DNA of 28,250 nucleotides from Promethearchaeota archaeon (lineage in GTDB: Archaea > Asgardarchaeota > Lokiarchaeia > Sigyniarchaeales > SOKP01): assembly GCA_019894975.1 (NCBI GenBank), contig JAGXNO010000043.1, positions 1 through 28,250 on the forward strand, read 5' to 3'. Shown here one piece after another: positions 1 through 28,250 of the stretch. Numbering within the stretch: position 1 is the stretch's first letter; the number at the start of each line of letters is the position of its first letter. The position numbers and the translations under genes were made by a program. Under the pieces are notes generated by a model. That model made no database searches. It had not been told where the DNA came from and was given only the letters and a program-made list of their open reading frames with translations.

Positions 1-1
1 A

Positions 2-451
2 AACGAATTTGGGAATACGACTTCTAACAATATTACAGTAAAAATCGAAATCTATCTAATCTCTTACATGTTTGATATGGAAAACTCGATGATATTGCCT
101 GATGACCTGGCAAGTTTTAGAATTGAATTAGAAAATTTCAATGAAAGTATTTTTAGCCCGGGTTATAATGTAAAGGTGAATATATCATTATACCGTGAAG
201 GAGGGGGTTTCTTTTCAATTATAGTTCCACCTATTTATTATCCTCTAGAAAATGCTACTTTTACCACTGGAATCTACTCTGGAATTAATTTCACTGTAAT
301 TGACAAAATTCTCTATTCTGGTGAAGGATTAATATTAAATGGATTTGTAAATTGTACCACAAGTGATATTTTAATAAGATTTAGATGGACTTTGATAGTT
401 AACGATGAAGTTATCTATACCTCTGAAGAAAATTATATAGTAGTAGTATAA
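2..451 (+). CDS. C-terminal part of a hypothetical beta-rich (probably surface) protein, 5' truncated by the window edge
   Basis: The frame of the 68..451 ORF stays open back to base 2 (NEFGNTTSNNITVKIEIYLISY-M), so the real start lies outside the window. The sequence is beta-strand-like with several N-x-S/T sequons. Confidence 0.7.
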   Translation, partial: NEFGNTTSNNITVKIEIYLISYMFDMENSMILPDDLASFRIELENFNESIFSPGYNVKVNISLYREGGGFFSIIVPPIYYPLENATFTTGIYSGINFTVIDKILYSGEGLILNGFVNCTTSDILIRFRWTLIVNDEVIYTSEENYIVVV

Positions 452-467
452 AGTTTTCCTTACTGCC

Positions 468-492
468 TTTTTTTATTTTTAGTTTTTTTTTT
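468..492 (+). terminator. Archaeal-type oligo-T terminator candidate
   Basis: T-rich tract (ttttttttattttt agtttttttttt) starting about 15 nt after the stop at 451. Confidence 0.5.
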
Positions 493-672
493 AAAATTTT
501 TAAACCAATTGATAGATCATTTAATACCATCCTGCTCCTTTCTTTTTACTTACTTTATCATAAAATTAAACCGACATCGACGTATAGAAAAGATTTGAAA
601 TAATGGTTTATAATCCAAATATTTTTTAATTAGAAAATAACTATAACACTTAGAAATCAAAAACAATTCAAT

Positions 673-2931
673 ATGAATCCAGTTAAATCAAAAAAATTAA
701 TATTTATTATTCTTTTAACATCGGTTTTCCTATTTTTGATTGGAAATACTCAGAACGTGTCAGCAAATGGTGATACTTCTTTAGAGATTAATACAGAGTT
801 TGAAATGACTGAATATTCTATATCAGATGGAACTTATTCTAATGTGAACGATATAGATTTTGAATTGCCCTCATCTACATGGGAAATTGATGATATTGAG
901 TTTAATTTTACTGATGTAGAATTTGGATTGGAAATGAAAACTATTGAAGATAAACCTTCTGGGACCAATCTCATTGACAAATTTCATGATGGATACGGGG
1001 TTCAAATAGTAATTGATGATCCTACGCTCATTTATGGTGTTTTAATATATGGAAATAATGAATCAACTGAAAACTTACCTCTTTATGTTCAAATTCATGG
1101 TTATGATAATGTTACTAATTCACCAAACACTACTATTTACGGAACTCCTATTCTATTAAATATGTCTTATTCTTTAACTCCTTCTTGGCACATACAAACT
1201 TTTCCTGAACCAATTTCTCTCTCTAAAGGAAATTTTTATCTTGTAATAGATGGGGCTTCAATTGGGCAGAGTCCTAAATCTTTCTATTATTGGCATTTTA
1301 ATAATACTACTCCTAATTATCCTGATTTACATATTTCTGAATATGATGGTACTTCTTGGACAACAGGATCACAAGGAACTCCTTTTCTTCATAAAATTAT
1401 CCAAAAAGTGAACTCCTCTTTCTTTCCTGAGGAGATAAACATGACAGCAGAAGTGGATGGTAATTCCTTTCAAGTTTCAAATGGAGATCATCCAGGAAAA
1501 GGTTATCTAAAGAAATTAAATATAAATTACCATCCAAATAATAAGGATGTTAAAATTAAGATTAAAAATAATAAAACTAAAAACCTGGATTTTAATCTTA
1601 GTTATAGTATCAATATTAACAATGAATTTCTAGCACCCAGTCTTTTAAAAATCGAGAATAATTCGAGTAACACTTGGATTGTTTTTCCAACTATAGAACG
1701 GTTTTCAAATAATCATACCGTCAAATTTAATTATCCTTATAATTGGCATACAATATTAATTTCTAAGAATCAACAAGATATCACGTCCGAGGTTGTGATT
1801 GATTCAACAAATAAATTTCTTATCATACCAAATAGTACAATTGAAAATGGGGTAGAATGGGAAATTCAAGCTTCTTCTTCAAGAATTAATTTTAACTTAA
1901 ATATAATTAAAACAGAATTTGTTGGAGGACAAGAATTACAATTTTCAATAGGATCCCCTATTCGTGATGGTATTTATGATTTCAGGTTGATTAATCTACT
2001 TGGAAGTGTTAAATACCAAGAAACTATCATGCTCCCAACGGATAATAATTTATTCTCATATGAAATCCCTACCAATATATTAGGAGGAGATTACATAGCA
2101 TATGTTTACTGGTATAATCAAACTGATGCGGGGGTTCAATCACAAGTATTTTCTTTATCCCCATCACCAACTTCTGTATCATCTCAAGATTTCCCAATTT
2201 TCTTCATATTAGGGATGGTATTAATTGGGGGATCTGTAATCGGAGGTTCTAGCTATATTACAATTAAAAAAGTTAAAACCCGTCATACTGATAAATTAAG
2301 ACTAGTTTTTGAAAAATGTAGCGATGTAATGAATTTGGAGTATATTATTGTTTTAGATAAGAATTCTGGGATTGATGTGTATTCTGAGGCTTTTGGAGAA
2401 AAAAAAGTTGATGCTACACTTATTTCTGGATTTCTCCAAGCAATCCAGAATTTTGGGAGTGAAGTACTCGGTAGGGAAAAAGATTCTCGTACTTTCAAAG
2501 TCGAATATCGAAAATCAATAATTATAATGGCTGAATTTGTCAACTTAAGGTTAATCGTAATAATGAAAGAGAGTCCCACCAAAAATTTCTTATATGCTAT
2601 TGAATCATTAGCTTATGATATTTACAAAGATTTTGGGAACGTATTTGATAAATTTAATGGTGTACTTGTAGAATTTCGAGGAATCAAGAAATTACTCGAG
2701 CTTCATTTAAAAATATCACTCTTGTATCCATTGAAAATCAATTATACGTATAAAATAAAACTAAATTCTGAGGAAAAAGAGATGATGCAGAAAGTTATAT
2801 CCTACTTACATGACAGTGATGATGATTACTTTTATGTAAGGAATCTCTTTGCTGACAATGTCTGCAGTCCTAAAGATTATGAAACGATACTCCGTTTAAT
2901 TCAAGATGAGATTTTCGTTCCAGTTGATTAG
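673..2931 (+). CDS. Secreted single-pass membrane protein: large extracellular beta-rich region, one TM helix, cytoplasmic longin-like domain
   Basis: Signal peptide (MNPVKSKKLIFIILLTSVFLFLIG..VSA) and many N-glycosylation sequons. TM helix FPIFFILGMVLIGGSVIGGSSYITI (~2190-2265) followed by a basic KKVK stop. C-terminal IIVLDKNSGIDVY...DATLISGFLQAIQNFGSEV...FKVEY...IIIMAEFVNLRLIVIM fits a longin-like beta-beta-alpha-beta-beta-beta-alpha pattern. Confidence 0.8.
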   Translation: MNPVKSKKLIFIILLTSVFLFLIGNTQNVSANGDTSLEINTEFEMTEYSISDGTYSNVNDIDFELPSSTWEIDDIEFNFTDVEFGLEMKTIEDKPSGTNLIDKFHDGYGVQIVIDDPTLIYGVLIYGNNESTENLPLYVQIHGYDNVTNSPNTTIYGTPILLNMSYSLTPSWHIQTFPEPISLSKGNFYLVIDGASIGQSPKSFYYWHFNNTTPNYPDLHISEYDGTSWTTGSQGTPFLHKIIQKVNSSFFPEEINMTAEVDGNSFQVSNGDHPGKGYLKKLNINYHPNNKDVKIKIKNNKTKNLDFNLSYSININNEFLAPSLLKIENNSSNTWIVFPTIERFSNNHTVKFNYPYNWHTILISKNQQDITSEVVIDSTNKFLIIPNSTIENGVEWEIQASSSRINFNLNIIKTEFVGGQELQFSIGSPIRDGIYDFRLINLLGSVKYQETIMLPTDNNLFSYEIPTNILGGDYIAYVYWYNQTDAGVQSQVFSLSPSPTSVSSQDFPIFFILGMVLIGGSVIGGSSYITIKKVKTRHTDKLRLVFEKCSDVMNLEYIIVLDKNSGIDVYSEAFGEKKVDATLISGFLQAIQNFGSEVLGREKDSRTFKVEYRKSIIIMAEFVNLRLIVIMKESPTKNFLYAIESLAYDIYKDFGNVFDKFNGVLVEFRGIKKLLELHLKISLLYPLKINYTYKIKLNSEEKEMMQKVISYLHDSDDDYFYVRNLFADNVCSPKDYETILRLIQDEIFVPVD

Positions 2932-3054
2932 ATCTCTATTAAATCACTAGCTGGTATTTTAAATTCTGAATTGTAAAATTAATTTTTTTAATGAACTATA
3001 AATCAAATGGAGAAATATTGATCAATAATTAATTAATTCTTAAAGTGAAAATTT

Positions 3055-4026
3055 ATGATAAAAACTAAAGTAACTGAAATGTTGGGATGTAAATATCCTA
3101 TTATATCAGGAACGATGGCCAATATTTCCTATCCTGAATTTGTAGCCGCAGTAAGCAACGCGGGAGCTTGTGCTGTATTAGCAAGTGCAAATTATCAAAC
3201 TCCTGAAGAGCTACGTGAGGGAATTAGAAAAACTCAATCATTAACAGATCAGCCGTTTGCTGTAAACATAAATCTATTTCCAGCTATGATGCCACCAGAA
3301 AAATTGGAGGATTACGTAACTGCGACGTTAGATGAGGGTGTAAAAATAATTGAAACTAGCGGTCATAAAGCTCCAGCAGATCTGGTTCCAAAATTCAAAG
3401 ACGGGGGTGCCATATGGATACATAAATGTGCCGGTGTCAGATATGCTAAAACAGCCGCATCTTTGGGTGCTGATATAATTACCGTTGTGGGTTATGAAAA
3501 CGGTGGTGCAACTGGAACTTTAGATATTGGAACTTTTGTTATGATACCTTCAGTTGTGGATGCCATAGATGTTCCTGTAATTGCAGGGGGTGGAATTACA
3601 GATGGAAGAGGTATTGCGGCGGCTCTTGCACTTGGTGCTGAAGGAGTAATCATGGGGACCAGGATGATGGCCACTAAAGAATGCCCACTTCATGATAATT
3701 TAAAACAAGCTTTTGTGCAAGCGTCGGAAACTGATACTCATTTAGTCATGCGTTCTATACGTAACACACATAGAGTATGGAGGAATCAAGCAGCAGAAAA
3801 AATAATTGAATTGGAATCTAAAAAAGCGCCCTTACAAGAAATTATTCAAGTAGCTTCTGGTCAAAATGCTCGAAAAATGTATATAGAGGGCGATATAACT
3901 GCAGGAATGGTAAGCTGTGGTCAAGGGGTAGGTCTAGTGAAGGATATTCCAACTGTAAAAGAATTGCTTGATAGGATAATGAAAGAAGCCGAAGAGGTCA
4001 TCCAAAGGTTAAAAAAGATTTCCTAA
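3055..4026 (+). CDS. Nitronate monooxygenase / enoyl-reductase FabK-like FMN TIM-barrel protein
   Basis: KYPIISGTM, TDQPFAVNI, VPVIAGGGITDGRGIAAALALGAEGVIMGTR and C-terminal CGQGVGLV are NMO/FabK family motifs. Confidence 0.92.
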   Translation: MIKTKVTEMLGCKYPIISGTMANISYPEFVAAVSNAGACAVLASANYQTPEELREGIRKTQSLTDQPFAVNINLFPAMMPPEKLEDYVTATLDEGVKIIETSGHKAPADLVPKFKDGGAIWIHKCAGVRYAKTAASLGADIITVVGYENGGATGTLDIGTFVMIPSVVDAIDVPVIAGGGITDGRGIAAALALGAEGVIMGTRMMATKECPLHDNLKQAFVQASETDTHLVMRSIRNTHRVWRNQAAEKIIELESKKAPLQEIIQVASGQNARKMYIEGDITAGMVSCGQGVGLVKDIPTVKELLDRIMKEAEEVIQRLKKIS

Positions 4027-4030
4027 TACC

Positions 4031-4049
4031 TTCTTTTTTTTATTTTTTT
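4031..4049 (+). terminator. Oligo-T terminator candidate between the convergent NMO genes
   Basis: ttctttttttttattttttt directly after the stop at 4026. A matching A-tract at ~4165-4181 (T-tract on the minus strand) lies after the opposite gene. Confidence 0.5.
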
Positions 4050-4202
4050 AATTGAATCATCTAGTTTGGTATACTTATAAAAACCAAAAAAAAACTACCA
4101 TTCGAGAAGATTTTAGGCAAGAAATTCTAATACCTATGACTTGATAACATCTAAAAATAAGAAGAAATAAAGAAAAAAAAAGAATTGAATTTTTTCACTA
4201 AT

Positions 4203-5234
4203 CTATTTTAACATAGAACTGTTTTTCTTTATAGCTGCTTCTGCTTCATTTATTACCCTTTTAATGATATCATTGACGTCGTCAATACTATCAATAACAC
4301 CTATTGATTGTCCGAGTAACACTGCTCCGGTTGTAGTATCTCCTTTATAAACCCTATCATAAGCACCAGCATCTCGTAGTAATGCCTCAGGTGTTAAGGA
4401 TTTCTCATAAGCAATCATGTCTTCTTTAGTTTGGGGTGCTGGATGTGCTAAAGCATATTCATTTTTATATAAACGAATAGGACCAAATGATCCTGTGAAG
4501 AGATCCGTATCTTGTGGTTTACCAGGTGGAACTAAGGCTTTATAATTTTCATGGAACTCGCTTTGTTTGGATGCAATAAATCGTGAGCCCATAGCTATTG
4601 CTCCTGCGCCAAGAGATAAAGCTGCAGCTAAACCTTCTCCTGAAGCAAATCCTCCACACGCAATCGTAGGTAAATCAGGAAAAAGTTTTCTAATTTGTTG
4701 TAGTAGTACAAGAGTACTTACTCTCTCATATGATTGATGCCCTCCTCCTTCACCACCAGTAGCTACTATTCCGTCGACCTTAGCATCTACACATTTCTGA
4801 GCTAACCATACGGCTGGTGCTACATGAAAATGTTTTACTTCCGATTTTTCCCGTAATTCTTGAAAATTCTTAGAAGAAGGTAAAATCTTTGAAGAACCCG
4901 CAGAAGTTAACCAGTAAACACACTGTTCTCTCATCTTAGGATTTTCCATAACCATTTTAGGTACATCAGTACACATTTCTTTGACTCCCCGATTATTTCG
5001 AGAGGTTAGGAAATTAAGGCCAAATGGCTTGTCTGTGTGCTCAATCATGTATTCTATGCTTTCTATGTGTTCTTTTACCGGATCTGTTCCAGTTATATTA
5101 ACATTTGACAAAACACCCAGTCCCCCTGCCTCACAAACTGCTAAAGCTAGATCCCTTGTATAAAAAGGACCCATAGGGGCACTAAAAATAGGGTGCTTTA
5201 TTCCAAACATTTTTGTTATGTTAGTTTCGATCAT
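4203..5234 (-). CDS. Nitronate monooxygenase / FabK-like enoyl reductase (second paralog)
   Basis: GIKHPIFSAPM, TDKPFGLN, GGEGGGH, IACGGFASGEGLAAALSLGAGAIAMGSRF, LGQSIG. An SD-like AGGTGA lies upstream on the minus strand (tcacct at ~5243-5248). Confidence 0.92.
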   Translation of the reverse strand: MIETNITKMFGIKHPIFSAPMGPFYTRDLALAVCEAGGLGVLSNVNITGTDPVKEHIESIEYMIEHTDKPFGLNFLTSRNNRGVKEMCTDVPKMVMENPKMREQCVYWLTSAGSSKILPSSKNFQELREKSEVKHFHVAPAVWLAQKCVDAKVDGIVATGGEGGGHQSYERVSTLVLLQQIRKLFPDLPTIACGGFASGEGLAAALSLGAGAIAMGSRFIASKQSEFHENYKALVPPGKPQDTDLFTGSFGPIRLYKNEYALAHPAPQTKEDMIAYEKSLTPEALLRDAGAYDRVYKGDTTTGAVLLGQSIGVIDSIDDVNDIIKRVINEAEAAIKKNSSMLK

Positions 5235-5323
5235 TTAATAAATCACCTTTAAATGTATAAATATGTGGATTTTTTAAAACTTTATTATCCGAATTAATTG
5301 GCATAATTATACAAAAGGGAGAC

Positions 5324-8218
5324 TTAATAAAGATAATACTTGATTTTCTTATGGTGCCACATTCGAACTAAAAGAAAAACAGTAATAAATGCTATAGTTA
5401 TAAGGAATGAATAGAATAGGTTCCAATTAGAAATAAACCAAATTAATACGATTCCACTAATTATTATCAGAAGATAATAATAAAAGAACTGTTTTCTGAC
5501 TTTATTTATCTCCCAGATAAAGAGACAAGAACCAGAAATTACCCCAATATTGAATCCAATATCTAAAAATGGTTCTAGATTACTATACTCCATAAAAGCT
5601 AATGACACTGCTCCAAACAATCCAAGAATTAGAAAAAGCCAAAGTTTCTTATTGGTTTTTTCATCAAAAATCGTTTTTCTTATATGACTAAAACCATTTC
5701 GATACAATGCCCAAAATACAAGTGCAATACTAAAAACTTTCAGATAAAAATGACCAAAGAACAGATCTACGTTATCTAAAAACGTTAAGTTAATGTTATA
5801 CCCTACTTCTACGAATAGATTTAGCATCCAATCTGGAGCAGAGAACTCAAATAGAAAATTAATAGATGGTATAAATTCAATTGAAGTCACTATTTTTAAT
5901 AATGCCCGTAAAGCCCACACAAAATAGAATATTACGAATATATCAAATATTTTAATTAATTTTTGGGAAAAAAGGATGGTTGATACTTTGAAATAACTTG
6001 AAATTGTAGCAATTATACAAGTACCAATTAAGATATTTATAAACAGAGCTAAACTAAACAGTGCCCAAATTGTTATGTCAAGTGTTTGGGAATTAATTCT
6101 AAATGATAAAAATGTTAATATGCCCAAAAATGCCACAATACTAGCATAAGTTAAAGGCTTTATTATATTAGAGATTTTAAATCGTTTTATTCCAGTTTTT
6201 TGTAATTTTTGCGCAGTTTCCTCTTGCTTGCTCAATCCTGAAAGTGCCATTAATCTATCATATTTAATACCTTTTGATTTCAGAGCTAATGCCTTGAATT
6301 TCTCGGAAGCTTTTTTTTGTAAAGGGTTTTTTGATACATTTATAGTTTTCAAGTGAGAAAGCACACCTAAAGAGTTTGGAAGATATCTTATGTTGTTATC
6401 TTCCAAATTTAAAATCTCCAACAATTCGAGACTGCCAAATGTATCAGGTAGATCGGTTAATTTGTTGTTATAGAGATCTAAATACATAAGCGATTTGAGA
6501 TCCCCAAATGATTCAGGAAGATGTTTCAACTCACACGAACTTAAATCTAATTCTTGAAGAGAGACCAAATTCCCAAAGTTATGCGGTAATTCATTCAAAC
6601 TCCCCTTGTAAAAAAAAACCGGTGCCTCTAAATAAATTTTCTGTAGATTGGTTAAATTACAAAAAGATTCTGGAAGTCTTTTAATTGGATTATTTTCTAA
6701 ATGAATTTCTTGAAGAAATTTAAGGTTTCCAATTGATTCAGGTAAAGATACTAAAGCATTATTTTCAAGATGTAGAATTTTTAGGTTCTTCATATATTCT
6801 ATAGATTCTGGAAGGAGTGCTAAATCAGTTAATGCTACATCTAGCATTTCAAGTGATTCTAATTCAGGAATAAAACGTGGTAATCTGACTAATTGATTAG
6901 AGCGTAAACCTAACTTTTTAAGAGATTTAAATGAAACTATTGATTCTGGGAGTGTGGTTAAAAAACAGTTAAACAGCCCTAAACCTACAACACTCCCATT
7001 TTCGATTGCGATACCAAATGCGGTCCCATCAATTTCAAATAATATTGGGATACCAGATTCTTCTATTTTTTTGCTAATAGCTTGATAATATTTATTCTGT
7101 ATACTTAGTTTTTCAATAATTAATTGTTCTAAATCTTTTAATGCTTCTCTCTCGCTTTGTCCTACATAATAGTCCTTATATTTATGGCTATCTTCAGTCA
7201 ATTCATATGAGTCACCTTTACTTCTTGAAATGATTATCGAATATATTATCTCATAAAACAAATCATCAATATTTTCCCCAGTTTTGGCGGATACTAATAA
7301 ATGTTTAATAAGAAATTTTTTAGCAATCTTATCAATATCATTTAATCTTGAATTTAAATGCCCATCACTTAAATCACTTTTCGTAATTGCTAAAATAATA
7401 GGGATTTCGTAAGAAACTGATTCAACAATTTCATTATACCATTTTTCGATATTTTTCAAAGGTTTTGGGTTCGAAATATCTAAAACAATTAAAGCAGCAT
7501 CAGCAAATTTATAAATCTTTTCTTTAGAAGGAGAAATTTGGCTTGATAATCCACCTGTATCCCAAATTGCCAAATTCATAATAATATCGTCATCAATGTT
7601 TACAACCTTTTTGACTACCTTAAATCCTGATGTAGATTTCAAATCGCTACCAAAATTTTTCTCAGCAAACCGATGAATTAATGAAGATTTACCTGCTTTA
7701 TAATCTCCTAATACTGCAATCTTAATTAACAGTTTTTCTATCGGGTGTTCAATCTTTTTTACTTTTGAATACAACTTAATAGTACTCGGAGTTTCTACTT
7801 CGAGATTTTCTGATTTCTCAGAGCCTTCAGATGTTAGTCTTTTAATTTCTCCTGCAACATATACGGAATAAATTTTTAAATCAATATCCATTGTTTCTTT
7901 TTCTGTTATTACAAATATCATAGAGTACGAATCTGTTGAACAAAATACTAATTTATTTTTTTGGTTTTCTTTAATTAATAGAAAATCATTTTGTTTTCCA
8001 TATTCATTATCAATCTCATGAATAAATTGATCTATAAGGCTATGATGGACATTAGATTGAGCTTCATTAAGATCAGGGTTATTAAAATAACTAAGGAGAG
8101 AATAATCTTTTCTCTCGTAAACTAAGATAGTCAAAATCCCACGAATATCTGTAACAAATTGCCTTAATAGCTTAATAAGTAAAGAGTTTTCCATTGATTC
8201 TCTTTCTAACCAATACAA
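5324..8218 (-). CDS. Multidomain protein: roadblock-like domain + Rab-like small GTPase + LRR array + multi-TM domain
   Basis: G1 GDYKAGKS (7708-7685), G2 KSTSG, G3 WDTGG (7564-7550), G4 TKSD, G5 SAK(TGENID). About 10 LRRs of 23 aa (LxxLxLxxNxLxxLPxxxxxL, ~6990-6320). About 8 hydrophobic helices (~6160-5350). The listed start at 8218 is TTG; the ATG at 8194 (MENSLL) may be the true start. Confidence 0.9.
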   Translation of the reverse strand: MYWLERESMENSLLIKLLRQFVTDIRGILTILVYERKDYSLLSYFNNPDLNEAQSNVHHSLIDQFIHEIDNEYGKQNDFLLIKENQKNKLVFCSTDSYSMIFVITEKETMDIDLKIYSVYVAGEIKRLTSEGSEKSENLEVETPSTIKLYSKVKKIEHPIEKLLIKIAVLGDYKAGKSSLIHRFAEKNFGSDLKSTSGFKVVKKVVNIDDDIIMNLAIWDTGGLSSQISPSKEKIYKFADAALIVLDISNPKPLKNIEKWYNEIVESVSYEIPIILAITKSDLSDGHLNSRLNDIDKIAKKFLIKHLLVSAKTGENIDDLFYEIIYSIIISRSKGDSYELTEDSHKYKDYYVGQSEREALKDLEQLIIEKLSIQNKYYQAISKKIEESGIPILFEIDGTAFGIAIENGSVVGLGLFNCFLTTLPESIVSFKSLKKLGLRSNQLVRLPRFIPELESLEMLDVALTDLALLPESIEYMKNLKILHLENNALVSLPESIGNLKFLQEIHLENNPIKRLPESFCNLTNLQKIYLEAPVFFYKGSLNELPHNFGNLVSLQELDLSSCELKHLPESFGDLKSLMYLDLYNNKLTDLPDTFGSLELLEILNLEDNNIRYLPNSLGVLSHLKTINVSKNPLQKKASEKFKALALKSKGIKYDRLMALSGLSKQEETAQKLQKTGIKRFKISNIIKPLTYASIVAFLGILTFLSFRINSQTLDITIWALFSLALFINILIGTCIIATISSYFKVSTILFSQKLIKIFDIFVIFYFVWALRALLKIVTSIEFIPSINFLFEFSAPDWMLNLFVEVGYNINLTFLDNVDLFFGHFYLKVFSIALVFWALYRNGFSHIRKTIFDEKTNKKLWLFLILGLFGAVSLAFMEYSNLEPFLDIGFNIGVISGSCLFIWEINKVRKQFFYYYLLIIISGIVLIWFISNWNLFYSFLITIAFITVFLLVRMWHHKKIKYYLY

Positions 8219-8349
8219 ATATTATTCTACATTAATTAATAAACACATAAGAGTTAATAATTATAAATTTTCATGGGGGACTTCTATTTTTTTAATAAAA
8301 TTCAAATTATTTTCAATTGAAGGTTAGATATAAGCTGTAATATTTTCCT

Positions 8350-9201
8350 ATGAATCCTTATGTAATTAGAGAACCAGAAGCCAAAGAAATCCTTAACAGT
8401 ATTATAACCATGTTAAGGTCTTTTGATAGACCTCATATAAATGAGACTGAAAAAGAAAGAGATGTATGGCTATACTTAATAAAGAATGAGTTAGCTAAAT
8501 TCTATATCGCTCTTAAAAATAACAAAATAATTGGTATTGGGGGATTGTTTCTATTTCAAAACGTCGGTAGTATTGGATATATGGGTGTTTTACCGGGTTA
8601 TAGAAATCAAGGTGTAGGTGCGGGGATTTTTCAAAAATTAAAGCAAACAGCTATAGATGCAGGTTGTAAGACAATTAATCTTTATGCATCAAAATTAGGT
8701 GAACCTATTTATAGGAAATCAGGCTTTCAAGGAGAATTTTCTGCAAATATGTATCTCATGCCGAATATTTCACCAAAAATACCATTAATGAATAAAAACT
8801 TGAAAATTGTTTCAAAAAGCCCTGATTGGCTCTTGGATCTCGATAGAGAAGCAGTTGGATTTGATCGATCTGATTATTTAAAAGCAAGAATTTCTCTTGG
8901 GGCAAAATTAATCGTTATTGAAAATGAAGGGTATGGTTTATTATCTAATATATTTAATAGTGTAAGACTAGGACCAGTTATTGCATCTAATATAGAAGTA
9001 GCAGTTGATATCATTGGAGAGGGGATCTCCTTAGGAGCAAAAAGCATGATAATTCCTAAACATCCTGCTTTTCAAAATGAAATTATAAGACTCATCGGGT
9101 TAGCTGAACAAGGCAAACCTAATCTTAAAATGGTATATGGTGAGAAAATTAAAAGGAAAATAAATTATCTTTACGCTGTAGGTACGTATGCAAAAGGGTG
9201 A
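8350..9201 (+). CDS. GNAT family N-acetyltransferase (two-domain, YitH-like)
   Basis: Acetyl-CoA motif A (MGVLPGYRNQGVG), LYASKLGEPIYRKSGF, and a second domain with DREAVGFDRSDYL and LGPVIA. Confidence 0.88.
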   Translation: MNPYVIREPEAKEILNSIITMLRSFDRPHINETEKERDVWLYLIKNELAKFYIALKNNKIIGIGGLFLFQNVGSIGYMGVLPGYRNQGVGAGIFQKLKQTAIDAGCKTINLYASKLGEPIYRKSGFQGEFSANMYLMPNISPKIPLMNKNLKIVSKSPDWLLDLDREAVGFDRSDYLKARISLGAKLIVIENEGYGLLSNIFNSVRLGPVIASNIEVAVDIIGEGISLGAKSMIIPKHPAFQNEIIRLIGLAEQGKPNLKMVYGEKIKRKINYLYAVGTYAKG

Positions 9202-9251
9202 ACTTATTTTATTATCATTACAATATTTTATTATATTTTGGGTATAATCAT

Positions 9252-10235
9252 ATGATATGGCTCGGAGTTTTATTTAGCTTTTTGGCGGTAACGGCTTGGG
9301 TAGTAAGTACTTTAATTGTAAGTAAAGGTATTAAGGAGTTAAAGGAGACTTATGAAACTATTTTTAACTCGCTTAAAGATTATTCATTGAAAATAGAAAT
9401 AATATTTACTTATCTCGGAATTACTTTATTAACTGGTATTATAATTCTAAGCATCATCATAATTCCTTTATTGATTAATTATAATTTTTCGTTTTCAGGA
9501 TTTTTGATTTTAGGGGGGATTTTTTCTTTTAGTGTTGGTACCGGCTTATACTATTTTTGTACTTTAGTATACAAGAAAGCAGAAATTGCTTCCCAATTCT
9601 CTAGATTTGGCCCACTTTTTAACATTATTATAGGTATTTCTGTTTTTGGTGAAATATTCACAATGTTCGATTTGTTTTCATTAATTTTATTAAGTATTGG
9701 AATCGCTCTATTTCTAATCATTACTTGGACTGGAAAGTTTGGGATGGTTGGATTTATCTTAGGTATTCTTACATCCCTGAGTTGGACTTTGGGAGGAATT
9801 TTCATGAATCTATCATTTATAACAACAGCTACAAATCCACTTAAGCCTTTGGTATATTCACTCTATAGCCTTCTATTTGGTTTTACCTCATTGTTGATTT
9901 TCGTTTTAATTTTTATAATAAAAAATAGAGAAAAAAAGAGAAGAGAAGGATTTGAATTTCATATTTTTAAGCTTAATAAATCTGTGACTAAATATTTTGT
10001 CTTACACGGTATTTTAAGTATTTCGATTGGACATACGGCAAATTTCTTTGGTATCCTTCATTTAGGGGTATCAGGAGTTGCATTCATTATGAGCCTTTGG
10101 CCAATTCTTTCTTTACTTGTCGGGTATCTATTATTTGGTTCTTCTCCGGAATATCTAAGATATAAAAGTCATTTAAAGTGGTTATTCTTAACAGCTGGGA
10201 TTTTACTTATTGCTTCCGTTATCTCGATTTTTTAA
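9252..10235 (+). CDS. EamA/DMT-like multi-pass membrane transporter
   Basis: About 10 hydrophobic helices in two repeats, with motifs GPLFNIIIGISVFGE and SLWPILSLLVGYLLFG. I placed the start at the in-frame ATG at 9252 (MIWLG); the ORF track begins at GTG 9198. Confidence 0.75.
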   Translation: MIWLGVLFSFLAVTAWVVSTLIVSKGIKELKETYETIFNSLKDYSLKIEIIFTYLGITLLTGIIILSIIIIPLLINYNFSFSGFLILGGIFSFSVGTGLYYFCTLVYKKAEIASQFSRFGPLFNIIIGISVFGEIFTMFDLFSLILLSIGIALFLIITWTGKFGMVGFILGILTSLSWTLGGIFMNLSFITTATNPLKPLVYSLYSLLFGFTSLLIFVLIFIIKNREKKRREGFEFHIFKLNKSVTKYFVLHGILSISIGHTANFFGILHLGVSGVAFIMSLWPILSLLVGYLLFGSSPEYLRYKSHLKWLFLTAGILLIASVISIF

Positions 10236-10308
10236 AGAAGAAGAGTTAAAAATATTTGAATATATAAGTTAATAAAATATTTAATTTAACTAAAATTCCA
10301 ATAATGAT

Positions 10309-11193
10309 TTGATTAATATGCCTGATGATATAACAATAAAAAACGGATTTGTGTATGGTGGTTGGCGAGAACCTAGAAATCTTTGGAGAAATTTGAAAAC
10401 TTCTATTCATGATGATTCAACAGCACATAAGGTAGGAATGCGAGGTGGAACCATACCTGGTACTATCCATCTCAGTTTATTTCCTCCTGTAATGCTAAAA
10501 GTTTCTGGAGATAAATGGTTTGAAAAAGGCTCATTAAGTTTATATTATACATTTGCTACTACTGATCGAGAGAAAGTTAGAGCTGTAATTGCTCAACCCC
10601 CAGAGGGTGTTAGTGATGTTCAAGTGGAAGCAAAAATAGAAATGCCCGATGGTAAGATCGTTGCCAAAGGAACTGTATCGGTAGGAGAGCCTAAGGCACT
10701 TTCATATCTACAATCTATGGATCTTAAAAACAGTGATCCTGAAGAACTTCGTATTCTCTCTGATTTCAAACCTGGATATGAATTTAAACCCCGTGATTTA
10801 CTGATAACACAAGAACAAGTTGATAAGGGGCTTACTGCTATTACAGATCATCTTGATTATTATAAGGGTAAATCTCCTTGGGGTCCTGGTATTCTTTCTC
10901 CTACCGCTATGAACCGAGTTATGGCTCTAGGTGCTGAATTAACGGCTACTAGTACACTTAATGCTGTAGCATTTTATGGAGCTACAGAAATCCAAAATGT
11001 CAATGGTCCTGTCAAAGTGGGAGTACCTTATAAAGTGCATGGGAAGTTAATATGTGTTGGTGCGAGTCCGAAAACAGAATACTTCTGGTATGATTCAATA
11101 TTAGAAGATAAAGAAAGCGGGAAACAAATTGCTAAGATGCGACATATGAATCGCTTTATGAAAGCCTCTTCACCTTTATATCAAACAAATTAA
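10309..11193 (+). CDS. Double hotdog-fold protein (MaoC/acyl-dehydratase or thioesterase-like)
   Basis: SIHDDSTAHKVGMRGGTIPGTIH resembles the MaoC/hydratase-2 motif. The second half (YYKGKSPWGPGILSPT...FYGATEI..VNGPV) resembles a second hotdog domain. The start may be the ATG at 10318. Confidence 0.65.
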   Translation: MINMPDDITIKNGFVYGGWREPRNLWRNLKTSIHDDSTAHKVGMRGGTIPGTIHLSLFPPVMLKVSGDKWFEKGSLSLYYTFATTDREKVRAVIAQPPEGVSDVQVEAKIEMPDGKIVAKGTVSVGEPKALSYLQSMDLKNSDPEELRILSDFKPGYEFKPRDLLITQEQVDKGLTAITDHLDYYKGKSPWGPGILSPTAMNRVMALGAELTATSTLNAVAFYGATEIQNVNGPVKVGVPYKVHGKLICVGASPKTEYFWYDSILEDKESGKQIAKMRHMNRFMKASSPLYQTN

Positions 11194-11248
11194 TATTAAT
11201 TTTTAACCATTTTTTTTAACCCTTCACTGAGAAAATAAGTCTCTTGAT

Positions 11249-12130
11249 TTATATTTTTTCTGCATTCAATGCAATTGCATTAGCTATTTGATCCCATGTT
11301 TCAGGAGGTAAACTATGACCCATCCCATCTATAATAATCAATTCAGATCCGGGTATAGCTTCTGCTGTATCTTTACCTGCTTCGTATGGGAAGAGAGGAT
11401 CCTCTCTTCCATGGATAACTAGAGTTGGTGATTTTATTGCTGAAAGTTTTTCTTTTCTATTTCCCTGGATCATTATAGCAAGCATATGACGTTGTACTCC
11501 ATCAGGGTAAAAGTTTCTATCAAACGCTCTACCTGCAAGAGCACGATGCTTTTCCTCATCATAAGTAAATCCAGATCCATAGATATAATTTCCTACTTTT
11601 ATAGCATTCTCTATAATAGCATCACGTTCAGGAGGTATTGGAGCATAAAATACTTGTTGTGTTTCTAGAGTTGGTTGAGGGAGATCTGGATTACTCGTGG
11701 TACTCATTATTGACGTAAGACTCAACACTCGAGACGGATGCTTATACGCAATAGTTTGAGCAATCATCCCTCCCATAGAGGCTCCGCAAATGTGAGCCTT
11801 TTCTATGTTTAACACATCGAGAAGGCCTACAGCATCGTCAGCCATGTCATCTAATGAGTATGGCGCTTCAAATGGTTCCCCACGTTGTACTGCCATTATT
11901 GCGCCCATTAGATCTGGTTCACCAGCTTCATCACATTTAGAGGATAATCCAATATCTCTATTGTCAAAAATAATTACATAAAACCCGCGATTTGTCAAAG
12001 TTTTTATGAAATCTACATCCCAATGGATCATCTGAGAACCCAATCCTACAATTAGAAGCAGTGGTTTATTTGAAGGATCCCCGAAGGTTTCATATTCAAT
12101 TTCAATATTATTTACTTTTGCTTTGGTCAT
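11249..12130 (-). CDS. Alpha/beta hydrolase (esterase/lipase, RdmC-like)
   Basis: FDNRDIGLS, nucleophile elbow GASMGG, acid motif HGREDPL, catalytic His in GMGHSL. Confidence 0.93.
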   Translation of the reverse strand: MTKAKVNNIEIEYETFGDPSNKPLLLIVGLGSQMIHWDVDFIKTLTNRGFYVIIFDNRDIGLSSKCDEAGEPDLMGAIMAVQRGEPFEAPYSLDDMADDAVGLLDVLNIEKAHICGASMGGMIAQTIAYKHPSRVLSLTSIMSTTSNPDLPQPTLETQQVFYAPIPPERDAIIENAIKVGNYIYGSGFTYDEEKHRALAGRAFDRNFYPDGVQRHMLAIMIQGNRKEKLSAIKSPTLVIHGREDPLFPYEAGKDTAEAIPGSELIIIDGMGHSLPPETWDQIANAIALNAEKI

Positions 12131-12187
12131 TATCTATCAAATAAAGTTAATTTGGTTTATGATTTTAATAGTCGACTCTTTTTAAGC

Positions 12188-12637
12188 CTATTTGATAACT
12201 TGTTCACACGGTGGTGCATTCTCCCCAACTGACCAGAGAAAGAAATGTGCTCCAGTTGGACCCATCCATTTAAATTGGTTCGAGAGAATTTTTTGTCTTT
12301 CTTCATAAGGTTCCTCTCTGAAAGTTTTAAGATACTTTTCAAATGATCCATATTTTTCAACTAATTCAAGGAATATTTTTGCGTTAGAGACAATGGCATT
12401 AACTTTTTTCGGGTTTCTAATTATTTTAGGGGAATTAAGGGCGAATGAAACCTCATCCACTGTCCATTTTGAGATTGTAAAAGGGTCAAAATCATAAAAA
12501 ACTTCTTTAATACCTTCCCATTTTGCATCTACAACTCGGTATGAGAATCCCGCATTAAACACAGCTTTACTTAATATTTCAAAATAGCCTTTATCCATTT
12601 TCGGTTTTTTCTGAGGTGGAACAACTTTTTGATACAC
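12188..12637 (-). CDS. tag: DNA-3-methyladenine glycosylase I (Tag family, short form)
   Basis: YFEILSKAVFNAGFSYRVVDAKW, FDP, IIRNPKKVNAIVSNA, YGSF, FKWMGPT are Tag family motifs. GTG start. Confidence 0.85.
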   Translation of the reverse strand: MYQKVVPPQKKPKMDKGYFEILSKAVFNAGFSYRVVDAKWEGIKEVFYDFDPFTISKWTVDEVSFALNSPKIIRNPKKVNAIVSNAKIFLELVEKYGSFEKYLKTFREEPYEERQKILSNQFKWMGPTGAHFFLWSVGENAPPCEQVIK

Positions 12638-12789
12638 TAATATTCACATCTTTTACATTTTATATTGTCTTACTAAAACACATTTTCTTTTAATATAATC
12701 CTTAGGATTTTGCCTAATAAATCTAAGAATATTTCTTGCTATATCGATTCGCATTTAAATTCAATATCATTATCTTTCATAAGTGTTAA

Positions 12790-13521
12790 TCAGGATTTCT
12801 TACCAATAACCCCTACATATATAGCTGTTTCAGTAAGACCATCAATTTTTAACAAATCATTTATTTCATCATCAAAGATTGCTCCTATAGTACATGCTCC
12901 TAAATTTAAAGCTTCAGCAATTAAGTAGAAGTTTTGCCCAATATGACCTGCGTCTATATAGATATAACGATAACATCTTTGAAGATATTTCCATTTCGAT
13001 CTTTCTATCAGCGCGGTCCACACGAAATTTACAGCTGAGTTGTAAGCGATCTTTTGATCTAAACATGCCTTGGCAATTTCTGTTCGGAAATCACCCGCTT
13101 GCAACAATTCAAGACTATGAGTCGATATATTATAATGATATATCCCTTGATCAAGATTTTCAACATTATTGATAATAGGGTACACTTCAATTGGATATAA
13201 TCCTCCTGCAGAAGGCACAGTTCTAAAAGCAAATTGAGGAAAAATCCGTGTTAAACCCGTCATTCCAAATAACAATAAACTGAGTTGTTCTTTAGATAGG
13301 GGTTCATTCTTAAACTTTCGGGAAGACTTTCTGTTGCCAATAACATCCCAAAATTTAATATTTTTATCGAATTCAGGATCGGGCAACTTAATTGTTGTTA
13401 ACGCATCTGTGTATGTCTTATATGTATCGGGCTTGCTTGCCCAATCTAACCGATGCTGTGGTAATTGACTCCTAATATATTTTGACTTTTGTTGAAAATT
13501 ATCTCCATATTTCTCACTCAT
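12790..13521 (-). CDS. SagB/ThcOx-family nitroreductase-like FMN dehydrogenase
   Basis: RKSSRKF, RTVPSAGGLYPIEVY, GIYHY, YRYIYIDAGHIGQN, GACTIGAIFDD. Confidence 0.93.
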   Translation of the reverse strand: MSEKYGDNFQQKSKYIRSQLPQHRLDWASKPDTYKTYTDALTTIKLPDPEFDKNIKFWDVIGNRKSSRKFKNEPLSKEQLSLLLFGMTGLTRIFPQFAFRTVPSAGGLYPIEVYPIINNVENLDQGIYHYNISTHSLELLQAGDFRTEIAKACLDQKIAYNSAVNFVWTALIERSKWKYLQRCYRYIYIDAGHIGQNFYLIAEALNLGACTIGAIFDDEINDLLKIDGLTETAIYVGVIGKKS

Positions 13522-13630
13522 AATTGAATTAGAGCAGAGAATACTTTAAAGCTTTAATTTTATATTCTAAAGGTTTTTTAAATTAAAACCAATATTTCTT
13601 TATAGGTATATCAAGATAAGGTTTTTTTGA

Positions 13631-14749
13631 ATGGAAGCAGAGGAAATAGCAATTTATAGAAATCTACAAAAACATCTAGATGAACTTCCTGTTGGGTTTC
13701 CTCCTACCAAATCCGGTGTGGAGTTAAAACTATTAAAGTATTTGTTTACCTTAGAAGAAGCTAAAATCGCAACTAAACTCAGTTTTACGTATGAACCTAT
13801 TAAAATAATTTATAATCGTGTAAAAGAATCAAACATCTCTATTACGGAATTAGAGTTATTATTAGAGAACTTAGTGAGTAAAGGGACAATCCATTATAAA
13901 AAGGATAGTGATGAAAAACTGTATGCAAATGCAATGCTGGTTATAGGAATTTTTGAATATCAAGTAAACAAACTTACCATGGAATTTATGGATCTTATGA
14001 AACAATATGGTCAGGAAGCATTTGATGTAGAAATGTTCCGAACCCGAACATCTCAAACTCGGATCATTCCTGTAGAGAAGAGTTTAACTCATGAAAACAT
14101 AATAGAAACGTATAGTAATGTAAGAAATATAATTAGAAATGCAGAAGAACCCCTTGCTATTACTAATTGTGTCTGTCGTCAAAAACAAGATGTCAGAAGG
14201 GAAAAAGATCCCTGCAAACTTACTGACAGGTATGAAACATGTCTTGGATTCGGACATAGTGCCCAAATGTATATAGATCAAGGGTGGGCTCGCCAAGTAA
14301 CTAAAGAAGAAGCATTAGATATATTAGACAAAAACGAGGAAACGGGATTAATACTCCAACCTGGAAATGCTATACGACCAGACTTTATATGTAGTTGTTG
14401 CGGATGTTGTTGTGGATTATTAAGAGATTTAAAAAAAATGAACAATCCCGCCAGACTTATGAAAACAAATTATGTCGTAGAAGTTGATTCTGAATTATGT
14501 ACTGGTTGTGGTGTTTGTGTTGATCGTTGTCAAATGGGTGCTCTAAGCATTGTTGATGATATTTCTTCTGTAAACCGAAAAAAATGCTTAGGATGTGGTC
14601 TCTGTGTGGTTACATGTCCTTCAGAGGCAATCAATTTGAGTAATAAAGAGAAGGAATCCTCTCCACCTAAAACTACTGATGAACTCAATGCTTTGATTTT
14701 ATCCAAAAAGAAAGAGTTGATAGATAAATACAATAAATCAAAGAATTAA
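13631..14749 (+). CDS. 4Fe-4S dicluster-domain protein (N-terminal HTH-like region, Cys-rich central domain, C-terminal 2[4Fe-4S] ferredoxin)
   Basis: CVCR, C..C, ICSCCGCCC, plus CTGCGVCVDRC and CLGCGLCVVTCP ferredoxin motifs. Confidence 0.9.
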   Translation: MEAEEIAIYRNLQKHLDELPVGFPPTKSGVELKLLKYLFTLEEAKIATKLSFTYEPIKIIYNRVKESNISITELELLLENLVSKGTIHYKKDSDEKLYANAMLVIGIFEYQVNKLTMEFMDLMKQYGQEAFDVEMFRTRTSQTRIIPVEKSLTHENIIETYSNVRNIIRNAEEPLAITNCVCRQKQDVRREKDPCKLTDRYETCLGFGHSAQMYIDQGWARQVTKEEALDILDKNEETGLILQPGNAIRPDFICSCCGCCCGLLRDLKKMNNPARLMKTNYVVEVDSELCTGCGVCVDRCQMGALSIVDDISSVNRKKCLGCGLCVVTCPSEAINLSNKEKESSPPKTTDELNALILSKKKELIDKYNKSKN

Positions 14750-14760
14750 TTTCCATAATT

Positions 14761-15525
14761 CTATAAGGGTAATTTAGCTCCGCAATTATAACAATATTTT
14801 CCGGGCAATAAACTTTTATATCCACATTTAGGGCATGGATTCTGTAGTTTTTGAACTCCATTTCTTTTATTATATCTTCCTACCCAAATTATTGATCCCC
14901 CTGAAATGATAGTGACAACAATCCCAACAATAACAGGTAAAAGGGTAACTTGACCATTATTAGAGCTAAATATTAAACACGGTCTATAGTTGTCCCAATC
15001 ATATTCCTTTGAGGTAATATTTACAAGTTCATCTTGGAAATATGGAGAATCAATGCAAATTGAAAAAATGTCACCAGATACATGAGAACTTACGTCAATA
15101 AGAATTTCTGAATCATTTACCACAGAAAAATATAGTAGTATTTCTCCCTGAAGTGGTTTATTAAACCAAGTAATTGAAGATTCTTCCCAATCATCAACAA
15201 TATTTAAAATCTTAAATTCTACCGCTTCTGATACTAAATAAAAGTCAAGGTAAAGTTCTATTTTACTTCTACCCGTCGATATCCCACTAAGATCAAAATA
15301 AATATATGCTTCAATTTGTTGCAAACCAGTCATAGGGACATAAAAGGTTCCACATTCCATATTCATTTGACTACCAAAATTCTTATGAGGTTCATAGCTG
15401 TTCACGTAAGAGTCTTTAGTGGGGAATAACACAGTGTTAGAAGCTTGGGCTGTAAAACTCAAGGCAGAAAGAGAGAGAATCAAAATAGTAAAAAAGATAA
15501 TTCCCTTGGAAAATTTACTTTTCAT
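14761..15525 (-). CDS. Secreted DNRLRE (CBM96-like) domain protein with TM anchor and C-terminal zinc ribbon
   Basis: Signal peptide ending AQA. KDSYV..P..NFG, YIYFDLS, WEESSITWFNKP and ITSKE...RPCL are DNRLRE hallmarks. TM helix LLPVIVGIVVTIISGGSIIWVG, then CPKCG...YCYNCG. Confidence 0.8.
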   Translation of the reverse strand: MKSKFSKGIIFFTILILSLSALSFTAQASNTVLFPTKDSYVNSYEPHKNFGSQMNMECGTFYVPMTGLQQIEAYIYFDLSGISTGRSKIELYLDFYLVSEAVEFKILNIVDDWEESSITWFNKPLQGEILLYFSVVNDSEILIDVSSHVSGDIFSICIDSPYFQDELVNITSKEYDWDNYRPCLIFSSNNGQVTLLPVIVGIVVTIISGGSIIWVGRYNKRNGVQKLQNPCPKCGYKSLLPGKYCYNCGAKLPL

Positions 15526-15747
15526 ATTAACACCAAGATCTCAAGAGTGTGCTAATTTTGATTAAGATTCTAAAATTTTTAAATTTTATACAAAACCACC
15601 TTATTCTCCATCTCCTAATCCCTTCTAATCTGATGAATTAACTTGACACCTTTATCATATTCCGACTCTAAAATTTTTCTTTATATAGGTTTAAAAATAT
15701 ACTAATCTCATTGATATATTAAGAGGTATTAAAGGCGAGGTAATCAT

Positions 15748-15966
15748 ATGGACTATTCTGAAATATTTTACAGTATGCTTGAATTCCTTCAAAGCAATTA
15801 TAAAAAATTCCCAAAATTTATGATTGAAGTCATGGCTGAAAATTATGCCATCCCCCTTAAAGAAATTAAACCATTGCTGCATAAATTCAGAAAAGAAGGA
15901 ATTTTACAAATTGTTAAAGATGAGGGTTATACTTTTACCCTAAATGAAAGTATAATTTCGGATTAA
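15748..15966 (+). CDS. Small winged-helix-like protein
   Basis: SD-like GAGGT at ~15737. Helical pattern followed by LLHKFRKEGILQIVKDEGYTFTL (recognition helix plus wing). Confidence 0.6.
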   Translation: MDYSEIFYSMLEFLQSNYKKFPKFMIEVMAENYAIPLKEIKPLLHKFRKEGILQIVKDEGYTFTLNESIISD

Positions 15967-16112
15967 GCGTTCCTATCAATTTCTATAGTCTTCTGCTTTA
16001 AGGTGAGTAAATTTTTAATACTAAAGCAACTTTTTCAAGTTTGAAAAATTACAGTTCAAAAAACTTTTTTAAAAATCTGGCAAATTATCCATCCAAATAG
16101 AAAATTGGAGCT

Positions 16113-16511
16113 ATGAAAGTGGAACGGGATTTTAAGAACCTTGAAAGGGAATTTCATGTAAAAAACGTTACAGGTTTATGGGTGGGGGTTCTTATCTATG
16201 TAATTGGTGTAATTACCATAGTAGGGAGTTTCTTCTTATACACTACTATTTTAAGGAATATTGTAAATAGCGCTTACATACTATTATTTTTTGAAGTTTT
16301 TGGTCTTCTTCTTCTTATAATTGGGATGATATACCCCTATAGGAAGCGTATATCCAAAATAAAAATAGTCTGTTTTTTTGTGATTATAATACTACCCTTA
16401 TCATATATAGGATTCAATCTGACGATCTTCTTGTTTTCCCCTATAGGATTAATGGTTTTTATAATTGTTGCTGTTTTTATATTACTTTTATTTATTATAG
16501 CTAACTTATAA
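16113..16511 (+). CDS. Hypothetical membrane protein (~4 TM)
   Basis: GGAG SD before the ATG and four hydrophobic segments. Confidence 0.7.
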   Translation: MKVERDFKNLEREFHVKNVTGLWVGVLIYVIGVITIVGSFFLYTTILRNIVNSAYILLFFEVFGLLLLIIGMIYPYRKRISKIKIVCFFVIIILPLSYIGFNLTIFLFSPIGLMVFIIVAVFILLLFIIANL

Positions 16512-16549
16512 AGTGAAAACTAGTAAAGGAATAGTTATCATCCAATCAT

Positions 16550-16759
16550 TCAAAAAACAAAATAACTCAAGAGACCTACAACTGAAAGGAATAATATCTC
16601 AAATACGAAAAGCCCCCCGATAACAATTAGACAATATTTTATCGTTTTCTTGGTAGCGTTATTAAGATTGTTGTGATAAACACAATTATAACATCTAACC
16701 ACTTCTTCTTCAATATTTACATCAACAACCTCGATACCACAATCTACACAATTAGGCAT
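16550..16759 (-). CDS. Small zinc-finger membrane protein (CxxC...CxxC + TM)
   Basis: MPNCVDCG...RCYNC followed by one hydrophobic helix. May be 3' truncated. Confidence 0.6.
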   Translation of the reverse strand: MPNCVDCGIEVVDVNIEEEVVRCYNCVYHNNLNNATKKTIKYCLIVIGGLFVFEILFLSVVGLLSYFVF

Positions 16760-16919
16760 AATAGGTACACTCTCTCTTAAATAACGGTTTAGAGAATTCC
16801 ATTAATGTCAAATAATTCCTAGATATCTATATTAATAAATTTGATCTTTCGAAAATTAGTAATTTTGAATAACTAATTACTCTCGTTTTGAACAGTGGAA
16901 AAGAAAGTTTTTAAATAAT

Positions 16920-17399
16920 TTATGAAGAGTTTATATATTTTTTAATCCCTGATTTGATTAGAATTATTCCTATTATTAAGGTAACAGAACCAAATATAGG
17001 AATTCTGTAAATTAAAACATTTAATACTATAAATAAAATAACTGTAATAAATAATCTTTCTGTAGAAATACGAATTATCTCAATATCGGTTGTTTGATAA
17101 TTTCTAATTTTTTTTAAATTTTTAAGGATTTTACCTGATAAGATTAGAACCAAAAGAGTGGTTGGGAGCGATATAACAAACCATAAAATAATATGCAAAT
17201 AATTGGTAAGAAATAGCCAATAGATTTCTACCTCTCCCGTTACAAAAATTTCAACTACGAAGCCAAACATCCAAATAAATCTGTCACTACTGCCTGTTGG
17301 TCCACCTGCGATAACACCCATCCAATGAGTTGGGATAATCATTGATATAAGTGTAATTACTACTCCCCAATATATTCTTTCTAAAGCTACTGTACTCAT
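16920..17399 (-). CDS. Hypothetical membrane protein
   Basis: 4-5 hydrophobic segments, with a TATA-like element upstream. Confidence 0.7.
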   Translation of the reverse strand: MSTVALERIYWGVVITLISMIIPTHWMGVIAGGPTGSSDRFIWMFGFVVEIFVTGEVEIYWLFLTNYLHIILWFVISLPTTLLVLILSGKILKNLKKIRNYQTTDIEIIRISTERLFITVILFIVLNVLIYRIPIFGSVTLIIGIILIKSGIKKYINSS

Positions 17400-17436
17400 A
17401 AGCCACTATTTTATTAATTAATTCAAAGAAATAGAA

Positions 17437-17450
17437 TTTTATATAAAGTT
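17437..17450 (-). promoter_or_regulatory. Putative archaeal TATA box (with purine-rich BRE-like flank) for 16920..17399
   Basis: The minus strand reads aactttatataaaa about 40-50 nt upstream of the ATG. Confidence 0.5.
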
Positions 17451-17525
17451 ATATCTAGATCCTTTAGCTAATATATTTGATCCTTTCAAATAAGGAGATT
17501 TTAGATAATAAAAAAAAATTTGGTG

Positions 17526-17891
17526 TTAAGTTTCCTTAACTAAATTATACTCAGAGGGGGGAATACGAAATCCCCATGCAAGTGCTTCTTTACAATTTCG
17601 TAGTTCATTAGGAACACTCAAGAAATAAAAATTGCCTGTGGACGTATCTTTTACTCGAATATATCGATAAATATTTCGTCTATTTGAAGGATGATAATCA
17701 AATAATGTTGAGTTATTATCTCTATGGATGATTCTAACTCTTCCATTATCCCTCATAAGTGAAAGGTCAAAATTCTTTTCTAAATAATTCTTTATTCGAT
17801 CGTGTACATCTAAAAAAATCTCAGCATAAGTCTCTTCTTTCATGATATGCACCTGCTTAAAATAGGATTTAATCATATACAATGCGTTCAA
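17526..17891 (-). CDS. DUF6745-like domain protein (possibly the C-terminal remnant of a longer gene)
   Basis: C-terminal YIRVKDTSTGNFYFLSVPNELRNCKEALAWGF.....Y.LVKET matches the V.(C/D).STG..Y.L.VP....C..A.AW.F....Y....ET pattern I associate with DUF6745. The start is uncertain (TTG 17891, ATG 17876 or ATG 17843). Confidence 0.65.
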   Translation of the reverse strand: MNALYMIKSYFKQVHIMKEETYAEIFLDVHDRIKNYLEKNFDLSLMRDNGRVRIIHRDNNSTLFDYHPSNRRNIYRYIRVKDTSTGNFYFLSVPNELRNCKEALAWGFRIPPSEYNLVKET

Positions 17892-17893
17892 AA

Positions 17894-17938
17894 GGGGTTG
17901 CTCTACCCCCTCCTAAATACTCTCTTTGAGAGTATTTA
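17894..17938. repeat. Two adjacent inverted repeats (5-bp GC stem and perfect 11-bp stem)
   Basis: GGGGT-tgctct-ACCCC (17894-17909) and TAAATACTCTC-ttt-GAGAGTATTTA (17914-17938). Confidence 0.8.
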
Positions 17939-18142
17939 TCCTAATAGTGTGAATAAACTGATTATCATAAATTCGTTAACAAGGATTCCTGATACGTAAT
18001 CATAAAACCAAATTTCAACTCAGTATAATTAATCTTTCTATGAGCATTTCAACTTAAATTAAACTTAATTGATACTATCGAGAAAAAGAAATTCTATAAA
18101 ATAAAAAATAGTTTAAAAAAATTTTAATCTAAGAGTAATCAC

Positions 18143-18781
18143 TTAATATTTCTTCTTTCTTCTTCTTCCCCTGACAAATTGTTTATTCATTTTTACTGCG
18201 TACTGTTCCATTTTAGATACAATTGCTCTACAATTTAACCCACTAAAATGCATAGATCCTTCAATATTAAATTCTTTATACACTTCATCATTTAAAACAA
18301 AGTAAAATCTATATTCGTTATTATTATGATAACCAGCATGCTTATACATTTGAATCAGGTCAAATTCGGACCAATTTACTTCAAAAATCGGTTGTCTTGG
18401 AACTACTATTTTAATACCTTTCGGTGAAATGGAAAAGATTCTACGTACGCCCGAACCACGATAAACCCATAAAATGTATAACAAACCAATGATACTAACT
18501 CCTCCAACGAGTACAATAAAAAGACCTGCGACAACAGCTGCTTGAAATGCTGGCCATACACTTGGTGCTACCACCAAAGAGAAGTAAAATACAATACCAA
18601 TAAAAATTATACAGCAAAATGAAAAACAGTTTTTTCTAGCCCTCATAGTCTGAGATATTTCAAAGGGTTGAAAATCAGATGTAACCATATTAGCTCCGCA
18701 AGATTGGCAAAATTTTCCCTCTTTTTTATTTTCTTTACCACATACAGGACAATTTGTCATTGCATTCAGATTTTCGCTCAT
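18143..18781 (-). CDS. Zinc-ribbon membrane protein (N-terminal CxxC-x10-CxxC, 2 TM, C-terminal PH-like beta domain)
   Basis: CPVCGKENKKEGKFCQSCG and two TM helices. FSISPKGIKI...EVNWSEF resembles bacterial PH-like domains. Polybasic C-terminus. Confidence 0.75.
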   Translation of the reverse strand: MSENLNAMTNCPVCGKENKKEGKFCQSCGANMVTSDFQPFEISQTMRARKNCFSFCCIIFIGIVFYFSLVVAPSVWPAFQAAVVAGLFIVLVGGVSIIGLLYILWVYRGSGVRRIFSISPKGIKIVVPRQPIFEVNWSEFDLIQMYKHAGYHNNNEYRFYFVLNDEVYKEFNIEGSMHFSGLNCRAIVSKMEQYAVKMNKQFVRGRRRKKKY

Positions 18782-19004
18782 TTATATCAATTCTTTTAAT
18801 AATAAGATATAAACTAAAATATAAATTGCGTCGTATTTAAAGCTACTAGGACTGAATTTATTTTCTTGTCAAATTTGTAAATAAGAGAAATTATATAAAA
18901 AAAAAAACATAGACTATTTTAAATGCTTATTATCAGGATATTTAAGTGCATTTTCAGGATATATAAAGGAGATTAACCAGATAAACAAATTAAATTAGAT
19001 TTCA

Positions 19005-19472
19005 ATGGAACCGTATTCAGCTTATAATATAAAAAGGAAAAAAAGGAAAATCCATAATTCTATAAATTTTGATATTATTTTAAAAAAAGTCTTCAAGAGC
19101 CAACCTGGTATTAAAAAAGTAATTTTAGTAGATAAAACGGGGAAGACTATTGCAAGCGTATCGAAATTTTCTTATTTTTCAGTTGCTGTAGATTCTATCG
19201 GAGCTACTGTGAGTGCAATCTTTTGCGCAAGCGAAGAGCAAGGAAAAAATCTTGAATTAGGAAGATTAGAAATAATCACTTCAGAATTTGAAAATGGAAA
19301 AATAATTGCATCTAATTTTTGTTCAGATGCAGTTCTCACTTTAATTTGCGATTCTGATCTTAATATTGGTTTAATTAGGCTTGTTTTAGCAAGAGCTGTA
19401 AGTGAAGTGAAAGATAATTTTCTATTAAAATTTTCAAACACTTTAGATTTTTATGATTTTTCAGATTTGTAA
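19005..19472 (+). CDS. Roadblock/LC7 (MglB-like) domain protein
   Basis: GIKKVILVDKTGKTIAS, IGATVSAIFCASEEQGKNLELGRLEIITSEFENGKI, AVLTLICDSDLNIGLIRL form a typical roadblock pattern. Confidence 0.9.
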   Translation: MEPYSAYNIKRKKRKIHNSINFDIILKKVFKSQPGIKKVILVDKTGKTIASVSKFSYFSVAVDSIGATVSAIFCASEEQGKNLELGRLEIITSEFENGKIIASNFCSDAVLTLICDSDLNIGLIRLVLARAVSEVKDNFLLKFSNTLDFYDFSDL

Positions 19473-19622
19473 TTATTATTAAAGAAAAAGTTGGCAACCT
19501 ATTTTCCGTTTGAAAGCTAAGACTTTAGTTATGAGAAATAAGAGACAACGAATTGAACTATTGACGAGGAAATCTATTAAATACTTAAATTTCATACTAT
19601 TAAGTAAAACTATAATCTCATA

Positions 19623-19880
19623 TTGGGAGGTTTGGATTTGAAGAGAAAAATGGATTTCATGCTTTTTATGGGTATATTCTTTTTTAGTTTTGGAATAATC
19701 TCCATTTCCTATGGAATTATTGTCTTAATTATTAGAGTGTCTTTTGGGTTTATAGGAATTATGTATGTGAAGGATATCCTTTTTGATCTTGTTTTTCTAC
19801 TTCTCGGGTTTCTTTTAATTAGGCAAAAAAAGCACCCTAATCCTCGAAAACGTCAGTTAAAATTCAATTACAAAAACTAA
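19623..19880 (+). CDS. Small 2-TM hypothetical protein
   Basis: Two hydrophobic helices and a basic tail. GGAGG at ~19626 suggests the true start is TTG 19638 or ATG 19650. Confidence 0.55.
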   Translation: MGGLDLKRKMDFMLFMGIFFFSFGIISISYGIIVLIIRVSFGFIGIMYVKDILFDLVFLLLGFLLIRQKKHPNPRKRQLKFNYKN

Positions 19881-19936
19881 AATCTGAGTTTACCTACCTG
19901 TTTTAAAAAGGAAAGCACATCTCTTAACTGGAGAAA

Positions 19937-20539
19937 TTAGGTTGGGATAGTTATATCTAACTCTAGGGAAGGATCAAACCATATGACAAAAACTACTAGT
20001 AATGTGAGCAATAATAGAATGCTAATATATAGATGTTTTTTCGTATTAGCTTGTCTTTCTACTTGTTCTCTCTGTAACTCCCCTTTTATTCTACCTGGAC
20101 TTGGTGTTAAATTTGACTGAGGTACTGTACCTATATGCCCTATAAATTTACCTTGTCGTTTAGTCCTGTAATAGAAGGTTGAGGCAGAGGCTGAAAATGG
20201 ACGTCTTTTTATAGCAATGATAATAAGATAGGGGATCTCGAAAAACAAGAAGAATCCCATAAAATGAGCAAGGATTACTAAAGGGATTAAATACATCCAA
20301 CTACCAACCATTAGAGCCGTCCCATAATTAGCATACAACATCTCACCCAAATTGAAACTTCGAATACCCAGAATTAATAGAGTACAGGCGCAAATAATAC
20401 CTATTATCGATAAAATGATATTACTCTGAACAAGAATCAATGCGAAAAATATCACAAAAAAATGCAGTACGCCAAAGATCGCATCTACATAGTTTAAGGG
20501 TTCTTTCTTATTTTTGATAGTAGTTGTCATTTCAGACAT
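19937..20539 (-). CDS. Hypothetical membrane protein (~5 TM)
   Basis: Four N-terminal helices, a basic loop and one C-terminal helix. Confidence 0.75.
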   Translation of the reverse strand: MSEMTTTIKNKKEPLNYVDAIFGVLHFFVIFFALILVQSNIILSIIGIICACTLLILGIRSFNLGEMLYANYGTALMVGSWMYLIPLVILAHFMGFFLFFEIPYLIIIAIKRRPFSASASTFYYRTKRQGKFIGHIGTVPQSNLTPSPGRIKGELQREQVERQANTKKHLYISILLLLTLLVVFVIWFDPSLELDITIPT

Positions 20540-20555
20540 TTTTACGGATTTTTGT

Positions 20556-20571
20556 AATATATATAAGTTTT
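20556..20571 (-). promoter_or_regulatory. Putative TATA box for a near-leaderless transcript of 19937..20539
   Basis: The minus strand reads aaaaacttatatatatt about 20-30 nt upstream of the ATG, with no SD visible. Confidence 0.45.
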
Positions 20572-20579
20572 AACTTTAT

Positions 20580-21458
20580 TTATTCACGTTCTCTTAATTC
20601 AATGGCATATATAATATCTTTGTCTAATTTTAATTTTCTCAATATATTTTCTACAAGTTCTTTACTTCGATCTTTTTGATAATCAATGTAAATCACTAAC
20701 GGAAATGTACAACAGATAGCCAATAGGGGACTAAACAATCCAAGTATCATACTTAATTGGTTTTCTGGTGTCATAGGGCCACTTGACGGACCAAATCTAG
20801 CTAACAATATAGCTGATAAATTAAAAATGAAAACTATTCCGACATAACCTTTTATAATAGTGTAAAAACCACTACTACCCAATTTTGTAAATTCAAAATC
20901 AACTCCCTTACTTTTTTTCGTAGAAACAACACCTGCATCAAATATAAACCATACGGGGACAACCACAAGCGTACAAGGAATAACGACTAGCCATAATAGT
21001 TGTAATAAAGTGTCAACATCTGGGATGGAGTATTGGGCAGTGGGATGAACGCTTCTCATAAATTGTACGATGAACTCTTGAGACGCTAAATTATAGCAAA
21101 CATTAAACACAAATAAAGCTAAAAGTGTAGATCTTCCGAAAATTCTATTGACTAAAGAAATACCATCTAACCTTTTAGTAGGAGCTAATCCCAGATTCTT
21201 CTTTTTTGCTGTTGATTTAAAAATAAGTTTTGAAACTAAAGGTGATACAATATATAGTGAAAATAGACCTGTAATCATAATCATTACGGGATACATTAGA
21301 ATAGCAAACATCCATTCTATTTGATTGTTACCTATTGTAATGTAATACCCTTCAGGACCTAACGGTGGAATAAGGCTAAAAGCAACTATTACTAAGATGA
21401 CAACAGCTATAAAAATGCCCATTAAAATAAGATAAATCCTTTTATTTTCTGAACTCAT
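20580..21458 (-). CDS. Hypothetical membrane protein (~6 TM)
   Basis: Six hydrophobic helices and a conserved-looking PVWFIFDAGVV ... KGYVGI segment. Confidence 0.78.
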   Translation of the reverse strand: MSSENKRIYLILMGIFIAVVILVIVAFSLIPPLGPEGYYITIGNNQIEWMFAILMYPVMIMITGLFSLYIVSPLVSKLIFKSTAKKKNLGLAPTKRLDGISLVNRIFGRSTLLALFVFNVCYNLASQEFIVQFMRSVHPTAQYSIPDVDTLLQLLWLVVIPCTLVVVPVWFIFDAGVVSTKKSKGVDFEFTKLGSSGFYTIIKGYVGIVFIFNLSAILLARFGPSSGPMTPENQLSMILGLFSPLLAICCTFPLVIYIDYQKDRSKELVENILRKLKLDKDIIYAIELRERE

Positions 21459-21562
21459 AAATCTACATTTATCATACCTCTTATAAAAGAATTTCGAAAT
21501 TTTCCTATTGTTAATAACTCAAAAAAGGATAGCCCTATTTAATAATAACCTAAACCTCAACT

Positions 21563-22039
21563 TTATTTTTTTTTAATTACCCCTTCTCCATTACAGTTTT
21601 CACAATATTGAGTAGTTTTCCCTACAGGATTGAATGCAAACATTTCACTCGGATAGGATGACATAATTGTTTGAGATCCTTTTCCAGAACATAATGGACA
21701 AATTTCATATCCCAGTTTTAATTTAAGATCTCTAATAATTTTTTTGAGCTCTTCTATTTTATTGGTTTGCCCTTCTATTATTAAATTCTGTGTATATGAA
21801 ACATCCTGCAAATAACTTCTAATGTAGTCCATATTTTCTTCAATAGTCTTTGTTTTCAATTCTGTTCCACATTTTGGACAAATTTTTTCCATATTTTCAA
21901 TGACACTTTTACAATTCGGGCATTCGTTAATTTCATTCAGAAGTTTTAAGTTTTCCATAAGTTTTTCAGCAAAAATAACAAAACCGGGTTTTCTTTGTAT
22001 TTTCTTTCTATTCTTTTTACTTCTTTTTTTACTTTTCAT
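21563..22039 (-). CDS. Zinc-ribbon + coiled-coil + DnaJ-type CxxCxGxG zinc-finger protein
   Basis: CPNC...CPKCG, a heptad-like segment NKIEELKKIIRDLKLKL, then CPLCSGKG and CENCNGEG. Confidence 0.75.
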   Translation of the reverse strand: MKSKKRSKKNRKKIQRKPGFVIFAEKLMENLKLLNEINECPNCKSVIENMEKICPKCGTELKTKTIEENMDYIRSYLQDVSYTQNLIIEGQTNKIEELKKIIRDLKLKLGYEICPLCSGKGSQTIMSSYPSEMFAFNPVGKTTQYCENCNGEGVIKKK

Positions 22040-22454
22040 TTTTAACTTACAAGTCCTTTATTATTTTTAATTTCGAATAATCTTAAAGATCTCCAAAATT
22101 AGTGATAGATCCTTTTTTACCTTGACTTGATTGAATCATTCTTGCAGCTTTTTGAGAGGGATGTAATTCTGATATTTTTCCCAAGATTTTAGACTCTTCT
22201 CCTATGTCTTTATCATGAATCTATATCTTTTTGTCTTTTTATATATTTCTCAAACAAGGTTTTTTTAATTTCAAACTTTTCAATTTTTTTTTGTAACTTC
22301 TCATCGATTCAAAATTATCTTATACTGGAACACTACAGGTCTTGTTTACTATCAACTCTCCAAAAATAGTGTGATTGGGGACTTTTATAGTCTTTTACAG
22401 AACAAAAGTGAAAAAAAATGAAGTTTGGTATTTGAATTAGTGAGTATTATAAAA

Positions 22455-22787
22455 CTATTCTGGAGGAGGTTCCATTCCTAAAATCTTATAAGCTTCTGGA
22501 ACAGTCATATATGTCTCTATTTGATATTTATATCCTTCAACTTCTAAAGCTGTTTCTTGATATTGTTTGGCAACTGCCTCTACGTACTCCTCTACTTTAC
22601 CCTTGGTAACATTACCTACGAATAGAGCTTTTATACCTTCTAACGTTGCTTTCACTCCAATTACCAGCCCTTCTCCAAGAGAAGGATCAGCAGGATATTT
22701 TTGAATCAATTCAATATTCTTCTTCGCAACTTCGCTTGATTTTGCATGCGGAAATAAGACTGTCGCTACTATTAAAACCATTCTCAC
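22455..22787 (-). CDS. Small hypothetical protein, paralog of 23488..23826
   Basis: Shares P..K..AKK....K.P.D.S....IGV..T..G...EVEG.K...E....EAYKI(L/I)GM with 23488..23826. The start may be the ATG at 22781. Confidence 0.8.
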   Translation of the reverse strand: MRMVLIVATVLFPHAKSSEVAKKNIELIQKYPADPSLGEGLVIGVKATLEGIKALFVGNVTKGKVEEYVEAVAKQYQETALEVEGYKYQIETYMTVPEAYKILGMEPPPE

Positions 22788-23072
22788 ATACCTTGTTTTT
22801 TATTAATTTTCTTGGATTTGCAGTAAAAGATAATAAAGTGCTCTACTATTTAAAAGTTAACAAATTTGTCTATATACTCTTTTTCCTAAAAAGAAAGAAA
22901 ATAAAAGAATTGCATGTGTCACAGTTAGAAATCAAATACTTCTTTTGTGATTTCACGGAAGATCCCTCCCGCAGGTTAACCATCGAGTGACTAGAATTAA
23001 GCTAATTCGAGGTAACTAAACCAAGATTCTTAGGAATTTCAATGTTTTTTAGAATGTTGATTAAATTACTAT

Positions 23073-23309
23073 TTATTTATCATATTTCTCTCTCAAAAAA
23101 TCTTCAGAGTTTAAGAAAATTTCACAGTCACAAAATCCTCCAGAATTCCTACAATCATTCAGAAATTCTTCTTTTTCTTCTTTCTTTATATGCATTTCTT
23201 CTAATATAATCTCTGCATTTGTCAAATCGTGACCATTACACCCATTTGTTTCTAATAAAACCTCTAAACGATTAAAAAATCTTTCTAAATCTCGTTTATT
23301 CATGTTCAT
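23073..23309 (-). CDS. DUF2695-like small Cys-rich protein
   Basis: CNGHDL...GGFCDCEIFLN matches the C.H.....GG.CDCE(V/I)..N pattern I associate with DUF2695. Confidence 0.75.
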   Translation of the reverse strand: MNMNKRDLERFFNRLEVLLETNGCNGHDLTNAEIILEEMHIKKEEKEEFLNDCRNSGGFCDCEIFLNSEDFLREKYDK

Positions 23310-23400
23310 TTACCTTTTTATTATTTAAACATCCCATACTTAATTTTACCATAATAATATTATTAAATTTATTAACTATTCACACTTTTTGATAAAAATG

Positions 23401-23415
23401 TAAAAATTTATATAA
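23401..23415 (+). promoter_or_regulatory. Putative BRE/TATA for 23488..23826
   Basis: taaaaatttatataa in the divergent intergenic region. GAGGTGG SD-like sequence at 23485-23491. Confidence 0.4.
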
Positions 23416-23487
23416 CTCGGTGAAATTACCAATTTATCGAAATCTAATTAAAAATGGGTTTGTTTTTCCAAATTTAAATAAGAAGAG

Positions 23488-23826
23488 GTGGTAATAATTA
23501 CATTACTTTTAACAAGATCTGTTTATCCATTGAGGTTGGGTTCTAAAGCTGGGAAAAAATATGTGGATTGGGTAAAAGATAATCCTCCAGATAATAGTAT
23601 AACAAAAATCTTAAGCATTGGTGTTGGATCAACCGAAGATGGAGATATTTTGGTTATCGGTATCAACCAGATAATGCCCGGAAAAGAGAAGGAAGCATTA
23701 GAGTTAGCTGCTAAACAAAATGTGTTTCTTTCAACTGAAGTTGAGGGTTTAAAAATCAAGTCTGAGGTTATTTGGGATCTAGCTGAGGCATACAAGATAA
23801 TAGGAATGTCAGGTCCTGACACATAA
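23488..23826 (+). CDS. Small hypothetical protein, paralog of 22455..22787
   Basis: Visible end-to-end similarity to 22455..22787. The start is uncertain because the GTG overlaps the SD-like GAGGTGG, so a non-canonical ATA/ATT start just downstream is possible. Confidence 0.78.
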   Translation: MVIITLLLTRSVYPLRLGSKAGKKYVDWVKDNPPDNSITKILSIGVGSTEDGDILVIGINQIMPGKEKEALELAAKQNVFLSTEVEGLKIKSEVIWDLAEAYKIIGMSGPDT

Positions 23827-23916
23827 CCTGAGAACCATAAAATATCTTTTTTTTTTATTCTTTTTATATGTTTCTCAAACAAGATTCATAATGACGTTAT
23901 TCTTATTAAGAGCATT

Positions 23917-24864
23917 TTATTTGCTTTTCAGTAAATCCTTCCCATTTAGAGCTTTTAGATTTTCTGGATAATACTCTAAAATTTCATTATAAATTTGTAA
24001 AGCTCTATCGTATTCTTTTATTCTAACATATACTTGGGCAATACCTAATAATGCATCTAGATTGATTGGATTAATATTTCTTGCATGGAGAAACGATTCA
24101 AGAGCTTTCCTTTTTTTATTAGCATCCAAATAGTTATAGCCACAATTTATCCAAATATTTACATCTAAAATTAATTTGAATAATTCTTTTCTTTCTTCTT
24201 TATTAAAATAATTCAGATATCCATTTTCGAGTAAATATTGTTGTGTAGAAAAGTTGAAACTTTCAAACCGTAATCTAGTTTCTTGTTTAAATACTTCCTT
24301 TGCGATTGGATCTCCAGCATCTGTTATTGCTTTTAATAGTGGATATGCCAAATTACTATGAAGTAAACGAGGATTATAATTGTATTCTGCCCATACTTGC
24401 AAATTAGAACAATGAGCCCAAAATTCTGTTTCGGTCGGTATTTTAGTTTTGATTTTATTTTGAAATTCTAGATCATGATTTAACATTTCAGCCGCTTCGT
24501 CAATTGAATCAATATCATCGAAATCTCTAACCTTATCAAAAGGAATATTTAATAACAAGAATTTACATTGAAGGAATGGTTTTCCCTCTACGTATATAGT
24601 CGTTGCTTTGTGTTCAAGTTTTAACGTGAGATAGTCATTAATTTGATATTCTTTTTTAGGACGTTCTTTTTTTTTCCATATATAATCGATAAGAAGAAAG
24701 GAGCTTACTTGCTGAATAAGAATAACTATCATCGCTATTAAGTAGTACCACAAAGAAGGTGGGATTTGTAAGAGGTATCTAGACAATTCTAAAGAGATAA
24801 TATCAATTAATCCTATAAGAATTGTACTTTTGATTATGTTTCTTTTATATTTTGTGGGATCCAT
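23917..24864 (-). CDS. Membrane-anchored protein with a Lokiarchaeia-type conserved domain (EFWAHCSNLQ.W) and C-terminal TPRs
   Basis: Two N-terminal TM helices. INDYLTLKLE..TTIYV.G..F.QCKFLLLNIP...SIDEAAE...EFWAHCSNLQVWAE..Y..RLLHSNLAYPLLK.ITDAGDPIAK. TPRs WINCGYNY...ALESF.HA..INP and ALLGIAQVY....EYDRALQIYNEILEYYP. Confidence 0.8.
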   Translation of the reverse strand: MDPTKYKRNIIKSTILIGLIDIISLELSRYLLQIPPSLWYYLIAMIVILIQQVSSFLLIDYIWKKKERPKKEYQINDYLTLKLEHKATTIYVEGKPFLQCKFLLLNIPFDKVRDFDDIDSIDEAAEMLNHDLEFQNKIKTKIPTETEFWAHCSNLQVWAEYNYNPRLLHSNLAYPLLKAITDAGDPIAKEVFKQETRLRFESFNFSTQQYLLENGYLNYFNKEERKELFKLILDVNIWINCGYNYLDANKKRKALESFLHARNINPINLDALLGIAQVYVRIKEYDRALQIYNEILEYYPENLKALNGKDLLKSK

Positions 24865-25026
24865 TATTACTTATTTCATTCTCTCTTTCTTTATATTAAT
24901 TTTTATTCTTAAATGTTTCAAATATAATAGAAATTGTCCAAATAATAATTAGGTGATGATTATTAATATTATTTTTTGTTCTATGACAAAAAGGTTTGGT
25001 ATAGTCATCTCTAAAAAGAATTCTAA

Positions 25027-25656
25027 AAAAGAATTGATTCGGATCTTGATTTAAATAGGTTAATCCATAATTTAGGAGTAGATTACGAGATGCCTTTAGT
25101 AGCTTACAAACGATATCCTGTAGGCGGTCCAATCCAACCCAGCTTTGAGGGATTATTAGAGTTAATAAAAAAGATAGACCGAACATCAATCGTTAAAATT
25201 GAAATAAAGATGCCGGGAAATATAAGAGCTTTCGCTGAAGCGGCAATGCCAGCCTTAAATTTACGATATTTAGCAGCTGTTATTTTAGAAGATGGTGACC
25301 TTTCCTTTAACATGGCACAATCTCATGAACGTATGTCCACTGAAACAATTAGAGAAAAAATGGATTATGTTACCTTAATCCACGATCCCAATCAAGAAAA
25401 AGAGCCCAGAGTAGAATCAGCACTAGTAAATGTGATATTAAAAAATGGTGAACATCATGAGATTTTCATCGAGCACGTCCTTGGGTTCCCTGAACGACCT
25501 ATGAATCACCAAGATGTTGAAAATAAAGCTAAAAGCTTAATTACACCAATATTAGGTCACTCAAAAGCACATAGATTAATTGAAACAATATGGAATCTTG
25601 AAACCTTATCAAATATCCAAACAATTATTCCATTATTAATTCCACCAGATAATTAA
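25027..25656 (+). pseudogene. Truncated MmgE/PrpD-family gene (C-terminal ~45% only)
   Basis: YKRYPVGGPIQP, G.P..PM...DVE.K and LIETIWNLE are MmgE/PrpD C-terminal motifs. Family-like sequence (DLNRLIHNLGVDYE) continues upstream of ATG 25090 to an in-frame TAA at 25024-25026. There is no room for the N-terminal domain before the neighbour at 24864. Confidence 0.75.
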
Positions 25657-25712
25657 TCAACCCAATATTTTACAAGTTATTGAAAAAAAAGAGAGAGATA
25701 ATAAAACAATTA

Positions 25713-27782
25713 TTATCTTGTAATTTCGTATTTATAATCTGCAGGACCTATAGTAGGACTTACAATCACAATTAAATAACCATCTTCTTGTATATATCCA
25801 CTCAAATCTAAAGACCCACGCTCGGTTATATCATCGAGTGATAATTTAATCACTTCAGTGTAAGATGGAATTTCATTATTGATAGTAACATCAACAATAG
25901 ATACTTCAAAATCAGTTTCAGGGAGAGGGGGCGTTGTAAATACAACCAAATCATCTGCATCATCAATTAAAACATCGTTAACCGCAATATCATCAACCCA
26001 CCATCCAGGATTTTCAGTTCCCCAATCCGTCATGTACCTAAAACTTAAAAGAACTGTTTGTCCTGCATAAGGTGTAAGATTAAAATTCATAGTTTCCCAA
26101 CCAAATGAACCTGTTAATCCTGGTAGATTTTCTACAATCGTAGGATATGCATCAGGATCATGGTCTATTGTTGTATACTCATTTTCTAATGAAATCCAAG
26201 TTTCCCCGTTATTTTCAGATATTTGAACAAATCCATAATCCCAAAGTTCTTCAATGTCAAAATATGTGTTAAAAGATAGAGTAACCGTTCCTGTAGGGAC
26301 GTCAATAATAGTATTCATTGAAAGATCCTTTTCTGGTCCAGCAGTTGTAGAATACCACTCTAGATCTCCATCTCCATCTTGATCTACCCTTGTCCAGATA
26401 GGTGGTTTTGCAACATCATCACCATCGAATATAAATTCTTGACTCATTGACTCACTTAATCCACTTAACATAAAGTAATCTGTACCATATGATCCTACTA
26501 AATATACGTCTGTATTTTTGTGTAAAATTGTTTTTGTTTGACCAAAATCTACTCCATTAGTTGGAGGTAACCATGGTCTTTTGACCTCATAAACTCTAAT
26601 TGGGTCTGCGTCCTCGCACCCTAAATCAATTGTAAGATAGTTATATTTTCCATTTCCGATTTCGTTTGTATGCAAAATATTTGCTAGGGTCCAATCGTAG
26701 AATACTTCTTCAAAAGTTTCAGTAGCCCCAAAGTAATTAAGCGCATTATTAATCCCTTCTATCCCCGGAATTCCTGTTTTTACAAAATAGCTAATAAATT
26801 CTGCTCCCCCGTAATGATCACTTAAATAAATTGACCATAGTAATCCTTGCCCATAATCAGCCAAAATATTAATGTCTCCTTGATCTCCCCACACTGTTAA
26901 CGAATTGTCTGGAGTTGCAAGAAAACTATTAATCGATCCCCAATCAATAGGATAACCACATAAAGGTTCCGCGTACATTGAGCATCCTTCATTCATGAAT
27001 ATATCATCTTCAGGGTTATAATCATCGTGAATGAGGTGTTGATATTCGTGAGCGACAGTTGCCTCATAAAGGTTTGGTCTAGCCGCATCGTCACCTACCC
27101 TGTTTTCCCAGTCAGCACTATCAATCGAAATTATATTCCTATCAAATTGCCTTTCAAAATAGGACCAGTAGAATCCTACAATGTAATAAGGATAACTTCT
27201 GCTATAATATGCCTCATCTCTAATATTAGAAACCAAAATTACTGTTCTTCCACTATTATCCTCGTAAGTTCCTTCTGGAACTACTCCATCTATTACTAAC
27301 TGAGAATTGCTTCCATTATGAAAATCAGGTTCTCCGAAGTAATCATTGCAAACTGGGGCGATATCAATTTCAAATTCTTCTAACATATAATTTGCCTGTT
27401 CATCTGTTACTACAGGTACATCCCTTCCATCTGGATACGCCATATCAACTTGAACCCAAAGTTCAACAGTCGCACCGATGGATCTTAATTCAAACGTATC
27501 AAAAAATGTTTCTCCCGTATAATCGTCAAGTATCAACCAGTCTAAAAGATCACCGACCGCATAGTAATCAAGACTAGCGATCATTAATCCTGGCGTTGTG
27601 TCATGTTGCGAAAATGACCCTCTTATAGGTAATTCTTTTGTTCTCAATTCATAACCAATATCAATGGGGACTAATTCTATGGATTCTGTATTAGAAACTA
27701 AGGTAAATCCAAATATGAGCCCCATTGATATTGGAACAATTAAAAGAATAAAAAGAGTTGAAATTTTAGTAGATTTCTTCAT
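25713..27782 (-). CDS. Secreted zinc metalloprotease, immune inhibitor A (M6)-like
   Basis: Signal/anchor peptide, HEYQHLIH zinc motif and downstream MNEG. C-terminal InhA-like beta domain FDIEELWDYGFVQIS..G.TW.SL...GLTG..GW....FNLTPYAGQTV...FRYMTD......GWWVDDI. Confidence 0.88.
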   Translation of the reverse strand: MKKSTKISTLFILLIVPISMGLIFGFTLVSNTESIELVPIDIGYELRTKELPIRGSFSQHDTTPGLMIASLDYYAVGDLLDWLILDDYTGETFFDTFELRSIGATVELWVQVDMAYPDGRDVPVVTDEQANYMLEEFEIDIAPVCNDYFGEPDFHNGSNSQLVIDGVVPEGTYEDNSGRTVILVSNIRDEAYYSRSYPYYIVGFYWSYFERQFDRNIISIDSADWENRVGDDAARPNLYEATVAHEYQHLIHDDYNPEDDIFMNEGCSMYAEPLCGYPIDWGSINSFLATPDNSLTVWGDQGDINILADYGQGLLWSIYLSDHYGGAEFISYFVKTGIPGIEGINNALNYFGATETFEEVFYDWTLANILHTNEIGNGKYNYLTIDLGCEDADPIRVYEVKRPWLPPTNGVDFGQTKTILHKNTDVYLVGSYGTDYFMLSGLSESMSQEFIFDGDDVAKPPIWTRVDQDGDGDLEWYSTTAGPEKDLSMNTIIDVPTGTVTLSFNTYFDIEELWDYGFVQISENNGETWISLENEYTTIDHDPDAYPTIVENLPGLTGSFGWETMNFNLTPYAGQTVLLSFRYMTDWGTENPGWWVDDIAVNDVLIDDADDLVVFTTPPLPETDFEVSIVDVTINNEIPSYTEVIKLSLDDITERGSLDLSGYIQEDGYLIVIVSPTIGPADYKYEITR

Positions 27783-27865
27783 AATTTTTTCCTTATAAAA
27801 TATGTTAAAGAGAAAAATTTAAATGAATAAAAAAGAAATAAGGTATATTTCTCCCCAATTGACAA

Positions 27866-28159
27866 TTGTGTAAAATTGAGAAAACCGAAATTATGACGGT
27901 AGTACAGTGTTTACATTGGTTGTGTTGTTGTAATAAGCGACTAAGAATTTAAATGTAGTTTTTTTTTAAAAATTTGAATAACTATTTTTCTTTGCGTTTA
28001 ATCACTACACACTACTACACAACATAATAAATAATGATTAGAAGGCTCTTACTCACATTTTTCTAACCTATACACTTTTGTCTATACACACTAAAAACCA
28101 CAACATTTATATACTAGTTTACACACTTTATGATCAGAGAACACAACATTAATACACAC
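27866..28159. repeat. Non-coding tract with dispersed TACACA(C) / ACACAACAT motifs
   Basis: TACAC at 28006, 28016, 28071, 28085, 28120, 28153. ACACAACAT at 28017 and 28141, CCACAACAT at 28098. Reverse-orientation TTGTGTA at 27866 and GTTGTGT at 27920. Confidence 0.55.
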
Positions 28160-28250
28160 GAAAAAAAATAAAAAAAGGTTGAAAAAAAAAAATGAATCAA
28201 AAAAAATTGGAAGGAAAAGAATTAATAATTATTAGAAATCTGTATTACGT

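Follow-up and report, generated by a model that had tools for sequence, protein, structure and literature searches.

A conserved Lokiarchaeial gene encodes a Roadblock-fold domain, a Rab-like GTPase domain, an LRR array and a predicted eight-helix membrane module in a single chain

INTRODUCTION

To our knowledge, the Ras-superfamily GTPases of Asgard archaea number in the dozens and come without CAAX boxes, prenyltransferases, GDIs or lipid anchors. Elsewhere, FeoB joins a G domain and a polytopic Fe(II) permease in one chain, and in the SHOC2-MRAS-PP1C complex a GTP-loaded Ras protein sits on the concave face of an LRR horseshoe. In human cells, Asgard GTPases showed no membrane localization (PMC10933270). 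Fusions of a Roadblock domain to a GTPase (RB-GTPases) have been described in Asgard archaea, in “Ca. Prometheoarchaeum” MK-D1 by Tran et al. and in work from 2016 (summarized in PMC4917890). The actinobacterial conservon consists of a membrane sensor kinase (CvnA), a Roadblock protein (CvnB), CvnC and a GTPase (CvnD) (PMC4316618). Asgard LRR proteins are still listed as being of unknown function in recent surveys (bioRxiv 10.64898/2026.10.28.762692).

Here we describe a gene that brings such parts together in one polypeptide. It lies in a window, by which we mean the whole stretch of DNA analyzed, that spans positions 1 to 28,250 of the forward strand of contig JAGXNO010000043.1 (GenBank assembly GCA_019894975.1) from a Promethearchaeota archaeon (GTDB lineage Archaea; Asgardarchaeota; Lokiarchaeia; Sigyniarchaeales; SOKP01). 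Coordinates are window positions, and all features lie on the minus strand.

RESULTS

The gene occupies a single, uninterrupted open reading frame at 5324-8218, which comprises 964 codons when counted from a TTG at 8218. Because the start is equivalent to M9 of this listed frame in 17 of 17 aligned orthologues, and because the ESM Atlas record also begins there, the true start is most likely the ATG at 8194, which would give a gene at 5324..8194 (stop codon at 5324-5326) and a product of 956 aa. The N terminus has no hydrophobic signal sequence, in line with an earlier reading of the DNA, made from the sequence only, that had reported no signal peptide. From the N to the C terminus, the protein contains a Roadblock domain, a Rab-like G domain, an LRR array and an 8-TM module; this four-module anatomy in one frame, which the sequence-only reading had proposed, was upheld by Pfam, AF2, Foldseek and hydropathy.

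Full-length, collinear homologues (940 to 964 aa, 43 to 88% identity, 98 to 99% coverage) were recovered from NCBI, JGI, ENA and Logan assemblies. A misassembly had been named as one outcome that would overturn the architecture; the collinear full-length protein is present in no fewer than 20 independent assemblies, which excludes a chimera. The architecture is a conserved, real Asgard gene and not a product of chance or assembly. A search of Asgard genomes for the same architecture, suggested by the earlier reading, found it in 22 of 134 genomes of one taxonomic family, that of the present genome, and in none of 266 genomes from the rest of the phylum. Within the same genus it is present in 9 of 53 genomes. 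The gene is single-copy and its distribution is patchy. Given this narrow and patchy occurrence, the gene is a lineage-specific invention and not an ancestral feature bearing directly on eukaryogenesis. Such patchiness is unusual for a housekeeping signaling hub and speaks against the switch reading that we prefer below. The sequence-only reading knew of no characterized protein with this architecture, and a literature search indeed found no published description of a Roadblock-GTPase-LRR-8TM protein; the claim is tempered by orthologues already deposited in databases, where they are annotated merely as “GTP-binding protein,” and by the precedent of FeoB for fusing a G domain to a polytopic membrane domain.

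The N-terminal domain (aa 9-130; 7829..8194) had been read as an alpha/beta domain of Roadblock type, and its predicted structure agrees. The AF2 model (mean pLDDT, 79; pTM, 0.74) has the topology a-b-b-a-b-b-b-a, and its best Foldseek matches in the PDB are to MglB (1j3w/3t12; E 1e-6 [1.4e-6]; TM-score, 0.66 to 0.75), followed by MglC, LAMTOR, the Asgard Roadblock structures 9jue/7yh1 and the RagA/C CTD; all 50 of the 50 PDB matches shown are Roadblock-fold chains. Sequence profiles give weaker signals. No Pfam model, including Robl_LC7 (PF03259), matched aa 9-158 above threshold in any of 18 orthologues, the homologous domain of a paralogue reached only E 3.6e-4 against Robl_LC7 (20.6 bits; cut-off, 23), and dynein Roadblock chains gave subthreshold profile matches (E 0.18 to 1.1). 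By its fold the domain belongs to the Roadblock/LC7 group, and by its score it falls below the Pfam gathering threshold. A prediction of two paired copies (aa 9-158, family alignment) scored 0.02 against a mark of 0.42 and was uninformative either way. Column identity across the family alignment is 0.56 for the Roadblock domain, and the linker that joins it to the G domain (aa 131-163; 7730..7828) is poorly conserved and modeled with low confidence.

The G domain (aa 164-330; 7229..7729; column identity, 0.66) matches the Pfam Ras model over aa 166-328 (E 1e-28, 100 bits; cut-off, 21.6). We class it as Rab-like on the basis of Pfam scores and PDB ranking: the Ras and Rab models score above Roc (69 bits), and Rabs make up all of the best 60 PDB sequence matches (Rab11, 1e-20; the Thorarchaeota Rab 7ezb, 3e-19). 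RabF-like stretches show partial similarity only, as judged by eye in an alignment with Rab11. The complete set of G1 to G5 motifs that had been reported is present: G1 (GDYKAGKS; 7685-7708), G2 (Thr196), G3 (DTGG; 7550-7561), G4 (TKSD; 7373-7384) and G5 (SAK; 7283-7291). Since G171, G176, K177, T196, D220, G223, K280, D282, S310 and A311 show no variation among 18 orthologues that range down to 43% identity, nucleotide binding is, on this alignment evidence, under selection. The internal position of the G domain makes a C-terminal prenylatable Cys motif impossible.

The residues associated with catalysis are a different matter. The residue that lines up with the catalytic Gln of Ras (Q61) and Rab11 (Q70), as read from the Rab11 alignment, is Leu224 (7547..7549), and all 18 orthologues have Leu or Phe there, so that the Gln after DxxG is absent. 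A bulky Tyr occupies the Ras-G12 position, and the Asn of NKxD is replaced by Thr/Ser. Changes of this sort block hydrolysis in Ras and Rab. Given the bulky G12-position residue and the Leu/Phe at the Q61 position, the G domain by itself should hydrolyze GTP very slowly. These same substitutions, including that at NKxD, would also be expected if the domain were a pseudo-switch, permanently GTP bound or insensitive to nucleotide, and the protein simply a membrane LRR scaffold. We consider this improbable: every residue that contacts nucleotide or Mg, the switch I Thr among them, is invariant, the Roadblock regulator domain has been kept in most lineages, and switch II is retained as a distinct and highly conserved motif, GG[LF]xx[QR]I[SP]PxKE, which argues for a working, regulated switch.

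Between the G domain and the repeats lies a conserved helical linker with the LRR N-cap (aa 331-409; 6992..7228). It contains no COR domain; neither COR (PF16095) nor COR-A (PF25497) matched anywhere in the protein at E<=1, and the same Pfam models do annotate genuine Roco proteins among the homologue matches. The proposed order of GTPase before LRR, with no COR, therefore stood. The LRR array itself (aa 410-634; 6317..6991) is matched by LRR_14 (2.7e-29), LRR_8 (2.3e-25) and LRR_4 (5e-17) over aa ~410-686. About ten 23-residue repeats had been counted, and we likewise found ten units between aa 410 and 645, of which eight are regular 23-residue repeats (LxxLxLxxNxLxxLPxxIGxL), one is an irregular 29-residue repeat (525-553) and one is a terminal unit that runs on into a helix. 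By its repeat sequence, the array can be assigned to the typical 23- to 24-residue cytoplasmic class. Column identity is 0.73 for the array as a whole, and conservation is higher on the concave face (0.73) than on the convex face (0.58). This difference is the reason that we propose a conserved partner for the LRRs.

The array is followed by a juxtamembrane amphipathic helix (aa 635-660), which with a short variable linker spans 6173..6316. This helix is the most conserved segment of the protein (81% column identity; 0.81). Profile matches of LRR-TM relatives start within it, and so, on profile evidence, it is part of the TM module; some of these relatives begin with the helix. The orphan module proper (aa 683-955; 5354..6172) has eight TM helices according to hydropathy and AF2 helices, in agreement with the roughly eight previously suggested for a polytopic domain, plus two short helices at 784-805. 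Since the AF2 model (18 sequences; pLDDT, 57; pTM, 0.35) is too poor for a fair fold comparison, both the number of helices and their topology depend on hydropathy and charge bias. The basic loops alternate in the pattern predicted for eight helices with both ends inside, and the positive-inside rule predicts that loops 840-857 and 905-911 and the C-terminal tail are cytoplasmic. The topology would thus be N-in/C-in, and the Roadblock domain, G domain and LRRs would face the cytoplasm, as the earlier reading had supposed. The same topology would put both arrays of relatives arranged as LRR-TM-LRR on one side of the membrane.

The conserved, net-acidic outer loop or reentrant region at aa 779-818 (5765..5884) contains the near-invariant residues E781, P795, Y807, N816 and D818, which together with R771 may make up a polar site facing outward. 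Y742, R771 and Y807, all polar or charged and located in the membrane or close to it, are invariant across the superfamily, and D759, E781, N816 and D818 are near-invariant; His823 is not kept in the wider TM family. Taken with the very high conservation of the module, the charged and polar invariants speak for an active membrane function, such as that of a transporter, channel or enzyme, no less than for a sensor or an anchor. We found no relatives of the module in Pfam, NCBIfam (protein), a PDB profile search or the Atlas, no Pfam match in 19 diverse members of the TM family, and only helical-hairpin matches (Z<=8.1) in a wide VIA-align structural search with the poor TM model.

The origin of the gene can be traced through relatives of its two halves. 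Its closest paralogue in the same genome, which holds about 50 matches to Ras-superfamily GTPases, is a 327-aa, two-domain RB-GTPase. It aligns collinearly with aa 9-330 across both domains (32% identity, E 2e-58) and retains the catalytic Gln as GGQ. This 327-aa family has more than 800 members (69 to 90% identity) in several Asgard groups and is near-universal in Asgard archaea. A TM profile search of 1.84 billion (1.84e9) representatives returned 29 proteins, and LRRs were present in 12 of 12 scanned relatives longer than 500 aa, arranged as LRR-TM, TM-LRR or LRR-TM-LRR; another TM relative is a separate gene directly downstream of an LRR gene. The invariant residues of the module are common to these proteins. 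Judged from these profiles, the ~290-aa 8-TM module and juxtamembrane helix, linked to LRRs, constitute an unnamed, new Asgard LRR-8TM family, and in its tree the members with a G domain group together as a single clade (support, 92/95).

Because both a stand-alone RB-GTPase paralogue and GTPase-less LRR-TM relatives exist, the gene is, as far as such comparisons can tell, a fusion of two older units, an RB-GTPase and an LRR-8TM protein. The TM module (0.75), the LRRs and the juxtamembrane helix exceed the G domain and the Roadblock domain in column identity, which suggests that LRR-8TM is the old and most constrained core and the RB-GTPase a later add-on. Forms of ~800 aa that lack the Roadblock are scattered in the tree, implying at least three changes, and the Roadblock part appears to be dispensable and to have been lost at least three times. 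A conserved 97- to 98-aa ORF upstream of the ~800-aa forms at three loci was considered as a split-off Roadblock gene and rejected (hhalign probability, 0.2); this ORF lies elsewhere in the present genome. Two further Roadblock-less loci have no room upstream for a Roadblock gene.

These relatives bear on a FeoB-like alternative, in which the 8-TM module is a transporter, channel or enzyme gated by the nucleotide state of the RB-GTPase-LRR part. In its favor, no other large part of the protein is as strongly conserved as the TM module, which has invariant polar and charged residues within or close to the membrane; the LRR-TM proteins imply that the module is workable without a GTPase; and FeoB itself is a precedent for combining a G domain with a polytopic permease. 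Nevertheless, the module resembles no family of transporters, channels or enzymes in sequence or, as far as the poor TM model allows a comparison, in fold. It has no recognizable catalytic motif, His823 is not conserved in the wider family, and an obligatory LRR partner is foreign to known transporters. We regard a gated effector of this kind as unlikely.

Across genera we found no conserved gene neighborhood, only synteny within genera, and so the gene probably stands alone. In three contexts examined, no GTPase or Roadblock gene adjoined a stand-alone LRR-TM gene. Two LRR-TM relatives do adjoin, respectively, an Eco57I-type methylase/restriction gene and an AAA_15/AAA_21 ATPase, which favors an NLR-like defense role, an alternative offered by the sequence-only reading, whereby the LRRs detect an invader, the G domain switches and the TM module damages or depolarizes the membrane. 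The single-copy, patchy distribution in one family would also fit such a role, as would the fusion of Asgard LRRs among the homologue matches to TIR, caspase and NACHT domains. This suggestion is weakened by the LRR concave face, which is conserved and not diversified, and by orthologues that are 43 to 88% identical along their entire length. In addition, the neighbors in the window are metabolic (two NMO genes, GNAT, EamA, a hydrolase and a nitroreductase), no conserved defense neighborhood was found, the PADLOC match is weak and to a generic GTPase, LeoA (E 3e-5), and only Ras-class P-loop Pfam models match the protein, with no NACHT/NB-ARC STAND NTPase module. This constitutive and highly conserved 8-TM bundle is also unlike the small TM effectors that are known. 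We conclude that a defense function is very unlikely.

DISCUSSION

Our preferred reading, to which we give a probability of roughly 0.45, is that the gene product is a Ras-superfamily switch integral to the membrane, a GTP-dependent scaffold or sensor, born by fusion of an RB-GTPase to an LRR-8TM protein. The core 327-aa Roadblock-Rab-like GTPase would have been duplicated, and one copy fused N-terminally to an existing LRR-8TM protein in one Lokiarchaeia-type family, with the LRR-8TM unit as the working core. The concave face of the LRRs would hold a conserved partner, which might be a cytosolic effector or, in one of its nucleotide states, the G domain of the same chain, by analogy with the way that MRAS-GTP sits in SHOC2. 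The nucleotide state of the G domain would then gate this contact at the membrane, with hydrolysis or exchange set by the Roadblock in cis, by dimerization or by a partner, and the covalent membrane domain would replace lipid anchoring.

The anatomy and structural predictions of the sequence-only reading were borne out, and its picture of a receptor joined to a G protein of its own stays a proposal. On that picture, the 8-TM module would sense a membrane or external cue at the outer polar site and signal through the helix and LRRs to a Roadblock-controlled switch, all in one chain; we think this possible but doubtful.

If that picture holds, Asgard archaea would have had Ras-superfamily signaling in the membrane that was independent of lipid anchors, and core RB-GTPases may act in trans with stand-alone LRR-8TM proteins in other lineages. 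As a Rosetta-stone fusion, the gene predicts that the 327-aa RB-GTPases and LRR-8TM proteins can act together, since the two are fused in one gene, and it gives a testable partner to one of many Asgard LRR proteins. The TM module also defines a new orphan membrane-protein family. Set against what is known of Asgard GTPases, this Roadblock-GTPase-LRR-8TM family would be a counterexample, with a Rab-like switch put in the membrane by gene fusion.

Several described systems share some of these features. Like FeoB, and like the tail- or helix-anchored Miro and Sar1, the protein attaches a GTPase to the membrane by its own polypeptide and not by a lipid. Compared with FeoB, its G domain is of the Ras/Rab class and not TrmE-Era, the TM modules of the two proteins are unrelated, and LRRs separate the G domain from the membrane part; no FeoB_N or FeoB_C/Gate model of Pfam or NCBIfam matched at E<=1. 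Roco proteins (LRR-Roc-COR; Chlorobaculum tepidum Roco, LRRK2, MFHAS1) likewise have a Ras-like G domain and LxxLPxxIGxL repeats in one chain; here, however, the G domain precedes the LRRs and scores higher with Ras/Rab models than with Roc, there is no COR, and the protein is membrane integral. SHOC2 has the same cytoplasmic LRR class, and the concave conservation seen here would fit docking of a G domain or fixed partner, although homology between the two does not extend beyond the repeat type.

The pairing of a Roadblock with a small GTPase recalls MglA/MglB and Rag-Ragulator, where Roadblock domains serve to regulate GTPases and as platforms for dimerization, and the fold is indeed closest to MglB, then to LAMTOR and RagA/C. 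Here, in contrast, the Roadblock is in cis, N-terminal to a G domain that is Rab-like and not MglA- or Rag-like. The conservon, too, brings a Roadblock and a small GTPase together with a membrane component in one membrane-associated signaling unit, but does so with four separate proteins and a histidine kinase, whereas the present protein is one chain with LRRs, an unrelated TM module and no kinase. Closest of all in order are the Asgard RB-GTPase fusions, in which an N-terminal Roadblock is likewise followed by a Rab/Ras-like G domain. Those proteins are soluble, have two domains and keep the catalytic Gln, whereas the protein described here has Leu224 and continues into LRRs and an 8-TM module.

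Identity and integrity of the gene

The gene at 5324-8218 (-) is one unbroken open reading frame of 964 codons counted from a TTG, in a window of about 30% G+C. The ATG at 8194 is most likely its true start and would yield a protein of 956 aa, because the N-terminal residue of 17 out of 17 orthologues aligns with M9, which is also the first residue in the ESM Atlas record of the protein; residue numbers are counted here from the TTG. Pfam placed Ras at aa 166-328 (E = 1e-28) along with Roc (E = 7e-19) and put several LRR models at aa ~410-686. It matched nothing over aa 1-160 or in the final 280 residues, and NCBIfam agreed. Hydropathy placed a block of hydrophobic helices at aa 685 to 957, and no signal-like N-terminal segment was found. 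All of the elements listed in the sequence-only reading were located where it had put them.

Among 5.8 billion clusters searched, 23 homologues were recovered (query coverage, 66 to 99%; identity, 43 to 88%), 17 of which are 940 to 964 aa long with 98 to 99% coverage. They derive from NCBI, JGI, ENA, and Logan assemblies and are named only “GTP-binding protein,” from Promethearchaeota, Lokiarchaeota, and Hermodarchaeota MAGs. The four modules are collinear throughout an 18-sequence alignment, with a mean column identity of 67%. Because collinear orthologues occur in independent assemblies and in 22 genomes of the family, the chimeric assembly that had been a concern could be ruled out.

A predicted Roadblock fold precedes an atypical Rab-like G domain

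An AF2 model of aa 9-158, made with the family alignment as input (pLDDT, 79; pTM, 0.74), has the secondary-structure order a-b-b-a-b-b-b-a. When this model was compared with the PDB by Foldseek, Roadblock-fold chains made up all 50 matches listed, including MglB of T. thermophilus and M. xanthus (E = 1.4e-6; TM-score, 0.66 to 0.75), MglC, LAMTOR subunits, the solved Asgard Roadblock proteins 9jue and 7yh1, and the C-terminal domains of RagA/C. The N-terminal domain is thus predicted to adopt a Roadblock fold, as had been proposed. By sequence it falls under the Pfam threshold, and its family profile gives weak but in-register matches to dynein Roadblock chains. About 11 kb away, at 19005-19472 (+), the window encodes a stand-alone Roadblock protein of 155 aa (Pfam MAPKK1_Int/LAMTOR3, 2e-9; Robl_LC7, 6.7e-8).

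The best 60 PDB sequence matches to the G domain are all Rabs, among them Rab11 (1e-20), the Thorarchaeota Rab 7ezb (3e-19), Ypt7, Rab4, Rab5, Rab7, and Rab8, and the nucleotide-binding residues G171, G176, K177, T196, D220, G223, K280, D282, S310, and A311 are invariant in 18 of 18 orthologues. Whereas canonical Ras and Rab proteins carry the catalytic Gln after DTGG, every orthologue has Leu or Phe there. The family also differs from canonical Rab at the Ras-G12 position, usually Tyr, and at G4, which reads [TS]KxD, and its switch II follows a distinct conserved motif, GG[LF]xx[QR]I[SP]PxKE. Given the established Ras and Rab biochemistry for such residue changes, the domain should bind GTP and hydrolyze it very slowly unless helped. 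A protein with this G domain could be read as a pseudo-switch scaffold, which we consider distinctly unlikely. Pfam detects no COR domain and the LRRs lie C-terminal to the G domain, both as first described, and for these reasons we rejected a Roco identity.

The LRR array and its candidate ligand

Ten LRR units span aa 410-645. Of these, eight keep a regular length of 23 residues and conform to the cytoplasmic LxxLxLxxNxLxxLPxxIGxL type; an irregular unit of 29 residues carries a conserved YLEAPxFFYKG insertion, and a terminal unit completes the array. Among non-scaffold positions, the concave face is more conserved across orthologues than the convex face (0.73 versus 0.58), which points to a fixed rather than a diversifying ligand. 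We favor, with a probability of roughly 45%, a membrane-resident GTP-dependent scaffold or sensor. The concave face would bind a conserved partner, which may be the G domain of the same protein when in one nucleotide state, and the slow switch of the G domain would be set by the Roadblock domain or by dimerization.

An orphan membrane module linked to LRRs

AF2 helices and hydropathy together place a conserved amphipathic helix at aa 635-660 and eight TM helices within aa ~683-955, with a pair of short helices at 784-805. Segments 840-857 and 905-911 and the C-tail are strongly basic and alternate with acidic segments (779-818 and 877-886); by the positive-inside rule this alternation suggests that both ends of the eight-helix module are cytoplasmic. 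The AF2 model of the module is poor (pLDDT, 57), and fold searches with it gave no informative match. Pfam, NCBIfam, and PDB profile searches found no relatives, leaving the module an orphan by sequence. When 1.84 billion representatives were searched exhaustively with a HMMER profile, only 29 related proteins were recovered, with Helarchaeota and Lokiarchaeota MAGs as their named sources. The module represents an orphan membrane-protein family.

LRRs were present in all 12 scanned relatives longer than 500 aa and either precede the TM module, follow it, or flank it on both sides. At locus L024, a 146-aa LRR gene (5494-5934) is followed directly by a 394-aa stand-alone 8-TM gene (6001-7185), both (+); a further 494-aa LRR gene lies near this split pair. 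Another relative with an LRR array and 8-TM module (LRR-8TM), P0141 (943 aa; Lokiarchaeota MAG), has a region of about 370 aa without a Pfam match (aa 1-370; L023:6001-7110) where our protein has its Roadblock and G domains.

G732, Y742, R771, P795, Y807, W836, G842, G866, and G892 are invariant across the wider family of TM modules, and D759, E781, N816, and D818 are near-invariant in it; His823 is not conserved there. Such very high conservation with polar invariants would suit a GTPase-gated transporter, channel, or enzyme working on FeoB logic, a reading that we regard as rather unlikely.

Proposed origin by fusion and repeated loss of the Roadblock domain

Among about 50 Ras-like matches in the window's genome, the closest to our protein (G-domain identity, 41%) is a 327-aa two-domain protein encoded at L022:1661-2644 (+) (G000:C33). 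The Roadblock and G domains of this core RB-GTPase are collinear with aa 9-330 (32% identity; E = 2e-58); it keeps GGQ, and its Robl_LC7 and LAMTOR3 matches are both subthreshold. Part of a second copy of its G domain, a 93-aa fragment, is found at L022:4482-4763. The core RB-GTPase belongs to a very large, highly conserved Asgard family, with more than 800 matches at E ≤ 1e-20; the 120 matches listed show 69 to 100% identity and derive from Promethearchaeota, Hermod-, Hod-, and Odinarchaeota. Fusions of this kind have been described (PMC10933270; PMC4917890).

A midpoint-rooted tree built on the TM module unites the G-containing proteins in a single group (support, 92/95) apart from plain LRR-TM proteins. 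The simplest history is that a duplicated RB-GTPase was joined once to an LRR-8TM gene and that the catalytic Gln was then lost. Some proteins of ~800 aa begin at the G1 motif and lack Roadblock; they are scattered on the tree among Roadblock-bearing ones, requiring at least three changes, and no Roadblock gene lies upstream of them at the loci examined. We conclude on these grounds that the Roadblock domain was lost repeatedly. Upstream of Roadblock-less forms in one genus is a conserved 97- to 98-aa ORF of unassigned family (L013:4004-4297, L014:4015-4311, and L015:5578-5874). It shares 80% identity with a gene that the window's genome carries elsewhere (G000:C153) and was rejected as a split Roadblock, as it is not a Roadblock. 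Conservation is ranked from the juxtamembrane helix (0.81) through the TM module (0.75), LRRs (0.73), and G domain (0.66) to the Roadblock domain (0.56). The LRR-8TM unit appears to be the constrained core and the RB-GTPase a regulatory addition.

Distribution and genomic context

When 400 genomes of the phylum were scanned in six frames, the gene turned up in 22 of the 134 that belong to the window's own family, representing five genera, and in 0 of the 266 from other families. Within the same genus 9 of 53 genomes carry it, and it is single copy in every carrier. Its neighbors in the window are two NMO-family genes (nitronate monooxygenase/FMN oxidoreductase), convergent and directly downstream (3055-4026 [+] and 4203-5234 [-]), and GNAT, EamA transporter, alpha/beta hydrolase, methyladenine glycosylase, and nitroreductase genes. 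No neighbor is conserved across genera, and the gene appears to act alone. The window also encodes a 752-aa ORF without a Pfam match (673-2931 [+]) and two probably surface or secreted proteins, one of 689 aa with an InhA-like MAM domain (25713-27782 [-]) and a 254-aa CBM96 protein (14761-15525 [-]). In another genus, four tandem small-GTPase-sized genes (177 to 193 aa) matching our G domain lie about 850 bp downstream of the orthologue (L017:11667-14247 [-]; G170:C10), an arrangement absent at other loci.

Two LRR-8TM relatives lie beside defense-like genes (L025:2363-4093 [-] and L023:13231-14832 [+]), a sample too small to infer a defense-island association. One is divergent from an adjoining AAA_15/AAA_21 ATPase gene, followed by a 299-aa gene; the other precedes an N6_Mtase/Eco57I gene by about 4.4 kb. 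An NLR-like conflict protein would be consistent with the patchy distribution and with these restriction-like or ATPase neighbors of two relatives, but it is improbable given that the LRR face is conserved, PADLOC lent it no support, and the neighbor genes are metabolic.

Comparison with known systems

Each soluble module and the RB-GTPase pairing were already known. What is new is the LRR-8TM parent family and how strictly it is tied to LRRs, the core RB-GTPase as the other parent, the repeated Roadblock loss and domain-by-domain conservation ranking, and the phylum-wide distribution of the gene. We found no description in the literature of the Roadblock-GTPase-LRR-TM architecture or of its TM module, and to that extent the earlier statement that no characterized protein has such an architecture stands; it is tempered by FeoB, a precedent for a G domain fused to a membrane domain.

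Follow-up and report, generated by a model that had tools for sequence, protein, structure and literature searches.

Replacement of the catalytic glutamine by leucine impairs GTP hydrolysis in Ras (Q61L) and in Rab proteins (Rab5 Q79L). Natural small GTPases without this glutamine are also known and include Rap (Thr61), Rnd, RhoH, RGK, and kappaB-Ras. To our knowledge, the Asgard archaea possess dozens of Rab-, Arf-, and Rag-like GTPases, and we know of no GAPs or GEFs established for them. The engineered change has been used likewise for an Asgard GTPase, as HodArfR1 Q72L (bioRxiv 10.1101/2024.02.28.582541).

In the Asgard roadblock-GTPase fusions described for MK-D1 (Tran et al. 2024, PMC10933270), an N-terminal roadblock domain and a small GTPase are found in one chain. 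The HAS-GTPases (such as MnmE, FeoB, and YqeH) carry a conserved hydrophobic residue at the position of the catalytic Gln, and in FeoB such a G domain is joined to a polytopic membrane domain. The ROCO proteins (LRR-Roc-COR; LRRK2 and C. tepidum Roco) combine a Ras-like G domain with LRRs, and a roadblock fold is tied to a small GTPase in both MglA/MglB and Rag/Ragulator. In this report, we analyze a gene from a 28,250-nucleotide stretch of DNA (the window) of a Promethearchaeota archaeon, the product of which has features in common with each of these systems. The terms "LRR" and "Q61" are absent from the main text of PMC10933270, and its section on Asgard small GTPases contains no such membrane form. 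In the literature, we found nothing specific on Asgard LRR-GTPase membrane proteins or on Asgard GTPases that lack the catalytic Gln by nature. We regard the protein as a probable new addition, from archaea, to an already known type of atypical GTPase.

The Gene and Its Protein

The features of the gene are given below, with residue numbers counted from the favored start codon.

5324..8194, minus strand, whole gene from ORF analysis (956 amino acids plus stop; ATG at 8194, stop at 5324-5326)
5324..8194, minus strand, overall layout of roadblock domain, Rab-like G domain, LRRs, and polytopic membrane domain, in that order (Pfam Ras at 100 bits, Roc, and LRR families)
7820..8194, minus strand, N-terminal roadblock/LC7-fold domain, residues 1-125 (AF2 fold, Foldseek, family profile, distant homologs)
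7220..7729, minus strand, Rab-like small GTPase domain, residues 156-325 (Pfam Ras, 1.1e-28; Foldseek)
7708-7685, minus strand, G1/P-loop GDYKAGKS, with Tyr165 and Lys166 at the positions of Ras G12 and G13
7633-7631, minus strand, switch I Thr188, equivalent to Ras T35, invariant
7561-7550, minus strand, G3 motif DTGG, Asp212-Gly215, invariant
7502..7561, minus strand, switch II, residues 212-231, conserved alternative motif DTGG[LF]xSQIxPxK[ED]KI
7549-7547, minus strand, Leu216 (TTA) at the position of Ras Q61 and Rab5 Q79, Leu or Phe throughout the clade
7540-7538, minus strand, Gln219, three residues past Leu216, usually Gln but Arg in five relatives
7384-7373, minus strand, G4 motif TKSD, Lys and Asp invariant
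7291-7283, minus strand, G5 motif SAK, Ser302-Lys304, outside the range first annotated
6275..6994, minus strand, LRR region, residues ~401-640 (Pfam LRR_14, LRR_8, LRR_4, and LRR_1)
5327..6187, minus strand, C-terminal polytopic membrane domain, residues ~670-956, ~8 TM helices, orphan, mean entropy 0.95 bits

A database search recovered 23 full-length relatives of the 956-residue protein. The initial annotation had started the protein at TTG 8218, which is less likely than ATG 8194 because the closest orthologs are also 956 residues long and start at the equivalent Met. The fused N-terminal roadblock domain that it had proposed was borne out. When folded alone with AF2, this region adopts an alpha-beta-beta-alpha-beta-beta-beta-alpha arrangement (pLDDT 84), and its best Foldseek matches are MglC, MglB, LAMTOR, and the Rag C-terminal domain, with TM values of up to 0.74. 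The family profile matches solved Roadblock/LC7 proteins (E 1.4e-4), and the Pfam cutoff for Robl_LC7 is passed by distant full-length homologs. The assignment is based on this profile, the distant homologs, and the fold; the protein's own N-terminal 150 residues returned no match in Pfam, and a Foldseek search with the two-domain model (roadblock plus G domain) returned Rab matches only.

The G domain matches Pfam PF00071 with 100.3 bits against a cutoff of 21.6, with G1, the switch I Thr, DxxG, [NT]KxD, and SAx in order. Its best solved relatives are Rab11 and Thor-Rab, and its Foldseek matches are Rab8 and Rab11 (TMt 0.75-0.79), with Q-to-L Rabs (9ikq and 9mhg) present among the structural matches. 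The domain is Rab-like by its best matches only and does not qualify as a Rab in the strict sense. It is internal, the protein ends without a Cys prenylation motif, and the RabF motifs (RabF1-F5, with WDTAGQE and YYRGA among them in Rab proteins) are only partly recognizable (IWDTGGL and YKFAD). The Roc model of Pfam gave 68.6 bits on the same domain, below the Ras model. Membership in the ROCO family is ruled out by the absence of COR after the Roc-like domain: no COR family of Pfam is found in the protein, and the 95-residue stretch 326-420 has no match at E 5. Only ~75 residues separate the G domain from the LRRs, which follow the G domain here and precede it in ROCO proteins.

The protein belongs with the Asgard roadblock-GTPase fusions, and a full-length phmmer search matches RB-GTPases of ~320 residues. 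Compared with these, it has acquired LRRs and an orphan membrane domain of ~8 TM helices. The membrane domain is the most conserved region of the protein by mean column entropy, yielded no Pfam match in a permissive scan at E 5, and gained no usable relative from a look-up in the Atlas. No match to Pfam FeoB_N was found in the protein. In the Rag proteins, the roadblock domain is C-terminal to an Arf/Rag-like G domain, whereas here the order is reversed and the best matches of the G domain are Rabs, not Rags. MglA, with a G3 of the form TxxGQ and a catalytic Gln of its own, differs in lacking the G3 Asp, which is present here (DTGG, followed by Leu).

The gene neighborhoods of three orthologs contain no conserved partner gene. 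The NMO and EamA neighbors are common to close relatives only, and no conserved adjacent gene that could serve as a dedicated GAP is found.

Leucine or Phenylalanine at the Catalytic Site

The initial annotation reported a natural equivalent of Q61L, encoded by a TTA codon at 7549-7547, and the codon is read there exactly. Leu216 is assigned to the Ras Q61 position because, in the HMMER alignments with Rab11, Thor-Rab, and Ypt7, WDTGGL falls opposite their WDTAGQ. Among ~80 Ras-like domains in the window's own genome, the residue at this site was found to be Gln in 62, Glu in 10, and Leu in 2. The alignment with orthologs, in which Gln would have spoken against a conserved change, gave Leu or Phe and never Gln. 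One or the other residue is found in all 24 database relatives, with identity down to 36%, and in 34 of 34 relatives that share the roadblock/Rab-like G/LRR/~8 TM architecture. Gln is found in 28 of 28 of the closest soluble roadblock-GTPase paralogs, which form the sister clade. Given that only 2 of the Ras-like domains of the genome have Leu here, we take this pattern to exceed chance. An independent scan of species genomes gave Leu or Phe in 8/8 full-length matches and Gln in 21/21 short paralogs. If HAS-GTPases are defined broadly, by a conserved hydrophobic residue where the catalytic Gln would be, the 34 proteins are among them.

The 34 Leu/Phe rows constitute one clade (SH-aLRT 96.9) when the columns of switch II are left out of the tree. 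Because this clade is nested among Gln-bearing rows, the replacement of Gln by Leu or Phe is judged from the tree to have happened once. Leu/Phe marks one clade of Asgard membrane proteins (labeled Promethearchaeota or Hermodarchaeota) that derived once from Gln-carrying, soluble roadblock-GTPases. The sister RB-GTPases (~320 residues) are soluble and have the catalytic Gln and NKSD, whereas this clade has Leu/Phe and mostly TKxD; the first residue of G4 is T28/N3/S3 in the Leu/Phe clade versus Asn in 28/28 of the sister clade. The loss of Gln was accompanied by the active-site changes V191F, I213T, R224K, F227I, and N271T. The G4 change N271T could shift the affinity for nucleotide, in a direction that is not predictable from sequence.

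Residues G163, G168, K169, T188, D212, G215, K272, D274, S302, and A303 are invariant among the 34 relatives. Within the P-loop, where G163, G168, and K169 never vary, position 165 is Tyr in 20/24 and position 166 is K18/Q4/N1/R1. The residues for binding Mg-GTP and for sensing the gamma-phosphate are thus all invariant. They span G1, switch I (Thr), G3 (DxxG), G4 (Lys and Asp), and G5 (SAK), so that binding of Mg-GTP is predicted to be retained. The initial annotation had described G1 as intact, which holds for binding but overlooked Tyr165 and Lys166, which stand where Ras has G12 and G13. G5 is intact as stated, with S302 and A303 invariant, and G4 does read TKSD. The departure of G2 from xTIG is not a sign of degeneration: Thr188 is invariant and Gly190 nearly so. 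The range originally given for the domain, 7379-7708, is slightly imprecise, in that it ends within G4 and omits G5.

These data bear directly on the reading that the domain is a dead pseudo-GTPase that binds no nucleotide, or that Leu216 is an artefact (a private mutation or a sequencing error). The noncanonical G3 and G4 residues of one sequence are all that speak for it. The invariance of G1, the G2 Thr, DxxG, the G4 Lys and Asp, and G5 in 34 relatives speaks against it, as does the occurrence of Leu/Phe in independent NCBI, ENA, JGI, and Logan assemblies, and we consider it hardly credible. A pseudo-GTPase without nucleotide binding was rejected on the invariant G1 Lys/Ser, G4 Lys/Asp, and G5. 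A private mutation or sequencing error was rejected on the recurrence of the same state in those assemblies and in species-representative genomes.

Switch II and Possible Routes to GTP Hydrolysis

Switch II had been described as degenerate. It is strongly conserved, with a mean column entropy of 0.72 bits versus 1.38 bits for the whole G domain, and within the G domain it is second in conservation only to the P-loop. It is one residue longer than that of Rab proteins, and in the AF2 model both switches are of low confidence.

It is possible, although less probable than the reading that we prefer below, that GTP is still hydrolyzed at a useful rate by a HAS-like logic. The Leu/Phe would then face away from the gamma-phosphate and another residue, for example Gln219 of switch II, would position the attacking water, with charge contributed by Lys166 or in trans by a dimer or partner. 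In GBP1 and atlastin, the P-loop position held here by Lys166 is occupied by a cis Arg finger. A bulky hydrophobic residue is strictly kept, as in HAS-GTPases (PMC2848588), switch II is highly conserved, and Gln219 is kept in 23/24 relatives of the entropy alignment. Lys is found at the third variable position of the P-loop in 18/24, and roadblock domains typically dimerize (MglB, LAMTOR, and the Rag C-terminal domain). Against this stand the variation at position 166 (K/Q/N/R) and the behavior of Gln219, which is Arg in five members and occurs widely even in the sister paralogs that have the catalytic Gln. Gln219 is for that reason judged to be ancestral, and from the alignment it is neither invariant nor a compensating change. 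This also weakens an earlier suggestion that the downstream Gln is repositioned by a register shift of the MglA/MglB kind. Activation of MglA relies on MglB bringing MglA's own Gln into position, and that Gln is missing in this protein.

The potassium route of the HAS-GTPases, which had been mentioned initially, is disfavored by the sequence. In the potassium-type HAS-GTPases, which are families of the TrmE-Era-EngA type, K+ is coordinated by the Asn of the P-loop (GxxNxGKS) together with a K-loop. The present protein has a Rab-like fold, Lys, Gln, or Arg where this Asn would be, and a switch I as long as that of Rab proteins. In MnmE, the substitution N226K lowered activity 72-fold (PMC2848588). 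A potassium-dependent mechanism was rejected on two grounds: Lys166 occupies the Asn position, and the alignment of switch I with Rab11, Thor-Rab, and Ypt7 is free of gaps, so that no K-loop insertion is present. The absence of the P-loop Asn and K-loop also counts against alternative catalysis.

The supply of a catalytic residue by the fused roadblock domain, also proposed initially, is disfavored by the sequences because lineages lacking this domain retain Leu. The domain has been lost in at least two lineages of the clade, with no roadblock ORF within 1.5 kb there, which makes it an unlikely general solution and likewise weighs against alternative catalysis. A homodimer prediction with two copies of residues 1-340, GTP, and Mg returned "no answer" with a score of 0.00 and weighs neither for nor against such a dimer. 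The separate roadblock protein encoded at 19005-19472 had been named for testing with the G domain. Its gene accounts for only one of the 15 roadblock matches that the window's own genome gave, and its synteny is not kept in orthologs; we rejected it as the designated partner on these two observations. The genome encodes ~13 free roadblock proteins, this one included.

A more specific proposal is that this Rab-fold GTPase hydrolyzes GTP without Gln by a route new to the Ras superfamily and gates the orphan 8-TM domain, as a counterpart of the FeoB logic that evolved independently. Such a route could use, for example, the P-loop Lys at the GBP/atlastin Arg-finger position and the conserved SQIxP of switch II. 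We regard this proposal as unlikely.

A Proposed Atypical Switch and Its Gln-Type Paralog

The reading that we prefer, to which we give about an even chance, is that the G domain is a slowly hydrolyzing, mostly GTP-loaded atypical switch. In this reading, the domain is Rab-like, binds nucleotide, and is competent to switch but has lost the catalytic Gln in cis. If it behaves as Ras Q61L and Rab5 Q79L do, its intrinsic, Gln-dependent hydrolysis would be strongly lowered and the domain would be mostly loaded with GTP in the cell. Engineered, GTP-locked Ras Q61L, Rab5 Q79L, Rab8 Q67L, and Rab1 Q70L carry the same change at the same structural position. Here, in contrast, the change is natural and clade-wide in archaea, with a remodeled yet conserved switch II. 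The domain would then serve as an atypical regulatory module, either slow-cycling or non-cycling, and the conserved alternative switch II may offer a GTP-state surface to the LRR/membrane part in cis or to a partner. Turnover of GTP, if any, would require a group supplied by a partner or by a different residue of the same chain, and neither K+ nor the fused roadblock domain would be involved.

HAS-GTPases hydrolyze GTP rapidly despite the hydrophobic residue at the Gln site, which is a counterpoint to a GTP-loaded domain. A Gln that had merely become dispensable should give a variable residue, yet strictly Leu or Phe is seen. This restriction points to a positive role of the bulky hydrophobic side chain, which fits an anti-catalytic lid and a retracted, HAS-like residue equally well.

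The distribution of the two proteins is pertinent to another reading, in which the membrane protein would be a catalytically silent anchor. It would pair through the roadblock domain with the soluble Gln-type paralog (C33:24187-25140 in the window's own genome) or with a free roadblock protein, as an asymmetric, Rag-like pair in which the soluble subunit alone cycles. The Gln-type paralog is found in 38/40 genomes of the family and also in the window's own genome, LAMTOR and the Rag C-terminal domain are among the fold matches of the roadblock domain, and for MK-D1 there is a published prediction of Rag-like heterodimers joined by roadblock domains (PMC10933270). However, only ~9/41 genomes of the family were found to have the long Leu/Phe protein, and the short paralog is thus independent of the long one. 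Clade members without a roadblock domain exist, and synteny between the two genes is absent. We consider such a pair quite unlikely.

The finding by itself does not overturn a major view, and other GTPase families are well known to have lost the catalytic Gln naturally. It provides a natural contrast within single genomes between a widespread, soluble paralog with Gln and a membrane-fused derivative in which Leu/Phe has long been held. The paralog pair is tractable for biochemical and structural work under either reading. Should the derivative be GTP-locked, "atypical" GTPases that do not cycle would be older than eukaryotes; should it still hydrolyze GTP, the Rab fold would have a catalytic solution that is new.

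Organization and surroundings of the gene

The gene encodes a multidomain protein in which a Ras-family G domain precedes leucine-rich repeats and a membrane domain.

Features of the GTPase gene and its protein
8194 (ATG) to 5324-5326 (stop), minus strand: whole gene, 956 aa
7708-7685, minus strand: G1
7549-7547, minus strand: Leu216 (TTA), read directly from the sequence
7384-7373, minus strand: G4, TKSD
7291-7283, minus strand: G5, SAK
aa 158-320: Ras-family G domain (Pfam, 100 bits; Roc, 69 bits)
about aa 445-680: leucine-rich repeats (Pfam)
5327-6187, minus strand, aa 670-956: C-terminal polytopic membrane domain (~290 residues, hydrophobic)

The initial annotation had placed G1, TKSD, and the Leu codon correctly, as was confirmed by re-reading the positions; its range of 7379-7708 covers G1 and Leu216, and SAK falls slightly beyond it. 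The solved structures nearest to the G domain by sequence are Plasmodium Rab11, a Thorarchaeota Rab (7ezb), and Ypt7. Since IWDTGGL aligns with IWDTAGQ of these proteins, Leu216 is at the position of Ras Q61 and Rab5 Q79. Switch II is one residue longer than in Rab.

The N-terminal domain is a roadblock domain, as initially proposed, and the assignment is supported by the family profile, distant homologs, and the predicted fold. No Pfam match was obtained with the first 150 residues of the window protein itself; more distant proteins aligning over query residues 1-330 exceed the Robl_LC7 cut-off of Pfam. A profile from 27 family members matches solved Roadblock/LC7 proteins, dynein roadblock, LAMTOR3, and MglB. 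The AF2 model of residues 1-150 (pLDDT 84) has the order alpha-beta-beta-alpha-beta-beta-beta-alpha, and in Foldseek it is most similar to MglC, MglB, Ragulator subunits, the Rag C-terminal domain, and MK-D1 roadblock proteins (TM up to 0.74). Fusions of roadblock and GTPase domains were previously reported in the Asgard archaeon MK-D1 (PMC10933270). The C-terminal ~290 residues matched neither a Pfam family nor an Atlas cluster, and by sequence they constitute an orphan membrane module. This domain is the most conserved part of the protein (mean entropy 0.95 bits), with many near-invariant residues, such as those in the WALYRNG stretch.

In the window (4203-5234, minus strand) and next to ortholog P0005, which is 65% identical (L034:8592-9623), the GTPase gene is followed by a nitronate monooxygenase-like gene, and an EamA transporter gene is nearby in both. 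This synteny is confined to close relatives and has no evident functional link. Directly downstream of ortholog P0017, in one Logan assembly, four small-GTPase genes encoding 177-193 aa lie in tandem (L033:9700-12280); the window's gene has no equivalent array beside it.

The residue at the Q61 position and its origin

A search of 5.8 billion proteins returned 23 relatives with the same length and Pfam make-up, labeled as Promethearchaeota or Hermodarchaeota MAGs and as little as 36% identical over the first 340 residues. With the query included, the residue after WDTGG is Leu in 16/24 and Phe in 8/24. The initial annotation had allowed for a private substitution; with Leu or Phe in 24/24, the Leu is conserved. 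When 201 species-representative genomes from the phylum were scanned independently, the full-length protein was found in about 9 genomes (~9/41 of the window's family), none outside that family, and in only 2 of the 10 genomes from the window's genus. The short paralog (~325 aa, roadblock plus GTPase) was found in 38/40 family genomes and in 3/3 genomes of a second family. All 8 long matches with a readable G3 carry Leu or Phe, whereas all 21 short paralogs carry WDIGGQ with NKSD. In one genome of the same genus (G150), the ortholog L042 occupies two adjacent open frames (C243:54773-56170 and 56179-57615) of which one spans profile positions 1-466 and the other 476-954; a split gene, a stop, or a frameshift could explain the arrangement.

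Of the about 80 Ras-like domains in the window's own genome, 62 have Gln at this position, 10 have Glu, and 2 have Leu. The soluble Gln-type paralog of this genome (about 332 aa, roadblock plus GTPase; WDIGGQ and NKSD) lies outside the window at G000:C33:24187-25140. The 10 Glu-bearing proteins are standalone Rab-like paralogs that share the motif WDF[AG]GEERFRFLLP and form a second non-canonical G3 subfamily (e.g., L011, C11:8229-8723; L013, C131:117023-117490; L016; L018). The only other Leu is found in a ~234-aa open frame on G000:C117 (phmmer row C117_-_1_8092), a divergent small GTPase with LFGTPGLLRF and NKQD that is without the G3 Asp and MglA-like in that respect.

A maximum-likelihood tree was calculated from 79 G domains, with the 20 switch II columns excluded and standalone Rab-like paralogs as the outgroup; in it, one branch separates the 34 Leu/Phe sequences (SH-aLRT 96.9), in agreement with an earlier tree (support 99). 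The clade is nested within the Gln-bearing roadblock-GTPases. Three state changes account for 79/79 rows, and two of these are singletons (Asp in P0038 and Ile in P0050). The tree places the change from Gln to Leu/Phe at one origin, and because the 34 sequences are related, they represent one event with long retention rather than 34 independent observations. Although members of the clade are separated by path lengths of up to about two changes per site, only Leu and Phe occur.

Conservation of the switch and proposed routes to hydrolysis

The mean column entropy of the clade is 0.72 bits in switch II (aa 212-231), compared with 1.38 for the whole G domain and 1.60 for the part after switch II. 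This value and the consensus DTGG[LF]xSQIxPxK[ED]KI contradict the earlier description of switch II as degenerate. G163, G168, K169, T188, D212, T213, G214, G215, K272, D274, S302, and A303 are invariant in 24 sequences (in the 34-row comparison, 33 have Thr and 1 has Ile at position 213), and the invariant T188 is at odds with a degenerate G2. These residues cover all needs for Mg-GTP binding and gamma-phosphate sensing. Near the active site, the 34 clade members differ from 28 sister paralogs by V191F, I213T, R224K, F227I, N271T, and Y315E; the switch is remodelled rather than decayed. For practical purposes, a dead domain and an artefact can both be ruled out. Overlooked initially were Tyr165 and Lys166 of the P-loop, which correspond to Ras G12 and G13; an aromatic residue at 165 also occurs in the Gln-type paralogs and thus predates the loss of Gln.

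Several routes had been suggested by which hydrolysis could be rescued. The potassium route of HAS-GTPases requires a P-loop Asn and a K-loop, and the N226K mutation of MnmE causes a 72-fold loss of activity (PMC2848588). Here the Asn position is Lys166 (Lys 18, Gln 4, Asn 1, and Arg 1 across 24 sequences) and switch I is of Rab length, so this route is disfavoured.

Five orthologs of about 790-810 aa (P0022, P0023, P0024, G057:C42 (L036), and G104:C61 (L040)) are without the roadblock domain, which was apparently lost at least two times, and no roadblock-like open reading frame was found within 1.5 kb at the G057 and G104 loci. Because these proteins retain the Leu, together with the LRR-membrane part, it is unlikely that the fused roadblock domain generally supplies the catalytic residue. 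The precedent of MglB agrees, since MglB contributes no catalytic residue and positions MglA's own Gln.

A register shift of Gln219 is possible, but this residue is a weak candidate. It is Gln in 23/24 relatives, but P0010, P0031, and three genome matches have Arg, and a Gln at +3 is common in the Gln-bearing sister clade too (e.g., GGQxxQMAP); Gln219 is thus ancestral and not invariant. The standalone protein encoded at 19005-19472 (plus strand) is a true roadblock/LC7 protein (Pfam Robl_LC7 and MAPKK1_Int), but nothing marks it out as the partner, as the genome has 15 roadblock matches, this one included. No roadblock gene was found in the ortholog neighborhoods examined, and in orthologous contigs it is unlinked to the GTPase gene.

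Proposed function and classification

In Ras, Rab, Arf, and Asgard ArfR proteins, it is the cis Gln that positions the attacking water, and Q-to-L is used for blocking hydrolysis in Ras, Rab, and Arf. The same substitution serves as a hydrolysis block in Asgard ArfR (bioRxiv 10.1101/2024.02.28.582541), and Q-to-L Rabs are present among the Foldseek matches. The G domain is predicted to bind Mg-GTP and to take a GTP-dependent conformation, without a cis Gln for the water. Since Gln is absent where Q-to-L blocks these GTPases, we consider it an even prospect, by analogy, that the protein is an atypical switch that hydrolyses GTP slowly and is mainly GTP-loaded.

The conservation at position 216 suggests a positive role for a hydrophobic side chain, which may shield the gamma-phosphate or, as in HAS-GTPases, pack away from it. 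The strict Leu/Phe requirement is compatible with the latter, and alternative catalysis is for this reason a serious rival, though the less likely one. An asymmetric, Rag-like pair formed with the Gln-type paralog would be an attractive sub-hypothesis, though improbable in our estimation.

The protein belongs to the Ras-like superfamily and to the Asgard roadblock-GTPase fusions. It is a HAS-GTPase in the broad definition only and not of the potassium type; the lack of a COR domain sets it apart from ROCO proteins, and it is neither a Rag, an MglA, nor a strict Rab. No description of the clade or its architecture was found in the published literature searched. Naturally occurring loss of the catalytic Gln is familiar from other GTPases; the new elements here are the clade itself, the domain architecture of its members, and a clear-cut contrast between Gln and Leu/Phe paralogs. 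With the fusion of a soluble roadblock-GTPase to leucine-rich repeats and a membrane domain, the G domain of the GTP-loaded switch that we favor would have become a built-in regulatory or structural module.
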